Origin: an uncultured Trueperaceae bacterium
GTDB lineage: Bacteria > Deinococcota > Deinococci > Deinococcales > Trueperaceae
Assembly: GCA_963727505.1 (NCBI GenBank)
Contig: CAVSGP010000004.1
Span: 512,001 to 576,000 of the forward strand
Direction: 5' to 3'
DNA length: 64,000 nt
Part shown: piece after piece, positions 1 to 64,000 of the stretch
How the letters are laid out: every line of letters starts with the position of its first letter
Numbering within the stretch: the first letter of the stretch is position 1
Made by a program: the position numbers and the translations under genes
Notes under the pieces: model-generated
What the model saw: the letters and a program-made list of their open reading frames with translations, nothing else
The model's database searches: none
What the model was told of the DNA's origin: nothing

Positions 1-77
1 CCCGGCTGCTGCCGTGAGGTCCACGAATCGGTGCTGGGCCGCCCTCACAAGAACGAATACCGGCGGCGCTCAAGACG

Positions 78-101
78 TGGAGGCCACCGAAGTGGCCTCC
101 A
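78..101 (-). terminator. Stable stem-loop downstream of the 138-1613 gene
   Basis: TGGAGGCCAC-TTCG-GTGGCCTCCA on minus: 10-bp stem, C(UUCG)G loop, no strong U tract. Confidence 0.5.
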
Positions 102-137
102 ACGGATCCTCTGGGTCAACGCACCAGGTCGGCGCTC

Positions 138-1613
138 CTAGGGCGTCACCTTGAACGCATACCTGAAGTGGAAGCCCTTCGGGTGGTCCTGCCACGTCAC
201 GATGGCGGCGGTGTAGAGGAACGGTGCCTCTTGAGCCTCGCCGTAGTTCTTGTTCCGATAGAACGAGGGGTAGAGATCGATGACGTGCCACCCCGGTGCC
301 CAGGATGCGATGAGCGGCACGCTCAGGTGGCCGTCGGCGTAGGAACCGCACGCGTAGCCGACGTAGGCGTTGTCCACCACGACAGCGAAGATGTTGTCGA
401 TTTCCGTCCAACCGATCCCCTTGACCGCCAACTCGATCTCCGTGCCCTGGGGGCCCGACACGGGCGTGATCGGCTCGCCGCTCCGGGCGATGGCGAACAC
501 ACCGGTCGCAACGTCTTCTCCGTCTACGGACGCGACCAACCGATGGTCACCGCCGAGCACGTCCGGCATGGGGGCGGTCGCCGTGAAGGCTCCTCGAGCA
601 TCGGTCGTGACGGTCAGGAGGGGCTTGCTCACGTAGTCGAAGCCCTTGGCCGTGACTCCCGATCCCGTCGTATCCCGGAACGTAAGCTTCACGGTCGCGT
701 TCGCCGGCAAGCCGGAGCCGTGAACCGTCTCCCGGGTCCCGACCGTCGCTCGACTCGGATCCATCCAGACCTTCGGTCCGGGACCGGAGGGCGGCCCGGC
801 ATGCTCGGGAGGATTGGATTGCTCCGCCACGGGTGGCGGCAGCACCGCCGGCGCGTCCGTCACCGCGAACCAGAACTTCGGTTCCGGCATGAAGGCGTAC
901 GGCGACGATTTGAGATTCAGGAAGGGCTCCTCCGGGAAGATCGAGCTGCGCAGGATGATCAAGTGGCGACCGGGCGCCCCTGCGGCCGGAATCGTAATGT
1001 GAGCCGTTCCGTGGGTGGTGATGGTGGTGATCATGCCCGTGGGATGGTTGTCGTAGGTGACCTCGTACCACCCAGCGATGTCGTGGATCTGGTTCAGGCC
1101 CGTGAAGGTGAGGTGGATGTCCGACCCTACGGGGCCGCTCGCAGGTTCCATGGTGGCGCTCGCTGTGACCTGCACGCCAACCTTGTTGATGGCCGTATCA
1201 CCGTCCTTCACGTACACGTCGTGACCGCCGCCGAACCCCTCCGGCACCTCGAACCCGAAGTGGAAGGCGCCGTTCGAATCCGTGGTCACCGAACCCAGTT
1301 GCGTGGTCGTCGGCTTGAAGGTGCGACCGAAGAAGTCGTTCCGGGTATAGATGCCGTCGTCCTTCTTCAGCAGCCAGGAACCTTTGTAGCCGTCCCAAAC
1401 GATCCTGAGGACGGCTCCAGGCGCGAAGCCACTGCCGGAGAGGTTGACCCGTTGTCCCACGACGGCGTGCTCCGGATTCGCGCTCACCGTCCCCACAAAG
1501 GGCGTGGATGTCGTGCTCTGCGCGTTGACCCCACTCAGTAGCAGTAGGAGCGCGACGACCGCCGGCACCACAAGCACCAGGCGACCTCTGGAGTCGATTC
1601 TGTTTCTTGGCAT
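138..1613 (-). CDS. Secreted protein with duplicated Ig-like beta-rich modules
   Basis: 491 aa; signal peptide (LLLLSGVNA|Q); internal repeats GQRVNLSGSGFAPGA / GTRETVHGSGLPANA and PASGPVGSDIHL / PVSGPQGTEIEL. Confidence 0.7.
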   Translation of the reverse strand: MPRNRIDSRGRLVLVVPAVVALLLLLSGVNAQSTTSTPFVGTVSANPEHAVVGQRVNLSGSGFAPGAVLRIVWDGYKGSWLLKKDDGIYTRNDFFGRTFKPTTTQLGSVTTDSNGAFHFGFEVPEGFGGGHDVYVKDGDTAINKVGVQVTASATMEPASGPVGSDIHLTFTGLNQIHDIAGWYEVTYDNHPTGMITTITTHGTAHITIPAAGAPGRHLIILRSSIFPEEPFLNLKSSPYAFMPEPKFWFAVTDAPAVLPPPVAEQSNPPEHAGPPSGPGPKVWMDPSRATVGTRETVHGSGLPANATVKLTFRDTTGSGVTAKGFDYVSKPLLTVTTDARGAFTATAPMPDVLGGDHRLVASVDGEDVATGVFAIARSGEPITPVSGPQGTEIELAVKGIGWTEIDNIFAVVVDNAYVGYACGSYADGHLSVPLIASWAPGWHVIDLYPSFYRNKNYGEAQEAPFLYTAAIVTWQDHPKGFHFRYAFKVTP

Positions 1614-1993
1614 GTTCGGATGCCCCCATTCGTTGGTCTCTGCGCGACCGTACGTCGGTCGATCATCGCTTCATGGGTCCTAATGTCCCAAGGGACAAAC
1701 AACCCCCCTCCCGAACCCCTGCACGTACACCCGCGCCCACCACCACGCGCACACGCGCCACCCGCGCCGAAGGAGCATCCAACACTCGAGCAACTGTCGC
1801 CCAATTCACGCCAATCCCGATTGCCACAACCTCGGCCCGCTCGCCCGCTTCCCACACCAAAGGGCCGCACTACCCGACCTCTGAACCGATGCAGGATGAA
1901 CCGCACTGGGTTTGATGGAGGCCCCGTCCCCCACCGACCGACACGCCTCGCCCGCGTGCGTCGCTAGACTGGGCCGCGAAGGGGGGCCCCTAC

Positions 1994-2704
1994 ATGAACG
2001 AGCGGCCTTCGAACGACACCTCTCGCGTCGCGCTGATCACGGGAGCCGCCGGTGGCATCGGCTCCCGCATGGCACGACGCTTCGACGCCGACGGCTGGCA
2101 GCTAGCGCTGCTCGAGCGCCCTCACAACCTCGACGCGGTGCGCGAAGCGTTCCCCGACGCCCTCGTGATCGGCGTCGACCTCACGGCCGCGGACGACACC
2201 GCCAGTGCGGTAGGAACCGTCCTGGAGAGCCGGGGGCGTATCGACGCACTCCTGAACATCGTCGGAGCCTTCGGCATGCAGTCGGCGCTCGAGGCCGATG
2301 ACGGCGTCCTGGACCGGCAGCTCGACCTCAACCTGCGGACCGCCGTCCACGCCACGCGGGCCGTGTTGCCGGCGATGCTCGAGCGCGGCAGGGGCTTCGT
2401 GATGGGAGTCGGGGCGGCGACGGTCGTGCGGGGCAGCGCCCGCATGCCGGCCTACGGCGCCGCCAAATCGGCGCTGGCGGGATATCTCCGAGGCGTGCGC
2501 GCCGAGGTGGAGCCTCAGGGGATCGGCGTAGGCCTGCTCGTGCCCATGGGCACGGTGGACACCCCCGCGAACCGCGATGCGATGCCCTCAGCCGACCCGG
2601 CCTCGTGGATCGATCCCGACGAGCTCGCGGCCGCGGCGGCGTTCCTCGTCGGGCGCAGCGCACGCGGCCGCGTGCGCGAGCTGCGGGTGTACGCCTCCGG
2701 CTGA
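1994..2704 (+). CDS. SDR family oxidoreductase
   Basis: TGAAGGIG Rossmann motif, YGAAK catalytic motif. Confidence 0.9.
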   Translation: MNERPSNDTSRVALITGAAGGIGSRMARRFDADGWQLALLERPHNLDAVREAFPDALVIGVDLTAADDTASAVGTVLESRGRIDALLNIVGAFGMQSALEADDGVLDRQLDLNLRTAVHATRAVLPAMLERGRGFVMGVGAATVVRGSARMPAYGAAKSALAGYLRGVRAEVEPQGIGVGLLVPMGTVDTPANRDAMPSADPASWIDPDELAAAAAFLVGRSARGRVRELRVYASG

Positions 2705-2735
2705 ACGCGCCACGCCCGAGGGCCACGCCTCCCGT

Positions 2736-4316
2736 TCAGGCCAGGGCGTCCTCCCCGTGGGTGACGGCGCCCCCCTTGAGCGTCGCCACCACGGCGAGAT
2801 CGTCGAGCGTGCGGATGGGATCGTGCGACAGCACGACCAGGTCGGCGTCGAAGCCGGGCGCCAGGCGGCCCGAGCGGTCCTCGCGGCCGATGGCGTGGGC
2901 CGCGCCGCGCGTGTAGGCCTCGAGGGCCTGCTGCACCGTGAGCCGTTCGCCGGCGTTGAGCACGCTGCCGTCCACCCCGCGGCGCCCGGTCGCCGCGCGC
3001 AGGCCCCCGATCACGTCGGGATCGGCCACTGGCGTGTCCGAGCCGAACGCCAGGGTGGCGCCGCTGGCCAGCAACGAGGCGAAGGCGTAGGCGCGGTCGC
3101 TGCGGTCTGCCAGGGTGCGCAGGATGGTGGGCACGTCGAAGGTGAGGTGGAGCGGCTGCGCCGACGCCGTCACGCCGAGCGCGCCGAAGCGCGGCAGGTC
3201 GTCGGGGTGGAGGTGCTGGGCGTGCTCGATGCGTGGTCGCAGCCCGGCCGCCCGCCACGACGGAGCGGCCGCTTCGAGCGCGTCGAGCACCGCGCGGTTC
3301 GCGGCGTCGCCGATCGCGTGGATGACCGGCGTGAGACCGGCGCCGATGGCCAGCGGCAGGCGCCGCGCCAGGACCTCGGGGCCGTCGACGGCCACGCCGA
3401 CGTCCTCGCCGCGACCGGCGTAGGGATCGAGCATCCAGGCCGTGAGGCTGCCCAGCGCACCGTCGGCGAAGAACTTCGCTCCCCCCACCGTGAACGATCC
3501 GCCGCCCTGACCCGTGGCAAGCCCCAGCGCCGCGGCCTGCTCGATGTGTTCCTGGCCGATGCACGCCCACACCCGCAGCAGGTAGGCGCCCTTCGACGCT
3601 GCGTCGGCCGTCGCCCGCCAGTAGGACGCCGGCTCGTAGGCCATGTCGTGCACCGTCGTCACGCCGCGGGCGGCCAGGTGCTCGCCCGCGCGCTGCAGGG
3701 CGCGTGCGAGTTCGCCCACGTCGGGCTCGGGCAGTCGGGCGGCCAGCAACGCCATGGCATGTTCCAGCAGGAGCCCCGTCGGCTCGCCGTGGTGGTCGCG
3801 TTGGATCACGCCCTCCGGAGGATCGGGCGTCGTGCGGTCGATGCCCGCCAGGCGCAGCGCGTGCCGGCTTCCCCACAGGCTGTGGTGGTCCTGGCTCCGT
3901 AGCGCCACCGGCCTGCCCGCCGACGCCCGCTCGAGGGCGTCGGCCTCGGCCGGGCCGATGCCCTCGAGCCCCAGCCGCTCCAGCGCGAAACCGTTGCCAA
4001 GGAGCCAGGCATCCGCCGGCAGGGCGTTGGCGCGCGTCTCGACCCGCTCCAGTAGGACGTCGAGCGAGCGCACGTCCTTCAGGTCGAGCTGGGCGAGCTC
4101 GAGGCCGTGCGCGGCCAGGTGCACGTGCGCGTCGTGGAAGCCCGGCAGCAACGTTCGCTCGCCGAGCTCGACGACCCGGGTGCCCGGTCCGGCCAGCGCC
4201 TCGGCCTCGTTGTCGAGCGCCACGATCTGCCCGCCGGTGACGGCCAGCGCGTGCGATCGCGGGCGCGCACCGTCCATGGTGAGGACGGTTCCCTCGAACA
4301 GCCAGTCGGCGCTCAC
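2736..4316 (-). CDS. Amidohydrolase (YtcJ-like)
   Basis: PGFHDAHVH, KFFADGALGS, HAIGD, RIEHAQ, FGSD; GTG start inferred. Confidence 0.9.
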   Translation of the reverse strand: MSADWLFEGTVLTMDGARPRSHALAVTGGQIVALDNEAEALAGPGTRVVELGERTLLPGFHDAHVHLAAHGLELAQLDLKDVRSLDVLLERVETRANALPADAWLLGNGFALERLGLEGIGPAEADALERASAGRPVALRSQDHHSLWGSRHALRLAGIDRTTPDPPEGVIQRDHHGEPTGLLLEHAMALLAARLPEPDVGELARALQRAGEHLAARGVTTVHDMAYEPASYWRATADAASKGAYLLRVWACIGQEHIEQAAALGLATGQGGGSFTVGGAKFFADGALGSLTAWMLDPYAGRGEDVGVAVDGPEVLARRLPLAIGAGLTPVIHAIGDAANRAVLDALEAAAPSWRAAGLRPRIEHAQHLHPDDLPRFGALGVTASAQPLHLTFDVPTILRTLADRSDRAYAFASLLASGATLAFGSDTPVADPDVIGGLRAATGRRGVDGSVLNAGERLTVQQALEAYTRGAAHAIGREDRSGRLAPGFDADLVVLSHDPIRTLDDLAVVATLKGGAVTHGEDALA

Positions 4317-4323
4317 CGCGGCC

Positions 4324-5100
4324 TCAACGCCCGCGGAAGCGCGGGAGGCGCTTCTCCTGGAAGGCGGCGACGCCCTCGCGCACGTCTTCGCTGGCGGCCG
4401 CGCGCCCCTGCAGCTCGGCCTCCAGCGCGAGTTGCTGCTCGAGATCGTGCTGCAGCGAGGCGCGAAGCTCACGCTTGGCGAGCGCGAAGGCGTAGGTCGG
4501 GCCCTCGGCCAGCTCGCGCACGAAGCGCCACGCCTCCTCCGCGAAGGCGTCGGCGTCCAGGATCCGCTCGCCCAGTCCCAGCGCCAACGCCTCCTCCGCC
4601 TTGACGTGACGCCCCGCGTAGACCAGCTCGAAGGCGCGGCCCAGGCCCACCAATCGCGGCAACGCGTAGCTACAGGAGGCGTCCATGACCAGTCCGATGC
4701 CGGTGAATCCCACCGCGAAGCTCGCCTGGCTCGACAACAGTCGCAGGTCGCATGCCAGCGCCAGGCTCATGCCCGCGCCCGCAGCCACGCCGTTGACGCC
4801 GGCCACGACCGGCTTGGGGAGCGTCGCCAGGGCCCGCACGATGGGGTGGTAGCGGCGCTCGAGCAGGTCGCTGATGTCGGCGTCGACCGAGGTCTCTTCG
4901 AGATCGGCCCCGGCGCAGAAGCCGCGCCCCTCGCCGGTGAGCAGCACTGCCCGGACGTCGTCCTGGGCTGCGGGCCCCTCCAGCGCCTGCCGGAGCTCGT
5001 CGAGCATGGCCGGCGAGAGGGCGTTGAGCACGCGGGGCCGCGCGAGGGTGATGCGTAGCGCGTCGCCCGCGCGGTCGAGCTTCAGGTGGTCGAAGGCCAT
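4324..5100 (-). CDS. Enoyl-CoA hydratase/isomerase family (PaaG-like)
   Basis: GRGFCAGADL, VNGVAAGAGMSLALACD; ATG after GGAGG. Confidence 0.9.
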   Translation of the reverse strand: MAFDHLKLDRAGDALRITLARPRVLNALSPAMLDELRQALEGPAAQDDVRAVLLTGEGRGFCAGADLEETSVDADISDLLERRYHPIVRALATLPKPVVAGVNGVAAGAGMSLALACDLRLLSSQASFAVGFTGIGLVMDASCSYALPRLVGLGRAFELVYAGRHVKAEEALALGLGERILDADAFAEEAWRFVRELAEGPTYAFALAKRELRASLQHDLEQQLALEAELQGRAAASEDVREGVAAFQEKRLPRFRGR

Positions 5101-5138
5101 GGAACCTCCCGTTCCTCGGTCGCGCCCGGCCGGGCGCC

Positions 5139-5483
5139 TCAGCGGGCGGCGGGCGGTCGACCGCTGGCGAGCGCCACCAGGCGCTCGTAATCGTCGGGCC
5201 AACTCCGGTCGTCGAGGGCCGCCCGGTTCCTGCGCACGGCGCCGCAGCTCCGACAGCGGTGGACGATGATCCAGCCCTTCTTACCGCTGTGCTCGGCCGC
5301 CACCGGCTCGAGCACGCCGCCACAGTCGCTGGCGCGGTCGCCGGGGTAGACGTCGACGTGGAGCGAATGCAGGCACACGGGGCAGTGGTTGCGGTAGCTG
5401 CCGTTGGCCAGCGGGGGCACCTCGGCCCCGCAGACCGTGCAGGTGAAGCCCTCGTTCGTCCCGCGGCCGATGAAGCGTCGCAC
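5139..5483 (-). CDS. RNHCP domain protein
   Basis: FTCTVCG...YRNHCPVCLHSLHVD...GDRASDCGG...HRCRSCG; probable leaderless GTG after TAGACT. Confidence 0.85.
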   Translation of the reverse strand: MRRFIGRGTNEGFTCTVCGAEVPPLANGSYRNHCPVCLHSLHVDVYPGDRASDCGGVLEPVAAEHSGKKGWIIVHRCRSCGAVRRNRAALDDRSWPDDYERLVALASGRPPAAR

Positions 5484-5619
5484 GTGCCGACAGTCTACCC
5501 GCCAGCCCCGACCTCCGGGGAGTGCGATGGGCGGGCCGAGCCCGCGCGCCGGACATGCGGGCCCCACGCCACCGCCCTACAATGACCGTCGGTACCCTGG
5601 CATCCGGGGGCCGCGATCC

Positions 5620-7947
5620 ATGGAGCTTCTCGACGTCCACGACCTGACCTGCTACCGCCGGGGTGAACCTCTCTTCCGGCCGCTGGACCTGCACCTGACC
5701 GCCGGCATGCGTCTCGGCCTGGCCGGCCCCAACGGTGCGGGAAAGTCCACCTTGCTTCGCCTGCTGGCCGGCGACCTGATCCCGGACGAGGGCCGTGTGG
5801 CGCGGGCACCAGGGGTACGCGTCGCCCTGCTGCCGCAGGCGTCCGACACGGCCACGAAGGGCAGCGTGTGGGAGGTCGCCAGCTTCGGACTGGCGCCCGT
5901 GCGAGACGCCGAGGAGCGCCTCCGGAGCGAAGAGCGGCGGCTGGCCGCAGGGGAACCGCGCGCAGACGCGCTGGCCGAGGCGCTCGACACCTTCGAGCGG
6001 CTCGGCGGTTACCGCGCGGAGGCGGACTTGCGGGAGGTCCTGGCTGCCCTCGGGTTCGCCGAGGCCGACCACGACCGCCCGGCGGGCCGGCTATCGGGCG
6101 GCGAGCGTCGCCGCCTGGCCCTGGCCACGGCGCTGGCGGGAGGTCCCGAGGTCCTCCTCCTCGACGAGCCGACCAACCAACTGGACCTGACGACCCGGAG
6201 CTGGCTGGCGCAGCGCCTGGCATCCTGGCGGGGCGCGCTGCTGCTGGTATCCCACGACCGCAGCGTGCTCGAGGCGAGCACGAACGCCACCCTGTTGCTG
6301 GAGGCGGGCGCCTGGAAGCTCCGTCGCGGGCCCTACGGGCGCGCCCGGGAGGCCCGCGACCGCGAGCTGGTCGCGCTGCGCCGTCGCGACGCAGCGCGCG
6401 CCCGCGAAGCCGAACGGCTCCGCTCGATGGCGGCCGAGCTGGCCCAGCGTGGCGACCGCGCCGCGGCGCGGCGGCGGCGCGTGGCCCAACGGCGGCACGC
6501 CCTGCTCGAAGCCCAGGCGCCGCCGCCGGCCGGCGCGCAGGGAGTCGCCCTCGAACTGCGCACGCGCGGCCTGAAGGGCGTGCTGCTGGAGGGCCGGTCG
6601 CTGCGCCGTCACGGGCTGCTCGAGGTGCCCTTCGTCCACCTGCGGGCGGGGCAACGCGTCGCGCTGCTGGGCCCCAACGGCGCGGGCAAGAGCACGCTCC
6701 TGGGGTTGCTGGCCGGCGACCTACCCTCCGACGACCCCCGTTGCGAGCTCCGTTACGCCGCCGGCCTCCGGCTAGCGCGAGCGGGGCAGCTCGACCGGGG
6801 CCTGGAGCCGGGTGAGAGCGTACTGCGTCAGGTCGCGCAGGGGGTCGGGGAGGGCCGCGCACGCCAACTGCTGGCACAGGCGGGGGTGCCAGCGGATCGT
6901 TGGGACGCCCCGCCCGAGCAGCTCTCCGGAGGGGAACGGGCGCGCGCCGGACTGGCCCGCCTGGAAGCCCGCGAGGCCGACCTCCTGCTGCTCGACGAGC
7001 CCACCAACGATCTCGACCTGGCGGCCGTGGAAGCGCTGCATGACGCGCTCGAGCGTAGCTCGGCGGCCATGGTGGTGGCGACCCACGATCGGCGCCTGGC
7101 CGAGGCGCTCGCCGACGAGGTCTGGGTCCTCGAGGGGGGCACGCTTCGACGTTTCGACGACGTGCGTGCCTACCTGGCGGGCGAGGCGGGCGCCGCGCTC
7201 ACGGCGGAAGCGCCGCCGGCCGTGGACGCCGCGGCGCGCGCGGCGACCGCGGGCACGCCCGAGCTACCGTCTTCGGGCGGCGCGCGCGATCGAGGAGCGA
7301 GCGCGGTGGAGGCCTTGGAGGATGAGCGACGCGCGCTGGAGCGCCTGCTCGAGGACCCCATGAAACTGGCGCCACGCGAGCTCGAGCGGATCACGGAGCG
7401 GCGGGGCGCCCTCGAGGACCGCCTGGCCAGCGCCTATGACGCGCTGCTGGAACCGCCCGCGCCGCGCTTCCGCGTCCGCGAGCGCGGACTGGAGGTGGTG
7501 GCGGACCGCCTGGCCGACGATCTGCTGGTGATGCTCGTCCCGCCGGCAGATGCGCCCCGCGCCATGGACCTCTTGCTGCGCGGCGAAGCCGGCGACGCCG
7601 CCGCAGCGGCCGAGGCGGCGGAAGCCCCGTGGCCGTGGGCTCGCGTCCGTCGCGACGGTTCGGTGGCGCACGTCGCGCTGCACGAGCCGCGCAGCGCATG
7701 CCCGCTGCCGTGGGCGCGCGCCGCGCTGGCGGACGCCGCCGCCCGCTTCACCTTCACGTTGCTGGACGTCTCCGCGCTCCAGCTCTTCAGCCGCGAGACG
7801 CTCCCGGGCACGCGCCTCCAGGCCGCGGGTGAAGGCTGGTGGACCTGGACGCGCGCGGCGTTCGCGCGTCGCGAGGGGTTGCCGGCGGACCCTTCGGCAT
7901 CGACGACTCGGAAGCGCCGACGCGCAGGCGCGCAGCGACGGCCGTGA
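5620..7947 (+). CDS. ABC-F family ATPase with C-terminal extension
   Basis: Two NBDs (GPNGAGKS, LSGGE, LLLDEPTN each twice), no transmembrane segments. Confidence 0.85.
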   Translation: MELLDVHDLTCYRRGEPLFRPLDLHLTAGMRLGLAGPNGAGKSTLLRLLAGDLIPDEGRVARAPGVRVALLPQASDTATKGSVWEVASFGLAPVRDAEERLRSEERRLAAGEPRADALAEALDTFERLGGYRAEADLREVLAALGFAEADHDRPAGRLSGGERRRLALATALAGGPEVLLLDEPTNQLDLTTRSWLAQRLASWRGALLLVSHDRSVLEASTNATLLLEAGAWKLRRGPYGRAREARDRELVALRRRDAARAREAERLRSMAAELAQRGDRAAARRRRVAQRRHALLEAQAPPPAGAQGVALELRTRGLKGVLLEGRSLRRHGLLEVPFVHLRAGQRVALLGPNGAGKSTLLGLLAGDLPSDDPRCELRYAAGLRLARAGQLDRGLEPGESVLRQVAQGVGEGRARQLLAQAGVPADRWDAPPEQLSGGERARAGLARLEAREADLLLLDEPTNDLDLAAVEALHDALERSSAAMVVATHDRRLAEALADEVWVLEGGTLRRFDDVRAYLAGEAGAALTAEAPPAVDAAARAATAGTPELPSSGGARDRGASAVEALEDERRALERLLEDPMKLAPRELERITERRGALEDRLASAYDALLEPPAPRFRVRERGLEVVADRLADDLLVMLVPPADAPRAMDLLLRGEAGDAAAAAEAAEAPWPWARVRRDGSVAHVALHEPRSACPLPWARAALADAAARFTFTLLDVSALQLFSRETLPGTRLQAAGEGWWTWTRAAFARREGLPADPSASTTRKRRRAGAQRRP

Positions 7948-8990
7948 GGGACACCAGGAGCGGGCGTCGCCGTACGGGCCGCCGGAGCACCGCCGCGGCC
8001 CTGACCGCGCTGGCGCTCGGCCTGGCGCTGGCCCTGATCCCCTGGCCGGAGTCCTGGGTGGAGCGGCTGTTCGCGCGTGGCCTCTTCCCCGTCGTCAGCC
8101 ACCTCCTCACCCCCTGGGTGGGCGCTGTTCCCTGGAGCGTGACGGCGACGTTGGCGCTCGGCCTGCTGCTGACGGTCCTGGCAAGCCTTCCGTCGCGCCC
8201 GGGCCGGCGCTTCCTGCGCCGCCGTCTGTTGCCCTGGACGGCGGCTGTGCTGGTCCTCGGCTTCATGCTGGTCTGGGGGCTGGCCTACCGTCGCGCCCCG
8301 CTGGCGACGCTGCTCGGCGTGCCGGATACGGCGCCCACCGGGGCCGAGCTCGCCACCGCGCAGGCGCGCTTGCTCTCGGCGCTCGCTCGATCGATCGACT
8401 CCGCGCCGCCGGAGCCGGCGGACGTCACCGCCGCCGCACGCTGCGTCGCGCGCGAGGTGCGGCGTGTGACCGGCAGCCGCGTCGCCGTGCCGCGCCGCGT
8501 CAAGCTGCTTCCCGCAGGGACCCTGCTGCGGCTGGGGTTCGCCGGCGTCACGTCGCCCTGGTTGCTCGAGCCGCACGTCGACGCCGGCTTGCCTCCGGTC
8601 GCCCGTCTCGCTACGGCCACCCACGAACTCACCCACAGCGCCGGCTTCGCTCGTGAAGCCGACACCGACGCGCTGGCCGTCCTCGCCGGCGTGCGCTGCG
8701 ACGACCCGGCGGTGCGCTACGCCCTGAGCCTCCACGCCCTCGACCTGCTGCTGGTATCGCTGCCGGACCCGGCACGCCAACGGCTGCTGGGCAGCCTTCC
8801 CCGGCGCGCGCTCGACGACCTGCGCGCCGCCTCCGCCGCCGCAGCACGCTACCGCGTTCCCTGGTTGCAGCACGCTGCGACCGCCACCTATGGCACCTAC
8901 CTGCGCAGTCGGGGCGTGCAGGCGGGCATGGCCGACTATGGACGGGCGACGACACTGGTGGTGCAAGCGCTCGCGCGCGGCACCCTGTGA
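7944..8990 (+). CDS. DUF3810-like membrane protein with HExxH motif
   Basis: N-terminal TM helices, WGLAYRR, THELTHSAGFARE; GTG overlaps upstream stop. Confidence 0.75.
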   Translation: MRDTRSGRRRTGRRSTAAALTALALGLALALIPWPESWVERLFARGLFPVVSHLLTPWVGAVPWSVTATLALGLLLTVLASLPSRPGRRFLRRRLLPWTAAVLVLGFMLVWGLAYRRAPLATLLGVPDTAPTGAELATAQARLLSALARSIDSAPPEPADVTAAARCVAREVRRVTGSRVAVPRRVKLLPAGTLLRLGFAGVTSPWLLEPHVDAGLPPVARLATATHELTHSAGFAREADTDALAVLAGVRCDDPAVRYALSLHALDLLLVSLPDPARQRLLGSLPRRALDDLRAASAAAARYRVPWLQHAATATYGTYLRSRGVQAGMADYGRATTLVVQALARGTL

Positions 8991-9000
8991 GGACGGTCGC

Positions 9001-11064
9001 TCAGCTCGCCAGCGGAGTCGGCTCGCCTTCGGGCTCGACGCCCAGGTTGCGGCGGATGAGCGCGTCGACATCGGGGCCGCGCCCCATGAAACGCTCGAAC
9101 AGGACCATCGGGTCGTCGCTGTCGGCCTTCGATAGCACCGCGTCGACGAAGGCGCGTCCGGTGTCGGCGTTGAAGATGCCCTCGCGCTGGAAACGGCTGA
9201 AGGCGTCGGCGTCGAGCACCTCGCTCCACTTGTAGCTGTAGTACCCGGCCGCGTAGCCCGACGAGAAGATATGGCTGAACGACGTCAGGAACTGGTTGTG
9301 TGCGAACTCCGGGCGCATGACGAACGGCTCCATCACGTGCTGGCCGAAGGCGACCGGATCACCGCCGAGCAGCGGATCGTAGTCGACGTGGAGCGCCAGG
9401 TCCACGCTGCCGAGGCTGAGCTGACGCATCTGCGCGGCGGCCGCCAGGAAGGTGCGGCTGCCCGAAAGGCGTGCGAACAGGTCGTCGGGGATGGGATCGC
9501 CCGTCTCCACGTGGTGGGCGAACAGATCCAGCCCTTCGCGCTCCCACGCCCAGTTCTCCAGGAGCTGCGAAGGGAGCTCGACGAAGTCCCAGGCAACGCT
9601 CCCCAGGCTGCCGCGGCCAGGGACCTCCACGCGACCGAGCACGTGGTGCAGCAGGTGGCCGAACTCGTGGAAGAGGGTGGTCACCTCGTCGTGCGTCAGC
9701 ATCGCCGGCTGCCCGTCGGTGGGTGGCGTGATGTTGGCGGCGATGGCGCCGACGTGCGGCGCGAAGGAGGACCCTTCCGGGCCCCCGGTGATCATCGGGT
9801 TCATCCAGGCGCCGTCGCGCTTCGACGCGCGCGGGTGCCAGTCGGCGTAGAAGGTGCCGACGTGCGTGCCTTCGCGGTCGTGCAGGTCGTACACGGCAAC
9901 GTCCGGGTTCCAGGTCGGCACACCGTCGACCGCCCGCACACGGACGCCGAACAGGCGCTCGGCCACCGAGAACATGCCGTCGAGCACACCGTCGAGGGCG
10001 AAGTAGGGGCGCAGCTCCTCCTCGTCGAAGTCGAAGCGCGCGCGCCGGAGCGACTCGGCCACGAAGTCGATGTCCCAGGGCTCGAGCCGCTCGATCCCGA
10101 GTTGGTCCCGCGCGAAATCGTTGAGCGCGCGGACCTCATCGCGGAAATGCGGCAGGGTCTTGCGCGCCAGCTCCCGCTCGAATGCCTGCGCCTCGGCCCC
10201 GCTCTTGAGCATGCGGTCCTCGAGCTGGAGGTCGGCGAAATCGCGGTAGCCAAGGAGCCGCGCCAGCCGGCGACGCCGATCGAGGATGGCGGCGAGGACA
10301 GGGCGGTTGTCGTGCGCCCCGCCAGCAGCACGCCCCGTGAAGGCCTGGTAGAGCTGCCGCCTGCGATCCCGCGCGGTGGCGAACTTCATGAACGACCGGT
10401 ACGAGGGCGCCTGCAGCGTGAAGCGGTAGCCTTCCTTGCCGTGCGCCTCGGCGTCGAGGCGCGCGCGGCGGCGCACGCCGGGCGGCAATCCGCACAGCTC
10501 CGCCTCGTCGGTCAGCACCATCGAGAAGGCGTTGGTCGCGTCCAGAACGTTCTCGCTGAAGCGCGTCGAGAGCCGCGACAGCTCCACGCGTAGGGCACCT
10601 GCTCGCTCGCGCTCCTGCTCGGGAAGGTCGGCTCCGGCCTGCCGGAACTCCTGCAGCGTCTTCTCCAGGTGCCGGCGGCGGACACCCGTCAGGGCGCGTG
10701 CATCGTCGGTCTCCGCGTACGCCTTCAGCGCCGCCCAAAGGCCGGCATGGGTCGCGATGCTCGCCATGAACCCCGAGTAGACGGGGAGCGCCTCGTTGTA
10801 GGCGCGCCGGAGTTCGGGTGAGCTTCGCACCTGCGTGAGATGACGCGCGAAGCCGAACACGCGTGAAGCGCGCTCCACCAGCGCATCGAGCTCCAACAGG
10901 GTGTTCTCGAAGCTGCGCGGGCCGCCGGCGTGTGCAAGCTCCTCGAGCTCGCGTGAGGCGGTCGCGACCGCCTCACGGACCGCGGGCACGACGTCCTCCG
11001 CGGTCATGGTCTCGAAGGGTGGCGGTACGGCCCGGGACAGGAAGGGGTTCTCGTTCATCGACAC
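9001..11064 (-). CDS. prlC: M3 family oligopeptidase A
   Basis: LFHEFGHLLH, WDFVELPSQ, GYAAGYYSYKWSEVLDAD. Confidence 0.9.
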   Translation of the reverse strand: MSMNENPFLSRAVPPPFETMTAEDVVPAVREAVATASRELEELAHAGGPRSFENTLLELDALVERASRVFGFARHLTQVRSSPELRRAYNEALPVYSGFMASIATHAGLWAALKAYAETDDARALTGVRRRHLEKTLQEFRQAGADLPEQERERAGALRVELSRLSTRFSENVLDATNAFSMVLTDEAELCGLPPGVRRRARLDAEAHGKEGYRFTLQAPSYRSFMKFATARDRRRQLYQAFTGRAAGGAHDNRPVLAAILDRRRRLARLLGYRDFADLQLEDRMLKSGAEAQAFERELARKTLPHFRDEVRALNDFARDQLGIERLEPWDIDFVAESLRRARFDFDEEELRPYFALDGVLDGMFSVAERLFGVRVRAVDGVPTWNPDVAVYDLHDREGTHVGTFYADWHPRASKRDGAWMNPMITGGPEGSSFAPHVGAIAANITPPTDGQPAMLTHDEVTTLFHEFGHLLHHVLGRVEVPGRGSLGSVAWDFVELPSQLLENWAWEREGLDLFAHHVETGDPIPDDLFARLSGSRTFLAAAAQMRQLSLGSVDLALHVDYDPLLGGDPVAFGQHVMEPFVMRPEFAHNQFLTSFSHIFSSGYAAGYYSYKWSEVLDADAFSRFQREGIFNADTGRAFVDAVLSKADSDDPMVLFERFMGRGPDVDALIRRNLGVEPEGEPTPLAS

Positions 11065-11130
11065 TCCTCAGCCTCCAACAACCCGGACAGTCTACCTGCG
11101 CACCCCGCGCGGGGGAACGACCCTTCAATG

Positions 11131-13275
11131 TCAGGCGAAGGCCGGCACGTACTCCGCGGGCACCGCTTGGCTGAAAAGGAAACCCTGCCCCTCGTCGCAC
11201 GCGAGGGTGCGAAGCAGCGCGTTCTGCTCGCGCGTCTCGATCCCCTCCGCGGTGACGGTCAGGCGCAGGCTCTTGCCGAGGGCGATGATCGCTCGGATCA
11301 GCTCCACGTCCTCCCCGACCTCGCGACCGCTGAGCCTCCCGACGAAGCTGCGGTCGATCTTCAGACCGTCGAGCGGCATCCCCCGCAACAGCGATAGCGA
11401 CGCGTTCGCCACGCCGAAGTCGTCGAGCGCAACGTGCATGCCCATGCTGCGAAGCTCGTGGAGGTGGGGGTCGGCGGCCTCCAGGGTGCTGGCGCCTGTC
11501 CGTTCGTTGATCTCGATCTCCAGCAGACCGGGGTGCAGGTCGTAGCGGGTGAGCACACCCTGCACCCGGCGCGTGAAGTCCTCGTCCTCCAGCGCCTGCG
11601 GACTGACGTTCACGGCTACGCGACGTGAGGTCCGTTGCTGCTGCCAGCGTTTGGCCTGGGCACAGGCGCGCTCCAGGACCCACTCGAACAGGTCCCCGCC
11701 GAGGCGGGCCTCCTCGGCGAGCGGCACGAAGGCGGCAGGCTTGAGCAATCCGCGCTCCGGGTGCTCCCAGCGCACGAGCGCCTCCACGCTGGTGATCGAT
11801 CCGGTCTGCAGCTCCACGCGCGGCTGGTAGTGGAGGACGAGCTGATCCTCCAGCAACGCCCGCCGCAACTCCTTCTCGAGCCCCGAACGCTCGCGCATGG
11901 CCGCGTCGAACCCCTGCCGGTAGAAGCGGTAGTCGCCGCGTTGGTGTTCCTTGGCATCCTCCAGGGCCATCCGGGCATGGTCGATCAGCTCGGCTGCGCT
12001 GGCCGCGCCCTCCGGGTAGAGCTCGACGCCGATGGTAGCGCTGAGCCGCAACGTGGCACCGCGGTCGTGGAACGGATCGGTCACGGTGGCCCGGATCTTG
12101 TCGAGCACCGGCAGAGCCGCGCCCGGCGCAGGCAGGCGCGACAGCAGCACCGCGAAGGTATCGGCGTCCAACCGGGCCAGGGTGTCGCTGCGACGCAAGT
12201 GCCTGCTCAGGCGCCCCCCGACCTCTTGCAGGACCCGATCGCCGCGGTCCGCCCCGAGCGTCTCGTTGAGGAATCGGAAGTCGTCGAGATCGACGAGCGC
12301 CAGCAGCGCGGCGCCGCCTTCGCGCCGGGTCTGGTAGAGCGCCTGCTGGATCCGGTCCTCGAGGAGGTAGCGGTTGGGCAGCCCGGTGAGGGCGTCGAAG
12401 TGCGCGCCGCGCCACAGTTCGGCGGTCACCTTCCTGTTGGCCGTGACGTCGCGCACGACACCGTATACGCCGCGCACGCCGGCCTCCTGCCCCTCCCAGT
12501 GCACCATGGCGAAGTCCTCCACCCAGAGCACGCGCCCCCCCTTGGTGCGAAGACGGTAGGCATGATGCCGCTCGCGCTGCGCGGCCAGGCTGTGGAGCGA
12601 CGCCTCGAAGGTCTCGCGATCATCGTCCACAACGAGCTCACCAGGCCCCATCGCCAGGACTTCCGCGACCTCGTATCCGGTCACCGCGGAGCACGCCGGA
12701 CTCACCCACGACCAGCGCGCCACACCGTCGTGGTCGAGGAGGAGGGCGTACGCGAACGACGCCCCCTGGCCCTGCATGCGAGCGGCGAGCGCGCTACGGG
12801 CTGCCTCGGCCCCGGCCGCGTGCGTGGAGACGGTCACGTCCCGCTGGAGCACCAGCAAGTGCCGGGGGCGGCCGTCCGGGCCCGGGATCGGCAGGTGCCG
12901 CTGCTCGTTGTAGAACAGCTCGCCGTCCTTGCGGTAGTTGCGGAAGGTGACGGTCGCCGGCAGCCCGCCGTCGAGCGCTTCCTTGATGCGCTCGTTGGCG
13001 TCCTGATCGCTGTCGTCACGCTGCAGGAAGCCCAGGTTGCGGCCCGTCGCCTCTTCGGGTCGGTACCCCGTCAGCTCCCCGAACGCCTCGCTGGCGTGCA
13101 CCACCGGGTGGCCGACCTGGGTCAGGTCGGAGACCGTGAAGCAGGCCTCGCCGAACAGGCGCTGCACCATCTCCACCACTTCCGAGGTCTCCGCCGCAGC
13201 GGATCCCGTGGCCAGCTTCACCAGCGTGGCGCGATCGTTCGTCGCGCTTTCGGCCTTCATGGAACCTGCACCCAT
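11131..13275 (-). CDS. LOV-like PAS / PAS / degenerate GGDEF / EAL protein, probable c-di-GMP phosphodiesterase
   Basis: GRNLGFLQ and RNYRKDG; DADTF at the GGDEF position; EALVRW, DDFG, KIDRSF, AEGIE. Start may be the ATG at 13260. Confidence 0.9.
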   Translation of the reverse strand: MGAGSMKAESATNDRATLVKLATGSAAAETSEVVEMVQRLFGEACFTVSDLTQVGHPVVHASEAFGELTGYRPEEATGRNLGFLQRDDSDQDANERIKEALDGGLPATVTFRNYRKDGELFYNEQRHLPIPGPDGRPRHLLVLQRDVTVSTHAAGAEAARSALAARMQGQGASFAYALLLDHDGVARWSWVSPACSAVTGYEVAEVLAMGPGELVVDDDRETFEASLHSLAAQRERHHAYRLRTKGGRVLWVEDFAMVHWEGQEAGVRGVYGVVRDVTANRKVTAELWRGAHFDALTGLPNRYLLEDRIQQALYQTRREGGAALLALVDLDDFRFLNETLGADRGDRVLQEVGGRLSRHLRRSDTLARLDADTFAVLLSRLPAPGAALPVLDKIRATVTDPFHDRGATLRLSATIGVELYPEGAASAAELIDHARMALEDAKEHQRGDYRFYRQGFDAAMRERSGLEKELRRALLEDQLVLHYQPRVELQTGSITSVEALVRWEHPERGLLKPAAFVPLAEEARLGGDLFEWVLERACAQAKRWQQQRTSRRVAVNVSPQALEDEDFTRRVQGVLTRYDLHPGLLEIEINERTGASTLEAADPHLHELRSMGMHVALDDFGVANASLSLLRGMPLDGLKIDRSFVGRLSGREVGEDVELIRAIIALGKSLRLTVTAEGIETREQNALLRTLACDEGQGFLFSQAVPAEYVPAFA

Positions 13276-13528
13276 CCTCCGTACGGCCCGGTTACCGCCG
13301 CTGGCGGCAACCGGGCGCCGAGGCCACGGACGAACGTCTGCGTCGGGGCTCCCATCCGCCGACCGCTCAACTCCCGTGCCCTCTCATCTCTTCCGAGCCC
13401 GACCGTACCATCTCATGCCCGCCCGATCCGTGACAAATCTCTGACACAGAGGGCGTTCCTGGCGTATAGAACGCGGGCAGGCGGGGGACGCCGGGGCCGT
13501 CCGGCGCACCCGCGCTCCCGGTGCGGCA

Positions 13529-14212
13529 TCAGTCGTGGTCGACCTCGCCAAGCATCAGTCGCGCCAGGTCGCGCGAGATCGACAACCGTTCGTCGCCCAG
13601 CACAACGGTCAACAGCTCTCCTACCGGCTCCTTGGCCTGCACGCGCAACCGAGAGCCGGGGTGGACACCCAGCTCGGTGACGTAGGCGAGGACCTCGGGG
13701 TCCTGGCTCAGGATGCGCGAGACGGTGAACCACTGCCCCACCGCCACATCACACAGCCCCGTGCTCGGCGTCGAAGGTACGCTTCCGTCGTCGCGGGGGA
13801 TGGGATCGCCGTGCGGATCGTGCGTCGGCTGGCCCAGGTGATCGGCCAGACGCTCGGTGAACCGCCCCGACATCACATGCTCCATCGCCTCCGCTTCCTC
13901 GTGGACTTCGTCCCAGCTGTAGCCGAGGTCGCGGATGAGGAAGGTCTCCAGGAGCCGGTGGCGCCGGATGAGGCGCAGCGCCTCGGCGCGACCGGCGACG
14001 CTGAGTTGCGCCCCGTAGTAAGGACGGTACCGGATGAGCCCCATGCGCTTCAGCTTGCCGAGCATGCCCGTGACCGACGACGCCTTGACGCCCAGCGCAC
14101 GTGCGATGTCCCCCGTTGCGGCCGGCTCGTCGCGTGCGATCACCCAGATCGCCTTGAGATAATCGCCGACCGATGTCGACAGCGACGCCTTTCCGGGCTT
14201 CTCCTTGGTCAC
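13529..14212 (-). CDS. DtxR/MntR family metal-dependent regulator with FeoA domain
   Basis: DYLKAI, RRHRLLETFL, HEEAEAMEH, HDPHGDPIP; GTG start inferred. Confidence 0.9.
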   Translation of the reverse strand: MTKEKPGKASLSTSVGDYLKAIWVIARDEPAATGDIARALGVKASSVTGMLGKLKRMGLIRYRPYYGAQLSVAGRAEALRLIRRHRLLETFLIRDLGYSWDEVHEEAEAMEHVMSGRFTERLADHLGQPTHDPHGDPIPRDDGSVPSTPSTGLCDVAVGQWFTVSRILSQDPEVLAYVTELGVHPGSRLRVQAKEPVGELLTVVLGDERLSISRDLARLMLGEVDHD

Positions 14213-14220
14213 ACCGAAGT

Positions 14221-15168
14221 CTACGGGCTGCGCCCAGGGCCTGCAACCGACCCGAGGGCAGCCGGCTCGCGGAGTTCGGCCTCCTGCAAGAGGCGCTCCA
14301 CCAGCTCGCGGGCCGCCCGCGAAGCCAGCTCGGGTGGACGGTGGAGGAGCGTGAGCGGACGCACCAACGCCTCGGACGCCAACGGCACGACGCGCAGCGC
14401 GCCCGCCTCCACTTCCCGACGGACCGCGGACTCCGACAGGAACCCGGCCCCGAGCCCCGCCAGCACCGCTTGCTTGACGGTATCGAGGCCCGTTGCCTCC
14501 AGCGCCGTCGCCACCGTCACACCGGCACTCGCCAGGGCCCGGTCCACCACCTCCCGGGTGCCGGATCCGAGTTCGCGGCGCACCACCTCCAGGCCCTGCA
14601 ACCGCGGCAAGGGCAGCGCTGCGTCCGCCTGCAGCGGGTGGTCGGGGCGCACCACCAGCACCAGCCGGTCGACCCCGTAGAGCGCGGCCTTCACGTTGGC
14701 CGGAGGTTCGCCCACCGGGCCCTCGACGATCGCCAGATCGGCCTCGCCCGCGGCGAGCAGCGTCACGGCGTCGGCCGAATTGCGGGTCAGGAGTGCGATG
14801 CGCAGGGCCGGGAAGGCCTCCCGAAAACGCGCCAGCGCCGCAGGCAAGCGGTAGACGGCCACGGTCATGCTGGCGGCGATCCGCAATGTGCCACGGAGAA
14901 GCCCCCCCTGCTCGTCGGACCAGCGCTGCGCGCCCTCGATCGCGTTCGTCACCGCCCGGGCGTAGGGCAGGAGTGCCTTCCCCGCTTCGGTGAGGCGCAC
15001 GCCGTGCCGGTGGCGACGGTAGAGCGGCTCGCCGACGGCATCGGTGAGCTTTCGAAGCTGGGCCGAGAGGGCGGGCTGTGTGCGGTGCAGCCGCTCTGCG
15101 GCCGCCGACACGCTTCCCGCCTCGGCCACCCGCGCGAACACGATGAGCGGCTCGGGCTCGATGCGCAT
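14221..15168 (-). CDS. LysR family regulator (YeiE/CysL-like)
   Basis: GSVSAAAERLHRTQPALS HTH; RRELGSGTRE; divergent from a YeiH-like gene. Confidence 0.9.
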   Translation of the reverse strand: MRIEPEPLIVFARVAEAGSVSAAAERLHRTQPALSAQLRKLTDAVGEPLYRRHRHGVRLTEAGKALLPYARAVTNAIEGAQRWSDEQGGLLRGTLRIAASMTVAVYRLPAALARFREAFPALRIALLTRNSADAVTLLAAGEADLAIVEGPVGEPPANVKAALYGVDRLVLVVRPDHPLQADAALPLPRLQGLEVVRRELGSGTREVVDRALASAGVTVATALEATGLDTVKQAVLAGLGAGFLSESAVRREVEAGALRVVPLASEALVRPLTLLHRPPELASRAARELVERLLQEAELREPAALGSVAGPGRSP

Positions 15169-15248
15169 GACCTATTATAAGCACCCTCTATATGACCTAC
15201 TCCTATATCAACTTTGATTTATGGGGCAGATGAGCCTACACTCCCCGG

Positions 15249-16289
15249 ATGCGCCTGCTCGCACCCCCTTCGCTGCCCGCCCCGGCCACGCTTCGCGCCC
15301 TTCCCCGCGGCCTCCTCCTGACCGGCGCCCTGGCCCTCGCCGCCAGCCTGGCTGCGCGCCTTCCGGGGCTCGCCACCCTGGGGCCGCTCGGCATCGCCAT
15401 GCTCCTCGGCGTCCTGTGGCGCACCACGGCCGGCCTCGGCGTCTCCCTGGTCCCGGGCACCACGTTCGCCGCGCGCACGTTGCTGCGCCTGGGGGTCGTG
15501 TTGCTCGGCGTCCGGCTGGACTTCGCGCTGCTGCTGAGCGCCGGACCACGTGTTCTCTCCCTCGACCTGCTCGTCGTGGTGATCGGCACGCTCGCCATGG
15601 AGCGTTTCGGCAAGATGCTCGGGCTCGGGCGCGGGCTCCGGCTCGGCCTGGCGCTCGGTTCGTGCATCTGCGGCGCCGCTGCGATCGCCGCGGCCGCACC
15701 GATCATCCGCGCTAGCGACGACGACGTGTCGGTGTCGGTCGGCATCGTGAGCCTGCTAGGGACCGTAGGAGTCGTAGGGTTCGCCGTGCTCGCCCCTCTC
15801 CTGGGCATGAGCGTCCAGCGCTACGGCCTCATGACCGGGGCCACCCTGCACGAAGTAGCGCAGGTCCTGGCCGCGGGCGCCGCGCACGGCGCCCGCGCCC
15901 TCGACCTGGCCACCATCACGAAGTTGACGAGGGTGGCCCTGCTAGCGCCCACACTGCTCGTGGTCGGAACCGTCCTGCGCCGCCGCGATGCTGCCGGCAC
16001 CGGCGGCGCGTCCGGCGCGATGCGGCGGCCACCCTTGTTGCCCGGCTTCCTGATCGGCTTCCTGGCGCTTGGAGCGCTCCGCAGCGCCGGCCTGGTGCCG
16101 GCCCCGATGGTGCCGTTGTTGCAGACCGGAAGTACCGTCCTGATGACGGCCGCCATGGCCGGCATCGGACTGGCCGTCGACCTTCGGGTCGTTCGCAGGA
16201 TCGGCGCTCCCGCCGTCGTGCTCGCCATCGCGGGCTTCGCCCTGACGCTGAGCATCGCGACCATGGCCACGCTCGGACTCCCGGGCTGA
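15249..16289 (+). CDS. YeiH family putative sulfate/sulfite exporter
   Basis: Polytopic membrane protein; GSCICGAAAIAA, GATLHEVAQV, KLTRV. Confidence 0.85.
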   Translation: MRLLAPPSLPAPATLRALPRGLLLTGALALAASLAARLPGLATLGPLGIAMLLGVLWRTTAGLGVSLVPGTTFAARTLLRLGVVLLGVRLDFALLLSAGPRVLSLDLLVVVIGTLAMERFGKMLGLGRGLRLGLALGSCICGAAAIAAAAPIIRASDDDVSVSVGIVSLLGTVGVVGFAVLAPLLGMSVQRYGLMTGATLHEVAQVLAAGAAHGARALDLATITKLTRVALLAPTLLVVGTVLRRRDAAGTGGASGAMRRPPLLPGFLIGFLALGALRSAGLVPAPMVPLLQTGSTVLMTAAMAGIGLAVDLRVVRRIGAPAVVLAIAGFALTLSIATMATLGLPG

Positions 16290-16445
16290 GCGCCTCGCGC
16301 CTGCCGGGAAGGGCGCGAGCGGTCCGCTCGCGGGGCGTGAGGGAAGCACCGTCGCCCTAGCGCGAGACATACCCCCCGTAGGTATTCAATGTGACAGATC
16401 GGCCGTGCCGTCGGGTGCTAGCCTTGAGGCTGGATGGAGGGTGCC

Positions 16446-17471
16446 ATGCCCAAGAGAGAGCAGCAGCACGACGTCGTGATCATCGGCGGCGGACCGGCGG
16501 GTCTCACCGCCGGCATCTACGCCGGGCGCGGCCAGCTCGACACCATCATCATCGAGAAAGGCCTTCCCGGCGGGCAGATCGCTCAGACCGACGAGGTCGA
16601 GAACTACGCCGGGTTCCCCGAAGGCATCACCGGCCCCGAGCTGTCGCAACGCATGGTCCAGCAGGCCGAGAAGTTCGGAGCGTCCATCGTCATGGACGAG
16701 GTCACCGTCGTCGAACGCAAGCCGTCCGGCGGTTTCGTCGTTCGCGGATACGACGCCGACTATCACGCTCGCTCGGTCATCGTCGCCACCGGCGCGAACC
16801 CGCGCCGCCTCGGTGTGCCCGGGGAGGACGAGTTCTACGGGCGCGGTGTCTCGACCTGCGCCACGTGTGACGGCTTCTTCTATCGAGGCAAGCGAGTGGT
16901 CGTGGTCGGTGGGGGGGACGCTGCCATCGAAGAAGGCACGTTCTTGACGAAGTTCGCCGACTCGGTCACGATCGTTCACCGACGCGACGAGCTCCGCGCC
17001 CACAAGGCCGCCCAGGAGCGCGCCATGGCGAACCCGAAGATGCACTTCGTGTGGAACACCGTGGTCACGGAAGTCCTCGGCCAGGACGGTCAAGTCAGTG
17101 GCGTGCGCACACGCGACGTGGCGACGGGCGAGGAAGGCGTGCTCGGGACCGACGGCGTGTTCATCTATGTCGGCCACGAGCCCAACACCGGCTTCGTCGA
17201 GGGCACGGTGCGCCTGCGCGAGAGCGGATACATCGATGTGCGCGACGAGATCTACACCGATGTGGAGGGCCTGTTCGCGGCCGGCGACGTTTCCGACGAA
17301 GTCTACCGGCAGCTAGGGACGTCGGTCGGGGCGGGCACCCGAGCTGCGATGGCCGCCGAACGGTGGCTCGCCGAGCAGGACCAGCCTACGTCGCCACGGC
17401 CCGTCGAGGAGACGGCGAAGACCGATGCACGTCCGAGCCTCGCCTTCAACGTGCCGATCCGCGAAGCCTGA
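16446..17471 (+). CDS. trxB: Thioredoxin-disulfide reductase
   Basis: [29 protein letters not shown]. Confidence 0.95.
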
Positions 17472-17490
17472 GCGCTCGAGCTCTCCGGCG

Positions 17491-18540
17491 TCAACGCGGC
17501 AGGAAGTCGTAGAACAGGAACGAGCCGCGATAGGCGGTCGCCAGCACATGGCCGTCGGTCCACAGCGGTGTGCCGACGGCCTCGCGCCAGGCCCTGGTAT
17601 CGCTTCCGGTCAGGGTGATGAAGCGTCCGTCCACCTTCGCCGTCCAGCCGTCCCCCTCGAGCGGCCCGACAGCGGGCGCCTCGAGATCGAGCGCCGTGCC
17701 CTTCGGGGCGTCCGGCAGCTCTCCCTTGCCAAGGCCGAGGTACTGCGCCGGACCGTTCTTCGTCATCCCGAGCTCGGGCACGCCCAGGGCGAGCAGCTTG
17801 CTCGCCTCGTTGCCGTTCTGGCCAACCGTGACACGCTCCAGGACCACCAGCCTCGGCACCGCGTCGGTCTGGGGGCGATAGACGGTGGCCTTCACGTCCG
17901 ATAGCGGCAGCCCGAGACCGTCCGCGACCAGCGACAGCACCGACGCCTCGAAGGCGTCGCGGGCCTCGCGACTGTCCTGCTGGTAGTGGTCCGGCCACAA
18001 GGAGAGGTTGCGCAGGCGCGTGACGCTTCCGTCCGCTGCCGGGATGGCCAACCAGGCGTCGAAGGAATCGACCTGGTCGCCCTCGAGCGTGACGTAGCGG
18101 GCTTCCTGCAACGGAGTCGACTGCTGGAGCCGCACCGCCACCCCGCTCCGCCACGGCAGAACACTCACGTCCCGCCCGTCCGGGATGATGCGCGTCAGCA
18201 CCCGGGGCGCCAGCGACACGATGCCCGGCGGGATCGCTTCGGCGAGCGCGGGCACCGGACGGCCGCCCGCCACCGAAGGCATGGAATCGGCGAACACAAG
18301 GGCCGCCTGCCGGTTCGCGAAGGCGCCCACCCTCACGCGGAACACGTCCCCCAACCCGGTGGTCGAGCGCACCACGTAGGCCGGGTAGCCTTCCCCGTTG
18401 AGCTGCGTCTGGAGCGCCAGCGCCGAGTCCTTGTCCGACAAGGCCACCACCTGCACGGTGTAAGAGATAGCCTGGGCCGAGGCCGCCGTCACCAACGCCA
18501 GGAGCGCTGTGAGGGCGGCCGCACGGACACGGAACGCCAC
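17491..18540 (-). CDS. Secreted SPOR-domain protein
   Basis: Signal peptide, then YTVQVVALS...FRVRVGAFANR; GTG start inferred. Confidence 0.75.
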   Translation of the reverse strand: MAFRVRAAALTALLALVTAASAQAISYTVQVVALSDKDSALALQTQLNGEGYPAYVVRSTTGLGDVFRVRVGAFANRQAALVFADSMPSVAGGRPVPALAEAIPPGIVSLAPRVLTRIIPDGRDVSVLPWRSGVAVRLQQSTPLQEARYVTLEGDQVDSFDAWLAIPAADGSVTRLRNLSLWPDHYQQDSREARDAFEASVLSLVADGLGLPLSDVKATVYRPQTDAVPRLVVLERVTVGQNGNEASKLLALGVPELGMTKNGPAQYLGLGKGELPDAPKGTALDLEAPAVGPLEGDGWTAKVDGRFITLTGSDTRAWREAVGTPLWTDGHVLATAYRGSFLFYDFLPR

Positions 18541-19313
18541 TAGAAGTCCTTTCGCTCGAACAGTACGACCGAAACGGCCGCGAAGGCGGCGCAGTAGAAC
18601 GCGATCAGCGCGGCCACCCAACCCATGTTGGCGACCGGCTTGGCATAGGCGTTGAGCTGGGTGGTGAGCAGATACGGCGTGAGTCCCGGGAAGACGACGA
18701 GGAGTTGCATGAAGATCAGCACCGAGAGCGTCGCCAGCGCGCCGCCCGCGGCGTTCATGAACACCACCGTGAACAGCACGCCCAGAAGGCTCACCGGCAC
18801 CAGACTGTAGGCGGCCACGATGTACGCTCCGGCCACCTCGCGCAGAGCGTGCGCAGCCGCCATGGTGCCCTGCCCCAGCAGTCCCGCCTGACCGAGCCCG
18901 GTGCCGCCCACGAAGGAGCCGTAGCCGTAGGGACCACCGGCGAGCAGGGACACGACGAAGAACAGGGCGAGCACCGCGAAGGGGTAGACCGATGCCACCA
19001 ACAACTTGGCGAGTAGCCACTGCGACCGCGACACCGGCCGGAGCAGCACCGTCGGCAGGGTGCCGTTGCTCAGCTCCATGCCGAGGAGCTCCGCGGAGGT
19101 GATCGCCACCAGCAAGGGCAGCAGGAACTGCATGCTCGACAGCAGGCTCAAGGCCGGAACCTGGTATGCCGACACCAGGTAGAAGCCGTAGACGTTGAAG
19201 ATCCCTGGGGCGTACGCCCAGAGGATCGGGAACAGGATCAGCAGGACGACCGAGAAGCGCACGCTCGCGAGGCGGGCGACCTTGCCGAACTCCATGGCCA
19301 GCAGGCTTCTCAC
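18540..19313 (-). CDS. ABC-2 type permease
   Basis: Six hydrophobic segments, ELSNGTLPTVLLRPVSR, C-terminal FERKDF. Confidence 0.85.
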   Translation of the reverse strand: MRSLLAMEFGKVARLASVRFSVVLLILFPILWAYAPGIFNVYGFYLVSAYQVPALSLLSSMQFLLPLLVAITSAELLGMELSNGTLPTVLLRPVSRSQWLLAKLLVASVYPFAVLALFFVVSLLAGGPYGYGSFVGGTGLGQAGLLGQGTMAAAHALREVAGAYIVAAYSLVPVSLLGVLFTVVFMNAAGGALATLSVLIFMQLLVVFPGLTPYLLTTQLNAYAKPVANMGWVAALIAFYCAAFAAVSVVLFERKDF

Positions 19314-20278
19314 GCCTCGTCCTCCCTCTCCCCGCTCATGCGGGGATCGGCCGGCGACCAGGCTCCGCTGCGCCGCGAGCGCTCGTTGGAGACGCGCTCG
19401 CGGTAGTAGCCGCGAAGGTCGAAGATGTCCCGCGTCAGTTCGTACACCGCGATCCCCGCCTCGGCGAGGGCAGCAGACACGCGCCCGATGACCCCCGATT
19501 CCACGGGGATGAAGACCACTTCCTCACCGCGCACCGCGGCGTGGCGGATCCAGGGCTGGGTCTCGAGCAACGCGCGCGCATCGTGCGGCCGATCGACCCA
19601 GACGCGGTAGCGCTCCCGGCGATCGAGCAGGTTCACCTCGTCGATGAGCGCGCCCTCCTCCATGATCGCCACGCGCGTGCAGTAGGCCACCACCTCGTCC
19701 AGGTGGTGGGTGGAGAGTAGCACCGCCGTGCCGTTCGACGCGGCCTCGCGAAGCACCGAGTGCACCAGATGGAGGCTGAGCGGATCCATGCCGCTGGCGG
19801 GCTCGTCCAGGATCAGCACCTCCGGGCGCGTCAGCATGGCCGCTGCCACGCCGAGGCGCTGGCGCATGCCCAGGCTGTACACGCCCACCCGCCGCTCGGC
19901 CGCATTGCCCAGCTCCATCATGTCGAGCACCTCATCGACCCGTCCGTCCGGCACCCCGCCAGCCAGCCTCCCGTGGAGGCGCAGGTTGCCCCGTCCCGTG
20001 AGGTAGGGATAGAAGGCGGCGGGAGCCTCGACCACTGCGCCGAGCTTCCGGCGCACGGACGGTTCCTGGTGGGGGTTGCCACCGAGCATGCGTACCGAAC
20101 CCTCCGACGGGAAGGCCAGGCCCGCCACCAGGCGGATGACCGTCGTCTTCCCCGCGCCGTTCGGGCCCACCAGTGCGTACACTTCGCCCGGATTCACCGT
20201 GAAGCTCATGTCCCGGACGACCGGACGGTGGCCGTACCGCTTGGTCAGGTGGTCGACTTCGATCGATGGCGTGGGCAT
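19310..20278 (-). CDS. ABC transporter ATP-binding protein
   Basis: GPNGAGKTT, YSLGMRQR, ILDEP. Confidence 0.92.
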   Translation of the reverse strand: MPTPSIEVDHLTKRYGHRPVVRDMSFTVNPGEVYALVGPNGAGKTTVIRLVAGLAFPSEGSVRMLGGNPHQEPSVRRKLGAVVEAPAAFYPYLTGRGNLRLHGRLAGGVPDGRVDEVLDMMELGNAAERRVGVYSLGMRQRLGVAAAMLTRPEVLILDEPASGMDPLSLHLVHSVLREAASNGTAVLLSTHHLDEVVAYCTRVAIMEEGALIDEVNLLDRRERYRVWVDRPHDARALLETQPWIRHAAVRGEEVVFIPVESGVIGRVSAALAEAGIAVYELTRDIFDLRGYYRERVSNERSRRSGAWSPADPRMSGEREDEA

Positions 20279-20377
20279 GGGGTTCCTCGGCGAAAGTGTA
20301 CGTCCTGGCGGAGCGATCGCACGGTTAATTCTTCATCACGCCGACGCCCGAGCCGTGCGCGTAGCGGGCGCGCCGCG

Positions 20378-21835
20378 TCAGCCCGATCCCTCCCGACCGG
20401 CACCCACCATCCCGTCGTGCTCGACGAGCATGATGTCGAGCACATGCTCGATGGTCTTCTCCACGGCACGGTCGAAGTCGGACGCTTCCACCACGGGGAC
20501 CCCCTCCAGCTCGGCCTGTTCGACGACGAAGTCGTGCAGGATGCGGATCTCCGTGAAATGCTCCAGGTAGGGCTGGCGACGACGACGGTGGTAGGTCTGG
20601 CCCTCGCGTACGCCGAAGTGGCGTTGGTGGTCCTCCACGTCAGAGACTGCCAGCACCAACTTGATGAGCAAGGCGTCCGGCGTCTCGCGGCTGGGTGCGA
20701 TGCCCGGCACCAGGTGCGCCCCCTCCATCACCAGCGAGGTCGCCTCGGTAACGTTGCGGTCGATGATGGCGCACACCGCCGGATCGAGCTGTTGGACCTG
20801 TGCCAGGAAGCCCCGCAGCACGCGCTTGCGCTTGGGCTTCACGGAGTCGCGTTCGCCGGGAAGCAGCTCCGCCCGCCAGGCAGAGTAGCTGGAGCTGTGC
20901 AACACCGGGCTCAGGTCGGGGCCGATGAGGGAACGCAGCGCCTGCCGCACCGAGTCGGTCGACACATTGCGCGGGATCCCGAGGCGGTAGCCGACCTCCG
21001 AAGCGATCGCCGACTTCCCGACCCCCGGGGCGCCACCGACCAGCAGGATGATCGGTCGGTCGGGACGCCGCACGGCACGCATCAGCTCGTAGCGTCGGGC
21101 GAACTCTTCGCCGGCCTCGTCGCGCAGGAGCCGAATCACCTCGCGGCGCACCTCGAGCCGCTGCACGATCGGCTGTTCGGAGCGGTACAGCGCCTCCTCG
21201 ACCCGCTTGGCCAGGTTGTGGGAGAACTCCGGGCCGAGCCCGACCGCCATCACCGACTGCGCCAGGATGCCACGCGAGAAGGGCATCTCGACCCCGTCCT
21301 CCTCGAGCACCTTGAGCTCGAGGCTCTGGCGGGTGAGCGCTTCGTAGCGCAACCGCAGATCGCGGCCGTACCGGCCCTCCAACGCCACCGCCACGCGGCG
21401 CGCCAACTCCGACTGAGGCAGCCGCTCGGCCCCCTCGGCACGGAGTCCCTGTTCGACCAGGTTGGCCACGGCGTGCGCTTCCTTGAAGCCGAGATCGAGC
21501 TTCTCCAAGGACGCCATCAGGGTGCGCCTCGAGAACGGCTCCTGGTTCCCGTCGACGTCGATCAGCAGTGGGACGAAGGGCGGTGTCTGGTGGCGGAGTC
21601 GCTGCGCCACTTCGGGCGCGACGCGCTCCTCGACCATGCCTGCCAGCACGTCCAGGAGGTCGGCGAGGTCCACCTGGCGCGTCCCCGCCTCGCGCAGCCG
21701 GCGCTCGGCCTCGCGCGCGATGCGGATGGCCTCGTCGGTCACGACCCCGGCTGATTGCAGCGCCTCCACCACCTCGCCGGTGGTATAGGCGTAGCGCTCT
21801 TCACCACGGATCACGCGAAGATCCCGCCGCTTCAC
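20378..21835 (-). CDS. ATP-cone domain / 2-phosphoglycerate kinase-like protein
   Basis: Repeated PFSR ATP-cone-like modules, P-loop GGAPGVGKS, STDSVRQ, EGAHLVP. Confidence 0.75.
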   Translation of the reverse strand: MKRRDLRVIRGEERYAYTTGEVVEALQSAGVVTDEAIRIAREAERRLREAGTRQVDLADLLDVLAGMVEERVAPEVAQRLRHQTPPFVPLLIDVDGNQEPFSRRTLMASLEKLDLGFKEAHAVANLVEQGLRAEGAERLPQSELARRVAVALEGRYGRDLRLRYEALTRQSLELKVLEEDGVEMPFSRGILAQSVMAVGLGPEFSHNLAKRVEEALYRSEQPIVQRLEVRREVIRLLRDEAGEEFARRYELMRAVRRPDRPIILLVGGAPGVGKSAIASEVGYRLGIPRNVSTDSVRQALRSLIGPDLSPVLHSSSYSAWRAELLPGERDSVKPKRKRVLRGFLAQVQQLDPAVCAIIDRNVTEATSLVMEGAHLVPGIAPSRETPDALLIKLVLAVSDVEDHQRHFGVREGQTYHRRRRQPYLEHFTEIRILHDFVVEQAELEGVPVVEASDFDRAVEKTIEHVLDIMLVEHDGMVGAGREGSG

Positions 21836-21893
21836 CGCCAGCCTCCTCTCCGTTCGAACCCACGTTCTGGCGACCCCGAAATCGTGTGCGAGG

Positions 21894-22478
21894 CTACCAC
21901 GGATCGAAGGGGTCCCCCGACCGCCCTTCCAGCACGTCCAGCAGGTTCTTCACGACGTTCCCTGTGAAGCCCCAGATGTTGCGCCCCTGCCAGGGATAGC
22001 TGTAGATGCGCCGACGATAGTCGCGAAGCTGGCGGACTTCGCTGCGTGGCTCGATGGCCGCGAGATCTCTCAGTGGCGTCGTGAAGGTGTCGGCGACCTC
22101 GATCGGATTCAGGGCGAGCGGCTGCGGCCAGGCGATGCGCGCCACCACCGGGGTCGCGACATAGCCGGCGGGGGAAGGGTGGTCGCTGAGGATGCCGAGC
22201 ACGGCCTCGGCCGGCACGCGCAACCCCACCTCCTCTTCCGTCTCGCGCAGCGCGGCCTCGACCAACGCCTCGCCCTCCTCCATGCCGCCGCCAGGGAACG
22301 CGATCTGGCCGGCGTGGTTGGCGAGCGACGAGGCACGCACCGTGAACAGCAGCTCGAGCCCACCGGGCGCTTCCAGCAGCGGCACGAGCACGGCCGCTCG
22401 GCGGAAGCCGGGGATCTCCATGGTGACCCGGTCGGCGTGCTCGAGACGCTCCCTGATCCCCTGGAGCGCCGGCGTCAC
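21894..22478 (-). CDS. NUDIX hydrolase, CoA pyrophosphatase type
   Basis: AAVLVPL, HAGQIAFPGG, ALRETEEEVG, IWGFT. Confidence 0.9.
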   Translation of the reverse strand: MTPALQGIRERLEHADRVTMEIPGFRRAAVLVPLLEAPGGLELLFTVRASSLANHAGQIAFPGGGMEEGEALVEAALRETEEEVGLRVPAEAVLGILSDHPSPAGYVATPVVARIAWPQPLALNPIEVADTFTTPLRDLAAIEPRSEVRQLRDYRRRIYSYPWQGRNIWGFTGNVVKNLLDVLEGRSGDPFDPW

Positions 22479-22584
22479 AAGCGCCCCGCCGCGCGTCGAC
22501 CGGTTGAAGTCACGGGCATGACGCCACGATAGCGTGTGCGCGGGCCTTCCCGCGTCGCGACCTGTCGGCGCTTCGCGTACACCG

Positions 22585-23379
22585 CTACCGACGCGGCACG
22601 CCGATGAAGGCCCAGTGCCTCCCCGTCACACCGGCGTCGCGGCGATGGCTGAAGTAGCGCTCCGGCTCGCAATGGGTGCAGGCTCCAGCACTCCAGATGC
22701 GCTCCGGCCGAACCCCAGCCCGGACCAGCGCCCAGCGGTTGGCCGCGACCAGGTCGAGGCGGTGCCGACCGTCGTCGTCGGGCGTCGCCACCTCGGTCGG
22801 GAAGCCCGCGCGCCGGTAGGCGTCGACCACCTCGGGCCCGACCTGGTAGCACGCTCCCCCGATCCCCGGTCCGATCGCCACGCGCAGGTCGGCGGGGCGG
22901 CTGTCGTAGCGCTCGGCCATGCGCCGCACAACGGTCCCTGCCAGCCCGGCCACGGTGCCGCGCCATCCGCAATGCGCAGCAGCCACGGCGCCGCGCTCCG
23001 GGTCGTGGAAGAGCAGCGGGAAGCAATCGGCGATGCTCACCACCAGGAGCCTTCCAGGAACGTCGGTGGTGGCGGCGTCGGCGCGTTCGGTGAACCAGCT
23101 CGCATCGCCTGCCAGCACATGGTCGCCATGCACCTGGTCGAAGGCGCACACGTCGCCGCGGGCGTACCCGAGCACGGCCAGCAGCCGGTCACGGTTGGCC
23201 TCGACCGCGTCCGGCGCATCCCCCGAACTGAGACCCAGGTTCAGCGAGGCGTAGGCGCCGCGGCTCGTACCACCACCGCGCAGCGTGAAGCCGTGCGGCC
23301 AGGGGAGATCGGGCGCGATCAAAACGGACAAGGCCTCGCGGTCCGGATCCCTCGGGTTCGACAGCTCGCGCAGGGGCAT
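22585..23379 (-). CDS. pgeF: PgeF/YfiH family protein
   Basis: SLNLG, QVHG, ADCFP, HCGWRG, YFSHRR. Confidence 0.9.
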   Translation of the reverse strand: MPLRELSNPRDPDREALSVLIAPDLPWPHGFTLRGGGTSRGAYASLNLGLSSGDAPDAVEANRDRLLAVLGYARGDVCAFDQVHGDHVLAGDASWFTERADAATTDVPGRLLVVSIADCFPLLFHDPERGAVAAAHCGWRGTVAGLAGTVVRRMAERYDSRPADLRVAIGPGIGGACYQVGPEVVDAYRRAGFPTEVATPDDDGRHRLDLVAANRWALVRAGVRPERIWSAGACTHCEPERYFSHRRDAGVTGRHWAFIGVPRR

Positions 23380-23423
23380 GCGCCGATGCTAGCCCGAACC
23401 GCGCGCCACGGACCGCGAGCCGC

Positions 23424-24479
23424 TCAGTAGTTGCGCGCCCGCAGGCGCAGGTCGGTGGCCGCTGCCAGCCACTCGGCAACGGCGTGCACGGCGCCGCGCA
23501 CGGTAGGGGTGATGACGGGATCGCCGAACGGCTCGAGCCGCACGATCACCTCGCTCTGGGCGCGCTGCTGAACCAGCACCAGCAGGTGCTGACGGATGTC
23601 GGGCTCGTCCACGCTGGCCCGCACCCACCAGCGCGGCCGCATCCCCTCCTCGCCGGCGGCCGAGGTCACCCGGGCGGCCTCGGCCGGGGTGTGCGCCCGC
23701 TCCGAGGCTTCGCTGTCGAGCGGGCCGAAGCTGCGGGCGATCTCGTGCAGGATGACGTGCCCCTCTCCGTAGGGGAGCACGACCTTGGCGAAGGGCGCCG
23801 CGTGCGGCAGCGTCCCCGTGAACAGGGCGTGGGGCATGGTGGTGGGCCTTTCGAGGTGCGGGAACGGATCGGAGGGCGAGCCATCGTAGCGGAACTCGAC
23901 GTAGTGCAGGGGCTTGCCCTGCGCCTTCCACTTGAGCGCGTACTTGGTCTCGAACACCGCCTCGGGCGGCGTGCTCTCGTGGGCTTCGAATCCCCCGGCT
24001 GCGTCGGCCTCCGCGAGAGCGAAGGCGAGATACTCGGGGTGGTCGGTGGCCAGTTGGACCGCGCCGCCGGGTCGCAGGCGGCTGGCGGCGAGACGGAAGA
24101 AGGCGCGCTGCAACAGGCGCCGCTCGGCATGACGCTCTTTCGGCCAGGGGTCGGGGAAGTTGACCACGATGCCGGCCAGGGCGTGCTCGGCGAAGAGGTG
24201 GCGGAGCGCGAACTGCGCCCCCGCCTTGGCCAGACGCACGTTGGCGACACCCTCGCGGCGCACACGCCGGAGCGCGCGCTGCACGCTGGCACTGGAGATC
24301 TCGAGCCCAACGAAGCCGGTGCCGGGCTCGTCCAACGCGCGGCGCACCGTGAAGCGCCCGTCACCGAAGCCGATCTCCAGGTGGACAACGCAAGGCTCTC
24401 CGAACTCGGCCGCCCAGTCGACCGGGAAGGGGCGCGTGCGCCAGGGCAGCAACGGGCTGAGCGGGGCACGCTCGTCCAT
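23424..24479 (-). CDS. trmB: tRNA (guanine-N7)-methyltransferase
   Basis: EIGFGDG, NFPDPWPKERH, ATD, TKY; long C-terminal extension. Confidence 0.9.
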   Translation of the reverse strand: MDERAPLSPLLPWRTRPFPVDWAAEFGEPCVVHLEIGFGDGRFTVRRALDEPGTGFVGLEISSASVQRALRRVRREGVANVRLAKAGAQFALRHLFAEHALAGIVVNFPDPWPKERHAERRLLQRAFFRLAASRLRPGGAVQLATDHPEYLAFALAEADAAGGFEAHESTPPEAVFETKYALKWKAQGKPLHYVEFRYDGSPSDPFPHLERPTTMPHALFTGTLPHAAPFAKVVLPYGEGHVILHEIARSFGPLDSEASERAHTPAEAARVTSAAGEEGMRPRWWVRASVDEPDIRQHLLVLVQQRAQSEVIVRLEPFGDPVITPTVRGAVHAVAEWLAAATDLRLRARNY

Positions 24480-24501
24480 GGGTAGGCTCCTCGGCAGGGT
24501 C

Positions 24502-25314
24502 TCAGTCGCGCTTGACCACGGGCCGCACCAGCAGGGCCTCGTTGGCGGCCAGGTCGGACCGGAAGAGGGTGTCGCGCGAGAACAGGATGTAGGGGCCGGC
24601 CCCGTCGACGGCGCTGGCTCGGAACACCAGCACCTTGCCGTCCTTGCGCCGGCATGCCACGCGCTGCGCGGGGCCACCGGTGGCGCGCTCCCAGGTGCTG
24701 AGGATGCCGGGATCGAGGCCGGCCACGCCGGCGGCCAGCTCGCTATCGCTGAGACGGGCCACCAGGCGCGCCGTGCGGGGCCGCCGCCCGCGCATCTTCA
24801 ACACGCCCAGGCGCGACAGGCGCTCGACGATGGCGAGCGCGTCGTCTGGATCGAGGCCGGCGTCCAGAGCGATGCGGGTGACGTTACGCTGGGCGTTGAC
24901 GTGAGCGAGCACCTTGCGTTCATCCTCGTTGAGGATGAGTTCCTCGGCGCGTTCGAAGGTGGCGTCGAGCACGGGGACCGCGTCACGCGCGACGGTAGGT
25001 CCGCCCTCGCGGCGCGCCTCGTCGAGGCGCCGGATCGACTCCAACATCAGGTTCTCGGTGCCGCTCCGGATGGTGGACTCGGGCGCGGGGATGCCCATGC
25101 GGAACTCGAAGCTCCCCCGCTCGTCGGCGAACAGCGCGTAGACCGCTTCCTGGCCCTTGAGCTCGCCGAACTCCGCGTGCACGACCTGACCCTTGTCGAA
25201 GTACACGCGCGCGAGACCCGCAGGATGATCGATCCCGAGGCGCCCCGAGCGTTGCGAACTGGAGAGCAGCTGGAAGAGATCGACCAGCGAGAAGAGGCCC
25301 AACGTTCCGGTCAC
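24502..25314 (-). CDS. DUF4388 (PATAN-like) domain protein
   Basis: GTLGLFSLVDLFQLL...GQVVHA...GSFEF...LMLESIRRLDE. Confidence 0.8.
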   Translation of the reverse strand: MTGTLGLFSLVDLFQLLSSSQRSGRLGIDHPAGLARVYFDKGQVVHAEFGELKGQEAVYALFADERGSFEFRMGIPAPESTIRSGTENLMLESIRRLDEARREGGPTVARDAVPVLDATFERAEELILNEDERKVLAHVNAQRNVTRIALDAGLDPDDALAIVERLSRLGVLKMRGRRPRTARLVARLSDSELAAGVAGLDPGILSTWERATGGPAQRVACRRKDGKVLVFRASAVDGAGPYILFSRDTLFRSDLAANEALLVRPVVKRD

Positions 25315-26363
25315 GGCCGCATTCTACCTTCGAGGTCGCGGACCGGAACCGGGGTGCGGGTCCGGTCGGGCAACGCCACGGCCGCGTGCACGAACGCCTC
25401 GCGCTCGGCGTCCGGCGCCAGCGCTACCACGCCCTCACGCCCCTCGATCCAGTCGTGGTGCACCAGCGCCGCATTGGCAAGCACGCTCGAGCGTCCACGA
25501 GGCGCGAAGCCGAACACCTCTCCCACCAGCATCGGGTTGAGGCCGTAGCGGAGGTGGACCCGTCCCTGCAGCAGCGCCCGCAGTCCGCGTTCCAGCCACG
25601 CCTCCCCCTCGCTCAGACTGGCGTCCGGCGGCCACGGGCGACCCCAGTCGGCGTCGTTGGCGCTGGGCTGCACCAGCACCTCCGCTCCCTGCGCGTCGAG
25701 CGCGGCGACGATTCCTTCGTACCAGCCGTCCAGGCAAACCGCCACGCCGACGTTGCCGCAGGGCGCTTGCATCACGGGAAGCTCGGCCAGCCGGCCGCGT
25801 GCGAGTCCCGCGCGCGACTCGAGCCCGGGGGTGAGGAACACCTTGCGACTGCGCCCGAGCAGGCCGCCGCCCGGCGCGAAGGTGTAGGCGACGTTGTGGA
25901 CGTGCCGGGCGATCACGTGGGGACCGCGCCCCGCTTCGATGTCGATCTCGGGGAGAAACGCCGAGCCCCCGACGACGGTGGCGCCCGTCTCCCTTGCCAC
26001 CGCGCGGAAGGCGTTCACGTAGGCGTCGTGCACCTCCAGCGCACGCGCCAGATGAACGGCAGCGGGTCCGGCGGCCCGGTACCGCCAGGCTGCCGCCAGC
26101 ACCTCCGCCCAGCGGCCTCGCAACGACCGCCACGCCGCCTCCATCACGGTGGCGCTGCCGGTCACCCGACCGGCGTCGCCAAGCGTGAACATCAGGGGCA
26201 TCGCGATCGCCTCGGGAAAGGCCAGCAGCACCTCGCCTCGATCGTCCGGCAGCGTCGCCACCGCCTCGCGTGCCAGCCGCATCGTCCAGGCCGCGAAATG
26301 CGCGGCGCTACGGTACGGGGCCTCGGAGAGGGCGGCCTGGACGGCCACGAGGTGAACGCGCAC
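25311..26363 (-). CDS. Carbon-nitrogen hydrolase (nitrilase superfamily)
   Basis: E-K-C triad motifs FPE, RKVFL, VCLD. Confidence 0.8.
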   Translation of the reverse strand: MRVHLVAVQAALSEAPYRSAAHFAAWTMRLAREAVATLPDDRGEVLLAFPEAIAMPLMFTLGDAGRVTGSATVMEAAWRSLRGRWAEVLAAAWRYRAAGPAAVHLARALEVHDAYVNAFRAVARETGATVVGGSAFLPEIDIEAGRGPHVIARHVHNVAYTFAPGGGLLGRSRKVFLTPGLESRAGLARGRLAELPVMQAPCGNVGVAVCLDGWYEGIVAALDAQGAEVLVQPSANDADWGRPWPPDASLSEGEAWLERGLRALLQGRVHLRYGLNPMLVGEVFGFAPRGRSSVLANAALVHHDWIEGREGVVALAPDAEREAFVHAAVALPDRTRTPVPVRDLEGRMRP

Positions 26364-26456
26364 GCTTCAGTCTAGCCGGACAGCACGCGCCGAAGAAGCT
26401 ACGGCTGGGACGCATCGCACCGCGATGCGCCGGAGACCCGACGGTATACTGCGCTG

Positions 26457-27521
26457 GTGCCCGCCCGTTTGGCGCGTTACCTGCTTCGCGAGACCGCGGG
26501 GCTCTACTTCGTGGGCGTCGCGGCCTTCTGTCTGCTGCTGTCCATCGACCTGCTGAGCGTCCTCGCGCGCTTCCTGATCCAGCAGAGCGCTACGCTCGGG
26601 CAGGTCGGGCAGTTGTTGCTGTACAAGCTGCCCTACTTCTTCCACCTCAGCTTCCCCATCGCCGTGGTCTTCGCCGTGCTGCTCGCCACGGGGAGGCTTG
26701 CGAAGGACTCGGAGCTCAAGGCCGCCTACGCGCTGGGGGTGCGACCGCTCGACCTGGCCGTCCCGCTGGTCGCGCTGGGCCTGCTGGTGGGTGCCGTGAG
26801 CCTGGTGAACAACGGCTTCCTCGAGGCGCGGGCCGAGAACGCCTACCAGCACATGATCGACGGCTTCATCTACGTTCGGCCTCCCGCCCAGGTGCAGACG
26901 AACGCCTCGTTCCGCATCGAGGGCGAAGGCGTCTTCTACGCGGCGCGCGTGCGCGGTAACCTCCAGCACCTGCAAGAGGCGAGCCTACAGGGCGTCCTGG
27001 TGCTGCTCGACGACGGCACCGTCCTGACGGCAGCCAGCGGGAGCTGGTCGAGCAGCGCCAAGACCTGGACGCTCGTCGGCGCGCAACGCAGCGCGCCCGG
27101 TCGCGCGCCGGTGAAGGCGGGCACCGTCACCGTGCCGTTCCCCCTGGAAGCGACTCCCAATCAGACCCTGGCGCGTAGCGAGACCCTGCCGCTCGACGCG
27201 TTGTGGGCGCAGATTGGCCGCCTGCGCCTGGCCGGCGGCGACGCCGGGCCGCTGTTGTTCCAGTTCCATCGCCGCGTTGCCGACGCCTTCACCGCCGTGG
27301 TGTTCGCCATCATCGCCGCCGCCCTTGGCCTGCGCGTCCGCGGACGAGCCTCGGGGTTCGCCTGGACGATCATCCTGCTGGTGCTGTTCTGGGCCATGTG
27401 GTTCTTCGCGCGCAGCCTGTACCAGGCCGGCGCGCTGGGACCGGTGGAAGCGGCATGGATGACGCCGGTGGTGGGAGGCGCGGGTGCGGTGCTGCTGGCG
27501 ATCTGGAGCCTGCGCACGTGA
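26457..27521 (+). CDS. LptF/LptG family permease
   Basis: RYLLRE, GRLAKDSELKA, 3+3 TM layout. Confidence 0.88.
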   Translation: MPARLARYLLRETAGLYFVGVAAFCLLLSIDLLSVLARFLIQQSATLGQVGQLLLYKLPYFFHLSFPIAVVFAVLLATGRLAKDSELKAAYALGVRPLDLAVPLVALGLLVGAVSLVNNGFLEARAENAYQHMIDGFIYVRPPAQVQTNASFRIEGEGVFYAARVRGNLQHLQEASLQGVLVLLDDGTVLTAASGSWSSSAKTWTLVGAQRSAPGRAPVKAGTVTVPFPLEATPNQTLARSETLPLDALWAQIGRLRLAGGDAGPLLFQFHRRVADAFTAVVFAIIAAALGLRVRGRASGFAWTIILLVLFWAMWFFARSLYQAGALGPVEAAWMTPVVGGAGAVLLAIWSLRT

Positions 27522-28588
27522 ACCGCTTCAGTCGCTACCTGTTCCGCGAGATCCTGCCGCTGTACGCAGCCGGCCTGGCGGTGCTGCTGGTCCTGCTGCT
27601 CATGAGCTTCCTGCTCGGCGTGCTGGCGGACGCCCTGGCACGCGGCGTTCCCGCCCCCCTGGTGGCGCGCTTCCTGCTCTTCAAGTTGCCGGCGGCCGCG
27701 GGTCCGGGCCTGCCCCTGGCGTTGCTGTTCGCCGCCCTGCTGGGCCTGACCCGACTCGCTCAGGACGGCGAGATCAAGGCGGCGCTGTTGCTGGGGCTGA
27801 GCCCGCGACGCTTCCTGATGCCGATGCTCGGCCTGGGGCTGCTCGTGAGTCTGCTGGCCTTCGCCAACGACGAGCTGGTGGTGCCCTGGAGCGAGCAGCA
27901 CGCGCTCCAGGTCCAGAAGGACATCTTGCTGAGGAGCCCCGAGACCGTCATCAAGGCCGGCTCGTTCTTCACCGATGCGCTCGGCCGCAGCATCTACATC
28001 GGGTCGGTGGCGCCCGGGGGGCACCTCCGCAACGTGACCGTGATCAGTCCCGGGGGCACCCAGGGCCCGCGCGACGTCATCCAGGCCGCAAGCGGCGACC
28101 TCGACCAAGCCGCCGGGGTGTGGCATCTGCAGGACCTTCGCTTCCGGGTATTCCGCGACAGCCGCATGGTGCTCGATTTCCACGCCGCGAGCGGCGAACT
28201 GCCGGTGCGGGGCCTGTCGGCCGGCGTCACCGGGACCCCCGATCTGGTCTATCTGCCCTTGGGCGAGCTGATCCAGCGCCTGCGAAGCGATCCGGGCCGC
28301 CCCAAGCCCGCGGAGTGGACCGCGCTGCACCGCAAGCTGGCCGAACCCCTCGCCGCCACGGCCTTCGCGTTGTTCGCGCTGTCGGTCGCACTCTTCACCT
28401 TCCGCCGCGGCGCGCCGCTGGGGCTGGTCTCCGTCCTCTTCCTCACCTTCGTCTACTACGCGACCGGCAGCGTCGCGAAGCTCCTGGGAGCGCAGGGCAC
28501 CATCCCCGCCTACGTCGCGGGGTGGGCGCCGGTCGCTCTCTACGTCGTGGCGGGCGGGGTCCTCCTGGCCCTGTCCTGGAGGCGCTGA
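27518..28588 (+). CDS. LptF/LptG family permease
   Basis: RYLFRE, RLAQDGEIKA, HRKLAEP; GTG overlaps upstream stop. Confidence 0.88.
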   Translation: MNRFSRYLFREILPLYAAGLAVLLVLLLMSFLLGVLADALARGVPAPLVARFLLFKLPAAAGPGLPLALLFAALLGLTRLAQDGEIKAALLLGLSPRRFLMPMLGLGLLVSLLAFANDELVVPWSEQHALQVQKDILLRSPETVIKAGSFFTDALGRSIYIGSVAPGGHLRNVTVISPGGTQGPRDVIQAASGDLDQAAGVWHLQDLRFRVFRDSRMVLDFHAASGELPVRGLSAGVTGTPDLVYLPLGELIQRLRSDPGRPKPAEWTALHRKLAEPLAATAFALFALSVALFTFRRGAPLGLVSVLFLTFVYYATGSVAKLLGAQGTIPAYVAGWAPVALYVVAGGVLLALSWRR

Positions 28589-31519
28589 GTGCGGCGCGCC
28601 CTGCTCCTCGGCGCCGTCACCCTGGCGTTGCTGGCGAGCGGGGCCGCCCAGGCCGTGCGCATCACGATCGATACCGGCGGCGACCCGAGCAGCCGCCTGG
28701 AGATCCGGACCCTCACGCTCCCGGATGGCACAGAGGCTCAGCTCTACGTCCTGGAGGGGCACCAGGTCCACGTCTCCATCGGCAACAACGAGCTGGTGGC
28801 CGACCACGTCGAGTTCGATCTGACCAACCGCATCGTGCGTGTGGTGGGTTACGGAAGCTACACCACCAACGGTGAGACGGTGGCGGGCAAGGACCTCGTC
28901 ATCGACCTGGCGGGCGAAAGCTTCCAGGCAAGGGATGTCATCATCAGCACCTCCGCCCTCGACGTGAAGGGGGACAGCGCCAGCCGGGTACCGGGCCAGA
29001 TCAGCCTCCTCAGTGGCCACTTCAGCCCCTGCTCCCGCTGCGACCAGACCGTCGAGGACTACGGCTTCGACGCCTCCCGCATCGAGCTCTATCCGGGTGA
29101 TCGTCTGGTGGCGTACGGCGTCACCGTGCTGCTGCGCGATCGCCCACTGTTCAAGCTCCCCCTGCTGGTGCTGCCGCTCGCGCCGCCGAACCGCCAGCCG
29201 CTGTTGTCGATCACCGCCGGCACCGCCACGACGCGGGCCGAGGTCGCCCTGCGCTGGCCCTACGTCTCCGGGCCGAACGGCTTCGGCAACGTCTACCTGC
29301 ACTATTACGCCGACGTCCTCCCGGGCGCCGGAAGCTGGCTGGAGAACAACCTGCTGGGCGGGCAGGTGGAGACGGCGTACCTCGGCGGCGGCTTCGATCA
29401 CCGTTTCTACACCGACCGTGGCAAGGGCGAGTTCAAGGTGGAGTACACCCCCTTCACGCTCGATCGCAACTCCGACGGCACCGTGCCGACGGGCGCGAAG
29501 GGCGCGAGCACACTGCAATTCGACCTGCACTACGCCACCGAGTCGTCCCTGGGACCACCGGCGGTGTCGTTCAGCCTCAAGCGCGACGACACCGTGCGGA
29601 ACCGCATCTGGGAGTTCGGCTGGTCGACCACCGAACAGAGCGCCGGACTCGAGGGAACCTTCAGCTCGCAGGGATTCCTCGACCTGCAGCCCGGCGACGA
29701 CGTGAGCACCCCCAGCTACGCCAGCCGCACCACGCCCCTGTGGACCGTGGCACGACTGCAGGTGAAGCCCACCGACCTCAAGGACTACACGTTCGGCCCC
29801 TTCCAGGTACAGAGCGCGCTCGTGGATCTGGGCGCCTTCCGCGACAACAGCAACCTCAGCAACCGCAGCGCAGCCGCCACCCCCACCGTGACCTCGGCCC
29901 GCGCGCTCGACAACTACGCGCTGGTGCTGAATCCGGCCTCGCCGTGGGCCGGCATGACGGTGTCCGGCAAGAGCGTGTTCACCGGCAAGTACTACGGCAC
30001 CGGTGAGCGGCTCATCGATTGGAACTCCGACATCACGGCGAAGCAGACCGTGGCCGACGCGGGCTCGCTGTCGCTGACGTTGCTGCGTGATACGGCCCAG
30101 GGCGAGACCCCGTTCGCGTTCGATCAGATCCCGCTGAGGACCCGCACGGAGTCGAACGCGACGCTCCTCCTCGACCCGCTGGCGTGGGCCAGCCTCGAGG
30201 TGAAGGGCGGCTACGTCTTCGTCGACAGTCGCGACCAGCAGAACCTGGGAGTGCAGCCGATCGATTCCACCCTGAGCCTGTTCAGGAACACCGACTGGAT
30301 CAACCTCAGCGTCAGCAACAGCTACGACGTGAAGAACCAGGATCCCGGAACGATCGACACCAAGCTCGACCTGACCTCGCAGGGCGACCTGAAGGCGTCG
30401 CTGAACCTCGAACACGTCGAGGATCTCAAGGCCACCCCCGACCGGCTCAGCGGCATCGTGACGGACCAGACCCACTCGCTGGCGAAGGCCAGCCTGGCCT
30501 ACGCCGGCGTGGTAGAGCTGTCGATCAGCGGCGGCTACAACTACGCTCCACCGCCTCCGCCGGCGGGAGGGCCGTCACAGGCGTGGGATCCGCTCGATCT
30601 CTCCCTCACCCTGGGAACGCTCCAACAGGGCGACGCGACACCCGGCGTCAAACTCACCTACGAGCGCGACCTCAATGCCGGCAAGGTCACCGCCCTGCAG
30701 GTCGACGCCGCCGCCGCAGCCGGTCCCTTGCAGTTCAGCGCCTCGGAGCGGCTGGCGTTTCCCGCAGGCACCGTGGCGTCGAGCTCGTTGCGTCTGGCCT
30801 GGCCAGGGATCGCCGCGCTCGAGGCCGATGGACTGGCGTGGCTCGAGCCCGGCTGGCTGGGCTTCCCGGGCGATCCCACCGTCAGCCGCGGGCTGTCGTT
30901 CCGGGTCGAGGACGCCCCCGGCGCCGGCTCCCCGATCTGGCAGGTGCGCTACGACACCCTCTTCGATCCCACCCTGAACGGAGGCGCAGGCGGCTACCGC
31001 AACACCGACCTGACCACACGCGCCGTACTGACCGACCGCCAGGTCGGCCCCGCCAACTTCAGCGTGGACCTCTTCTCCGACATGCCGCTGCGCGACGACC
31101 TGCAGCCCATCTCCTACCTGCGCCGCGCCAGCCTCACGTTCGGAATCGATCTCTACCAGACGGTCGGCTTGCAGGGGTCGCTGGGCTACAACGGCGCCTA
31201 TTCCAGCGCCACGCAGTCCGTGACGAGCGAAGTGCTCACCCTCGGTGACGTCGCTCTCATCGTGCGCCCCCTCAAGGAACTCTATGTTGGAGCAGTGCTG
31301 AACGACACCTGGGACTTCTCGGGCAACGATCCCAACCACCCGGCATTCAATCTGCAGCCGACCTTCGTGGCGGCCTGGAACCGCTGCTGCTGGGCGCTGT
31401 ACAGTTCCTGGGACAGCGCCACCGGTCGCTTCAAGATCGCGCTCACCACACCGGGCGCGCAGAAGGGATTGCTGCAGATGTTCGATACCGGCCTCACCCT
31501 GCCGGGAGCGAAACCGTGA
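28589..31519 (+). CDS. LptD-like outer-membrane protein
   Basis: Signal peptide, OstA-like N-terminus with FSPCSRC, beta-strand-rich body, RCCW near C-terminus; operon with lptF/G. Confidence 0.7.
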   Translation: MRRALLLGAVTLALLASGAAQAVRITIDTGGDPSSRLEIRTLTLPDGTEAQLYVLEGHQVHVSIGNNELVADHVEFDLTNRIVRVVGYGSYTTNGETVAGKDLVIDLAGESFQARDVIISTSALDVKGDSASRVPGQISLLSGHFSPCSRCDQTVEDYGFDASRIELYPGDRLVAYGVTVLLRDRPLFKLPLLVLPLAPPNRQPLLSITAGTATTRAEVALRWPYVSGPNGFGNVYLHYYADVLPGAGSWLENNLLGGQVETAYLGGGFDHRFYTDRGKGEFKVEYTPFTLDRNSDGTVPTGAKGASTLQFDLHYATESSLGPPAVSFSLKRDDTVRNRIWEFGWSTTEQSAGLEGTFSSQGFLDLQPGDDVSTPSYASRTTPLWTVARLQVKPTDLKDYTFGPFQVQSALVDLGAFRDNSNLSNRSAAATPTVTSARALDNYALVLNPASPWAGMTVSGKSVFTGKYYGTGERLIDWNSDITAKQTVADAGSLSLTLLRDTAQGETPFAFDQIPLRTRTESNATLLLDPLAWASLEVKGGYVFVDSRDQQNLGVQPIDSTLSLFRNTDWINLSVSNSYDVKNQDPGTIDTKLDLTSQGDLKASLNLEHVEDLKATPDRLSGIVTDQTHSLAKASLAYAGVVELSISGGYNYAPPPPPAGGPSQAWDPLDLSLTLGTLQQGDATPGVKLTYERDLNAGKVTALQVDAAAAAGPLQFSASERLAFPAGTVASSSLRLAWPGIAALEADGLAWLEPGWLGFPGDPTVSRGLSFRVEDAPGAGSPIWQVRYDTLFDPTLNGGAGGYRNTDLTTRAVLTDRQVGPANFSVDLFSDMPLRDDLQPISYLRRASLTFGIDLYQTVGLQGSLGYNGAYSSATQSVTSEVLTLGDVALIVRPLKELYVGAVLNDTWDFSGNDPNHPAFNLQPTFVAAWNRCCWALYSSWDSATGRFKIALTTPGAQKGLLQMFDTGLTLPGAKP

Positions 31520-32790
31520 GGCGGCTGCGCACGCTGGCGCCGCTGCTGCTCTTGCTGGTGGGGGTCGTGGCGGGATGCACCGGCACGAGTGAGAACGTGC
31601 CGCCCCTGCTGCTGGCGGTGGGCCGGCAGGATCCAACGAACCCGTCGGCCTCCCAGATGGTGCTGGTGGAGGACAACTTCACGACCAACCAGGCCACGCT
31701 CAGAACGCTGACCGTCGTCCCGGGCAGCGCCCGGCCCCTGCCCTACCCGGCAGTGGCGTCCGACGTGGTCGACCGCGCTGGGGCGCGATCGAGCATGGTG
31801 GTGCTGACGCGCGACCTGTCTGGAGGGACCTCCCCGAGCTCGGCGCTGGCGACCTTCAACCTGGTCGGCATCGATCCGGCTGCGCCCACGGCCTTCGCCC
31901 AGCAGTCGACGACGGCGCTCAGCGGCGCCGCGGGGGATGCGTTGCAGTCCTACGCCCCGGTCTGCCCGACCGGCGTGACGGTGTCGGCGACGGGACGCTA
32001 CGTGACGATCCTGGACGATCCTGCCGCATGCAACGACACCGCGCGTTACCCCCAACTGTTCCAACTCGACACGCAGACAGGCAACGTGCAACCGGTGGTC
32101 CTCAACAGCGGGGTGCAGGTCACGCAGCCGACCGTCCCCGTCGACGACCAGATCACCCCCGACGAGACGCTCTACTTCCTGGTGCCGGGAACCAACAACG
32201 CCCAGGTCTGGGCCGACCCGGTGCCGCACGACACCAGCCTCGAGAAGCAGGTGGCCAGCCTGCCAAGCCAGGACCAGACCGCGCTCGCGACCAACGGCAC
32301 GGATCTGGTGGCCGTCACCAATCCCTATCCCTACACGTCGGGGAGTTACGTGCAGTCGTTCGTGCAGACCGTCACGCCCGGACTGCTGACGCCTACCGGT
32401 ACCCAGATCGACACGATCTACGGGGCGAATGCGCTGGCCATCGATCCGTCGGACGCGACTTCCCAGGTGGTGGTGGCCGGTCACAGCTCGACAGGGTACG
32501 GGCAGATCGCCGTGCACCCCGATCCGAGCACCAAGCCCACGGCGACCACGCTCGACTATGCGGGCTACAGCGGGACGGCCGCAGCCATCGACCCGGTGAA
32601 CCGCTTCGCCTACGTCGTCGACAACGAGCGCATCGTCGTGCTCGACCTGCTCAGCATCGCCAGCCAGCCTAACGGTTGGTACAAGGCGTTCGACTTCTCG
32701 AGCACATCGGATCTCGCGCTGCCCCAGGACGCCACCGGACGCTACGCGACGGCGCTGGCGTGGACGCGCGCCAAGCCGACGACACCCTGA
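31516..32790 (+). CDS. Lipoprotein, possible beta-propeller
   Basis: Lipobox VVAG|C; AIDP repeats; overlaps LptD-like stop. Confidence 0.65.
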   Translation: MRRLRTLAPLLLLLVGVVAGCTGTSENVPPLLLAVGRQDPTNPSASQMVLVEDNFTTNQATLRTLTVVPGSARPLPYPAVASDVVDRAGARSSMVVLTRDLSGGTSPSSALATFNLVGIDPAAPTAFAQQSTTALSGAAGDALQSYAPVCPTGVTVSATGRYVTILDDPAACNDTARYPQLFQLDTQTGNVQPVVLNSGVQVTQPTVPVDDQITPDETLYFLVPGTNNAQVWADPVPHDTSLEKQVASLPSQDQTALATNGTDLVAVTNPYPYTSGSYVQSFVQTVTPGLLTPTGTQIDTIYGANALAIDPSDATSQVVVAGHSSTGYGQIAVHPDPSTKPTATTLDYAGYSGTAAAIDPVNRFAYVVDNERIVVLDLLSIASQPNGWYKAFDFSSTSDLALPQDATGRYATALAWTRAKPTTP

Positions 32791-32817
32791 CCGCCGGGCC
32801 CGCCCGGCCAGGCAGCG

Positions 32818-33819
32818 TCAGGCGGGCAACTCCACCTCACCCAGCCCCGCGATCCCGCTCCGGATGTGTTCGACCAGACGGCCCTCGACTGCTCTGTGGG
32901 CGGTGCGCAACGCGCTCGCCACCGCCCGTGCGTCGGCGCTGCCATGTCCGATGAAGGCGTGCCCATCGACGCCGAGGAGCGGTTGCGCACCGTACTCCGC
33001 CGGGTCGAGGCGAGCGGCGACGGCCCGCAGGCTCGGCCGCACCAGCATGCCCCCGATGCGGCTGCGCAGGTCGCTTCGCAGGGCGTCGCGTACCCAGGAG
33101 AACAACTCCCTCGCCTCGCCCTCCGCCAGCTTGAGGATCACATTGCCGGTGAAGCCGTCGGTGACGACCACGTCGGTGAGACCGCGGAAGAGGTCGCGCC
33201 CTTCCACGTTGCCGTAGAAACGCACGCCGCGGGTCTCCTTGAGCAGCGCATGGGCCCGCAGGACCAGCTCGTTCCCCTTCTCGGGCTCCTCCCCGATCGA
33301 CATCAAGCCGACGCTGGGCGATGCCACGCCCCACATGGTCCGCACGAAGATCGAGCCCATCAGCGCGAACTGCTGCAGGTGGGAGGGGCGGCACTCGGCG
33401 TTGGCGCCGACATCGATGAGCGCTACGAAGCCATCCTTGACGGGGACGTTCGCGAGGATGCCGGGACGTTCGACACCGCGCAGCCGACCCAGCACGAACA
33501 GCGCGGCCGCCATCGTGGCGCCGGAGTGGCCCATCGACACGGCCGCCGAGGCCTCACCGTCCTTCACCATCTGCATCGTGACCATCACGCTGCTGTCGCG
33601 CCTGCGGCGCACGTCGGCGGCATGCTCTCGCATGGCGATGACGTCGTCGGCGTGGCTCACGGGCAGGGAGGCTCCCCGCTGGTTCAGACCTGCGCGCAGG
33701 CGATCCTCGTCCCCCACGAGAACGACCGGCACGCCCTCCGCCGCGGCGGCGAGCGCGCCGTCGAGCGCCGCGTCGGGCATCCGGTCGCCCCCCATGGCAT
33801 CGAGCGCGATCGGTTCCAT
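32818..33819 (-). CDS. plsX: Phosphate acyltransferase PlsX
   Basis: IALDAMGGD, DVGANAE, IGEEPEKG, TDGFTGN. Confidence 0.95.
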   Translation of the reverse strand: MEPIALDAMGGDRMPDAALDGALAAAAEGVPVVLVGDEDRLRAGLNQRGASLPVSHADDVIAMREHAADVRRRRDSSVMVTMQMVKDGEASAAVSMGHSGATMAAALFVLGRLRGVERPGILANVPVKDGFVALIDVGANAECRPSHLQQFALMGSIFVRTMWGVASPSVGLMSIGEEPEKGNELVLRAHALLKETRGVRFYGNVEGRDLFRGLTDVVVTDGFTGNVILKLAEGEARELFSWVRDALRSDLRSRIGGMLVRPSLRAVAARLDPAEYGAQPLLGVDGHAFIGHGSADARAVASALRTAHRAVEGRLVEHIRSGIAGLGEVELPA

Positions 33820-33877
33820 ATCGGGGCAGTATAGCGCCGCTGCCGCGAGCTCCCGGCGAGCCGCTAGACTGTCGGAC

Positions 33878-34816
33878 GTGGATGTTCGCTCCTTCGAGGC
33901 TCCCGACGGCGAGCGGCTGGACGTCGCCATCGCCATTGCGCTCGAGCTTTCCCGCACCTACGCCAAGGAGCTGGTCAGCGAAGGCTACGTGACGATCGAC
34001 GGCAGGCCGGTCGGCAAGGCCGCGTACAAACTCGGCGGCCACGAGATCGTCTCGGTGTTGCTGCCGCCGCCCCGCCCCATGCTCGTGGAGCCGGAGGACA
34101 TCGACCTGGACATCATCTACCAGGACGACGATCTAGCCGCCATCGACAAGCCGCCCAACCTGGTGGCCCATCCCACGGCAACGTTGCGCTCGGGTACGGT
34201 GGTGAACGCCCTTCTGGGGCGCATGGACTTGTCGAAGGAGAAGATCTACGATCCCGGTGACGAGGCGTACCGGCCGGGCATCGTGCACCGCCTCGACAAG
34301 GACACATCCGGCGTGATGGTGGTGGCCAAGACCGACGCGGCTCATCGACACCTGGCGGCGTCGTTCAAGAAGCGCCTCACCGAGAAGGAGTACGTGGCCA
34401 TCGCGGTGGGATCGATCGACGACGCCGTCCACCTCGATGCCCCCATCGGTCGCCACCCCGTAAAGCGTCAACAGATGACGGTCGGCGGCGAGACATCGAA
34501 GCACGCTGTGACTGCCTTTCGCGTCATCGCCCGGATCCCCGGCTACGTGCTGGTGAAGGCCAAGCCGCACTCGGGACGCACCCACCAGATTCGGGTGCAC
34601 CTCGCCCACTTGGGGGCTCCGGTCCTCGCGGACACGGTCTACGGCCGCGAGTCCGAGGTGATCGATCGCCAGGCGTTGCACGCCTACCGGCTCACCCTGC
34701 CCCACCCGCGAGACAACCAGGCCATCACCTTCATCGCGCAGGTGCCCGTCGACATGGTCAATGCCTGGCTACGCCTGGGGGGCTCCTGGCCTCCCAGCGA
34801 GGACGAAGCACTCTAG
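33878..34816 (+). CDS. RluA/RluD family pseudouridine synthase
   Basis: S4-like N-terminus, GIVHRLDKDTSG, GRTHQIRVH, RQALHA. Confidence 0.92.
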   Translation: MDVRSFEAPDGERLDVAIAIALELSRTYAKELVSEGYVTIDGRPVGKAAYKLGGHEIVSVLLPPPRPMLVEPEDIDLDIIYQDDDLAAIDKPPNLVAHPTATLRSGTVVNALLGRMDLSKEKIYDPGDEAYRPGIVHRLDKDTSGVMVVAKTDAAHRHLAASFKKRLTEKEYVAIAVGSIDDAVHLDAPIGRHPVKRQQMTVGGETSKHAVTAFRVIARIPGYVLVKAKPHSGRTHQIRVHLAHLGAPVLADTVYGRESEVIDRQALHAYRLTLPHPRDNQAITFIAQVPVDMVNAWLRLGGSWPPSEDEAL

Positions 34817-34832
34817 CGCCGATGGGCCCGCC

Positions 34833-35486
34833 ATGAGCCCGCTCTGGCTGCTCGTTTACGGTTCCCTGCTGCTGGCCGTCGTGCTGGCCCTGTCGGCGCT
34901 GACCGGTATGAAGCGCTACCGGCGGCTGGGCAGCGCGCTGCAACTCCTGATGTCGCTGCTGCTGCTGGCGCTCGCGGGCCTGGCGCTCGTCATCGCCGTG
35001 GGCGTGCACGGCTACCGGGCGCTGACCCAGGAGGTCACCGCTGCCACGGTGGACGTCGAGCAACTTGCGCCCCAGACCTACCGGGCGCGCGTGAGCTTCG
35101 CTGGCGGCGGCGAGCGGACCTACGATCTCAAGGGGGACGAGCTCTACGTCGACGCCCACATCCTCAAGTGGAAGCCGGTGGCCACCCTGCTGGGGTTGCA
35201 CACCGGCTACCGGCTCGATCGCATCGCCGGCCGCTACGCCAGCATCGAGGACGAGCGCTCGAAGGCGCACAGCGTGTACGTCCTGCAACCGGGAGGGCGC
35301 GTCGACGTCTTCGACCTGGCGCGTCGCTACCCGGTGCTCGCCCCCCTTGTCGACGCTCGCTACGGCAGCGGAACGTTCGTGCGGCTCGGGTCGGGTGGAC
35401 GTTTCGCCATCCGCGTCTCGACGACCGGGCTGCTGGTCCGCCCAGTCGGAGCGCCGTCCGGGCCCAACGACACGCACGCTCGGTAG
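34833..35486 (+). CDS. Hypothetical membrane protein
   Basis: Two N-terminal TM helices; GYRALT, ILKWK, YRLDRIAGRY, VDARYGSG. Confidence 0.7.
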   Translation: MSPLWLLVYGSLLLAVVLALSALTGMKRYRRLGSALQLLMSLLLLALAGLALVIAVGVHGYRALTQEVTAATVDVEQLAPQTYRARVSFAGGGERTYDLKGDELYVDAHILKWKPVATLLGLHTGYRLDRIAGRYASIEDERSKAHSVYVLQPGGRVDVFDLARRYPVLAPLVDARYGSGTFVRLGSGGRFAIRVSTTGLLVRPVGAPSGPNDTHAR

Positions 35487-35524
35487 ACTGTCCCGCAACG
35501 TCACGATGAAGGGACGGTGACCCC

Positions 35525-37348
35525 ATGTCCCAGGCGGACCTTCCCGCATGGCAACTTGACAGCATCTACCCCGGCCTCGACAGCCAGGCCTACCGAGACG
35601 ACCGCGACGCCCTCGTGAAGGGTATCGACGAGCTCGAGGCGTTCCTGGACGAGCACCGGATCCGCGCGCCGGCGAACGGTGGCGACGCGGACCCCCCGGT
35701 GGGCACGCTCGAGGCGCTCGTCGGGCGACTCAACGACCTGTACGAGGCCTTCGCCACCCTGGGATCGTTCCTCGGCAACGCCCTCTCCGTCGACGCCTCC
35801 GACGACCGTGTGCGGGCCGAGCTCACCGCGCTCGATCCGGCGGAAGCGAAGCTCGGCGCCCTCGTGGCCCGCGTCACCGGCTGGGTCGGTGGACTCGACC
35901 TCGATGCCGCGGGCGAGAGCTCCGCCCTGGTGCGCGACCACGCCCACGTGCTGAAGCGCATCCAGGCGGACGCGCTGCACCTGATGGGTGAGGAGGCCGA
36001 GGCCCTGGCCGCCGCGCTCGACGCCAGCGGCGCGAGCGCCTGGGAACGGCTGCACTCCGACCTCGTGAGCCGCCGCTCCCTGACCGTGCGCCTGCCCGAC
36101 GACGACGAGGCGAAGCCCTACGGCGTCGCCGAGCTCTACGTGCGGCTCGCCGACGAGCGCGACGACGTGCGGGCGGCGGCCTTCGCAGCGCAGACCGAGC
36201 TCCTCGAACGGGACGCGGTGCCCTTCGCGGCCGCGCTCAACGGGGTCAAGGGCCAAACCCAGGAGCTGGCACGCCGGCGCGGCTGGCCTTCGGTGCTGGC
36301 GTCCACGCTGTTCGACAACGCCATCGACGCCGCCAGCCTTGAAGCGATGCGCACCGCCACGGCCGAGGCCGCGCCGGTGATGCGCCGATACCTCAAGGCG
36401 AAGGCGCACTTCCTGGGCAAGGAGGCGCTCCGCTGGTCCGACCTGCAGGCCCCGGTCTCGATCGGAGAGCCGCAGCGCTTCGACTGGGAGCAAGCCAAGA
36501 CGTTCGTGATCGAGCGCTTCGGGCGCTACTCGCAACGCCTGGCCACCTTCGCCGAGCGTGCCTTCCGGGAGGGCTGGGTCGACGTCCCGCCGCGACCCGG
36601 AAAACGCAACGGCGCGTTCTGCAGCTCGGTGCTCGGGCGCCGGGAATCGCGCGTCATGCTCAACTTCGGCGGCCGCCTGTCCGACGTGTTCACGCTCGCG
36701 CACGAGCTCGGGCACGCCTACCACAACGACTGCCTGTACCGGTACGAACGCACCGCCATGCAGACGCAACTGCCGATGACGTTGGCGGAGACCGCCAGCA
36801 TCTTCTGCGAGACCCTTGTCACCAACGGGCTCCTGGACGAGGCCGACGATGCCATGGAACTCGCGATCCTGGAGCAGGATCTGCGCCAGACGTCGACGCT
36901 CGTGCTCGACGTCGAGGCGCGCTTCCGTTTCGAGTCCGCGGTGTTCGAGGGGCGCGCCAAGCGACCCCTGACCCCGACGGAGCTCGACGAGCTCATGAAT
37001 GGCGCGCAAGGCGAGGTGTACGGCGACGCCCTGGCCTCTGACGGTGGCCACCGGCTGGCCTGGGCCGAGAAGCCGCACTACTACTTCAGCAGCCGCTCGT
37101 TCTACAACTATCCGTACACCTTCGGGTTCCTGTTCGGCCGCGGCCTCTACAGCGCCTACCGGGAGGACCCCGATGGGTTCCTGGAGCGCTACGATGGGCT
37201 CCTCGCCAGTACCGGCATGGCCGACGCGGCCGCGCTGGCCAACGAGTTCGGCATCGACATCCACGACGCCCGCTTCTGGCGCAGTAGCCTGGCTGTAGCG
37301 CGGGAACGCGTAGAACGGTACGAGACCCTCGTAGGAAGGATGGCCTGA
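35525..37348 (+). CDS. pepF: M3B oligoendopeptidase F
   Basis: WQLDSIY, GKRNGAFC, TLAHELGHAYH, AETAS, FYNYPY. Confidence 0.9.
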   Translation: MSQADLPAWQLDSIYPGLDSQAYRDDRDALVKGIDELEAFLDEHRIRAPANGGDADPPVGTLEALVGRLNDLYEAFATLGSFLGNALSVDASDDRVRAELTALDPAEAKLGALVARVTGWVGGLDLDAAGESSALVRDHAHVLKRIQADALHLMGEEAEALAAALDASGASAWERLHSDLVSRRSLTVRLPDDDEAKPYGVAELYVRLADERDDVRAAAFAAQTELLERDAVPFAAALNGVKGQTQELARRRGWPSVLASTLFDNAIDAASLEAMRTATAEAAPVMRRYLKAKAHFLGKEALRWSDLQAPVSIGEPQRFDWEQAKTFVIERFGRYSQRLATFAERAFREGWVDVPPRPGKRNGAFCSSVLGRRESRVMLNFGGRLSDVFTLAHELGHAYHNDCLYRYERTAMQTQLPMTLAETASIFCETLVTNGLLDEADDAMELAILEQDLRQTSTLVLDVEARFRFESAVFEGRAKRPLTPTELDELMNGAQGEVYGDALASDGGHRLAWAEKPHYYFSSRSFYNYPYTFGFLFGRGLYSAYREDPDGFLERYDGLLASTGMADAAALANEFGIDIHDARFWRSSLAVARERVERYETLVGRMA

Positions 37349-38127
37349 TGAACTATCGTGATCTCTTCGATCTCTCGGGCAAGCAGGCCCTCGTCGTGGG
37401 CGCGGGCTCGGGGATCGGCCGGGCGGTGGCCGCGGGACTCTCCGACTTCGGAGCCCAGGTCATCTGCGCCGACGTGCACGCCGAAACGGCGGAAGCCGCG
37501 GCGGCGGAAGTCGAGGGGCGCGGAGGCAAGGCGCGCGCGGTGACCATCGATATCACGCAAGAAGCCCAGGTCCGCGACCTCATCGGCGGCTTGAACGCGC
37601 TCGACGTGCTCGTGAGCACGCCGTCGATCAACGTGCGCAAGCCCCTGCTGGAGGTCTCGGTCGAGGAGTTCCAACGCGTAGTCGACCTCAATCTCAAGGG
37701 AAGCTTCCTGGTGATGCGCGAAGCCGGCAAGCGCATGGCCGCGCAGGGCAAGGGTAGCCTCGTCTTCTTCTCCTCCATCCGCTCGCAGGTCGTCGAGCCC
37801 GGTCAGGGCGTCTACGCGGCGACCAAGGCCGGCACCTTGCAGATGATCCGCGCGCTGGCCGCAGAGCTCGGGCCCAAGGGCGTCCGCGCCAACGCGGTAG
37901 CCCCTGGGGTGGTGGAGACGCCGCTGACCGCCCAGATCAAGAACCAGCCGGAATGGTACCGGGCCTACGCAGAGAAGGGCGCATTGGGCCGGTGGGCGCA
38001 GCCGAGCGAGATGGTCGGCGCGGTGGTGTACCTCGCCAGCGACGCCGCCAGCTTCGTGACGGGCTCGATCCTCTACGTGGACGGCGGCTGGACCGCCGTG
38101 GACGGGCGTTTCACGCCACCTCTGTGA
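37348..38127 (+). CDS. SDR family oxidoreductase
   Basis: GAGSGIG, YAATK, NAVAPG, VDGG. Confidence 0.9.
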   Translation: MNYRDLFDLSGKQALVVGAGSGIGRAVAAGLSDFGAQVICADVHAETAEAAAAEVEGRGGKARAVTIDITQEAQVRDLIGGLNALDVLVSTPSINVRKPLLEVSVEEFQRVVDLNLKGSFLVMREAGKRMAAQGKGSLVFFSSIRSQVVEPGQGVYAATKAGTLQMIRALAAELGPKGVRANAVAPGVVETPLTAQIKNQPEWYRAYAEKGALGRWAQPSEMVGAVVYLASDAASFVTGSILYVDGGWTAVDGRFTPPL

Positions 38128-39392
38128 GCCTGAGTGCGCACGCCCGGCGCGCGGCCGAGGCGGTCGATCCCGACCGCGTGGCCGCCCTGGCGCGCGGTCT
38201 GGTGCGCGTGCGCAGCGTGTTCGAGCCCGAACGGGGTGGCACCGAGGCGGAGGCGGCCGGGTTCGTGGCGGACGCGCTGCGCGAGATCGGGCTCGAGCCC
38301 GTGATCGAGGACGCCGCGCCAGGTCGCCCCAACGTCATCTGCGACTGGTCGGGGAGCGCCTTCGACCCGGCGCTGCACCGCACCCTCATGTTCGAGGGGC
38401 ACACCGACGTGGTCACCGAGGGCGACCCCGGGCAGTGGACGATCCCTCCGTTCGAGGGACGGATCGAGGGTGGCGTGCTCCACGGGCGCGGCAGCGCCGA
38501 CATGAAGGCCGGCGTGGCCGCCGCCATCGCCGCGTTGGAGGCCGTCCGCCGCGTCGCTCCCGACCTACCAGGGCGCATCCGTCTCGGCATCGTCGCCGAC
38601 GAGGAAGGCATGATGCTCGGCATCAAGAGCTTCATCGAGCGGGGCTGGGCCGACGAGGTGAGCGGGGCCATCATCTGCGAGCCCGAGGAGAACGAGATCT
38701 GCCTGTTCCAGAAGGGTGCCATGCGCCTGCACGTGCGGGTGCGCGGCGTGATGAGCCACGGCGCGATGCCGTATGCCGGTGTGAACCCCATCCTTGGGGT
38801 CGCCGACATCATCGCGGGCGCGCGGTCCATCGAACGCGCCGAGCAGGCGCGTCTGGGGGAACACCCCTACCTCGGACGGCCCTGGCTGACGCCGACCATC
38901 GTGACCGCGCCACCCAGCGGCGAAGCGCAGCACAACGTGATGCCCGAAGAGGCCTATCTGGCGCTGGACATCCGCACCGTGCCGGGCCAGGACCACGACA
39001 CCCTGTTGGAACGCATCGTCGCGCTCTGCCGCTCCGTCGAACGCGCGACCGATCGACTGACAGTCGCTGTGGAGTGCTTCGAATCACGCCCCTGGACCGA
39101 GACGCCCGCCGATGACCCGTTGGTCCGGGCGATCGAGACCGCCTACCCCGAGGTGCTCGAGCGGGCACCCCGTTACGGGGGCGTGCCCGGCGCCACCGAT
39201 GGCACCTTCTTGCGGGCCTGGCGCGACGTTCCCATCGTCACCCTCGGGCCGGGTGACCGCACGATCCCCCATCAGGTCAACGAGTTCGTGCGGCTGTCGG
39301 AAGTCGTGACGGCGGCACGGCTTTACGCCGCCACAGCCGTGGAGTACCTTGGACGGGAAACCCCCATCCATCCCGTCTCCGCTGACGGGTAG
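38124..39392 (+). CDS. M20 family metallopeptidase (ArgE/DapE-like)
   Basis: GHTDVV, GRGSADMK, DEE, CEP, GATDG, HQVNE; GTG start inferred. Confidence 0.88.
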   Translation: MSLSAHARRAAEAVDPDRVAALARGLVRVRSVFEPERGGTEAEAAGFVADALREIGLEPVIEDAAPGRPNVICDWSGSAFDPALHRTLMFEGHTDVVTEGDPGQWTIPPFEGRIEGGVLHGRGSADMKAGVAAAIAALEAVRRVAPDLPGRIRLGIVADEEGMMLGIKSFIERGWADEVSGAIICEPEENEICLFQKGAMRLHVRVRGVMSHGAMPYAGVNPILGVADIIAGARSIERAEQARLGEHPYLGRPWLTPTIVTAPPSGEAQHNVMPEEAYLALDIRTVPGQDHDTLLERIVALCRSVERATDRLTVAVECFESRPWTETPADDPLVRAIETAYPEVLERAPRYGGVPGATDGTFLRAWRDVPIVTLGPGDRTIPHQVNEFVRLSEVVTAARLYAATAVEYLGRETPIHPVSADG

Positions 39393-39435
39393 GCCGCGCC
39401 GGACCGGGGCCGGTGATCCTCGAAGGAGGAACGAC

Positions 39436-40935
39436 ATGAAGCGAGTGCTGCTCTTCCTGGTGGCTTCGACGTTGGTTGGCAGTCTGGCTTGGGCAGCGGA
39501 TCCGCCTCCGCAACAAGGCGGCACCGTGACGGTAGCCATCACGGCCGACCCTCCCGGATGGGATCCGACGGCCTCCACCTCACAGGAGATCGCGCGCGTG
39601 GTCTACCACAATGTCTACGAAGGTCTGGTGCGGCTCGACCGCAACGGCAACATCGTGCCGGCCCTGGCGAAGTCCTGGACGGTCAGCCCGGACGGCACCA
39701 CCCTCACCTTCCAGCTCCGGAGCGGCGTGACGTTCCACGACGGCACGCCCTTCACGCCCGAGGACGTGGTGAAGACCTTCGAGCGGGCCAAGGACAAGAC
39801 CTCGGGGCACACCCATCCCGAGTACTACGCCTCGATCGACACCATCGAGGTCGGGCCCGACAACACGGTCGTGTTCCATCTCAGCAAGCCCAACTCCAGC
39901 CTGCTGTTCAATCTGGCGCGGCCGGACTCGGTCATCTATCCGCCGTCGAAGGCCAGCACCCAGCGAAGCCACCCCATCGGCACCGGGCCCTTCATGTTCG
40001 CTTCCTACACGCCGGGTAGCGAGGTGGTGCTGGAGCGCAACCCCCACTACTACATCCAAGGCGAGCCCTACCTCGACAAGGTCGTGTTCAAGATCATGCC
40101 GGACCCGAATACTCGCTTCGCGGCACTGCAGGCCGGTGACATCGATATGATCGCCAGCTCGCTGCCGCCCGAGCAGTACCTGCAGATCAAGAACGGCAGC
40201 GTGGCCGGCGTCAAGGGCGCTGAGGGCACAGCCACGACCGAGATCACGCTGGCACTCAACAACGCACGGCCGCCGCTGAACGACAAGCGCGTGCGCGAGG
40301 CCATCACCATGGCCATCGACAAGAAGGCGATCGTTCAGGGGGCCATGTTCGGTCTCGGCACCGTGATCAGCACGCACATGACGCCCGCGGAGCCGTACTA
40401 CATCAACCCCGACCCCTACCCCTACGACCCGGCGAAGGCCAAGCAATTGCTCGCCGAAGCCGGTTATCCGAACGGCTTCAAGATCAAGCTCGAGCTGCCC
40501 CAGCCCTACCCGATCGAGCGGCGTACGGGTCAGGTCATCGCTCAGCAGCTCAAGCAGGTCGGCATCGACGCGCAGGTGTCGGTCGTGGAGTGGACCACCT
40601 GGCTGCAGCGCATCTTCCTGGGTGGCGACTACGACATGACCATCATCGGCCACTCCGAACCGCGCGACATCAGCATCTACGGCAATCCCAACTACTACTT
40701 CCACTACGACAACCCGGTTGTGCAGAATCTGCTCAAGCAGGCCGAGGCCGCGACCTCGCCGCAAGTGCAGACCGCCGACTACCAGGAGGTCGGGAAGACC
40801 ATCGCTCAGGATGCGGTGAACGTGTGGGTCTTCAGTCCACCGTACCTGGTGGCCACGCGCAACGACATCTACGGCTTCTGGACCAACCAACCCACGCCGG
40901 CGATCGACATGACCCGCGTCTACCGCGCCCCCTAG
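39436..40935 (+). CDS. ABC substrate-binding protein, family 5 (DppA/OppA-like)
   Basis: AGGAGG RBS, signal peptide, YEGLV, PALAKSW, FHDGTP, PIGTGPF. Confidence 0.92.
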   Translation: MKRVLLFLVASTLVGSLAWAADPPPQQGGTVTVAITADPPGWDPTASTSQEIARVVYHNVYEGLVRLDRNGNIVPALAKSWTVSPDGTTLTFQLRSGVTFHDGTPFTPEDVVKTFERAKDKTSGHTHPEYYASIDTIEVGPDNTVVFHLSKPNSSLLFNLARPDSVIYPPSKASTQRSHPIGTGPFMFASYTPGSEVVLERNPHYYIQGEPYLDKVVFKIMPDPNTRFAALQAGDIDMIASSLPPEQYLQIKNGSVAGVKGAEGTATTEITLALNNARPPLNDKRVREAITMAIDKKAIVQGAMFGLGTVISTHMTPAEPYYINPDPYPYDPAKAKQLLAEAGYPNGFKIKLELPQPYPIERRTGQVIAQQLKQVGIDAQVSVVEWTTWLQRIFLGGDYDMTIIGHSEPRDISIYGNPNYYFHYDNPVVQNLLKQAEAATSPQVQTADYQEVGKTIAQDAVNVWVFSPPYLVATRNDIYGFWTNQPTPAIDMTRVYRAP

Positions 40936-40986
40936 GCGCGTCCGCGAACGGGGGACGGCGGACCGCGCCGTCCCCCCCGCCGCCCG

Positions 40987-41931
40987 ATGCTCGGCTTCCT
41001 CACGCGCCGCTTCCTCACCGCCATCGTCAGCGTGCTGCTGGCGTCGGTCGTGGTCTTCTCCGCGCTGCTGGCCGTACCGGGCGATCCGGCCGAGGTCATC
41101 CTCGGGCTGAACGCCAGCCCGGAAGCCTTGACGGCTCTGCGACATCAGCTCGGGCTCGACGAGCCCGCTGCTCAACGCTACGTCCAGTGGCTGGGAGGCA
41201 TCCTTCACGGTGACTTCGGCGAGTCCCTGAACTACCAGAAGCCGGTCGGGGCACTCATCCGCGGCCGCCTGGGCGTCTCCGTCCCGCTGTCGCTGGGAGC
41301 CGCCCTGGTGGCATGCCTCATTGCGCTTCCCCTGGGCATCCTGGCAGCCTTGCGCCGCGGCACGGTGCTCGACCCGCTGATCACGGCCTCCTCGCAGGTC
41401 GGCGCAGCGATCCCGAGCTTCTGGCTGGGTCTGATGCTCATCCTGTTCTTCGCCGTCCGCCTGCACTGGCTGCCCGCCGGGGGCTTCGCGGGCTGGCACA
41501 CCGACCCGGTGCGATCCCTGCGCAGCCTGATCCTCCCTGTGTTCGCCCTGGGCCTGGGGCAGGCCGCCGTCATCACCCGCATGACGCGCGCCGCGATGCT
41601 CGAGGAACTCGATCAGGATTACGTCCGGACGGCGCGCGCGAAGGGACTTGCCACGCGCCGCGTCGTCCTGCTACATGCGCTGCGCAACGCCCTGGTCACG
41701 ATCGTGACGATCTTCGGCCTGAGCCTCACCAACGTCTTCATCGGCTCGATCATCATCGAGCAGGTCTTCGCGCTGCCGGGGATGGGTAGGCTGGTGCTCA
41801 CCGCCATCGGCGCGCGCGACTTCCCCCTGCTCCAGGGCGAGATCCTCGTCTACGCAGCCACCATCGTGGCGCTCAGCTTCCTAGTGGACATCTCCTACGG
41901 CCTGCTCGACCCACGCATCCGGTACGAGTGA
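40987..41931 (+). CDS. DppB/OppB-like ABC permease
   Basis: PGDPA, GDFGES, DYVRTARAKG, LDPRIR. Confidence 0.92.
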   Translation: MLGFLTRRFLTAIVSVLLASVVVFSALLAVPGDPAEVILGLNASPEALTALRHQLGLDEPAAQRYVQWLGGILHGDFGESLNYQKPVGALIRGRLGVSVPLSLGAALVACLIALPLGILAALRRGTVLDPLITASSQVGAAIPSFWLGLMLILFFAVRLHWLPAGGFAGWHTDPVRSLRSLILPVFALGLGQAAVITRMTRAAMLEELDQDYVRTARAKGLATRRVVLLHALRNALVTIVTIFGLSLTNVFIGSIIIEQVFALPGMGRLVLTAIGARDFPLLQGEILVYAATIVALSFLVDISYGLLDPRIRYE

Positions 41932-42743
41932 TGCAACGGCGGCTCAATCTCGCGCTGGGAGCCATTCTAATCGGGCTCGTCGTGGTGGCCGCGCTCGTGA
42001 GCTTCGTGTGGTTGCCTTTCGATCCCAACGCCCTCGACTTCGCCGCGCAGCTGAAGGGGCCCTCCGCGCACCACTGGCTGGGGACCGACCAGTTCGGACG
42101 CGACCTCTTCAGCCGCGTGCTCGTAGGCGCCCGGGGGACGCTCTACGTCGGCGTCATCGCGGTGGGACTCGCGCTCACCATCGGTGGGTTGCTGGGAGCC
42201 GTCGCCGGCTACGCCGGGTCGCTCATCGACGAACTCCTCATGCGTTTGGTGGACGTCCTCTACGCTTTCCCCGCCATCCTTATGGCACTGCTGCTTGCCG
42301 CTGTCTATCAGCCGGGTACGTTGACCGCCATGAGTGCCATCGGTCTGGCCACCGTGCCGATCTTCGCGCGCCTCACGCGCTCCTCCGTGCTCTCGCTCAA
42401 ACAGCGGGACTACGTGGAGGCAGGCCGCGCGCTGGGCGCCGGCCACAGCCGCTTGTTGCGGCGCTACATCCTGCCAGGAGCCCTCGGGCCGCTCGTGGTG
42501 CAGGCGAGCCTCAGTATGGCCGTAGCGGTGCTGGCCGAGGCGGCTCTCAGTTTCCTGGGGCTGGGCACGCCCCCCGGCGTGCCGTCGTGGGGCAACATGC
42601 TCAGGGAAGCGCAGGGCTTCCTGGCCATGAGCCCGTATCCGGCGCTGGCGCCGGGTCTTGCCATCGTCTGGACGGTGCTGGGGTGGAGTCTTCTAGGAGA
42701 CGGGCTTCGCGACCTTGCCGATCCCCGCAGCCGCCGCAGATGA
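41928..42743 (+). CDS. DppC/OppC-like ABC permease
   Basis: HWLGTDQFGRD, EAALSFLGLG, PSWG, GDGLRD. Confidence 0.92.
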   Translation: MMQRRLNLALGAILIGLVVVAALVSFVWLPFDPNALDFAAQLKGPSAHHWLGTDQFGRDLFSRVLVGARGTLYVGVIAVGLALTIGGLLGAVAGYAGSLIDELLMRLVDVLYAFPAILMALLLAAVYQPGTLTAMSAIGLATVPIFARLTRSSVLSLKQRDYVEAGRALGAGHSRLLRRYILPGALGPLVVQASLSMAVAVLAEAALSFLGLGTPPGVPSWGNMLREAQGFLAMSPYPALAPGLAIVWTVLGWSLLGDGLRDLADPRSRRR

Positions 42744-42992
42744 GAGCCCCGCACGTGACGCCCGCTCTCGTTCCAACCGCTTGCGCGAGCACGCCCTAAG
42801 CAGGTAGGTAGGGTAGCCCGGCTCCTCCCCCGTCCGACCGAGTCGGAACTGGAAAGGCCTCTCCCACGTGCGCCCTGTCTCGATCGGCGTCTGCGCGCGG
42901 TGGTTGTGCGCCCCTCGGCGGCAACCAAGGCGCAACCCGCCTCTGTCCACTATGAGACTCCCGCAAAGGGAATCGTGTGGAGGAGGTAGAGC

Positions 42993-43532
42993 ATGTCCAG
43001 GAAGAAGATTGGCGTGAGGCTCAAGCTGGCTCATGAAACGTTCGGGAGCCTTGTCGATGAGGTGCTGGCACGCTCCGGCCTCTCGACGCCCGACCCGTCC
43101 TCTGGAGGCGTTGCCGAGATCATCCTCGACTACCCCCTCGCCTGGGCCTTCGGGCAACTCGACACGATGAACAGCATCGAGCGCGCACGCACGCTGGTCG
43201 TCACGCAGTCGAATCACCCGGCCTACCACGACTGCCTGGCGAGCTACCACGTCAGCGGCGTGGTCGAATCGACCAACGAGCCTGCACTCCTGAGCGGGGT
43301 GTACGCCGCGGCCGCGTCCCAGCGCACCTATCAGTGGAAGTCCGGGCTCACATACATGGAGCTCCGGGTGACGCGGCTGCTGCTCAAGGGGTTCGATACC
43401 GGTCGGGCGGCCGCTCAGCTCAGCATCTCATTCAAGACCGTCAACGCCCACGTCTCCAATGTCCTGGGCAAACTCGGCTTCGACAACCGCGCTCAGCTCG
43501 TTGCAGGCTTGCTGAGCCATCACCAGGCCTGA
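42993..43532 (+). CDS. LuxR-type HTH regulator with atypical receiver-like N-terminus
   Basis: GGAGGAGG RBS; LTYMELRV...AAQLSISFKTVNAHVSNVLGKLG. Confidence 0.88.
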   Translation: MSRKKIGVRLKLAHETFGSLVDEVLARSGLSTPDPSSGGVAEIILDYPLAWAFGQLDTMNSIERARTLVVTQSNHPAYHDCLASYHVSGVVESTNEPALLSGVYAAAASQRTYQWKSGLTYMELRVTRLLLKGFDTGRAAAQLSISFKTVNAHVSNVLGKLGFDNRAQLVAGLLSHHQA

Positions 43533-43558
43533 CCCCTAGGGGTCTCCCCCATCTCGCC

Positions 43559-43594
43559 AAGGGCGCCGTTCCATCTCCTTGGAACGGCGCCCTT
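43559..43594. terminator. 15-bp hairpin between convergent luxR and TPR genes
   Basis: AAGGGCGCCGTTCCA-TCTCCT-TGGAACGGCGCCCTT. Confidence 0.7.
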
Positions 43595-43653
43595 CCTGCG
43601 AACCCGCTGACGTTCATCTCGCTCCTGCCGAGCGGCGCCTTCGCGAAGTGGGC

Positions 43654-46129
43654 CTACGACGTCTCGGTGCGCCAGCGCTTACGTATACGCCGGATGCGCG
43701 CGTTCGCCAACGGCCGGCGAGGATCGTTCGGGGGTAGGTGCCGCCGCGTTTCCTCCCATAGCTCCAGGTCGTCCCCCTGCTGATTGGCCAGGTCGATCAT
43801 GGCATCGGCGTCGCCCGACGCAAGCACCGCCTGCCGGAGACTCTCCTCGAGGTGCTCGCGCAGCTCGACGACGGTCGGCGCCTCGGACTCCGGCAGGAGG
43901 GGGCCGCGATAGAGCTCCAAGGCCGCTTGCACCTTGCCTTCGTGCAACAACTCGAGCACCTTCACGAAGTCGGCCTCGTACGCCTCGGCGATGTGATACG
44001 GAAGCGGTTCGATCGGGATCACCTTGCGCGCACGCGAGATCGTTGCCTTCAGCGTGCTCTTGTTCGCGCGGTCCCCATAGAGCGCCAACGCGAGTTGTTC
44101 GCCCCGGATCCCCTCACGGTTTGCAGCCAGTACCGCGATCAACTCCGCGAACCGCAGGCTGAGCGTCGTCTCACCGTCATTGCCCCACAACGACCGCTTG
44201 CCCAGGAGCCGAATCTTCAGCTTGGGCTCGTCGTTCCTGAACAGCGCCTTCAACTGCACGACTTCGGGCCCGTCACCCCCGAGGAGTAACCAACCCGAGT
44301 CCCCAAGGTCCTTTAGAAAGCGAGCGTTACGTTCCATGAGGGCGTGGGCTTCGTCGGGGCGCCCCTCACGCAGGAAGTGGCAACCAAGATGGATCAACGC
44401 CTGAGCTGCGTAGGCGCCGAAGGGCTTCGAGATGAATTCGTCTGCAGCCTTCTGAAGGAGCGCTTCACCGTCACTCCTGCCCGTTGCCGCTAGAGCACAG
44501 CCAAGTGCCAGTCTGGCCACTCGTTCGTGAGCCGGGGACACCTCTCGCGACATCTCCATCGCCTCCGCAGCGACCTCGACCGCTCTACGCCGCATCCCGA
44601 GAACACCGTAGATTCGAACGAGATCGTTTGCAACCGTCGGAAGCTGAGATCGTGACGCATTCGCTGCAACCAGTTCGTAATAGTGCTTTGCCTCCTCCAC
44701 GTCACCAGCAACCAACGCGAAGTCGCCAAGCGTAGACAGAATCCCCTCTGTCGTCGGTGTTCCGACAAGAGACTTTCGGAATCTGAACTGTCGCGAGGGC
44801 CTGCTCTGCGCTGGCCACAGCGCCGGTCAGCAAGCGAGTGTATGCGGCGAAGTTGACAAGCGTGAGGCGAAGAAGCTCCTCTCTGAGACCGACCGTGTGA
44901 AACTGCCTCAACGCCCATCCTGCCCAGTGCTGCGCACGGCCATAATCTCCAGCTGACAAGTGAGCCAGCGCCATGTCACCTGCTACAGAAACCACGAGCC
45001 TTGGTCGACCAGCACGCTCGCCGTACTCCATGGCTTCTCTGAGAGCCTCAATTGCCGCAGGAATCTGACCGTCGAGAGTGAGTAGGAAACCGAGTGCCGC
45101 CGCGGTTACTGCATTGGGGCGTGCATGGTAGGCCCGCTCAGCCTCAGCGATGGAGCCCGAACGGACATCGATCGTTGCACGAAGCGCCCTAACATTTGGG
45201 GCCTCATGACGTTCCAGGTAGCGATCGACCAATGGCATTAGTGACCGCCAGCGGTTGACTGTTACCGCGGAACTGAACTGCCAGTAAACGACCTTCTCGT
45301 CACGCAAGAGCCAGCTTGGTAGCCCCGATATCGTCCTCCAAAACCGTTCGAACTGGCCAGTGTCAAAGAGGATGTTGCCCGCCTCTTCGACCATCTCTGG
45401 CACTCTCGTTGGAGCATGCCTTGCCGCCAATTCAAAGGCCTCCACCCACTTGCCATTCCTAATTAGCGCATCTACGCCCACACCCGCGTCCCTGGCCGAG
45501 AGTGCACGCACGGCAAGACCCAACTCCTTGGGATCTTCGGGGTCTTCTGGCCAAGCCAGCCCGAGAGCTCGTTCGACCAGAGCAATTGCCCCTCCGGTCT
45601 TCCAAACTGCTGAAACAATAATGCTCTCTTCACACTCGTCCCCGTAGAGATCAAGAGCCTCTTCCCGTGTCAACGCCAGATCGGAAGTCCCAACGGACTT
45701 CCATCCATCGCGCGATTCAAACTCTCCTGAATCGCAGGCGGCCTGCTGAACTAGGAGGTTCGGCGCCCGAACCACGGATGCAATCTCGCTCGCCCATTGC
45801 GGACACTTGTGTGCTTGCGTCAATACGAACGTAATTGGCTCAAGGGAAGGCAGATACGACTCAAGTACGCTCAGGCCATAGGAACCATCTGCACCGGTGC
45901 CGAACAATGGTGCGCCCAAGCCAAACCTGACCGCCTCCGATAACGCATCACCGACGGCAACATCGTCAGAACAATCGACCGCCTCTAGATCCATCCAGAT
46001 TAGTGGCTGTTCCGGCTGGCGTAGGCTTGCAATGACCCTGTTCAATCCCCAATCTTCGTCTGCCAAGACGGCTACAGGCGAGCCTGGCTCCGAGATCATC
46101 GCGCGGACACGGTCGATCCAAGCGTTCAT
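43654..46129 (-). CDS. Degenerate MalT/STAND-like + TPR + C-terminal winged-HTH regulator, one +1 frameshift near 44775
   Basis: ORFs 44702-46141 and 43654-44715 join if one base of TTT 44774-44776 is removed (QIPKSLVGTPTTEGILSTLGDF); GGAGG before ATG 46129; C-terminal LKIRLLG...LYRGPLLP. Confidence 0.75.
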
Positions 46130-46210
46130 GACCTCCTCCATGCCCAGTCTTCCAAGGAAGCCGAATCCGAATGGCGAAGCTCAACTGCTGCCGACTTATG
46201 CTTGGCTGAC

Positions 46211-47392
46211 ATGGAGCTCTCCTCACGCGCGATTGCTCGTAGAGCAAAGACGTTCCTCCGAAACCACGAACTTGGAATATTCGTGCCGGTCTTGCCTGGC
46301 CTGGAGCAGACGGCACTGGATGAAATCGAGGCGCTTGGCCACAATGCAATAAGAACCACTGGCGGAGTATCGCTCAGAGGCAGTCTCGCAACGGTATACG
46401 CAACCAATCTAATGCATCGGACTGGCAACCGGGTTCTCATACGCATCGACAGCTTCCTTGCTCAGAGCTACCCTATGCTCTACGATCACACAAAGAAACT
46501 CCCTTGGGAGATACTTCTAGGCAACTGCCCATATGTTGAGGTGAAGGTTGCCTTCGCACAGTCGCGGTTGCGAAACAAGAGTCACATCCGAGCTGTTGTC
46601 AGAGACGCCATTATTGACCGTTGCAAGCCTCTCGGGCTAGGTCCAGGGTTTGCGACACCAACCGGGGTCACGATCTTCCTACGACTTCATCAGGATAGGT
46701 GCACCATTAGCCTCGACTCGACTGGCACACATCTGCATAAGCGGGGATACCGAGTTGAGGAAGTCGCTGCACCAATTCGCGAGACGACGGCAGCAGGCAT
46801 CCTTTCGCTGGCAGATGCAAGCTCATACCAGGCAATCGTTGATCCATTTTGCGGATCAGGGACATTCTGCATCGAAGCAGAGATGCTTGTTCGAAGGGTC
46901 GCTCCGGGGCTGAAGCGTTCTTTTGCAATTGAACGCACACCGCTTCATTCGGCAGGGACCTATTCTCAAGTGCGGCGGGAAGTAGCTTCTCGCGAAATGC
47001 GTGCGCTCGGAGTTCGCATTCTGGGTAGCGACATTGAACCAAGAGCCGTGGAGTCCGCACATGCTGGACTTGCCCGTGCCAAGTGTTCTATCGCAAGGTT
47101 CCGCGTGTCAGACGCCTTGAACATCAATTTCCAATCGCTCAAGACGACAAGTGAACGAGGGCTGATTGTCGCCAACTTGCCATATGGGAGAAGACTTTCC
47201 ACACCAGCCGAGGTGCAGACCATGCTTGTCGAGTTCAAGGACCATTTGCTGACTCGCGGTGCGGGATGGGACTTTGCTCTCGTCACCGCTCACCCGGACA
47301 TCTTCGCGAACTCAGCACTCATGGTGAAGAGGCAAGTTGGATTCACCAATGGCGGATTGAGGGTGGTGGCGCTGTTGGGTGCTGTGCCTTAG
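46211..47392 (+). CDS. THUMP-domain SAM-dependent RNA methyltransferase (RlmL/YpsC-like)
   Basis: SLDSTGTHLHKRGYR, APIRET, DPFCGSGT, ANLPYG. Confidence 0.85.
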   Translation: MELSSRAIARRAKTFLRNHELGIFVPVLPGLEQTALDEIEALGHNAIRTTGGVSLRGSLATVYATNLMHRTGNRVLIRIDSFLAQSYPMLYDHTKKLPWEILLGNCPYVEVKVAFAQSRLRNKSHIRAVVRDAIIDRCKPLGLGPGFATPTGVTIFLRLHQDRCTISLDSTGTHLHKRGYRVEEVAAPIRETTAAGILSLADASSYQAIVDPFCGSGTFCIEAEMLVRRVAPGLKRSFAIERTPLHSAGTYSQVRREVASREMRALGVRILGSDIEPRAVESAHAGLARAKCSIARFRVSDALNINFQSLKTTSERGLIVANLPYGRRLSTPAEVQTMLVEFKDHLLTRGAGWDFALVTAHPDIFANSALMVKRQVGFTNGGLRVVALLGAVP

Positions 47393-47460
47393 GTCAGAAG
47401 CCGGTTGACGGCGAGCTCTGGCTCTCTCGCAACCTCCCGTCGAACTGTTGTGAACCGTCG

Positions 47461-48549
47461 TCAAGTGCGGTGATAGACAAGAAGTCCTTCAGCGGCGTTC
47501 GCTTCGTGCGTACCAAAGAAGGACGGGCTTCCAGCGCATTCGATCTTTCCGAGGAAATAGAGTCGCTCAAACTCGGCAACAAGCTCGGGATCAAACTGTG
47601 TCCTTGAGCCGTTGCGGACATATTGCAGTGCCTGCCTGGCGGGCATCGGGCTTCGATATGGGCGTTCACTAGTGAGCGCCTCAAATACGTCAACAATCGC
47701 AATTACGCGCGCAAGACGTGGTATCTCCTCCCCTTTGAAGCCAAGCGGGTACCCTAGGCCATCCCACCGTTCGTGGTGAGCACGAACGACATCTGCGATA
47801 GGACGAAATGTGACGGACACTGATGCAAGTAAGTCTGCCCCATATGAGGGATGCCGGCGAATCTCAGCGAACTCGTCCTCGGTCAGTCGGCCACTCTTCA
47901 GAAGGATATATTCGGGAACCGCTATCTTGCCCAGATCATGCAGTCTCGCTGCCCAATAGAGCACGGTCGTCTCTCTTGACGAAATGCCAAGCGCGTGTCC
48001 CATAACGAGCGCATTGCGTGCAACGCGCTCGCAGTGCCCTTGGGTGTGGTGGTCCCGAACCTCAACAGTGTTTGCAAGACTTGCAAGAACTCGTTGATAT
48101 CCTTCGAATTCTGCAACGCCACTTGCGCTCCTTCCCTGATGGCTTGGAGGCACATGTGCACGGGATACTAGCACTGTGGACATGCCTGCGAAGGTAGCGA
48201 ATACGGCACCCTGAAAAGCCCACCACCCAGTACCAGCGAAGGAATCCTGAATCTTCAATAACTGGTGCACTGCGATGGGAGAAACTAGCGCAATTGCGAC
48301 AACACTCGTGGCAAGGGCGCCAAGGACGCCGCCCCAGGCCGCGCCTACCAAAATCGGAAACAACATCGTCTCCGCCATCGCGGCATAACCAAACTCGATC
48401 CCCACGGCCCTGGTTGCAACCAGGAGGATGGCCGGCGCAAGGACGGCGAATGCTATGGCAGCTGAACGAATGCTTGGAAAGCCCGGCTCACGCGACCTCG
48501 TGCCTTGCAGGCGTAGATGCGAAGCCAATCGCCAGAGCGCGCCCCTCAT
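47461..48549 (-). CDS. Membrane-anchored HD-GYP phosphodiesterase
   Basis: About 4 N-terminal TM helices; LHDLGK, HHERWDGLGYP, DVFEALTSERPYR; ATG 48549 preferred over 48657. Confidence 0.88.
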   Translation of the reverse strand: MRGALWRLASHLRLQGTRSREPGFPSIRSAAIAFAVLAPAILLVATRAVGIEFGYAAMAETMLFPILVGAAWGGVLGALATSVVAIALVSPIAVHQLLKIQDSFAGTGWWAFQGAVFATFAGMSTVLVSRAHVPPSHQGRSASGVAEFEGYQRVLASLANTVEVRDHHTQGHCERVARNALVMGHALGISSRETTVLYWAARLHDLGKIAVPEYILLKSGRLTEDEFAEIRRHPSYGADLLASVSVTFRPIADVVRAHHERWDGLGYPLGFKGEEIPRLARVIAIVDVFEALTSERPYRSPMPARQALQYVRNGSRTQFDPELVAEFERLYFLGKIECAGSPSFFGTHEANAAEGLLVYHRT

Positions 48550-48662
48550 TGACTGTCCACCCCTCTGGGTACGCAAACACAGCGTGGTGAGGCGATAATC
48601 TGAGTTGAGCGCGACAAAGAAAAGCCCACGACATACGCCTCCTCTCGGCGTAGTCATAGACT

Positions 48663-48700
48663 AAAAGGCCGGCGCTTATGGACCACATAAACGCCGGCCT
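48663..48700 (-). terminator. Intrinsic terminator of the peptide transcript
   Basis: Minus strand AGGCCGGCGTTTATG-TGGTC-CATAAGCGCCGGCCT followed by TTT. Confidence 0.7.
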
Positions 48701-48779
48701 AGACAGACAAACTCTCAGTCATCTTGTGTCACTACATTATGACTCCGATGTAGCGATACCTAACGCCAGAAGACCGCCT

Positions 48780-48881
48780 TCAGCGTTGCGAGAAGTGCGA
48801 ACCTGCAGAGACAATTGCGGGCAAGCTGGCGACGAGTGCAAACACGATAGCCATGAAGATGCGCTTCCCTGTATTCTTCAT
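48780..48881 (-). CDS. 33-aa secreted propeptide MKNTGKRIFMAIVFALVASLPAIVSA|GSHFSQR (candidate signalling peptide)
   Basis: Translated by hand (below the ORF-track cutoff); GGGAG 4 nt before ATG; basic n-region, hydrophobic h-region, V-S-A cleavage site; own promoter and terminator. Confidence 0.8.
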   Translation of the reverse strand: MKNTGKRIFMAIVFALVASLPAIVSAGSHFSQR

Positions 48882-49127
48882 ATTTCTCCCATCCTCCCGA
48901 AACCCGTTTGCCGGGTAACGACATCTCTTCATCCACGGTCTCCCATACCGAGGATGCGCTTCTCAGGTCTCCCAACCTTGAAGCATTCTTCTGAGTCCAT
49001 CGGACTCAACGACTTGGAGCTGTTGGGGTTCTGTGGTCCAGACTCTCCCTGACTCAGCTCCCATCTCTTCCAACACCCGGGAAATCCCGGTAACCGATCA
49101 GGCCTCCCAACCAAATCGATTGGCGTT

Positions 49128-49156
49128 AGTGTACACACGACAGTGGCCTTCGTCAA
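49128..49156 (-). promoter_or_regulatory. Sigma70-type promoter for the peptide gene
   Basis: TTGACG (49156-49151), 17-nt spacer, TACACT (49133-49128). Confidence 0.75.
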
Positions 49157-49333
49157 GGGAAATCTAGCACTTCACGTGAACGTGTGTTTGCGTATATATG
49201 CTGTCCCCAACAGTGCGGGGCACTTCTGACTGTGGCGTACTTCGTCTAGTGGCCTCGGGGCCGTGTAATAGAATCTAGTGCACAGGAACTGTGCTGGGTA
49301 GGAGGATACCGGCAAATACCGCCGCAGCGATCA

Positions 49334-51005
49334 ATGACGAAAGAAGTCGAGCAGCTCGTTCGCGAAAAGTATCCTGGCGTCCAACTCGATAGTGACGTCC
49401 AAGCATGGGCGTTCCTTGAGGAGTTCGACAAGGGTGTAGAAGCGTACTCCAAGAAGGTCAACCCTACGCCCGCAGATGATCGATGGGTAGGCGTATGTCT
49501 ATTTCAGTTGGTGCGTGACTTGGAGGCGCTGGAAGCACTCTACCGGGCGTTGAACCGGGGTGAGCCGGCTGCTCGCGTAAACATCGCCCATGTGCTCAGA
49601 TTTGTGGAGCGCGCAGAAGACGCATCCGAAGAACTGAGCAAGGTGAAGCCCGAGCAATTCTCGTCTTCATATGACCAAGTCCTGTATTTCAGGGTGTTGA
49701 GCATACACGAGGAAAACAATGGCAACCTAAGGGAGGCACTTAGGTCTGCCGAGGAAGCGTGGCGCCGAATTCAGGGCATACCGGAGTTTGGGCTTCTTGC
49801 CCCCCCCATCCTTGCCCAGCTTGCGACACTTCACGGCAGAATTGGTAGGTCGCAACGAGCGCTCTGGTTCCTCGAACGGGGACTACAACTTACGTCTGGT
49901 GCCGAGCTTCGAAAGCTCCAGCTAAGGCGCGCTTACGTCCTGATCAGTCTCGGCCGTTACCAGGAAGCACAATCTGAACTCGAAGCCCTGGACTTGGCGC
50001 ACGCTCCAGATATCTTCCAGCCGGAACGTCATTGGCTTCTTGGAGAAGTCGCAAGGTCCAGGGGAAACCTCTCAACGGCAATCCACGAATACGAGCAGGC
50101 AATTGAATTGTCGGTTCAATTGCAGATGGGCTACGAGGAGTTCCTCAGGCCGAATCCCGCTCATGGCCATCCTTGGAAACCAGCGGTGACTTCAGTGCGG
50201 CCGCCGAGCATGCTGCACGTGCCCAGACGCTTATCTCCGACAAGTCTGACAGGCTGGAGTTCCGATTTCGGGAAGTCCTCCTGCTTTACTGGCAAAGCAT
50301 ACACACGAGTGAGCACGCCATCGATAGAACTCGATGCGCTGATTGATGAGCTTGGGGCAATGGGCCTCTTGAAGGAGCAGGGCCACGTCCAACTCCACAA
50401 AGCAGAGATCCTCCGTGTCGCCGGAGGCGCCTTCGAAGTTGAGCTTGATAAGCTTCAGGCACTAAGCGTTACACTTCAGAATCCGGCGTTCCTAGCGCCT
50501 GAATGGTCGCTACTGCATGCGCTTGAGGAAGTTGCCAGGCGAACTCATCCGCGCATTGCCGGTCGAGCGCATAGCGCGCTTCGGATTGCTACGTTGGGCC
50601 AAGAGCTCACTTGAACTAGATTCGAGGCCAGTCAACATCCCACTCCGCAAGGGCGTCGAAGTTCTTGCGTACTTCCTCGAAAACAAGGCCGTCACCCTCA
50701 AACAACTCCTCGCCGAGGTCTTCCCCGACGACAAACCCCGGAGCGCAAAGTCGTACTTCCACCAGTTCCGCCACCAGCTTCGAGAGAATGTGGAGGGGCT
50801 CGAGATCGAATACGACGGAGAGTCCAAGATGTACCGACTCAAGAGCGAGATCGACATCGTTTGGGACGTGTCGGAACTCCGCGCCGGCCGGATCATGGGT
50901 AAGACCGGGCTCTTCTTGCCGAGTTCTGGCAACGACTGGGCGCTCGCCGTCGATCGATCCTTGGATCCCTCCCGGGAGGCGGTCGGAGTCCTCGAGGTGG
51001 TCTGA
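49334..51005 (+). CDS. TPR + C-terminal winged-HTH (SARP/OmpR-like) regulator, four +1 frameshifts
   Basis: TPR-like helices (LISLGRYQEAQSELE, GNLSTAIHEYEQAIEL); C-terminal LRKGVEVLAYFLE...LLAEVFPD...YFHQFRHQLRE in ORF 50517-51005; about 555 aa when repaired. Confidence 0.75.
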
Positions 51006-51049
51006 AACAGCACCGCAGGCGGGCCACCGCCTGTGCTATTCTTGTTTCG

Positions 51050-51114
51050 ACGGAAGAGATGGTGGTTGGGAGATCCCGGAGCGGCGGTTGGGAGCCACAA
51101 GCTCCGGGTTTTTC
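51050..51114 (+). ncRNA. Candidate G-rich sRNA (or 3' UTR element of the TPR gene)
   Basis: TG-c-TATTCT at 51034-51042; CGGAAGAGATGG and two GGTTGGGAG; stem CCCGGAGC/GCTCCGGG followed by TTTTT. Confidence 0.45.
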
Positions 51115-51180
51115 TGTGCCGTTGGGCGTTCGCTTCCAGAACCGCGAGCCGATCCCATGCCGACGGCCCGCCTGTCGGGG

Positions 51181-51214
51181 CTGTAAGAATCCTGTAAGAA
51201 TGCCTGGCTATACT
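51181..51214 (+). promoter_or_regulatory. Promoter with tandem direct repeats upstream of the -10 box
   Basis: CTGTAAGAAT at 51181 and 51192 (11-bp period), TATACT at 51209-51214. Confidence 0.65.
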
Positions 51215-51219
51215 CAAGT

Positions 51220-51307
51220 CGTGGACCTGAGGTAACTCTCCCAGTACCTCTTCCCATCTCTTCCGAACAACGGGCTCCGCGCCTCCCACGCGGAGTCCAA
51301 CTTTTTT
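51220..51307 (+). ncRNA. Candidate C/U-rich sRNA
   Basis: Follows the -10 box; CTCTCCCAGTACCTCTTCCCATCTCTTCCG; hairpin GGGCTCCGCG-CCTCCCA-CGCGGAGTCC then AAC-TTTTTT. Confidence 0.55.
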
Positions 51308-51538
51308 GGGCCCCTGCGATACAGGGGCGCGATGCACCGGGCCGTAGCATTACAGCCAGCATCGTGTGCTGACCCGTGCTCCGCGCGGAATATGGCGGGA
51401 ATATGGCGGTTCGGTACGGGCTGTGCAGCGACCCTCAACGACCGCGCTGTCGTACCGCATTTGCTTGCGGGGGACCCCGAAAGTGTGTTAAAAAGGGTAG
51501 TTGCCAGCTTACCCAAATCCGAGGAGGAAGCCCATTTC

Positions 51539-53776
<2,238 letters not shown>

Positions 53777-53794
53777 GCCCAGAACTGCCATAAC

Positions 53795-53829
53795 GAAGGG
53801 GCATCGCTCGCGACGAGCGATGCCCCTTC
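53795..53829. terminator. Hairpin between convergent rpsA and htpX-like genes
   Basis: GAAGGGGCATCGCTCG-CGA-CGAGCGATGCCCCTTC, 16-bp stem. Confidence 0.8.
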
Positions 53830-53888
53830 TGCTTGGACCTACGCTGACAGCACGAGCGCTGCCCTCGAGCGCCGGTCCGGCGACCGGT

Positions 53889-54863
53889 CTACATGCGCCG
53901 CAGCCGGTCGACCCTCTCCTGGATGGGCGGGTGGGTGGCGAAGAGGTCCACGCCGTTGTGCCTCGCAAGGGGATTCACGATGAACATGTGACGCACACCC
54001 TCGGAGACCTCGAGGCCGTCACCCTGGTAGCTGCCGAGCTTCTCCAGTGCACTGGCCAGGCCCTCCGGGTTGCGGGTGATGTACGCACCGGTGGCGTCGG
54101 CCAGGAACTCACGCCGGCGGCTCACAGCAAGCCTCAGGATGGTCGCCAGGATGGGACCGAGCACCAGAAGGGCGACCAGCAGGACCATCATGATGCCCTG
54201 GCCACGATTGTTGCCGCGGCCTCCGCCGCGACGGCTGCGCGACCCCCCCAACTCGCCGAACTGGAACCACCGCAGCACAAGGTCCCGCAGGATGACGATC
54301 GCGCCAATGGTCGCAGCCAGCATCGACAGGAACCGAATGTCGTAGTTGCGCACGTGCGCCATCTCGTGAGCGACCACGCCCTCGAGTTCCTGCCGGTCCA
54401 TCATGTCGATGAGACCGCGCGTCACCGCGATCGATGCGTGCTGTGGGTCGCGCCCGGTGGCGAAGGCGTTGGGCGCGGGTGAGTCGATGACGTAGATGCG
54501 GGGCGGGGGTACCCCCGCCCCGATGGCGACCGCCTCGGTGACGTTGACGAGGTAGCGGTGCTCGTCCTTGGTGGCCTTGCGGGCACCTGCTGCTCCCAGC
54601 GCGAGCTGATCGCTGAACCAGTACGCCACCACACTCTGCCCGGCCCCGATGACACCCGCCACCGACACGAAGAACAGGGCCGACCCTGGGTTCGTGACCT
54701 GCGCCAGCAGGTAGCCGATGGCACCGAGCAGCGCCACCATGATGAGCCCCAGCCCCCACGACATCCGGCGATTGGTCGCTTGCCAGTCCAGGAGGTTGAT
54801 ACGCCTCCCGGTGGCACCGTCGGTGATGACGTTCGGCAGGACCCCTGCGCCGCGTGACGTCAT
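53889..54863 (-). CDS. htpX: M48 zinc metalloprotease HtpX-like
   Basis: PNAFATG, AHEMAH, SRRREFLAD, ATHPP. Confidence 0.88.
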   Translation of the reverse strand: MTSRGAGVLPNVITDGATGRRINLLDWQATNRRMSWGLGLIMVALLGAIGYLLAQVTNPGSALFFVSVAGVIGAGQSVVAYWFSDQLALGAAGARKATKDEHRYLVNVTEAVAIGAGVPPPRIYVIDSPAPNAFATGRDPQHASIAVTRGLIDMMDRQELEGVVAHEMAHVRNYDIRFLSMLAATIGAIVILRDLVLRWFQFGELGGSRSRRGGGRGNNRGQGIMMVLLVALLVLGPILATILRLAVSRRREFLADATGAYITRNPEGLASALEKLGSYQGDGLEVSEGVRHMFIVNPLARHNGVDLFATHPPIQERVDRLRRM

Positions 54864-54886
54864 GATGGGTCTGTCGCCGGCTCAGC

Positions 54887-55441
54887 TCAGCCCGCGAACG
54901 ACACCTTCGGGACTTCGCGATCGGCTTCGGGGATCTCCAGGAAGACCGCCTGCTTCTTGTTCATGGGGCCGGCCAGGAACACGCCGGGGATGGTCTCGAT
55001 GGCGTTGTTGTACTGCAGCACGGCATCGTTGTAGAACTGACGGGCGTAAGCGATCTTGTTCTCGACGCTCGACAGCTCTTCCTGAAGCATCTTGAAGTTC
55101 TCGTTCGCCTTGAGCTCCGGGTAGTTCTCGGCGATGGCGAACAGCCGACCCAACGCACCCGTCATCTGGTTGGCGGCGTCCGCCGACTCGTTGACGCTCT
55201 TGGCATTCATGAGGGCCTGCCGCGACCGCGCGACCTCCTCGAACACGGTCTTCTCGTGGGCGGCGTAGCCCTTGACCGTCTCGACGAGGTTCGGGATCAG
55301 GTCGACGCGTCGCTTGAGCTGCACGTCGATCTGGCTCCATGCGTTCTGGAAGCGGTTCTCCAAACTGATGATCCGGTTGTAGACACTTACCGCCGAGATC
55401 GCCAGGATGGCCAGAATGACCAACACCACGATGGTCGCCAT
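54887..55441 (-). CDS. lemA: LemA family protein
   Basis: [30 protein letters not shown]. Confidence 0.93.
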
Positions 55442-55533
55442 AAGACCTCCTAGCGTTCAGTGTATAGGACGCCACTACGACAGCAGGGGGAAAATCTACG
55501 ATGACAGGCGCAGCGCCCCGCAGGACATCGCCG

Positions 55534-56637
55534 TCAACGCAACCGCTCGCGGATGACGCCTCCACCGAGCAGGCGCTCTCCCTCGTACAGGACGGCGGAC
55601 TGACCGACCGTCACCGCGAATTGCGGCTCGTCGAAGTCGAGGCGGAAACCTTCGCCCGTTCGCGTCAGGGTCGCCGGTACCGGGCTCTGCCGGTAGCGCA
55701 CCTGCGCGTGGACCTGCCGCGGGAGGTCGGCCTCGCCCACCAGGAAGTTGCTGCGATCAGCCGTCAGGCCCGACCAGAAGCACATCTCTCGCGGGCCAAC
55801 GACCACCGTGTCGTCCTCGGGGCGGAGCTCGATGACGTAGCGCTCCAGATGCGACTTCCACAGGCCAAGCCCCTTCTTCTGGCCGATGGTGTAGAACTGA
55901 ACGCCCCGGTGCTCGCCCACCACGGCGTCGCCACGGCTGGCGTCCACGACAGGGCCCGGCCGCTCCTGGCTGGCGTCCTGCAGGTAGCCCCGAACCGTGT
56001 CCGGCACGAAGCACAGACCCGACGAGCTCTTCTTCTCGGCCGTGAGCAGACCGCGATCGGCCGCCAGGGAACGCACCTCGCCCTTGCTCAGCTCCCCCAG
56101 AGGGAACAGTAGGAAGGGCAGGATCTCGCGTGGCAGAGCCCACAGAAAGTAGGTCTGGTCCTTGTCGTCGTCCTGTCCACGGTGCAGCTCGACGCCGTCG
56201 GGCCCGTCGACGCGCCGCACGTAGTGGCCGGTGGCGAGGAAGTCGCACCCCAGCACTTGCGCACGCTCGATGAACGCGCCGAACTTGATGTGGCGGTTGC
56301 ACCATACGCACGGGTTCGGGGTCTCGCCGGCCTCGTAGCTCGGCACGAACGGATCGACCACGATCTCTTGGAAGCGCTCCCGGAAATCGAGCAGGTAGAA
56401 GGGGACGTCCACAGCGTCCGCCACGCGCCGCGCATCGTAGGCGGCCTCCGGGCTGCAGCACAGGTCGAAGGCGCCGGTTGGACAGTCGTCGGGCCAGAAG
56501 CGGGCCATCGTTCCGACGACCTCGAAGCCGCCCTCACGCAGCAAGGCGGTGGCGACCGACGAGTCCACACCGCCCGACATGGCGCTGAGCACCTTCGGGG
56601 CGGCGGCGGGGTTCGGGGTTGGGTCGAGCCGTTCCAC
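55534..56637 (-). CDS. mnmA: tRNA 2-thiouridine(34) synthase
   Basis: AMSGGVDSS, TPNPCVWCN, ATGHY, KDQTYFL; GTG start inferred. Confidence 0.95.
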   Translation of the reverse strand: MERLDPTPNPAAAPKVLSAMSGGVDSSVATALLREGGFEVVGTMARFWPDDCPTGAFDLCCSPEAAYDARRVADAVDVPFYLLDFRERFQEIVVDPFVPSYEAGETPNPCVWCNRHIKFGAFIERAQVLGCDFLATGHYVRRVDGPDGVELHRGQDDDKDQTYFLWALPREILPFLLFPLGELSKGEVRSLAADRGLLTAEKKSSSGLCFVPDTVRGYLQDASQERPGPVVDASRGDAVVGEHRGVQFYTIGQKKGLGLWKSHLERYVIELRPEDDTVVVGPREMCFWSGLTADRSNFLVGEADLPRQVHAQVRYRQSPVPATLTRTGEGFRLDFDEPQFAVTVGQSAVLYEGERLLGGGVIRERLR

Positions 56638-56742
56638 AGCCAACCAGTCTAGCCGACCCTGCCGCGCATGACCCCAGATGAGCGACACCCTGCCCCAGGG
56701 GCTGCCGGAACGTACGGTAGACTGGTCCGCACGGAGGTGGAT

Positions 56743-57111
56743 GTGAAAGGCGCTCGCATCCTGCAGCTCGTTCTGGTCATCCTGTTGGCGCTCTACATGG
56801 TGGCGTTCAACAATGTGAACCCGGATCCCCTGACGTTGCCGCTGCTCCCCATGCTGATCCCACTGCCGCCGGTGCTTGTGGTGATCGTCGCGTTGGTAGG
56901 CGGGTGGCTGCTCGGGTGGATCCCCGTCCGGATCGCGCTGTGGCGCCGCAGTAGTGAGACCCGTCGGCTGCGCCGGCGCCTGAGCGAGCTGGAGGGGGGG
57001 CATCCGTCGGGCGGAACGGCTCCCGCGGAGCGCGAGCCCGTCATCCCGGACCGTTTTCCTATCATCCCGGACCGGCCACCGCCTCCGGACGAGGAGACCG
57101 AGCCGTCGTGA
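56743..57111 (+). CDS. LapA-like small membrane protein
   Basis: GGAGG + GTG; two TM segments then basic coiled segment RRLRRRLSELE. Confidence 0.65.
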   Translation: MKGARILQLVLVILLALYMVAFNNVNPDPLTLPLLPMLIPLPPVLVVIVALVGGWLLGWIPVRIALWRRSSETRRLRRRLSELEGGHPSGGTAPAEREPVIPDRFPIIPDRPPPPDEETEPS

Positions 57112-59423
57112 CCCCGGCCGACGACCCTCGGCCGCCCTCGCCCGCCTGGTTCCTGCGTCCTCCTGCACCCCCGCAAGCCGTCCGTTCGCTGGCGCGCAGC
57201 CTCGGTGTGCCGCCGCTGCTGGCGGCCATGCTGTGGTCGCGGGGGCTGCGCGACGATGCTCCCGAGCACCTCAATCCGCCGCTCGAGCTCACCCGCATTC
57301 CCCACCTCGAGGCGGCCGCCGAGCGGCTCGAGCGAGCCATCCGCGGCGGTCAGCGCATCCTCGTGCACGGCGACTACGACGCCGACGGTATCAGCGGCAC
57401 CGCCGTCCTGACCCTGGGCCTGCGCGAGCTGGGCGCGAGCGTCGAGCCGTTCATCCCCGATCGGCTCACCGACGGTTACGGCATCCACCCCGACCGGGTG
57501 CCGGAACACGCGGAACGCTGCGAGCTGTTCGTCACCGTCGACTGCGGCATCTCCAACCTCGAGGAGATCCGCCGCCTCCAGGAGGCCGACGTCGACGTGA
57601 TCGTCACCGACCACCACACTCCAGGTGACGCCCGGCCCGACTGCCTGGTCGTCCATCCTGCCACCTCGCCGCTCGCCACCGACGGCCTGCCGCAGCTCAC
57701 CGGCGCCGGCGTGGCCTTCCACCTCCTGTGGGCGTTGCGCCTCCGCCTCGGACTCGAAAGGCCGGACGACTACGCCGATCTGGCGGCCATCGGCACCATC
57801 GCCGACGTCGCTCCGCTGCTGGGCGAGAACCGCGCCCTCATCGTGCCGGGCCTGGAGCGCCTGGCGGACTCGCGCTGGGCGGGCGTCCGGGCCATCGTCA
57901 AGCAGTCGCACCTACGCGGCGCGATCACCGCGCGGCAGGTGGCCTTCGTGGTCGCGCCGAGGCTCAACGCCGCCGGCCGGTTGGGCGAGGCCGATCTGGG
58001 GCTGGAGTTGCTCACCACGGCCAGCGAGCGCAGGGCCAGCGAGCTCGCCGCCTACCTCGATGCCCGAAATCAGGACCGGCGCCGCATCCAGGACGAGATG
58101 TTCGCCCAGGCTCTGGAGATCGTCGACCCGGAAGCTCCGGCGCTGGTGGTCGAGGACGCGCGCTGGCATCCCGGCGTCATGGGCATCGTCGCCTCGAAGT
58201 TGCTCGAGCGCTTCTACAAGCCCGTCTACATCGTCGCCAAGGGCAAGGGCAGCGTTCGCTCCACGCCCGGCATCTCCGCGGTCAACGGGCTCCGCGCCGC
58301 ATCCGAGCATCTGCTCCGTTACGGGGGCCATGCCCAGGCCGCCGGATTCGCCCTGGACATGGCGAAGCTGCCGGCGTTCCGTGACGCCATCCACACCTAT
58401 GCCTCGCGCTTCCCCCGCCCGCAGCCGCAGATCACGGCCGACGCCGTGCTCTCGGGCGAGGAGGTCGAACGGGGATTGTGGCAGGCCATCCGGACCCTCG
58501 AGCCCTTCGGGGAGGGCCATCCCGCACCGGTCTTCGCCCTCATCGATCGGCTCGACAGCGCCCGCGCCGTGGGACGCGAACGCGCCACGCTGCAGCTCAG
58601 GATCGGGGGTGTGAAGGGCGTGGCCTGGAAGATGGGCACGCTGGCAGACGCCTTGCCGCTGGGCGCGCCCGTCAACGCGGCCGTGACGCTGGCCGAGAGC
58701 GAGTGGCGCGACCGGAAGACCTTGGAGTTCGTGGCGGAGGCCGTACGCCCGTTCGAGCGCCTGCCGCTTGTTCCGGTCGAAGGAGGTGCCGGCGCGGCCG
58801 ACCCCGGCATCCCCCGCGTGATCCGCGGCAGTTTGCCTGACGTCCGCCCCCTGGACGCTCCGGACCTCGACGCGCTGGTCGCCAGCCCGAACGGTCCGCC
58901 GCACGCCGTCTCTGCCGTCTGGCTCCGCCGGCTTCCGGACGACGACGCCGTCCACGCACTGCGCGCGGTGATGGCGCGTGCGTCGCGGATCGGATTCGAC
59001 CTGGACGCCTCCGCGCTCGCCGCGCTGCAAACCCAGGCGCTGCGCTTCCCCACCGTGGACGAGGTGCGACGTGGCTTCGTGGCTCTGCGGCGGGGCCTCG
59101 CGCTGCCCTTCGAAGGAGCCAAGGCCGCGCGCACCCGGGCGGCGCTGGAGGAGCTCGAGCTCGTGGACGGCAGTGGCCGCGTGCTGAGCGGACAGAAGCG
59201 CGATCCCTACTCCTCGGATACCCTGCTCGACGGCCTGCTGCAGCGCCACCTGCTGCTGCGCTTCGTCACCGCCTACCGCTTCCTCGATGACGCCGGCTTC
59301 GCTCGCAGCGTGGAGACCCTCTTCGGCGCGAACGCAGCGCTTTCCGATGAAGCCGCGGCGCGCGCCGCGGGGGCGCTGCCGACCTCACCGAAGGTCGTAT
59401 CGGATGGCATCGCCGGCCGTTGA
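57108..59423 (+). CDS. recJ: ssDNA exonuclease RecJ
   Basis: GDYDADG, TVDCG, TDHH, PRLNAAGR, GGHAQAAG. Confidence 0.95.
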   Translation: MTPADDPRPPSPAWFLRPPAPPQAVRSLARSLGVPPLLAAMLWSRGLRDDAPEHLNPPLELTRIPHLEAAAERLERAIRGGQRILVHGDYDADGISGTAVLTLGLRELGASVEPFIPDRLTDGYGIHPDRVPEHAERCELFVTVDCGISNLEEIRRLQEADVDVIVTDHHTPGDARPDCLVVHPATSPLATDGLPQLTGAGVAFHLLWALRLRLGLERPDDYADLAAIGTIADVAPLLGENRALIVPGLERLADSRWAGVRAIVKQSHLRGAITARQVAFVVAPRLNAAGRLGEADLGLELLTTASERRASELAAYLDARNQDRRRIQDEMFAQALEIVDPEAPALVVEDARWHPGVMGIVASKLLERFYKPVYIVAKGKGSVRSTPGISAVNGLRAASEHLLRYGGHAQAAGFALDMAKLPAFRDAIHTYASRFPRPQPQITADAVLSGEEVERGLWQAIRTLEPFGEGHPAPVFALIDRLDSARAVGRERATLQLRIGGVKGVAWKMGTLADALPLGAPVNAAVTLAESEWRDRKTLEFVAEAVRPFERLPLVPVEGGAGAADPGIPRVIRGSLPDVRPLDAPDLDALVASPNGPPHAVSAVWLRRLPDDDAVHALRAVMARASRIGFDLDASALAALQTQALRFPTVDEVRRGFVALRRGLALPFEGAKAARTRAALEELELVDGSGRVLSGQKRDPYSSDTLLDGLLQRHLLLRFVTAYRFLDDAGFARSVETLFGANAALSDEAAARAAGALPTSPKVVSDGIAGR

Positions 59424-59466
59424 GCGGCCTGGCCGAACTCCGTGAGGCGCGTGCGATACTGACGGC

Positions 59467-62385
59467 ATGACCAGCCCCGCCGCGTCGCCGTTGCCCGTGG
59501 ACCCTTCGACCGTCGTCACGCTGGAGCGCGAGCTGAAGGCACGGCTGCAGGGCGAGGTGCGCTTCGACGAGACCGCCCGCACGCTCTACGCGACCGATGC
59601 CAGCCCGTACGAGATCCGGCCGATCGGCGTCGTGGTTCCACGCACGGCCGACGACGTGCGGGCCACGGTCGAACTCGCCGCGCGTCACGGCGTGCCGCTG
59701 CTCCCGCGCGGCGGCGGGACCAGCCTGGCGGGCCAGACCGTGGGCCGCGCTCTGGTCGTGGACGTGTCGAAATATCTCGACCGGGTGCTCGAGGTGAACC
59801 TCGAAGAGCGCTGGGCGCGCGTCGAGCCCGGGGTGGTACGCGACCGTCTCAACGCCGAGCTCGCGCCCCACGGCCTGCAGTTCACGCCCGACATCTCCAC
59901 CACCAGCCGCGCCAACATCGGCGGGATGGTCGCCAACAACTCGGCGGGGACGCGCAGCATCAAGTACGGCATGACGGTCGACCAGGTCGAGAGCATGCGC
60001 GTACTGTTGATGGACGGCACCGAGCTGGAGCTGGGGCCCGTCGACGACGAAGCGCTCCGAGCCAAGCTGGGTCAACGGGACCGCGAGGGCGAGCTCTACC
60101 GGACCGTGCACCACATCGTGACAGAGCACGCCGATGAGATCGACGCGCGCTATCCGAAGATCATGCGGCGCGTCGGGGGCTACAACCTCGATGAGTTCGC
60201 TCCCGGACGCCCCTTCAACCTGGCCAAGCTGGTATGCGGCAGCGAGGGCACGCTCGCCGTGATCCTGGACGTCACCGTACGCCTCGATCCCGTTCCCACC
60301 CACCGGCTGCTCGCCATGCTGCACTTCGAGACCCTGGAGAAGGCGCTCACGGCCGTGCAGCACGTGAACCGCCACGGCCCGTCGGCGGTCGAGCTGATGG
60401 ACAGGGACATCTTCGTGCTGGGCAGGCAGAATCGCGCCCTGGAGCCCCTGCTCGGCTGGCTGCAGGGCGACCCGGGCGCCGTCCTGATGGTGGAGTTCGA
60501 CGGCACCTCCCCACAGGAGATGCGCGCCGGGCTGCAGAGCCTGCAAGGAGACCCGGACGTCACCGGGCTCGCCTACGCTACGTATCTCGCCACGGCGCCC
60601 GAACAGCAGGCGCAGATCCTGCAGTTCCGGCGCGATGGGCTTGGCATCTACTCGACCGTGAAGGGGCGCAACAAGCCGACGCCCTTCGTGGAGGACAGCT
60701 CCGTGCCGGTCGAGAACCTGCCCGCCTACATCGCCGAAGTCGCCGAGGTCTGCCGTAAGCACGGCGTCCACGTCGTGTTCTACGCCCACGCCTCGGTCGG
60801 TGTGATCCACCTGCGTCCGCATCTCGACCTCAAGACCGAGCAGGGTGTCGCCGCCTTCGAGGCCATCAGCCGCGAGGTGTTCGAGCTGGTGAAGAAGTAC
60901 GGGGGGTCGTGGAGCGGCGAGCACGGTGACGGGCTGATCCGCTCCTACCAGAACCCCGCCATGTTCGGGCCGGTGCTCTACCAGGACTTCCGCGCCATCA
61001 AGGAGGCCTTCGACCCGGCGAAGCTGCTCAACCCGGGCAAGGTGGTCGACGCCCCGCCCATGACCGACGACCTGCGCTACGGCGCGGACTACCCCGAGGT
61101 GGAGCTCCCCACCCACTTCGATTTCTCCGCCGACGGCGGGTACCTCGGCGCGATCGAGAACTGCAACGGCGTGGGGGCGTGCCGCAAGGTCGGCACCGGC
61201 ACCATGTGCCCGAGCTACATGGCGACGCGCGACGAGGACCACAGCACGCGCGGGCGGGCCAACGTGCTGCGCGACGCCCTCAACGGCCGCATGCCCGGAG
61301 GTCTCACCAGCCGCGAGGTCTACGACGTGCTGGACCTGTGCCTGGAGTGCAAGGCGTGCAAGGCCGAGTGCCCCAGCCAGGTCGACATGGCGACGATCAA
61401 GTACGAGTTCTTGCAGCACTACTACGACGATCACGGCACCCCGCTGGCGGTGCGCGCCGTGGGCAACGTGGCCCGCGTCGCGCCGTTGGCACAGCGTCTG
61501 GCCCCGCTCAGCAACGCCCTGTTGCCCAGCGCGCCCGTGCGCTGGGCCATGGAGAAGCTGGTCGATGTCGACCGGCGGCGGGTGATGCCGCGCTACGCCA
61601 GGGAGACCTTCAAGCACTGGTTCGAGCGCGAGCGCGAGCGCGCATCGGTGCGGACAGCGGGCGCCGACCGCCGGGTGGCGCTGTTCGCCGACACCTGGAC
61701 GATGTTCAACGAGACGGCGCCGGGGCAGGCGGCGGTGCGGGTGCTCGAGGCGCTGGGCTACGCCGTCGAGCTGGTGCCGTACGGCTGCTGCGGGCGGCCG
61801 CAGCTGTCCAAGGGCCTGCTGCGCGAGGCCAAGGGGATGGCGCGGCGTAACGTGGAGCGGCTCCACCCCTACGTCGAGCGTGGCATCCCCGTGGTCGGGC
61901 TCGAGCCGTCCTGCGTCACCGCTCTCGCCGACGACTACCGGGGGTTGCTCCCGGGCGCCCGGACCGATGCCGTCGCCAACAACGTGGTGATGATCGACCA
62001 GTTCCTGGCCAAGGCCTGGACCCGCGGTGAGATCGATCCGTCCGCAGCCTTCGAGAAGCGGCCGGGAGAGACGATGCTGCACGGCCATTGCCAGCAGAAG
62101 GCGGTGCTGGGTACCGCTTCCACGCGAGCCGTGCTGGAGTGGGTCTCCGAGGAGGTCCGCGAGGTCGACTCCGGCTGCTGCGGCATGGCCGGATCGTTCG
62201 GCTACGGTCACCACGACCTATCGATGGCCATCGGCGAGCAACGCCTCTTCCCCGCCGTGCGCGAGCACCAGGGGGACACCGTGGCGTGTGGCTTCAGCTG
62301 CCGTCACCAGATCGCGGACGGCACCTCCAAGCAGGCGCGGCATGTCGTCGAGGTGCTGGAGGAGGCCCTCGCCCCGCGTCGTTGA
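59467..62385 (+). CDS. FAD-linked oxidase / Fe-S cluster protein (YdiJ-like)
   Basis: RGGGTSLAGQ, GEHGDG, CNGVGAC, CLECKACKAECP, CCG domains. Confidence 0.9.
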   Translation: MTSPAASPLPVDPSTVVTLERELKARLQGEVRFDETARTLYATDASPYEIRPIGVVVPRTADDVRATVELAARHGVPLLPRGGGTSLAGQTVGRALVVDVSKYLDRVLEVNLEERWARVEPGVVRDRLNAELAPHGLQFTPDISTTSRANIGGMVANNSAGTRSIKYGMTVDQVESMRVLLMDGTELELGPVDDEALRAKLGQRDREGELYRTVHHIVTEHADEIDARYPKIMRRVGGYNLDEFAPGRPFNLAKLVCGSEGTLAVILDVTVRLDPVPTHRLLAMLHFETLEKALTAVQHVNRHGPSAVELMDRDIFVLGRQNRALEPLLGWLQGDPGAVLMVEFDGTSPQEMRAGLQSLQGDPDVTGLAYATYLATAPEQQAQILQFRRDGLGIYSTVKGRNKPTPFVEDSSVPVENLPAYIAEVAEVCRKHGVHVVFYAHASVGVIHLRPHLDLKTEQGVAAFEAISREVFELVKKYGGSWSGEHGDGLIRSYQNPAMFGPVLYQDFRAIKEAFDPAKLLNPGKVVDAPPMTDDLRYGADYPEVELPTHFDFSADGGYLGAIENCNGVGACRKVGTGTMCPSYMATRDEDHSTRGRANVLRDALNGRMPGGLTSREVYDVLDLCLECKACKAECPSQVDMATIKYEFLQHYYDDHGTPLAVRAVGNVARVAPLAQRLAPLSNALLPSAPVRWAMEKLVDVDRRRVMPRYARETFKHWFERERERASVRTAGADRRVALFADTWTMFNETAPGQAAVRVLEALGYAVELVPYGCCGRPQLSKGLLREAKGMARRNVERLHPYVERGIPVVGLEPSCVTALADDYRGLLPGARTDAVANNVVMIDQFLAKAWTRGEIDPSAAFEKRPGETMLHGHCQQKAVLGTASTRAVLEWVSEEVREVDSGCCGMAGSFGYGHHDLSMAIGEQRLFPAVREHQGDTVACGFSCRHQIADGTSKQARHVVEVLEEALAPRR

Positions 62386-62616
62386 AGGCCGCTGTCGGTC
62401 CTGTACGGAGAATCCGATCGCAGCGCCCGACCGCGGCACCGGCGTGCTGCGACCGCCCCAGCAGCCCCGGCCTACGGCGTCCGAGGGCGCCCGGCGGGAA
62501 GCGGTGACGGTTGCCCGGCACCCGCCAGAGATCACGCTTACCATGCGTTAGATCGGCTTCGTGGAGCGGCCTGTCGTGCCGCGGTCAACGCCGCGGTGTT
62601 CCCTAGGAGGGGTCTC

Positions 62617-63603
62617 ATGATGAGACGGGTCGTATTGTTGTGCCTTGCGCTGGCGGCCTCGGCGTTGATGTTGTCGGCGTGCACCACCTCGAGCGGTGGT
62701 GGTGGTGCGACGAATGCCACATTCAACGGCGTGACCGCGCTCGACGCGACGGCCGGTACCGCCAGCCTCAGCGTCAGCGCCCTGGACGGCCAGGGGAACG
62801 TGGTAAGCACGGGCACGCTCTCGGACCCCGCCGCCACGGTGACGTCGGTGTCTGACAGCGGAGGGCCGGTCGCGACGTCGTACTCGGCCAACGCCACGAT
62901 CTGCGGGCAGATCACCGGCAGCAGCGGCGACATCACCGGGATCCTGACGCTCGACGCCACGGGCTCGATGTCCTCGAGCGACCCCACCATGCTGCGCGCA
63001 GATGCGGCCAAGGGGTTCGTCGCTCGCATGGCTTCGACCGATCGTGCCGCCGTCGCGTCGTTCGACACGAGCGTGACGCCCACTTCCGGATACCTGGCCA
63101 TCTACCTGCACCAGCCGCTCACGTCAGACAAGACCCAACTGGACACCGCCATCGACGCGGCAACGTACAACGGTGGCACCACCAACCTGTGGGACGCTGG
63201 CGTCGACAGCGCCAACTACCTCGCCGCGGTCACCGGCAGCAACAAGATGGCCCTGCTCCTCACCGACGGCGCGGACAACGCCTCCTCGAGCACGCCGGCG
63301 AACGTCGTCACGGCGGCCCAGGCAGCCGGCGTGAAGGTCTACACGGTGGGCCTGGGGAGCTACGTCGACTCGCAGGATCTGATCGACATCGCTTCGCAGA
63401 CGGGCGGGACCTACACCCAGGTGCAGGACGCCACCGACCTCAGCGCCCTGTTCAACAGCATCTTCAACGCCACCCAGGCGGCGGGCTGCATCCAGGTGCA
63501 GTTCAGCCCCGTTCCCGCGTCCGGCCACATCCTTCATGGTCAGCTGACCTTCAAGCTCGACGGCCAGCTGCTGACCGCCAACTACACCGTCGTCTTCCCG
63601 TAA
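62617..63603 (+). CDS. VWA-domain lipoprotein
   Basis: AGGAGG RBS, lipobox LSA|C, MIDAS-like DATGSM, LLTDG, TGG. Confidence 0.85.
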   Translation: MMRRVVLLCLALAASALMLSACTTSSGGGGATNATFNGVTALDATAGTASLSVSALDGQGNVVSTGTLSDPAATVTSVSDSGGPVATSYSANATICGQITGSSGDITGILTLDATGSMSSSDPTMLRADAAKGFVARMASTDRAAVASFDTSVTPTSGYLAIYLHQPLTSDKTQLDTAIDAATYNGGTTNLWDAGVDSANYLAAVTGSNKMALLLTDGADNASSSTPANVVTAAQAAGVKVYTVGLGSYVDSQDLIDIASQTGGTYTQVQDATDLSALFNSIFNATQAAGCIQVQFSPVPASGHILHGQLTFKLDGQLLTANYTVVFP

Positions 63604-63648
63604 CGCCTGTCTTCCGGTGGGCCGTGGCCTCGCGCCATGGCCCACCGG

Positions 63649-64000
63649 TCACATCTCCTGCGGAGCCTCGATCCCCAGGAGCCCCAGCGCCTCGGCCAGT
63701 GTGGACCGCACCCGGTCGACGAGCGCAAGGCGCGCTTCACGCTGGCCCGGCGCGGACTTGAGCACCTGCGTGTCCGGTCGACCGTCCGGGCCCTTGTGGT
63801 TGTAGTAGCCGTTCCAGGCGGTCGCTAGGTCGAGGGCATACTGCGCCAACAGGTGGGGCGCCAGGTCGCGCGCGGCGGCCTCCACCACTGCGGGGAAGCG
63901 GAGGATGGCCTGCGCCAGACGCACCTCGAGACTCCCGAGGACGGCGAAGTCGGCCTGCGTGCGCCCGATGCCCTCGGCCTCGGCCGCGCGCAGGATGCTG
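63649..64000 (-). CDS. argS: Arginine--tRNA ligase, C-terminal part (5' end beyond window)
   Basis: DALR anticodon domain: PHLLAQYALDLATAWNGYY...ARLAL...LLGIEAPQEM. Confidence 0.9.
   Translation of the reverse strand, partial: SILRAAEAEGIGRTQADFAVLGSLEVRLAQAILRFPAVVEAAARDLAPHLLAQYALDLATAWNGYYNHKGPDGRPDTQVLKSAPGQREARLALVDRVRSTLAEALGLLGIEAPQEM

Follow-up and report, generated by a model that had tools for sequence, protein, structure and literature searches.

In the RRNPP(A) systems of Bacillota and their phages (Rap-Phr, NprR-NprX, PlcR-PapR, PrgX, Rgg-SHP and AimR-AimP), a two-gene cassette encodes a small pre-peptide, made of a signal peptide and a C-terminal 5-8-mer, and a cytoplasmic TPR receptor with either an N-terminal Xre-type HTH or the helix bundle of Rap. 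In these peptides, conserved residues serve as anchors and variable positions set the specificity, and one article describes tandemly duplicated pheromone propeptides in RRNPPA systems, as in some Phr-type propeptides (PMC11343458). Signalling by a re-imported peptide and a cytoplasmic TPR receptor is regarded as characteristic of Firmicutes and their phages. Two surveys are framed on Gram-positives (PMC10075063, PMC9765709), and a term search in them returned no mention of Deinococcota. Furthermore, a literature search, which did not extend to subscription journals, brought up no account of such a peptide-receptor system from Deinococcota.

The DNA analysed here (the window, 64,000 nucleotides) comes from a diderm member of Deinococcota, an uncultured bacterium of the Trueperaceae. 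It holds a pair of divergent genes that resembles the RRNPP(A) cassettes in several ways: a small pre-peptide gene lies next to the gene of a predicted cytoplasmic TPR regulator, the TPR superhelix of this regulator is nearest to those of peptide-bound Rap and NprR, the predicted peptide has conserved and variable positions of the same kind, and some relatives of the pair carry tandemly repeated mature units. Unlike RRNPP receptors, the regulator has a SARP/OmpR-type winged helix at its C-terminus; the predicted heptapeptide directly abuts the signal-peptidase site, without any pro-region; and no significant sequence match to the RRNPP families was found in Pfam or in a profile search of PDB sequences. 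Because its DNA-binding domain belongs to a different type and lies at the other end of the protein, and no significant sequence match links them, the Trueperaceae pair is, on sequence grounds, an analogue and not a member of the RRNPP family. It is reasonably probable that the two genes form an RRNPP-like peptide signalling module, built on a different DNA-binding domain and located in a new phylum.

With the SARP family (AfsR, EmbR and the small Streptomyces SARPs), the regulator shares the winged-helix fold, and its distant homologues also share the BTAD; some of the peptide-gene promoters beside these homologues carry SARP-like 11-bp repeats ending 8 nt before the -10. Unlike these SARPs, the regulator of the window has a reversed domain order, in which the TPR precedes the SARP module (at about residues 405-555 of 555), and no ATPase domain; its BTAD is reduced to a stub in the Trueperaceae clade, and its partner gene encodes a putative secreted peptide instead of belonging to an antibiotic gene cluster. 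In the same phylum, the CheY-SARP response regulators of Deinococcus (COG3947, Deide_19260) also carry a SARP module C-terminal to a signal-input domain (PMC3564903, in its accessible part), but this input is a phospho-receiver instead of a TPR domain, and a partner peptide is not described.

The small gene and its predicted peptide

The features of the pair are collected in Table 1. The initial annotation had proposed a 33-codon ORF at this place, and its coordinates were borne out. Forty of the 42 distinct coding sequences compared have 33 codons. In these 40 versions, the invariant residues are drawn from every synonymous codon (four for Gly5, four for Ala26 and five for Arg33), and the stop position is fixed with all three stop codons in use. 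Since such a variety of synonymous codons underlies invariant residues and the length is fixed, the ORF is, judging by its codons, a real gene under purifying selection at the codon level.

Table 1. Features of the divergent pair, in positions of the window
Feature	Position	Strand	Basis or detail
Small pre-peptide gene, 33 codons	48780..48881	minus	ATG at 48881, stop codon 48782..48780, product MKNTGKRIFMAIVFALVASLPAIVSAGSHFSQR
Predicted signal peptide (residues 1-26) and putative mature heptapeptide GSHFSQR (residues 27-33)	48780..48881	minus	conserved pattern
RBS GGAGGATGGGAG of small gene	48886..48899	minus	almost invariant block across orthologues
Long leader of small gene	48882..49121	minus	conserved blocks
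(GG)TTGGGAG motifs in leader	49112..49104, 49073..49067, 48977..48969	minus	motif positions
GGGAGACC in leader of small gene	~48946..48937	minus	motif positions
Promoter-like TTGACG-17-TACACT of small gene	49128..49156	minus	sigma-70-like scan; implied leader ~240 nt
Intrinsic-terminator-like hairpin 3' of small gene	48666..48700	minus	15-pair stem, 9 G-C pairs, tail TTTAGTCTAT
TPR-SARP regulator gene, predicted cytoplasmic	49334..51005	plus	555 codons without the four extra bases; Pfam TPR matches; orthologues ~555 aa
Frame-breaking extra single bases	50147, 50183, 50324, 50609	plus	alignment to orthologue DNA; four frame pieces in the window
Two more GGTTGGGAG copies, 22 nt apart, 3' of regulator gene	51064-51072 and 51086-51094	plus	motif scan
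Terminator-like hairpin after regulator gene	51091-51105	plus	overlapped by the second GGTTGGGAG copy

Among the orthologue loci with 650 bp or more of DNA upstream, the only ones counted, the small ORF is divergent from the TPR regulator and lies 5' of it in 94 of 102. Three of the eight loci scored as misses carry a variant ORF, and the ORF was not found at four distinct orthologue loci, L015 (the same record as L064), L018, L065 and L143. In the same way, among 37 Trueperaceae genomes, it is present in 15 of the 17 that have an orthologue of the regulator and in none of the 20 that have not; in one genome (G036), receptor and small ORF are on separate contigs. The genes around the orthologue pairs vary from locus to locus and the pair itself persists.

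In the 40 versions of 33 codons, the pre-peptide consists of a basic N-region, followed by a hydrophobic core of about 17 residues and by a short tail. Ala is found at -1 in all of them, as is V, A, G or S at -3; Gly occupies +1 in 38 and Pro -6 in 31, the signal-peptide calls being based on a crude rule of our own combined with this conserved -3/-1 pattern. The ORF had previously been described as almost entirely signal peptide, leaving GSHFSQR, and this description agrees with the conservation of the pattern and of the Ala-26/Gly-27 junction. The tail follows the consensus G-x-x-x-S-Q-R: Arg33 is present in 40/40, Ser31 in 35/40 and Gln32 in 32/40, and residues 28-30 are hypervariable, with charge absent throughout. 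Between systems whose receptors are 70-80% identical, positions 28-30 differ in 58% of cases, against 26% for receptor positions and 35% for the hydrophobic core. This comparison is one of rates: the distinct peptide-receptor pairs number 61, and phylogeny is a strong confounder of residue-level covariation among them.

The regulator and its relatives in Deinococcota

The divergent gene had been read as encoding a TPR protein with a C-terminal winged HTH, and both parts were recovered. Pfam gives a TPR_2 match of 29.9 bits, over its cut-off, and the structural model (pLDDT 90.3) comprises short helices at residues 1-40 that run into the TPR array, a TPR superhelix at about residues 40-390, and a SARP-type winged helix with a BTAD stub at about residues 405-555. 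No signal peptide is visible at the N-terminus on reading the sequence. The best structural matches of the TPR domain are peptide-bound Rap/NprR and domain III of MalT, which match it equally well. MalT is a maltotriose sensor in which an ATPase domain is combined with an output domain of the LuxR type. Unlike MalT and the STAND sensors with such TPR-like domains, the regulator has no ATPase or LuxR-type output domain, according to Pfam and to the model. The profile search of PDB sequences gave weak generic TPR matches alone (best E 0.069), with no Rap, NprR, PlcR or AimR up to E 1, and the sole RRNPP-family match in Pfam, AimR (PF22871), has an E of 0.057 and 13 bits, under the cut-off of 26.7.

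For the model of the C-terminal domain (pLDDT 93.5), the top fold matches are AfsR in its transcription complex (8hvr_I, E 1.8e-4, TM 0.68 on query) and EmbR. A BTAD is detected in the distant homologues L071 and L072 (39.8 and 27.7 bits against a Pfam cut-off of 22.1); the clade of the window keeps the first part of this domain, a stub of about 40 residues, with about 150 residues after the domain start compared with about 240 in the distant homologues. The Deinococcus members bear the label 'SARP family' at NCBI. Within its own genome, the TPR part of the regulator has no paralogue, and the C-terminal part has one weak match (E 0.003).

Relatives of the receptor amount to 563 representatives at E <= 1e-30, in several hundred sequence clusters. 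A word-indexed search with broad alignment brought few relatives past large SARP-ATPase-TPR proteins. BTAD+TPR look-alikes found in the ESM Atlas in Chloroflexota, Pseudomonadota and Actinomycetota are a lead drawn from domain content alone, in which domain order is not visible. An arbitrium-like link with phages was dropped since a Deinococcus-type receptor has no match among 50,697 phage records.

Distant homologues, 25-35% identical and of about 650 aa, occur in two other families of the order, namely in Deinococcus and in a third family. In 20 of the 21 distant loci, the corresponding place is taken by non-homologous small signal-peptide ORFs (14 called by the crude predictor as divergent and within 200 bp, and 6 by reading ORF lists), against a background of 1.2% (20/1621 long ORFs) measured in the genome of the window, that is in a genome other than those of the distant loci tested. 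A small ORF with a predicted signal peptide beside homologues, on which the initial annotation had made its proposal depend, is therefore found in distant loci as well as in orthologue loci. The other neighbours of the distant loci are unrelated among themselves. Such pairs exist in cultured strains, next to DGO_RS18440 on plasmid P2 of Deinococcus gobiensis I-0 and next to LAJ19_RS14990 in D. taeanensis TS293; neither small ORF is listed in the gene table consulted.

Several of these distant products contain tandem repeats of the presumed mature unit, such as AGLEHR x2 (L017/L046) and, in the related L048, SGAERR x2, so that both copies are altered together. Other examples are AASSGTFPP x3 (L082), DPGGGTGGGT x2 (L085) and SGATAFGGG x2 (L088).

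The promoters of the distant peptide genes show a periodicity: 5-mer self-matches peak at a shift of 11, where they number 45 against 2.2 +/- 1.9, with 15 and 19 at shifts of 22 and 33. In 7 of the 22 distant loci examined (L072, L077, L081, L086, L079, L022 and L147), a spacing of 8 nt separates the end of TCAGCnn-type heptamers from a -10-like element, TAGGCT or TAACTT, a count biased upward as the -10 was picked to maximise repeat matches. In the Deinococcus-type peptide promoters, a -35 element is absent and direct repeats spaced by 11 bp are found instead. SARP sites are described, in the available part of one article, as direct repeats one helical turn apart that end 8 nt upstream of the -10 (PMC11301090). 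Since the lack of a -35 together with 11-bp repeats ending 8 nt before the -10 is the architecture of SARP-activated promoters, the Deinococcus-type regulator probably switches on its own peptide gene, which would result in autoinduction.

This link between regulator and peptide gene is visible in the distant relatives only, and no 11-bp repeats were found in the peptide-gene promoters of the clade of the window. There, the promoter TTGACG-17-TACACT previously proposed is present; it is the single match of a sigma-70-like scan of 48550-51250, where shuffles give 0.8 expected, and is not significant by itself. Its TTGA/TAnnnT core (TTGA..-N16-18-TA...T) is kept in 33 of the 42 distinct intergenic regions of orthologues, where it precedes the ATG by about 170-300 nt. 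The GGGAG RBS of the initial annotation was confirmed, and its terminator was found as a hairpin (Table 1). GGGAG occurs 4.3 times per region on the strand of the small gene, versus 0.17 on the opposite strand and 0.85 in shuffled sequences. The two best-conserved (GG)TTGGGAG copies are held in hairpin tips, for which RNAalifold indicates 7 of 11 pairs with compensatory changes. GGTTGGGAG has 24 copies genome-wide and forms only two clusters, both flanking the regulator gene, the conservation of the downstream copy being limited to close relatives. No Rfam family matched 48500-49500 (E up to 1), and CsrA, a possible reader of GGGAG hairpins, was not found in the 97% complete genome. With its ordinary promoter and its long leader folded into UUGGGAG hairpins, the peptide gene of this clade may be controlled differently from that of the Deinococcus type.

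The adjacency of the two genes would fit equally well a regulator located beside its target. The TPR-SARP protein would then sense another signal and control its neighbour. The product of this neighbour would not be a ligand but would have a role of its own, for example in the envelope or as an antimicrobial or membrane-active peptide. The SARP-type repeats are indeed signs of regulation of the peptide gene and not of peptide sensing, and the equal match of the TPR domain to the sugar-binding domain III of MalT leaves room for another ligand. Some distant peptides, which have 15-40 residues, are Gly-rich or end in C-x-x-C (L083, L084, L087), would also suit secreted effectors; seven residues, as in the clade of the window, are however too few for most effector roles. 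Furthermore, no conserved immunity, modification or export genes were found near the pair, in orthologue or distant loci, and the pair is kept together while every other neighbour changes. Concerted changes in short repeated units and a hypervariable core between fixed anchors are typical of ligands that are matched to a receptor. On balance, a regulator and its mere target seems unlikely, and the preferred reading remains that of a peptide and its receptor.

An invariant N-terminus and an interrupted reading frame

The pre-peptide begins with nine residues, MKNTGKRIF, that do not vary even where the receptors are only about 40% identical. Only 0-1% of their positions differ at 50-90% receptor identity, over synonymous codon changes, and the motif has one occurrence genome-wide. 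This constraint is stronger than usual for the N-region of a signal peptide, which hints at a function of the uncleaved pre-peptide on the cytoplasmic side. Short linear motifs are common ligands of TPR domains. The 33-residue protein could then escape cleavage and remain anchored in the inner membrane, its N-terminus facing the cytoplasm, where MKNTGKRIF would bind the TPR domain and hold or release the regulator in the manner of an anti-activator, the outside tail being a sensor or being trimmed. Such an anchored partner is improbable: a lack of cleavage leaves the strict -3/-1 rule, the invariant junction between Ala and Gly and the Pro at position -6 without an explanation, the small ORFs of distant loci have ordinary and diverse N-termini, and the units repeated in the exported part suggest that the functional product is the tail.

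In the window, the regulator gene is interrupted by four extra bases, and the initial annotation had to 'repair' the TPR protein. These bases are missing from contigs of four public DNA runs belonging to two studies, which agree, one of the runs being possibly the source sample of the window assembly. The same contigs show eight base differences from the window within 49900-50302, and the contig of run X1 has 0 differences over 48600-49809 and 50652-51079. When the extra bases are left out, a continuous frame of 555 codons is obtained, 89% identical and gapless to P0001. Since independent metagenome contigs lack the four bases, the regulator gene is most likely intact in nature, and the four frameshifts appear to be assembly errors. 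Four +1 shifts inside about 460 bp might suggest a receptor pseudogene in a relic pair, but this very improbable reading was ruled out by otherwise near-identical contigs that lack exactly those bases and by the frame that opens once they are removed.

A putative signalling route and its meaning

For the predicted peptide, we infer secretion, processing, re-import and receptor binding. The small gene would give a 33-residue pre-peptide, which would leave the cytoplasm through Sec; cleavage behind Ala-26 by signal peptidase I would then free a G-x-x-x-S-Q-R heptapeptide, here GSHFSQR. This peptide would build up outside the cell and re-enter through an oligopeptide ABC importer. Family-5 peptide-binding proteins of ABC importers have 17 matches in the genome, including one at 39649-40656 of the window, which speaks for capacity only. 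Once inside, the heptapeptide would meet the cytoplasmic regulator made from the adjacent gene and dock in the groove formed by its TPR superhelix, and this binding would alter the activity of the C-terminal SARP-type DNA-binding module. Gly1 and Ser5-Gln6-Arg7 could act as anchor residues, and the fast-changing uncharged positions 2-4 as specificity determinants, i.e., as pherotypes.

The initial annotation's proposal of an analogous RRNPP-like pair is supported by the small ORFs beside homologues, by the Rap/NprR-like TPR, by the SARP-type C-terminus and by the repeats in relatives. There is, in our judgement, a little better than an even chance that TPR-SARP regulators with divergent secreted peptides constitute a phylum-wide family of cytoplasmic-receptor quorum sensing in Deinococcota (Trueperaceae, megaplasmids and chromosomes of Deinococcus, and the third family). 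Its origin would be independent of, or very distant from, that of the Firmicutes RRNPP systems, and among its traits would be peptides diversified into pherotypes at three positions, propeptides with several copies of the mature unit, and SARP repeats that allow autoinduction.

It should be emphasized that annotation blind to small ORFs conceals half of such peptide-receptor systems. The predicted peptides of the cultured carriers, D. gobiensis I-0 and D. taeanensis, are short enough for synthesis, so that the question is directly testable. If the proposal is true, this would be the first system of this kind outside Bacillota, and the logic of signalling by re-imported peptides would also work behind an outer membrane. 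Such signalling could then sit on another DNA-binding chassis and may have more than one origin.

Anatomy and conservation of the small gene

The initial annotation described a 33-codon ORF with its own promoter, ribosome-binding site and terminator, lying head-to-head with a gene for a TPR protein. All these elements are located as it claimed and the neighbour, hereafter the receptor gene, does match TPR families. By the names that homologues and related contigs bear, the genome is a Trueperaceae-like one within the Deinococcota. The promoter, which implies a leader of ~240 nt for the small gene, was the single match of the sigma-70-like scan versus 0.8 expected from shuffles, and is not significant alone.

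Positions of the small gene, the receptor gene, their associated signals and nearby genes in the window
Feature	Position	Strand	Basis
33-codon small ORF, product MKNTGKRIFMAIVFALVASLPAIVSAGSHFSQR	ATG at 48881, stop 48782..48780	minus	ORF reading
Ribosome-binding site GGAGGATGGGAG	directly before small ORF	minus	sequence
Terminator-like hairpin, 15 pairs, after small ORF	48700..48666	minus	hairpin scan
Sigma-70-like promoter TTGACG-17-TACACT	49156..49128	minus, as small ORF	promoter scan of 48550-51250
Receptor gene, matches TPR families	49334..51005	plus, divergent from small ORF	family search
GGTTGGGAG, two best-conserved leader copies	49112..49104 and 48977..48969 (cluster 48969-49112)	minus	
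GGTTGGGAG, pair after receptor gene	51064 and 51086 (cluster 51064-51094)	plus	
Family-5 (Opp/Dpp-type) solute-binding protein gene	39649-40656	plus	
Gene of 479-residue protein, weak TPR_12 match	44702-46141	minus	
Membrane-associated HD-GYP-type (HD_5) protein gene	47461-48657	minus	
Ribosomal protein S1 gene	51332-53776	plus	

The scan for small signal-peptide ORFs beside homologues that the initial annotation had proposed was run by tblastn, then with an HMM built from 12 sequences, on whole genomes, a species-genome collection and metagenomes. The ORF was found at 94 of the 102 orthologue loci with the receptor N-terminus and at least 650 bp upstream (this set includes duplicates across collections), on the opposite strand and about 325-490 bp upstream of the receptor gene. 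Among the eight other loci, a variant ORF is present at L017, L046 and L048, L015 and L064 are one record, and no small ORF was found upstream of the receptor orthologue at L018, L065 and L143. In the genome of L015 (G036), the small ORF and the receptor gene are on separate contigs; the ORF (L089, contig C112, 2781-2879, tail GLSTTQR) has no receptor homologue within 3 kb, which reflects either a rearrangement or an assembly break. Among 37 genomes of the same family, the ORF model matches 15 of the 17 with a receptor orthologue (E < 1e-50) and none of the 20 without. The flanks are not constant, HD-GYP after the small ORF and rpsA after the receptor gene being found in many loci, far from all. 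The window's S1 frame spans 814 codons, of which an N-terminal stretch may be non-coding; at its C-terminus is a long, acidic extension rich in Ala and Glu.

Codons were analysed in 42 distinct coding sequences; the length is 33 codons in 40 of these. All synonymous codons are used at invariant residues (four for Gly5, four for Ala26, five for Arg33) and all three stop codons are represented at position 34. This codon pattern indicates that the small ORF is a real gene under protein-level purifying selection, and neither a chance frame nor an RNA signal only.

In the encoded protein, residues 1-9 (MKNTGKRIF) are almost invariant, with no second occurrence of this motif in the window's genome, and residues 10-25 are variable and hydrophobic, with Pro at position 21 in 31/40 sequences. 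Position 24 (-3) is V, A, G or S and position 26 (-1) is Ala in 40/40, followed by Gly27 (38/40), Ser31 (35/40), Gln32 (32/40) and the last residue, Arg33 (40/40). This pattern follows the established rule for signal peptidase I sites; the predicted cleavage after Ala26 would free a heptapeptide G-x-x-x-S-Q-R. Positions 28-30 are hypervariable and never charged; the 61 distinct receptor-peptide pairs have 39 distinct tails between them. Where receptors are 70-80% identical, differences affect 58% of positions 28-30, as against 35% of the hydrophobic core, 26% of receptor positions, 4% of tail positions 5-7 and 0% of the N-terminus. The tail GVHFSQR recurs with receptors just 60% identical.

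The receptor and its pairing in distant relatives

The receptor gene is in four frame pieces in the window assembly, where alignment with orthologue DNA reveals four extra single bases. Contigs of four public DNA runs, from two soil and sediment metagenome studies, were aligned to 48600-51100. All contigs otherwise identical or nearly so to the window have one base fewer at 50147, 50183, 50324 and 50609 and share eight base differences from it between 49900 and 50302; one of the runs is possibly the window's own source sample, but both studies agree. Run X1 has zero differences in the flanks 48600-49809 and 50652-51079. Omission of the four bases gives a 555-codon open frame, aligned without gaps and at 89% identity to the 555-residue homologue P0001. 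This frame and the contigs devoid of the four bases favour local errors of assembly or polishing, rather than decay, as the best reading of the frameshifts, and the gene is probably intact. Strains were perhaps collapsed in 49900-50610, which holds the four extra bases and eight substitutions. Short receptor frames in other MAG orthologues (452 aa in L014/L049, 408 aa in L059, 403 aa in L061 and 180 aa in L056) may be artefacts of the same kind.

No signal peptide was seen by inspection at the receptor N-terminus. An AlphaFold model from a 43-sequence alignment (pLDDT 90.3) comprises an all-helical array to about residue 400, then a beta/alpha domain. For the TPR part, the best Foldseek TM-scores were 0.74 on target for RapJ with peptide (4gyo) and 0.68 for phi3T Rap with pheromone, and a Foldseek-independent search of 48,161 chains ranked MalT domain III (22.5), phi105 Rap with peptide (21.7) and NprR-NprX (21.0) before APPBP2 (20.2) and an APC subunit (20.1). 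As modelled, the nearest folds are sensor-type bacterial TPR superhelices, by a margin that is small for a repeat protein. Sequence-profile search found no solved relative of the receptor. Modelled separately, the last 150 residues (pLDDT 93.5) best match the AfsR SARP module in its transcription complex (8hvr_I, E 1.8e-4, TM 0.68), then EmbR and OmpR/PhoB-type DNA-binding domains, which bears out the C-terminal winged-helix DNA-binding domain proposed initially. A BTAD domain, above the Pfam cut-off in distant homologues, is reduced to a stub in the window's clade; at NCBI, the members from Deinococcus are labelled as 'SARP family' or 'BTAD domain-containing' regulators. A weak Pfam NNH6 match in the receptor spans the winged helix. 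The 479-residue protein encoded 3 kb upstream, whose C-terminus looks abrupt, was unmatched by both receptor pieces in searches of their own genome.

Two further families of the order, one of them that of Deinococcus, have receptor homologues 25-35% identical and about 650 aa long, often several per genome. Twenty-one such loci were screened with a crude signal-peptide rule for a divergent small ORF starting at most 200 bp from the receptor start. It was found at 14 of them and ORF-list reading adds L020, L022, L071, L074, L078 and L079, i.e., 20/21, L080 having none by either approach. As a background, the crude rule matches 20 of 1621 long ORFs (1.2%) of the window's genome, a control taken from another genome than the tested loci. 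There is no homology between these distant small ORFs and the one of Trueperaceae; the exported parts of the distant products have 10-45 residues and many are Gly-rich. Some contain tandem copies: three of AASSGTFPP (L082), two of DPGGGTGGGT (L085) and two of SGATAFGGG (L088). In a Trueperaceae subgroup, L017 and L046 have AGLEHR twice whereas the related L048 has SGAERR twice, and therefore both copies changed together. PMC11343458 describes tandem duplication of pheromone propeptides as an RRNPPA feature. Since the other neighbours are mutually unrelated among these loci (thioesterase, PAS, HNH, peroxidase, S41 peptidase, ferrochelatase, LptF/G and others), the conserved unit, judged by gene content, is the two-gene pair.

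Two cultured Deinococcus illustrate this pairing. On plasmid P2 of D. gobiensis I-0 (L147), a 44-codon signal-peptide ORF (1262-1396, minus strand) lies 105 bp upstream of DGO_RS18440, and on a D. taeanensis plasmid (L148) a 47-codon one (1218-1361, minus strand) is located upstream of LAJ19_RS14990 and has a strong ribosome-binding site. Both receptors are annotated SARP/BTAD regulators; both small ORFs are absent from the gene table used, self-described as incomplete. Many Deinococcus copies are on megaplasmids, the nine plasmid records matched being all from this genus. The partner peptides of L083, L084, L087 and L022 include one subgroup with a P-P-x-x-C-S-x-C ending and one with a D-Y-D-C-C ending, which suggests disulfide-bonded or otherwise modified products; the short flanks of these loci showed no modification enzyme. 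With 563 matching representatives of 50%-identity clusters at E <= 1e-30, the receptor family is not small; most of the best 150 are matched along their whole length (about 630-655 aa).

Regulatory DNA

The intergenic DNA upstream of the small ORF, together with the first 20 nt of the receptor gene, was scanned for repeats at 18 distant loci. The 5-mer self-matches peak at shift 11 (45 versus 2.2 +/- 1.9 in shuffles, nine loci contributing), with harmonics at shifts 22 (15) and 33 (19). Read in the small-gene sense, examples of the heptamers are TCAGCAT/TCAGCAT/TCAGCAC in L081 and TCAGTGC/TCAGTAA/TCAGAAC/TCAGCAG in L077; such heptamers stop exactly 8 nt upstream of a -10-like TAGGCT or TAACTT, itself 26-30 nt upstream of the small-gene ATG. 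The arrangement is clear in 7/22 loci, an optimistic count, the -10 candidate having been picked to maximise repeat matches. For SARP sites, PMC11301090 states direct 11-bp repeats that end 8 nt upstream of the -10. The arrangement suggests that, in distant relatives, the receptor would directly activate the peptide gene, as an autoinduction loop.

In the window's clade, the peptide gene has a conserved canonical promoter and no 11-bp periodicity. Its leader is rich in GGGAG (about 4.3 per region on the sense strand, where shuffles give 0.85 and the opposite strand has 0.17). The two best-conserved copies of GGTTGGGAG lie at the tips of hairpins with compensatory changes in 7/11 predicted pairs. 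This 9-mer has 24 occurrences in the 3.26-Mb genome and forms only two clusters, in the leader and as a pair 22 nt apart after the receptor gene; they flank this gene, each pointing away. The second downstream copy overlaps a terminator-like hairpin and is kept in close relatives only. The leader has no Rfam match and CsrA was not found in the window's genome.

Candidate mechanism and related systems

An RRNPP-like circuit of small peptide and TPR-SARP receptor, each biochemical step of which we infer, is the best-supported reading and a reasonably probable one. The pre-peptide would be exported and cleaved after Ala26, and the heptapeptide, once outside the cell, would be taken up, bind the TPR groove of the receptor and change the activity of the SARP module. 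This reading draws on a real gene in tight linkage and co-occurrence with the receptor gene, on the cleavage-site grammar and on the fast-evolving peptide core, as well as on the distant pairing, the propeptide repeat units, the fold of both receptor domains and the promoter repeats. The 17 matches to family-5 peptide-binding proteins in the window's genome provide a candidate uptake capacity; one of the 17 is encoded 9 kb upstream of the module. That the pair is a regulator with its target gene, the TPR domain sensing something else, is unlikely. Still less likely is a partner left uncleaved and anchored in the membrane, with its invariant cytoplasmic N-terminus binding the TPR domain; the chief point for this rival, otherwise unexplained, is that MKNTGKRIF is invariant. 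A decayed system with a receptor broken by frameshifts is very improbable and is rejected on the contigs of the four DNA runs, which are without the extra bases.

The RRNPP-like module would work like these systems without being a member: the modelled TPR fold and the neighbouring putative propeptide gene are shared with them, whereas the receptor lacks their N-terminal HTH and does not belong to their families by sequence. It has a SARP module, but in reversed order and lacking the ATPase found in large SARPs. A CheY input joined to a C-terminal SARP module is a precedent in Deinococcus with a different input domain, according to PMC3564903. A term search in two RRNPP surveys (PMC10075063, PMC9765709) found no mention of Deinococcota and, as anticipated in the initial annotation, no description of such a peptide-receptor pair in this phylum was found by full-text searches of literature other than subscription journals. 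The HD-GYP-type protein, encoded after the small gene in many, not all, orthologue loci, is a candidate regulated target, which may link the module to cyclic-di-GMP turnover.

Follow-up and report, generated by a model that had tools for sequence, protein, structure and literature searches.

Overall organization of the locus

The window, by which we mean the whole 64,000-nt stretch of DNA that was analysed, encodes on its minus strand a 33-aa peptide, MKNTGKRIFMAIVFALVASLPAIVSAGSHFSQR (48780–48881), with a positively charged N-terminus, a single hydrophobic span and the C-terminal residues SQR. The 240 nt directly upstream (48882–49121, minus strand) are predicted to be the 5′ untranslated region of this hydrophobic peptide gene. 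On the plus strand, 49334–51005 holds a gene for a 426-aa TPR protein followed by one for a small winged-helix-like protein of 162 aa with a weak match to the NNH6 helical domain; on the minus strand lie genes for a membrane HD-GYP protein (47461–48657) and a second TPR protein (44702–46141). About 100 nt of the 162-aa reading frame lie within the end of the TPR gene, so that its true start is probably later than that of the annotated frame.

The leader, the peptide and the gene neighbourhood are conserved across the Trueperaceae. In most of the 47 loci that could be oriented, rpsA, the winged-helix gene and the TPR gene are followed by the divergent peptide gene; read outward from the peptide gene, one side therefore carries the TPR gene, the small winged-helix-like gene and often rpsA, and the opposite side, again in most of the 47, often the HD-GYP gene and then the second TPR gene, whose product is 25–30% identical to its counterparts at distant loci. 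The region 46000–51200 has a GC content of ~53–60% against 70% for the genome, and is still vertically conserved across genera. Eight sequencing runs were listed as containing the locus, none of them an RNA run.

Homologues of the peptide were gathered by scanning public contigs with a peptide-derived pattern, which returned 55 stretches, 39 of them with a 33-aa frame, and loci found by DNA similarity were added to the peptide set; the other 16 stretches, which lacked a 33-aa frame and came from unrelated phyla, were discarded as chance matches. All 39 distinct homologues are exactly 33 aa long and have the form MKNTGKRIF, hydrophobic span, AG-xxxSQR. The constancy of the first nine residues comes partly from the pattern by which the set was gathered; members gathered without it are near-identical at the start (MKNNGKRIF, MKNSGKRIF, MKNAGRRIF and MKNNGRKIF). 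Synonymous changes are seen in the DNA alignment of the peptide gene. The peptide is present in 49 of the 128 genomes of the family, and a profile search of 1.84 billion representative proteins gave just 46 relatives. In each of them the match stops at the C-terminus; there is thus no fused form among them. Pfam and NCBIfam contain no family matching the peptide, and a search of the ESM Atlas with it gave no usable match.

Promoter, extent and motif content of the leader

The putative promoter of the peptide mRNA (49128–49156, minus strand) is composed of a −35 element TTGACG (49151–49156), a 17-nt spacer and a −10 element TACACT (49128–49133), and is the only sigma-70-like site in 48400–51600; relatives keep the bases TTGAC and TAnnnT. 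Transcription is predicted to start near 49120–49122, which is 240 nt before the ATG at 48881 and agrees with the leader length given in an earlier note on this DNA, made from the letters alone. At the other end, an intrinsic terminator (48660–48700, minus strand) is formed by a 15-bp stem (hairpin 48700–48666) followed by TTTTAG.

By DNA search the leader is kept in six of nine genomes of the same genus and in two other genera, and it can be aligned across genera. A model of its 5′ domain matches 25 of the 128 genomes, all of them peptide-positive, and in each of the 25 the one strong match is directly upstream of the peptide reading frame. There are two second matches, both weak, one on the antisense strand of a small RNA gene in genome G052 and the other at a site of the same leader. 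In the 25 matching genomes (128 searched) the 5′ domain thus always accompanies the peptide reading frame, which fits a cis-regulatory leader rather than a free-standing sponge.

The stretch was first singled out for its motifs, and these were found as described. GGGAG occurs seven times on the minus strand, at 48886, 48894, 48940, 48969, 49045, 49058 and 49104 (span 48886–49108), GAAGAGATG is present twice (49062–49070 and 48922–48930), and the two short hairpins AGGT-TGGGAG-ACCT (48965–48978) and CGGT-ATGGGAG-ACCG (48935–48950) can both be read in the sequence. The window as a whole is poorer in GGGAG than its shuffles (152 versus a mean of 234), and at the genome-wide rate of 0.00123 per base per strand ~0.3 copies would be expected per 240 nt. 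In the entire genome (3.26 Mb, 70% GC) the leader is the sole 240-nt segment with seven copies, the runners-up having five. The longer TGGGAG occurs five times within 224 nt of the leader; the genome has just two more clusters of it, with three copies each, both of which were dismissed as Trp-Glu codons in coding sequence. GGAAGAGATGG has four copies in the genome, three of them inside this 2.2 kb, and the fourth, on contig C1, is located within a reading frame and was judged to be chance.

Structure of the leader

The fold proposed for the leader is a row of hairpins on the minus strand. P1/P1a (49092–49121) has UUGGGAGG in the loop; next are P2 (49077–49090) and P3, in which 49055–49061 pairs with 49016–49022; then come P4 (48992–49008), P5 (48958–48984) with the loop UUGGGAGA, P6 (48930–48956) with the loop AUGGGAG, and P7 (48902–48916). 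Since the RNAalifold consensus of the 3′ half shifts with the alignment, counts made helix by helix were relied on instead. Ten helices were taken from the window sequence and scored as nine groups over a 10-sequence alignment (A6), in which standard pairs fill 80.4% of the cells against 70.8% in shuffles (none of 500 as high), a comparison that favours the proposed fold to some extent because the structure was derived from the window sequence, which is itself in the alignment, and the sequences are related. When the partners are slid by one to three columns, 30–59% of the cells are paired. Both sides have changed in 32 of the 54 pairs in the same alignment, so the covariation across homologues that had been suggested as a check is present. 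P1, P1a, P2, P3, P5 and P6 are well supported, with 79–100% pairing; support is weak for P4 (59% paired) and P7 (45% paired), whose low values are probably due to the alignment. The comparative evidence thus agrees with the description of the stretch in the earlier note as a structured leader of the peptide mRNA, and shows it to be long and conserved as well.

The covarying helices P1a, P5 and P6 bear U(U)GGGAG at their tips, as expected if the motif is displayed in loops, and in another clade the loop of P2 bears it as well. UUGGGAGA can alternatively be read as a GGGA tetraloop with a U-G closing pair. Across the aligned leaders the loop is never replaced by another GNRA sequence, and this constancy points to recognition of the loop by its sequence. 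UGGGAG in the leader and CUCCCA in the small RNA described below are both invariant, so the putative loop contacts are co-conserved without covariation.

The C-rich small RNA and its relatives

Between the winged-helix gene and rpsA, on the plus strand, lies the gene of a predicted small RNA of ~86 nt (sRNA1; 51221–51307). Hairpin 1, with CUCUCCCA in its loop, is followed by a single-stranded linker, CCUCUUCCCAUCUCUUCCGAA, and by a terminator hairpin with the loop CCUCCCA and a U tract. The CCTCCCA loop at 51282–51288, to which the leader loops had been said to be complementary, is thus the loop of a terminator-like hairpin. Three C-rich motifs of the CUCCCA type are found in sRNA1, one each in the loop of hairpin 1, the linker and the terminator loop, and CUCCCA is invariant. 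The terminator covaries, with compensatory changes in six pairs. A covariance model, R1, built from 12 copies of the small RNA, scores 102.8 bits at sRNA1 in the window and matches 93 of the 128 family genomes (28 of 36 genera; the count includes G118, which is flagged as unpublished). In an order-wide sample R1 was found in 26 of 36 genomes of the family; of 114 genomes from four other families, two gave a match, each with a borderline E-value.

Upstream of sRNA1 (51183–51214, plus strand) is a promoter with the direct repeat GTAAGA-ATCCT-GTAAGA (51183–51199), a gap of 9 nt and a −10 element TATACT (51209–51214); the repeat has an 11-bp period and is kept upstream of the small RNA at nine loci. 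The C-rich small RNA noted earlier thus appears to be a genuine conserved gene near the leader, with complementary motifs and with a promoter and a terminator of its own.

No Rfam family reaches its gathering score anywhere in the window, RsaE/RoxS, 6C, ar14 and FsrA included. Below threshold, 51229–51335 on the plus strand resembles ar14 (RF02344; 19.3 against a gathering score of 58.8, E 1.3) and FsrA (RF02273; 15.4 against 80, E 7.6); these matches are driven by the CCUCCC loops and the terminator, so membership was rejected and the likeness taken as one of composition and shape. The sRNA1 family is absent from Rfam, and the leader fits no described family. A search of the literature on small RNAs of Truepera and C-rich small RNAs of Deinococcus found no such RNA.

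A box of the form GT(A/C)AG(A/C)-N5-GT(A/C)AG(A/C), with an 11-bp period and ~9–10 nt upstream of the −10 element, also occurs elsewhere in the genome, at C9:353745, C5:222971, C2:24233, C2:40652, C6:42005 and C4:126372. The box precedes both small RNA genes (the second is described below), genes for a CheY-like receiver, a receiver-HD-GYP protein and a GGDEF-EAL protein, and a small reading frame. A Pho regulon was considered and rejected, because the other boxed genes belong to response regulators and c-di-GMP signalling and not to phosphate. The box looks like the mark of a regulon that is linked to c-di-GMP signalling and governed by a winged-helix activator, for which role the adjacent 162-aa winged-helix-like protein would be a candidate.

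A paralogue, sRNA2 (C9:353802–353877, plus strand), scores 39.9 bits with R1 and has the linker CCACCAUCUCCUCUCUUU and the terminator loop CCCCCCA; it also lies downstream of a similar direct-repeat promoter box. Second R1 matches comparable to sRNA2 are found in many family genomes. Tandem pairs of small RNA genes, ~190–210 nt apart, are seen in L026 (a public MAG contig, 5265–5537), G100 and G020, each copy having its own promoter box and terminator.

A further short RNA candidate, here called mini-G, lies on the plus strand between the winged-helix gene and the sRNA1 promoter (51034–51117) and is rich in G. Its extended −10 element TGCTATTCT (51034–51042) belongs to a TGnTAnnnT element conserved at seven loci; these loci were picked out by matching the G-rich sequence itself, after a regular expression for small RNA genes had missed many loci. 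The predicted transcript (~51049–51117, ~68 nt) would carry ACGGAAGAGAUGGUGGUUGGGAG...GGUUGGGAGCC inside a terminator hairpin (terminator-like site 51091–51105), followed by UUUUU. Mini-G is perfectly complementary to sRNA1 over 12 nt and to sRNA2 over 10 nt; the duplex with sRNA2 has an energy of −43.2 kcal/mol, which was equalled by none of 300 shuffles.

Complementarity between sRNA1 and the leader

The proposal that the leader loops are complementary to the CCUCCCA loop was borne out in part and has to be widened: not one but three CUCCCA-type motifs of sRNA1 match UGGGAG, and the predicted pairing extends beyond contacts between loops. The leader also contains a longer box, (U)UCGGAAGAG-N-UGGGAG, at two places, ~190 nt upstream of the ATG and at the ribosome-binding site.

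The upstream copy, site 1 (UGGAAGAGAUGGGAG; 49058–49072, minus strand), the 3′ part of which is also in P3, contains a 13-nt perfect complement, GGAAGAGAUGGGA (49060–49072), to UCCCAUCUCUUCC of the sRNA1 linker. In a 35-nt window the duplex has an energy of −44.1 kcal/mol, which was matched by none of 300 shuffled sRNA cores, and the box GGAAGAG-NN-UGGGAG is found in 25 aligned leaders. Site 2 is the Shine-Dalgarno box UUUCGGGAGGAUGGGAG (48886–48902, minus strand), which resembles site 1; it pairs with the linker over 8 and 7 bp around a one-base bulge at −25.3 to −26.3 kcal/mol (6 of 200 shuffles equal), and in the whole genome 13 of 3383 crudely defined gene starts with a Shine-Dalgarno sequence pair as well as or better than the ribosome-binding site of the peptide. 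A third, weaker match to the linker lies at the second GAAGAGAUG of the leader. Over 30 nt the leader (49042–49071) and the sRNA1 gene (51235–51264) contain a repeat of 77% identity.

The same pairing was followed in relatives. For 12 pairs of small RNA and leader from 11 genomes the duplex at the Shine-Dalgarno box has −21.5 to −27.9 kcal/mol and was equalled by 0 to 12 of 200 shuffles. The upstream box, about 185–202 nt ahead of the start codon, is the strongest site in most of these pairs; two clades have theirs at the Shine-Dalgarno box itself, with 11–12 nt of perfect complementarity. Of eight genomes at a greater distance, pairing is good in five (1, 1, 0, 13 and 7 of 200 shuffles equal), and three have a Shine-Dalgarno region no better than shuffles (55, 133 and 93 of 200). 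Taken together, the Shine-Dalgarno duplex was equalled by at most 13 of 200 shuffles in 17 of the 20 pairs, and not in the other three, so that a conserved complementarity of the leader and its ribosome-binding site to a separate predicted small RNA was found. In two cases both partners have changed: G078 has CUCGGAAG in the leader and CUUCCGAG in the small RNA, where other clades have UUCGGAAG and CUUCCGAA, and G015 has GAUGGGUUGAG and CUCAACCCAUC, respectively. Among members of the genus, site 1 differs at the two positions that separate GGAAGA from UGGGAG, with no change in the small RNA.

Duplex energy by itself does not single out the leader in a genome of 70% GC: in a linker-only scan, two unrelated windows slightly outscored site 1 among 26,419 seeded windows. 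A count of 7-mer seeds over the whole small RNA was abandoned, as it is dominated by GC-rich words of the terminator stem and by a coding-region repeat at C14:19621.

The small RNA is found in 46 of the 49 peptide-positive genomes and in 47 of the 79 genomes with no match to the peptide, counts that include related, non-independent genomes and are not a statistical test. The two genes frequently share a contig, 2–4 kb apart (2.1 kb in the genome of the window). As the small RNA is present in 47 genomes with no peptide match, the leader is not its sole partner.

Proposed role of the leader

We propose, with moderate confidence, that the leader is a multi-site target through which the small RNA controls translation of the peptide. 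The row of hairpins would present U(U)GGGAG in loops to the C-rich motifs of sRNA1, which may dock first through these loop contacts together with the 13-nt upstream box and then cover the Shine-Dalgarno box, thereby setting the amount of peptide. We infer that both RNAs are produced and pair with each other inside the cell, where the outcome would most likely be repression.

Could the leader instead act on the small RNA? The earlier note had suggested an RNA of dual function, peptide mRNA and sponge at once. The first half of this suggestion holds, in that the leader of a peptide mRNA is real and conserved; the sponge half is possible. An abundant leader would soak up sRNA1, and perhaps the paralogue, and relieve other targets, with the peptide a secondary product or side effect. 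That the small RNA has other partners makes such reciprocal titration possible, and its wider spread (93 of 128 genomes, against 49 for the peptide) means that it must have them. The sites of the leader (five UGGGAG and two long boxes) outnumber the three motifs of sRNA1, G-rich sites complementary to the seed of the small RNA, as called for in a sponge, are present, and there is a precedent in RosA of Bacillus subtilis, which acts on RoxS and FsrA (PMC8216469). Against this, the 5′ domain is located directly upstream of the peptide reading frame in 25 of 25 cases and never alone, the strongest conserved complementarity in several clades lies over the ribosome-binding site, as it would in a regulated target, and mini-G, a separate RNA in the same locus, is a better fit; by its predicted pairing mini-G looks the better candidate for a dedicated sponge. 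Titration by the leader is compatible with control of the leader by sRNA1, and would reverse who controls whom. We regard it as rather unlikely.

A self-contained cis-regulator, such as a riboswitch, an RNA thermometer or a set of Shine-Dalgarno-like standby or decoy sites, would leave the likeness to the small RNA as a secondary matter. It would account for a long structured leader with invariant unpaired bases, and GGGAG can pair with CUCCU at the 3′ end of 16S rRNA; the neighbours are c-di-GMP signalling genes, with an HD-GYP gene downstream. Yet no Rfam family, the c-di-GMP riboswitches among them, was found at gathering score: the minus strand of 48400–51700 has no match up to E = 10 (c-di-GMP-I and -II among the models) except to an unrelated lncRNA model. 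A short motif repeated five times is, moreover, unlike known aptamers, and the conserved, linked and complementary small RNA would be left unexplained. This explanation is improbable.

Least probable is that the GGGAG loops bind a global RNA-binding protein, either as a sponge in the manner of CsrB/RsmZ or as a protein-controlled leader. In its favour, the motif is invariant, as it would be for sequence-specific recognition, and the repetition of GGA-containing motifs at hairpin tips and across the Shine-Dalgarno sequence resembles CsrA sites. The loops of P1a, P5 and P6 do contain GGA as part of UGGGAG, with flanking bases other than those of the A(N)GGA-type consensus. Against it, the models of CsrA (PF02599), Hfq and ProQ have no match in this genome, which is 97.4% complete, and the exact complement of the motif occurs three times in a conserved, linked small RNA. 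The CsrA model matched its controls in E. coli, B. subtilis and T. maritima, and the Hfq and ProQ controls matched in model genomes. The titration of a protein put forward in the earlier note is therefore unlikely.

Returning to control of the leader by sRNA1, a wider, self-contained circuit of three or four RNAs in Deinococcota can be imagined around it, in which one or two C-rich small RNAs driven by the direct repeat shared with c-di-GMP signalling genes, mini-G as a dedicated anti-sRNA and the G-rich leader would titrate one another, the TPR and winged-helix pair would feed signals in at the level of transcription, and the peptide would tune the membrane HD-GYP enzyme encoded beside it; this we put forward as a speculation with the odds against it. 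Almost nothing is known of RNA-based regulation in the Trueperaceae, for which the locus offers a family-wide small RNA outside Rfam, its likely main target with a clear pairing scheme, and a possible dedicated sponge.

Comparison with known systems

CsrB/RsmZ RNAs share with the leader repeated GGA-containing motifs in hairpin loops. They differ from it in that here a search for a CsrA gene gave no match, a conserved reading frame is part of the RNA, and the complement of the motif lies in the same locus.

Type I toxin-antitoxin systems with a trans-encoded antitoxin small RNA, such as tisB/IstR-1 and zorO/OrzO, come closer. Like them, the locus would encode a small, hydrophobic peptide behind a long structured 5′ UTR and, nearby, a separately transcribed small RNA that pairs with the leader or the ribosome-binding site; a hydrophobic peptide and an mRNA complementary to the small RNA over its ribosome-binding site, the marks by which such systems are recognized, are both found, as judged from the sequence. 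Unlike them, the gene is single-copy and vertically conserved with a fixed neighbourhood across many genera, and the small RNA is also present without the peptide.

RosA of B. subtilis is an RNA of 229 nt that acts as a sponge for the C-rich small RNAs RoxS and FsrA and has three G-rich regions; one of these may double as the Shine-Dalgarno sequence of a small reading frame, and RosA works without Hfq (PMC8216469). The leader resembles RosA in being an RNA of ~230 nt with several G-rich regions complementary to C-rich regions of a small RNA. There is no relation between the two in sequence or through Rfam; the leader belongs to a conserved gene for a 33-aa membrane peptide, uses one fixed hexamer in hairpin loops, and lies with its putative partner in a single conserved locus.

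For its part, sRNA1 resembles RsaE/RoxS of Firmicutes and 6C of Actinobacteria (PMC6486639) in being short, with C-rich loops and linkers and a terminator at its end, in having G-rich Shine-Dalgarno regions as targets (predicted here), and in having no known chaperone. It differs from them in falling below the Rfam gathering scores, in being almost confined to the Trueperaceae, and in using CUCCCA rather than a run of C, with one motif in the terminator loop.

In kind, then, the locus matches the C-rich small RNA and G-rich target-and-sponge systems of Firmicutes and Actinobacteria (PMC8216469; PMC6486639). If the proposed control is correct, it would carry their logic to a third, distant phylum and connect it with c-di-GMP signalling genes as well as with a small, conserved membrane protein.

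Follow-up and report, generated by a model that had tools for sequence, protein, structure and literature searches.

RNAIII and the RsaE/RoxS/FsrA-type small RNAs (sRNAs) pair with Shine-Dalgarno regions through C-rich (UCCC) loops, and RNAIII, which is about 500 nt long and directly activated by AgrA, is the RNA arm of the agr peptide system. The source in which these RNAs are named (PMC4132741) also describes LhrC1-5 of Listeria monocytogenes as a multicopy sRNA that pairs with a G-rich GGGAG upstream of the start codon and whose transcription needs the OmpR-family two-component regulator LisR. For RoxS of Bacillus subtilis a sponge has been described, RosA, a second small RNA with complementarity to the C-rich parts of RoxS (PMC8216469). 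Arbitrium (aimR-aimP-aimX) and other RRNPP systems are described as combining a TPR receptor with an adjacent small gene for a secreted peptide (PMC6536502, PMC9232636, PMC10075063, PMC9765709). AimX, which the preliminary description of the present locus had invoked as an RNA output, has recently been described as a small protein (PMC10769878; bioRxiv 10.1101/2025.11.23.689978), and that analogy is thus dated.

Little is known of regulatory RNAs in the Deinococcota, and a literature search covering small RNAs of Truepera and RRNPP-type systems among relatives of Deinococcus returned nothing relevant. The locus analyzed here lies in the window, meaning the whole 64-kb stretch of DNA under study, from an uncultured Trueperaceae bacterium. 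We propose, with a probability of roughly 0.7, that positions 51221-51307 (+) encode an 87-nt trans-acting base-pairing sRNA that acts on a peptide mRNA, on a neighboring G-rich RNA and on a GGDEF/EAL mRNA, and that would in this way join a peptide module to c-di-GMP.

The transcript ends of this sRNA are predicted from a conserved -10 box, covarying hairpins and a terminator, which together suggest a transcription start at about 51221. The -10 box, TATACT (51209-51214, +), reads TATACT or TAnnnT in 12 aligned relatives. The RNA would contain a 5' helix (GUGG/CCAU), hairpin 1 with loop ACUCUCCCAG (51229-51250), a linker of sequence UUCCCAUCUCUUCCGAACAAC (51251-51271) and a terminator hairpin, for which a terminator scan returned 51272-51298. 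In the DNA, the arms of that hairpin, GGGCTCCGCG and CGCGGAGTCC, enclose a CCTCCCA loop and are followed by T6, the U6 run of the transcript (51302-51307). The preliminary description had read an ~87-nt unit with a -10 box, a terminator and a CCUCCCA loop from the letters, and its coordinates proved exact. Three YCCC motifs are present, one each in loop 1, in the single-stranded linker (UUCCCAUCUCUUCCGAA) and in the terminator loop. The folding energy of a 96-nt stretch is -35.7 kcal/mol (z = -4.5), a value equalled by none of 200 shuffled sequences.

When we searched Rfam 15 (4227 models), no model matched at its gathering score in the whole window. A permissive search (E<=10) of positions 48600-51600 placed only ar14 and FsrA on the sRNA unit; ar14 reached 19.3 of the 58.8 bits that its gathering score requires (E = 1.2), and FsrA 15.4 of 80. 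The better of the two, the alphaproteobacterial ar14 (RF02344), resembles the sRNA in its hairpins, which stand in tandem and have CCUCC(U)CCC loops, and the alignment spans both loops; its score nevertheless falls far below membership. By this Rfam/Infernal search the sRNA is a member of no Rfam family. The covariance model that we built, R1, gives the window's sRNA 106.8 bits and matches 92 of 128 Trueperaceae genomes in 27 of 36 genera (the set includes the genome studied here, G000, and one unpublished genome, G118), with one to six copies per genome, while none of 114 genomes from four sister families was matched. Among 42 pattern matches in named records R1 confirms 27, and these are labeled Trueperaceae, Deinococcota or unclassified, with the exception of one bin labeled Ferruginibacter.

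Promoter, hairpins and terminator are kept in 12 aligned sequences from seven genera, where RNAalifold finds compensatory changes in 6 of 20 base pairs. Across 52 family copies, double changes occur in 16 of the 20 pairs, the proportion of cells that are paired is 94.6%, compared with 83.4% in shuffles, and none of 500 shuffles reached any of these measures. The YCCC motif is found in loop 1 of 44 of the 52 copies, in the linker of 46 and in the terminator loop of all 52; the relatives compared are kin, so such counts across genomes are not independent. On this comparative evidence the sRNA is a real, conserved, multicopy RNA family absent from Rfam and, in the genomes searched, restricted to the Trueperaceae (Deinococcota). 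R1 thus provides a covariance model for a new sRNA found family-wide in the Trueperaceae.

These YCCC counts, together with helices supported by covariation, reproduce the UCCC-motif architecture of LhrC. Like LhrC as it has been described, the Trueperaceae sRNA is multicopy, carries UCCC-type motifs, faces a G-rich target near a start codon and stands behind an OmpR-type promoter box. However, it comes from another phylum and has no sequence or Rfam relationship to LhrC, its linker adds a long conserved CUCUUCCGAA extension, its targets would be a signaling-peptide mRNA and a c-di-GMP enzyme, and a G-rich partner RNA is encoded next door. Since the architecture is matched motif for motif without homology, the two RNAs would make a clean case of convergent sRNA design. 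RNAIII and the RsaE/RoxS/FsrA-type RNAs share the C-rich UCCC loops, and RNAIII also the peptide-signaling context, but again there is no homology, as the FsrA score illustrates.

The peptide gene is encoded divergently. Its promoter, TTGACG-17-TACACT (49128-49156, -), is conserved in relatives and is the sole sigma-70-like match within 48600-51600. It would drive an mRNA with a leader of about 240 nt (48882-49122, -) that contains five to six conserved G-rich motifs: GGUUGGGAGGCC, GGAAGAGAUGGGA (49059-49071), GGGAG, GGUUGGGAGACC, GGUAUGGGAGACC and UUUCGGGAGGAUGGGAGA (48885-48902). The last of these includes the Shine-Dalgarno sequence and ends 3 nt short of the AUG of the peptide ORF. In an alignment of 10 genomes (A10), the conserved blocks of the leader coincide exactly with the G-rich motifs. 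The ORF itself (48780-48881, -; 33 codons, MKNTGKRIFMAIVFALVASLPAIVSAGSHFSQR) is conserved (alignment A9), with 33-35 residues in relatives. It is composed of MKNTGKRIF, a hydrophobic stretch and SA/G, so that the N-terminus is signal-peptide-like, and it ends in a variable C-terminal heptapeptide. It was found in all 13 regulator-bearing contexts and, by regular expression, in 6 of 10 further loci. The peptide is probably secreted and processed, and an adjacent small ORF for a secreted pro-peptide with a diversifying mature part is what an RRNPP system would have. A 15-pair stem followed by TTTT (48666-48700, -) is the predicted terminator of the peptide transcript.

The sRNA segment TCCCATCTCTTCC (51252-51264, +) recurs on the same strand at 49059-49071, and the minus-strand peptide mRNA therefore holds its complement. 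This 13-nt match, first noticed from the letters of the window, is borne out by the conservation of the leader, whose signals put the G-rich strand into RNA. Of 13 leaders, 11 have the upstream complementary site and 12 the Shine-Dalgarno site, so at the peptide mRNA the sRNA is complementary to a G-rich ribosome-binding region. Sites and sRNAs change together between clades: CCCAUCUCUUCC goes with GGAAGAGAUGGG in G000, G003 and G006, CCCACCCUCUUCC with GGAAGAGGGUGGG in G020, GUCCC with GGGAC in G024, and AUCCCA with UGGGAU in G086. The G020 leader forms a duplex of -40.2 kcal/mol with its cognate sRNA, compared with -30.5 kcal/mol with genus-1 sRNAs, and for G024 the values are -30.5 and about -23 kcal/mol. 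The co-variation is partial, as in 5 of 13 leaders (G002, G004, G017, G050 and G086) some non-cognate sRNA pairs equally well or better.

A further match, CGGAAGAGATGG at 51051-51062 (+), had been described as intergenic. Its position and strand stand, but it is not loose intergenic RNA: it forms the 5' end of a previously unnoticed, probably separate unit with a conserved promoter and terminator. An extended -10 box, TGcTATTCT (51034-51042, +; TGTGnTAnnCT in eight of nine aligned relatives), precedes a predicted G-rich RNA of about 66 nt (51049-51114, +; alignments A4 and A7), which carries GGAAGAGAUGG at 51052-51062 and UUGGGAG at 51066-51072. It would end at a terminator whose stem pairs 51075-51082 with 51101-51108, with UUGGGAG in the loop and a U run behind it. 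Model R2 finds this RNA, always as a single copy, in 13 of 128 family genomes, and all 12 matches checked lie just downstream of the regulator gene. With 11 nt of perfect complementarity and two UUGGGAG motifs, it is a candidate sponge or antagonist of the C-rich sRNA, although the same stretch may instead belong to the regulator mRNA as its 3' UTR. As in RosA, as far as that RNA has been described, G-rich sequence complementary to the C-rich regions of an sRNA would titrate it. A difference from RosA is the location of the candidate, immediately after a receptor gene and some 100 nt upstream of the sRNA; its role is read from sequence.

The remaining partner lies far from the sRNA. The segment CATCTCTTCCGA on the forward strand at 13385-13396 means that the minus-strand leader of a PAS-GGDEF-EAL gene (11131-13260, -; Pfam PAS, GGDEF and EAL) holds its complement, UCGGAAGAGAUG (13385-13396, -), at the predicted 5' end of the mRNA. 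The leader is conserved in the nine loci of the genus examined, of 10 found, which upholds the 12-nt match reported earlier. GGAAGAG..GGG directly follows TGGTAnnnT in seven of these nine loci, and a variant, GGACGAGGUGGGAGG, takes its place in two. At all three matches the earlier claim of correct orientation also held: promoters, an ORF or terminators put the G-rich strand in the predicted RNA.

Pairing energies were taken from cofold, full-length duplexfold having been dropped since it ignores intramolecular structure. The ddG values at the four sites, against shuffle means between -9 and -13 kcal/mol, are -28.0 kcal/mol at the upstream leader site (equalled by 0 of 100 shuffles), -20.1 at the peptide Shine-Dalgarno site (shuffles -10.3+/-3.8; 2 of 100 as good), -21.1 for the G-rich RNA (-9.3+/-3.7; 0 of 100) and -21.8 at the GGDEF/EAL site (-12.8+/-4.4; 4 of 100). 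Pairing at the GGDEF Shine-Dalgarno sequence was no better than in shuffles (32 of 100 as good). Within the window, CCATCTCTTCC with at most one mismatch has five matches against 0.98 expected, a number reached in 0 of 100 shuffles. The exact 11-mer occurs four times in the whole 3.26-Mb genome, three of them within 2.2 kb at this locus. Outside the sRNA locus, the 10-mer GGAAGAGATG occurs five times in the genome: at the three sites already noted, and twice as Glu-Glu-Met codons inside coding sequence. A genome-wide scan of duplex energies with the 22-nt linker (108,660 windows) was dominated by G-rich coding DNA and fails to discriminate the targets at the 70% GC of this genome: about 12 other windows equal or surpass the leader site, which has -29.5 kcal/mol, and the GGDEF site comes about 45th with -27.5 kcal/mol. 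Genome scans for GGAGGATGGG and CGGAAG..TGGG returned mostly coding DNA and no convincing further target. Three conserved partners with a partial co-variation, one of them a candidate sponge, are rare for a purely computational prediction.

Between the peptide gene and the G-rich RNA lies the regulator gene (49334-51005, +), which encodes a TPR sensor and a C-terminal winged helix (Pfam TPR and NNH6). It is intact in G004 (554 aa) and interrupted by frameshifts in the genome studied here, with indels at 50146-50151, 50187, 50324 and 50607 that may mark a pseudogene or errors of assembly. An AlphaFold2 model of the TPR domain (pLDDT 92.9) was compared with known structures by Foldseek, which gave the highest TM-scores for RapJ (4gyo, 0.66-0.67), RapF (4i9c, 0.67), phi3T Rap (0.63-0.66) and NprR (5dbk, 0.62), while generic TPR proteins scored 0.30-0.56. 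The receptor therefore resembles the cytoplasmic RRNPP receptors, with a Rap/NprR/PlcR-type TPR peptide-binding domain, and like the described RRNPP and arbitrium loci this one has a TPR receptor beside a peptide gene and a short unit downstream. An N-terminal HTH is absent. The DNA-binding domain is instead C-terminal (pLDDT 88.9) and of the SARP/OmpR winged-helix type, closest to the AfsR DNA-binding domain (E 1.9e-4, TMq 0.68) and EmbR, then to OmpR/PhoB-type domains. Further differences are the phylum, Deinococcota rather than Firmicutes or their phages, and the downstream unit, which has no ORF, unlike AimX as now described. On the structural models, the module looks like the first Rap/NprR-type peptide signaling outside the Firmicutes. 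The intergenic region between peptide and regulator genes contains the conserved words ATATACG and GGATTCTAATACACGG; by eye, no repeat there could be assigned as a regulator-specific operator.

Upstream of its -10 box, the only conserved element of the sRNA promoter is a direct repeat, GTAAGA-N5-GTAAGA (51183-51199, +), which has an 11-bp period and is nearly invariant across genera (alignment A2). It ends 9 nt before the -10 box here and 9-10 nt before it overall. OmpR/PhoB/SARP-type activators bind 11-bp-period direct repeats abutting the -10 box, and the geometry found here, with 11-bp repeats in place of the -35 region and 8-10 bp between them and the -10 box, is that of a class II activator site. 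In the genome studied here, the box followed by 9-10 nt and TAnnnT stands at the sRNA, at its paralog and at nine other promoters, and about 10 genes besides the sRNA share it; there are eight exact copies, and a degenerate pattern occurs 20 times against five for its reversed control. Box-led genes encode RR-HD-GYP, CheY-like, GGDEF-EAL, pilin and HAD proteins. The box resembles the E. coli Pho box consensus, but a Pho box reading was ruled out, as the genes downstream are of c-di-GMP, pilin and CheY type and not phosphate genes.

The sRNA would thus be transcribed from a promoter in which the GTAAGA repeat takes the place of the -35 region, and its YCCC motifs would find their partners in G-rich sites with the pattern GGAAGAG..UGGGAG or UUGGGAG. 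Two of these sites would lie on the divergently encoded peptide mRNA, a high-affinity site in the leader and one at the Shine-Dalgarno sequence. The latter site covers the Shine-Dalgarno sequence, and pairing there should therefore block translation of the peptide, a direction of regulation predicted from the position of the site. The 66-nt G-rich neighbor would titrate the sRNA as a sponge, and the third partner would be the 5' end of the PAS-GGDEF-EAL mRNA. Given these pairing partners and the box common to c-di-GMP, CheY-like and pilin genes, the sRNA most likely couples an RRNPP-like peptide module to c-di-GMP turnover post-transcriptionally. Through pilin genes it would also tie the module to surface and social behavior, and a conserved sRNA beside a peptide-signaling gene pair opens a putative new RNA-based signaling circuit to testing.

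The preliminary description had gone further and made the sRNA the effector of the peptide/TPR system. In this form the sRNA would be the direct transcriptional output of the regulator, whose winged helix would act on the GTAAGA repeats as a peptide-level switch, as in agr/RNAIII or arbitrium. The synteny and co-occurrence behind this claim are strong: of 62 genomes with the regulator, 61 also have the sRNA (R1 and regulator tables compared), and in 23 of the 62, from 11 genera, a copy follows the regulator on its strand at a distance of 0.08-0.7 kb. The AfsR/EmbR-like domain is of a class that binds 11-bp repeats, and the box has exactly the geometry of SARP/OmpR-class sites. The output role itself fares less well, because the box recurs at other loci and is kept without the regulator. 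Genera that lack both regulator and sRNA carry 3-17 box copies per genome (0-2 for the control), the sRNA of genus g15 has a triple box while the regulator was detected in none of its five genomes, and 31 of 66 regulator-negative genomes have the sRNA. In genus g10 the regulator homologs lack a DNA-binding domain; in one member, G131, the homolog beside the sRNA ends after the TPR domain (402 aa), yet the box is kept. In the genome studied here the regulator is frameshifted, and the sRNA and its partners are intact. We consider direct output possible though doubtful, and direct control by a peptide receptor, as for RNAIII, is not supported for the Trueperaceae sRNA; control of the translation of the peptide precursor by the sRNA fits the evidence at least as well. 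For this base-pairing sRNA a fuller scheme can be put forward only tentatively, in which a Trueperaceae RRNPP-like module would have an RNA circuit at its core, with C-rich sRNA, G-rich sponge and multi-site leader forming a titration or threshold device that sets peptide output and steers c-di-GMP enzymes and pili. In this scheme a family-wide response regulator would act at the same GTAAGA boxes as the winged helix of the receptor, in competition or in cooperation with it, and the persistence of the box where the receptor is lost would be accounted for.

Three other readings dispense with a trans-acting sRNA or make it secondary. The UUGGGAG hairpin motifs could be sites for an RNA-binding protein, after the model of CsrA and CsrB, with the C-rich RNA secondary. 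CsrA targets and sponges show a similar layout of multiple GGGAG motifs, and here one leader exposes, unpaired or in hairpin loops, five to six motifs of the GGGAG type, and the 66-nt RNA holds two to three more. We nonetheless judge this improbable: neither CsrA nor Hfq turned up among the genes of this genome, which is 97% complete, whereas control genomes did give CsrA family matches, and a protein would leave unexplained both the 12-18 nt of continuous linker complementarity beyond the GGGAG core and its co-variation at clade level. Slightly less credible still is a cis role in the rpsA leader, where the unit would serve as a terminator/attenuator or, being rich in pyrimidines, as a decoy for ribosomal protein S1. 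This protein binds pyrimidine-rich single strands and is unusually long here (745 aa), and rpsA lies downstream of the sRNA (230 nt; within 1.5 kb) in 14 of 31 loci checked. The other 17 loci have no rpsA nearby, nor does the second copy in this genome (contig C9) have it in its flanks. Multiple copies per genome, a conserved promoter and strong terminator belonging to the unit, and conserved complementary sites elsewhere are likewise not what a cis element would predict. The least probable reading is that the common words are DNA-level repeats, decayed copies of the sRNA gene or protein sites, with no RNA-RNA function. The 49059-49071 copy and the sRNA do lie on the same DNA strand, and R1 has weak matches at 49029-49118 (+, 10.2 bits, E 0.73), 48843-48910 (+, 7.2 bits) and 51054-51110 (-, 6.6 bits). 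None of the three is significant, and transcription signals on the opposite strand are conserved; for these reasons decayed sRNA copies at 48.9-49.1 kb and 51.05-51.11 kb were ruled out. Each site lies inside a conserved transcription unit that puts the G-rich strand in RNA, and across clades the sites change in step with the sRNA, also in genomes that encode the sRNA at a different locus.

The C-rich small RNA (sRNA) is preceded by a -10 box, TATACT, at 51209-51214 on the + strand, which places its start near G51221 and so predicts an 87-nt transcript, 51221-51307 (+); here as elsewhere, gene starts and transcription starts were inferred from sequence. Its 5' part forms a short helix (GUGG/CCAU), followed by a first hairpin (GAGGUA/UACCUC) with the loop ACUCUCCCAG, the linker UUCCCAUCUCUUCCGAACAAC, and a terminator hairpin. 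A terminator scan placed this last hairpin at 51272-51298 (+), with the loop CCUCCCA, as the preliminary description had said, and a run of U6 (T6 in the DNA). The folding energy of the sRNA is -35.7 kcal/mol (z = -4.5).

Three complementary matches to this RNA had been listed within the window, and every coordinate proved right when checked against the sequence. TCCCATCTCTTCC occurs twice on the + strand, at 51252-51264 within the sRNA and at 49059-49071; CATCTCTTCCGA lies at 13385-13396 (+); and the + strand at 51051-51062 reads as the reverse complement, CGGAAGAGATGG. The matches are beyond chance: an 11-mer with at most one mismatch was found five times in the window vs. 0.98 expected, a count reached by none of 100 shuffles. 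Exact copies of the 11-mer number only four in the whole 3.26-Mb, 70%-GC genome (G000), three of them within 2.2 kb at this locus. Outside the sRNA gene the 10-mer GGAAGAGATG has five copies, three at the sites named in the preliminary description and two inside coding sequence, as Glu-Glu-Met codons.

The sRNA has no Rfam family. A search of the 64-kb window returned no match at the gathering score, and the only weak matches to the sRNA were ar14 (19.3 bits vs. 58.8) and FsrA (15.4 vs. 80). By DNA search the unit turned up in 12 of 41 relatives, every one from the same family. When these were aligned, conservation began at the promoter box and did not extend past the U run, and RNAalifold predicted 20 pairs, six with compensatory changes. 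A covariance model, R1, matched 92 of 128 family genomes in 27 of 36 genera, with one to six copies each, a tally in which G000 and a single match from the unpublished genome G118 are counted; as the relatives are kin, such tallies across genomes overstate independence. In an order-wide sample, R1 matched 26 of 36 family members vs. 0 of 114 genomes from four sister families. Among named public records, 27 of 42 loose pattern matches were confirmed by R1; their labels read Trueperaceae, Deinococcota or unclassified, apart from a single bin under the name Ferruginibacter, and the 15 loose matches from other phyla were unconfirmed. Across 52 copies, of which 49 are distinct, the share of paired cells is 94.6% vs. 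83.4% in shuffles and 16 of the 20 pairs have double-sided changes, with none of 500 shuffles reaching any measure. A YCCC motif is present in loop 1 of 44, the linker of 46 and the terminator loop of all 52 copies. G000 itself carries a second, divergent copy at C9:353803-353878 (+; L019 1501-1576; R1 39.9 bits) with GCUCCCCCAGC as its loop, CCACCAUCUCCUCUCUU as its linker and CCCCCCA in the loop of its terminator, preceded by a GTAAGA/GTCAGC box. Most genomes of the genus have an equivalent copy scoring about 39 bits.

The closest known design is that of LhrC of Listeria; as the two share no homology, this is convergence. According to the portions of PMC4132741 consulted, LhrC is multicopy, its three UCCC motifs are spread over loop A, linker and terminator loop, its target site is GGGAG, and it requires a regulator of the OmpR family. 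RNAIII/agr and arbitrium had been drawn on earlier as functional analogies; the aimX analogy is dated, since recent work, in the excerpts consulted, describes AimX as a protein (PMC10769878; bioRxiv 10.1101/2025.11.23.689978). We found no prior description in the literature on Truepera small RNAs or on RRNPP in Deinococcus, and RRNPP systems are described, in the extracts consulted, as belonging to Firmicutes and their mobile elements. The sRNA is a new family with a familiar mode of action, in an unusual setting that combines a dedicated G-rich partner with an RRNPP-like module in Deinococcota.

The first predicted partner is the mRNA of a small peptide gene. Between a sigma-70-like promoter, TTGACG-17-TACACT, at 49156-49128 (-), the sole such match in 3 kb, and a conserved 33-codon ORF, MKNTGKRIFMAIVFALVASLPAIVSAGSHFSQR (48881-48780, -), runs a leader of about 240 nt; beyond the ORF is a strong terminator (48700-48666, -). 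All 13 regulator-bearing contexts fetched contain the ORF, and a regex search recovered it from 6 of another 10 regulator loci. In the pro-peptide alignment (A9), the precursor has a conserved, signal-peptide-like N-terminus and a variable last seven residues, following the pattern MKNTGKRIF...SA|G-x-H-x-S-Q-R, with heptapeptides such as GSHFSQR, GLHFSQR, GATYSQR, GVSMIKR and GQHIGAR. When the leader was aligned across 10 genomes, its conserved blocks coincided exactly with the G-rich words GGUUGGGAGGCC, GGAAGAG..UGGGAG, GGGAG, GGUUGGGAGACC, GGU(A/U)UGGGAGACC and CGGGAGGAUGGGA, the last being the Shine-Dalgarno region; the surrounding stems vary. The leader offers the sRNA linker two predicted pairing places. 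The upstream one, 49059-49071, which had been named before, is kept in 11 of 13 leaders, and cofolding with the sRNA gave a ddG of -28.0 kcal/mol (0 of 100 shuffles as good). The other, the Shine-Dalgarno site UUUCGGGAGGAUGGGAGA (48885-48902, -), ends 3 nt short of the AUG and is found in 12 of 13 leaders (ddG -20.1; 2 of 100 shuffles as good).

The sRNA and the leader change together between clades: CCCAUCUCUUCC goes with GGAAGAGAUGGG in G000, G003 and G006, CCCACCCUCUUCC with GGAAGAGGGUGGG in G020, GUCCC with GGGAC in G024, and AUCCCA with UGGGAU in G086. For the leader of G020, pairing with own-clade sRNAs scores -40.2 vs. -30.5 kcal/mol with others, and for that of G024 pairing with its own sRNA scores -30.5 vs. 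about -23 with others. Judged by such predicted pairings, the co-variation is partial, as some non-cognate sRNA equals or beats the cognate one in G002, G004, G017, G050 and G086. Elsewhere in G000, a tandem GGAGGATGGG pair 16 nt apart (GGAGGATGGGTTGCGCGGAGGATGGG; C2:237118-237143, -) forms a further G-rich element with the potential for pairing to the sRNA.

The match at 13385-13396 lies upstream of a gene whose domain matches are PAS-PAS-GGDEF-EAL (11131-13260, -). Ten loci were found in the genus, the tenth beginning at a contig end, and the leader is conserved in the nine inspected. Directly after an extended -10 box (TGGTAnnnT), seven of the nine have CGGAAGAG(A)UGGGAGG and the other two CGGACGAGGUGGGAGG, and a hairpin, GGCGG(A/U)UGGGAGCC, comes next. 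Cofolding of the sRNA with the mRNA 5' end gave -21.8 vs. -12.8 ± 4.4 (4 of 100 shuffles as good). Pairing at the Shine-Dalgarno sequence of this mRNA was no better than in shuffles (32 of 100), so either sign of effect is possible. The promoter also contains GTCAGA-N5-GTCAC (13430-13445, -), a genus-conserved relative of the repeat ahead of the sRNA, placed about one helical turn further upstream of the -10 box; sRNA and target may be co-regulated.

The third match, 51051-51062, proved to belong to a conserved unit of its own, of which it is the 5' end, between the regulator stop codon and the sRNA promoter. This G-rich RNA, GACGGAAGAGAUGGUGGUUGGGAGAUCCCGGAGCGGCGGUUGGGAGCCACAAGCUCCGGGUUUUU (51049-51114, +), follows an extended -10 box, TGcTATTCT (51034-51042, +), and its last hairpin is a terminator with UUGGGAG in the loop. 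Its covariance model, R2, found one copy each in 13 of 128 family genomes (five genera), directly downstream of the regulator gene in 12 of the 12 matches compared with regulator positions. This position is kept in G099, G101 and G106 too, where the gene for the C-rich sRNA is at another place in the genome. Complementarity of the G-rich RNA to the sRNA covers three places, the linker (11 nt, perfect) and both loops, and cofolding gave a ddG of -21.1 vs. -9.3 ± 3.7 (0 of 100 shuffles as good). It is a candidate sponge for the sRNA, for which the consulted portions of PMC8216469 supply a precedent in RosA-RoxS; it could also be part of the regulator 3' UTR.

The regulator (49334-51005, +) joins a TPR sensor to a C-terminal winged helix. 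The AlphaFold2 model of its N-terminal 404 residues (pLDDT 92.9) is closest in overall fold to the Rap and NprR quorum-sensing receptors, with a TMq of 0.62-0.67 for the TPR part vs. 0.30-0.56 for generic TPR proteins, and its C-terminal 150 residues (pLDDT 88.9) match the AfsR and EmbR DNA-binding domains, then OmpR/PhoB-type winged helices. The G000 gene is broken by 1-2-nt indels at 50146-50151, 50187, 50324 and 50607 relative to the G004 orthologue, which is intact at 554 aa; no indel is in a homopolymer and the neighbouring genes are intact, and the two explanations are a pseudogene and a fault in the assembly at this place. By tblastn with the G000 pieces, identity is 35-67% for the TPR part and 36-90% for the winged helix (66-90% in most genera). 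Together with the variable heptapeptide, the faster-diverging TPR part looks like pherotype diversification. In several genera the order HD-GYP gene (-), peptide gene (-), regulator (+), [G-rich RNA], sRNA (+), rpsA (+) is kept. The GC content of the locus (window 44000-51300) is 52-58% vs. 70% genome-wide, which, because the locus is syntenic across genera, seems to belong to the locus and not to reflect recent import.

Whether the sRNA is the effector of this peptide/TPR system, as the preliminary description proposed, divides into two parts. Linkage to the locus stood: the regulator is present in 62 of 128 family genomes (22 of 36 genera), and by hand comparison of the R1 and regulator tables R1 matches 61 of these 62 vs. 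31 of 66 regulator-negative genomes. By the same comparison, 23 of the 62, from 11 genera, have the sRNA 78-716 nt downstream of the regulator and in its orientation, and five more have it 1.2-6.2 kb downstream; in the other 34, including the near-complete assemblies G012, G058, G059 and G060, the two are far apart or on different contigs. A direct effector role fared less well. The only conserved sRNA promoter element besides the -10 box is an 11-bp-period repeat, GTAAGA-N5-GTAAGA (51183-51199, +), ending 9 nt ahead of the -10 box. Direct control by the TPR regulator is a tentative reading at less than even odds: the box geometry would suit an activator of the winged-helix type, the domain of the regulator itself among them, but G000 has eight exact copies, and 20 by a degenerate pattern vs. 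5 for the reversed control, sharing a 9-10-nt spacing to TAnnnT. GTAAGA-N5-GTAAG boxes lie at C2:24234, C4:126372, C5:222972, C5:236587, C6:42006, C9:145519, C9:601040, C9:737513, C9:738398 and C9:353745, and the box precedes the sRNA paralogue and RR-HD-GYP, CheY-like, GGDEF-EAL, two pilin and HAD phosphatase genes, a candidate c-di-GMP and pilus regulon under some winged-helix activator. Genomes with neither regulator nor sRNA have 3-17 copies vs. 0-2 for the control. In genus g15 the sRNA sits behind a triple box with the regulator in none of five genomes, and in G131 the sRNA keeps its box though the adjacent homologue stops after the TPR domain (402 aa). Since the box is not private to the regulator locus, some other family-wide factor must, on this distribution, bind it, and the regulator may share the box with that factor.

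Three other alternatives are less likely still. That the G-rich hairpins are protein-binding sites we consider unlikely. An action of the sRNA unit in cis on rpsA, or as an S1 decoy, is similarly unlikely. That the shared words are DNA-level repeats is very unlikely.

Computation showed the unit with its fold and distribution, the complementary sites and how they are conserved, and the synteny, and from these we infer how an sRNA acting by pairing would work. A box-binding activator, once on, would lead to sRNA synthesis, and the exposed CUCUUCCGAA and YCCC motifs would seed pairing with the leader, so that occupation of the Shine-Dalgarno sequence would lower pro-peptide synthesis. The extra G-rich leader motifs and the constitutively promoted G-rich RNA would buffer free sRNA and set a threshold. 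If the sRNA acts also on the GGDEF-EAL mRNA, the related repeat at that promoter would make the arrangement a feed-forward one. The 97%-complete G000 genome yielded no Hfq or CsrA gene, which fits chaperone-independent C-rich sRNAs.

Several further features surround the locus. In genus g10, receptor homologues (G130, G131, G136 and G137; L142) are TPR-only, like Rap proteins, and still flanked by a peptide gene with a G-rich leader and by the sRNA. An HD-GYP (HD_5) gene (47461-48657, -), directly downstream of the peptide terminator and syntenic in 8 of 19 contexts, is another link of the locus to c-di-GMP. At 44702-46141 (-), 3 kb upstream of the locus, a gene codes for a second TPR protein, 479 aa long and weakly matching TPR_12. 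A conserved word, CGATACAG, lies between the sRNA terminator and rpsA, and the S1 protein (51539-53776, +; 745 aa) has a long, acidic, low-complexity N-terminal extension ahead of its S1 domains.
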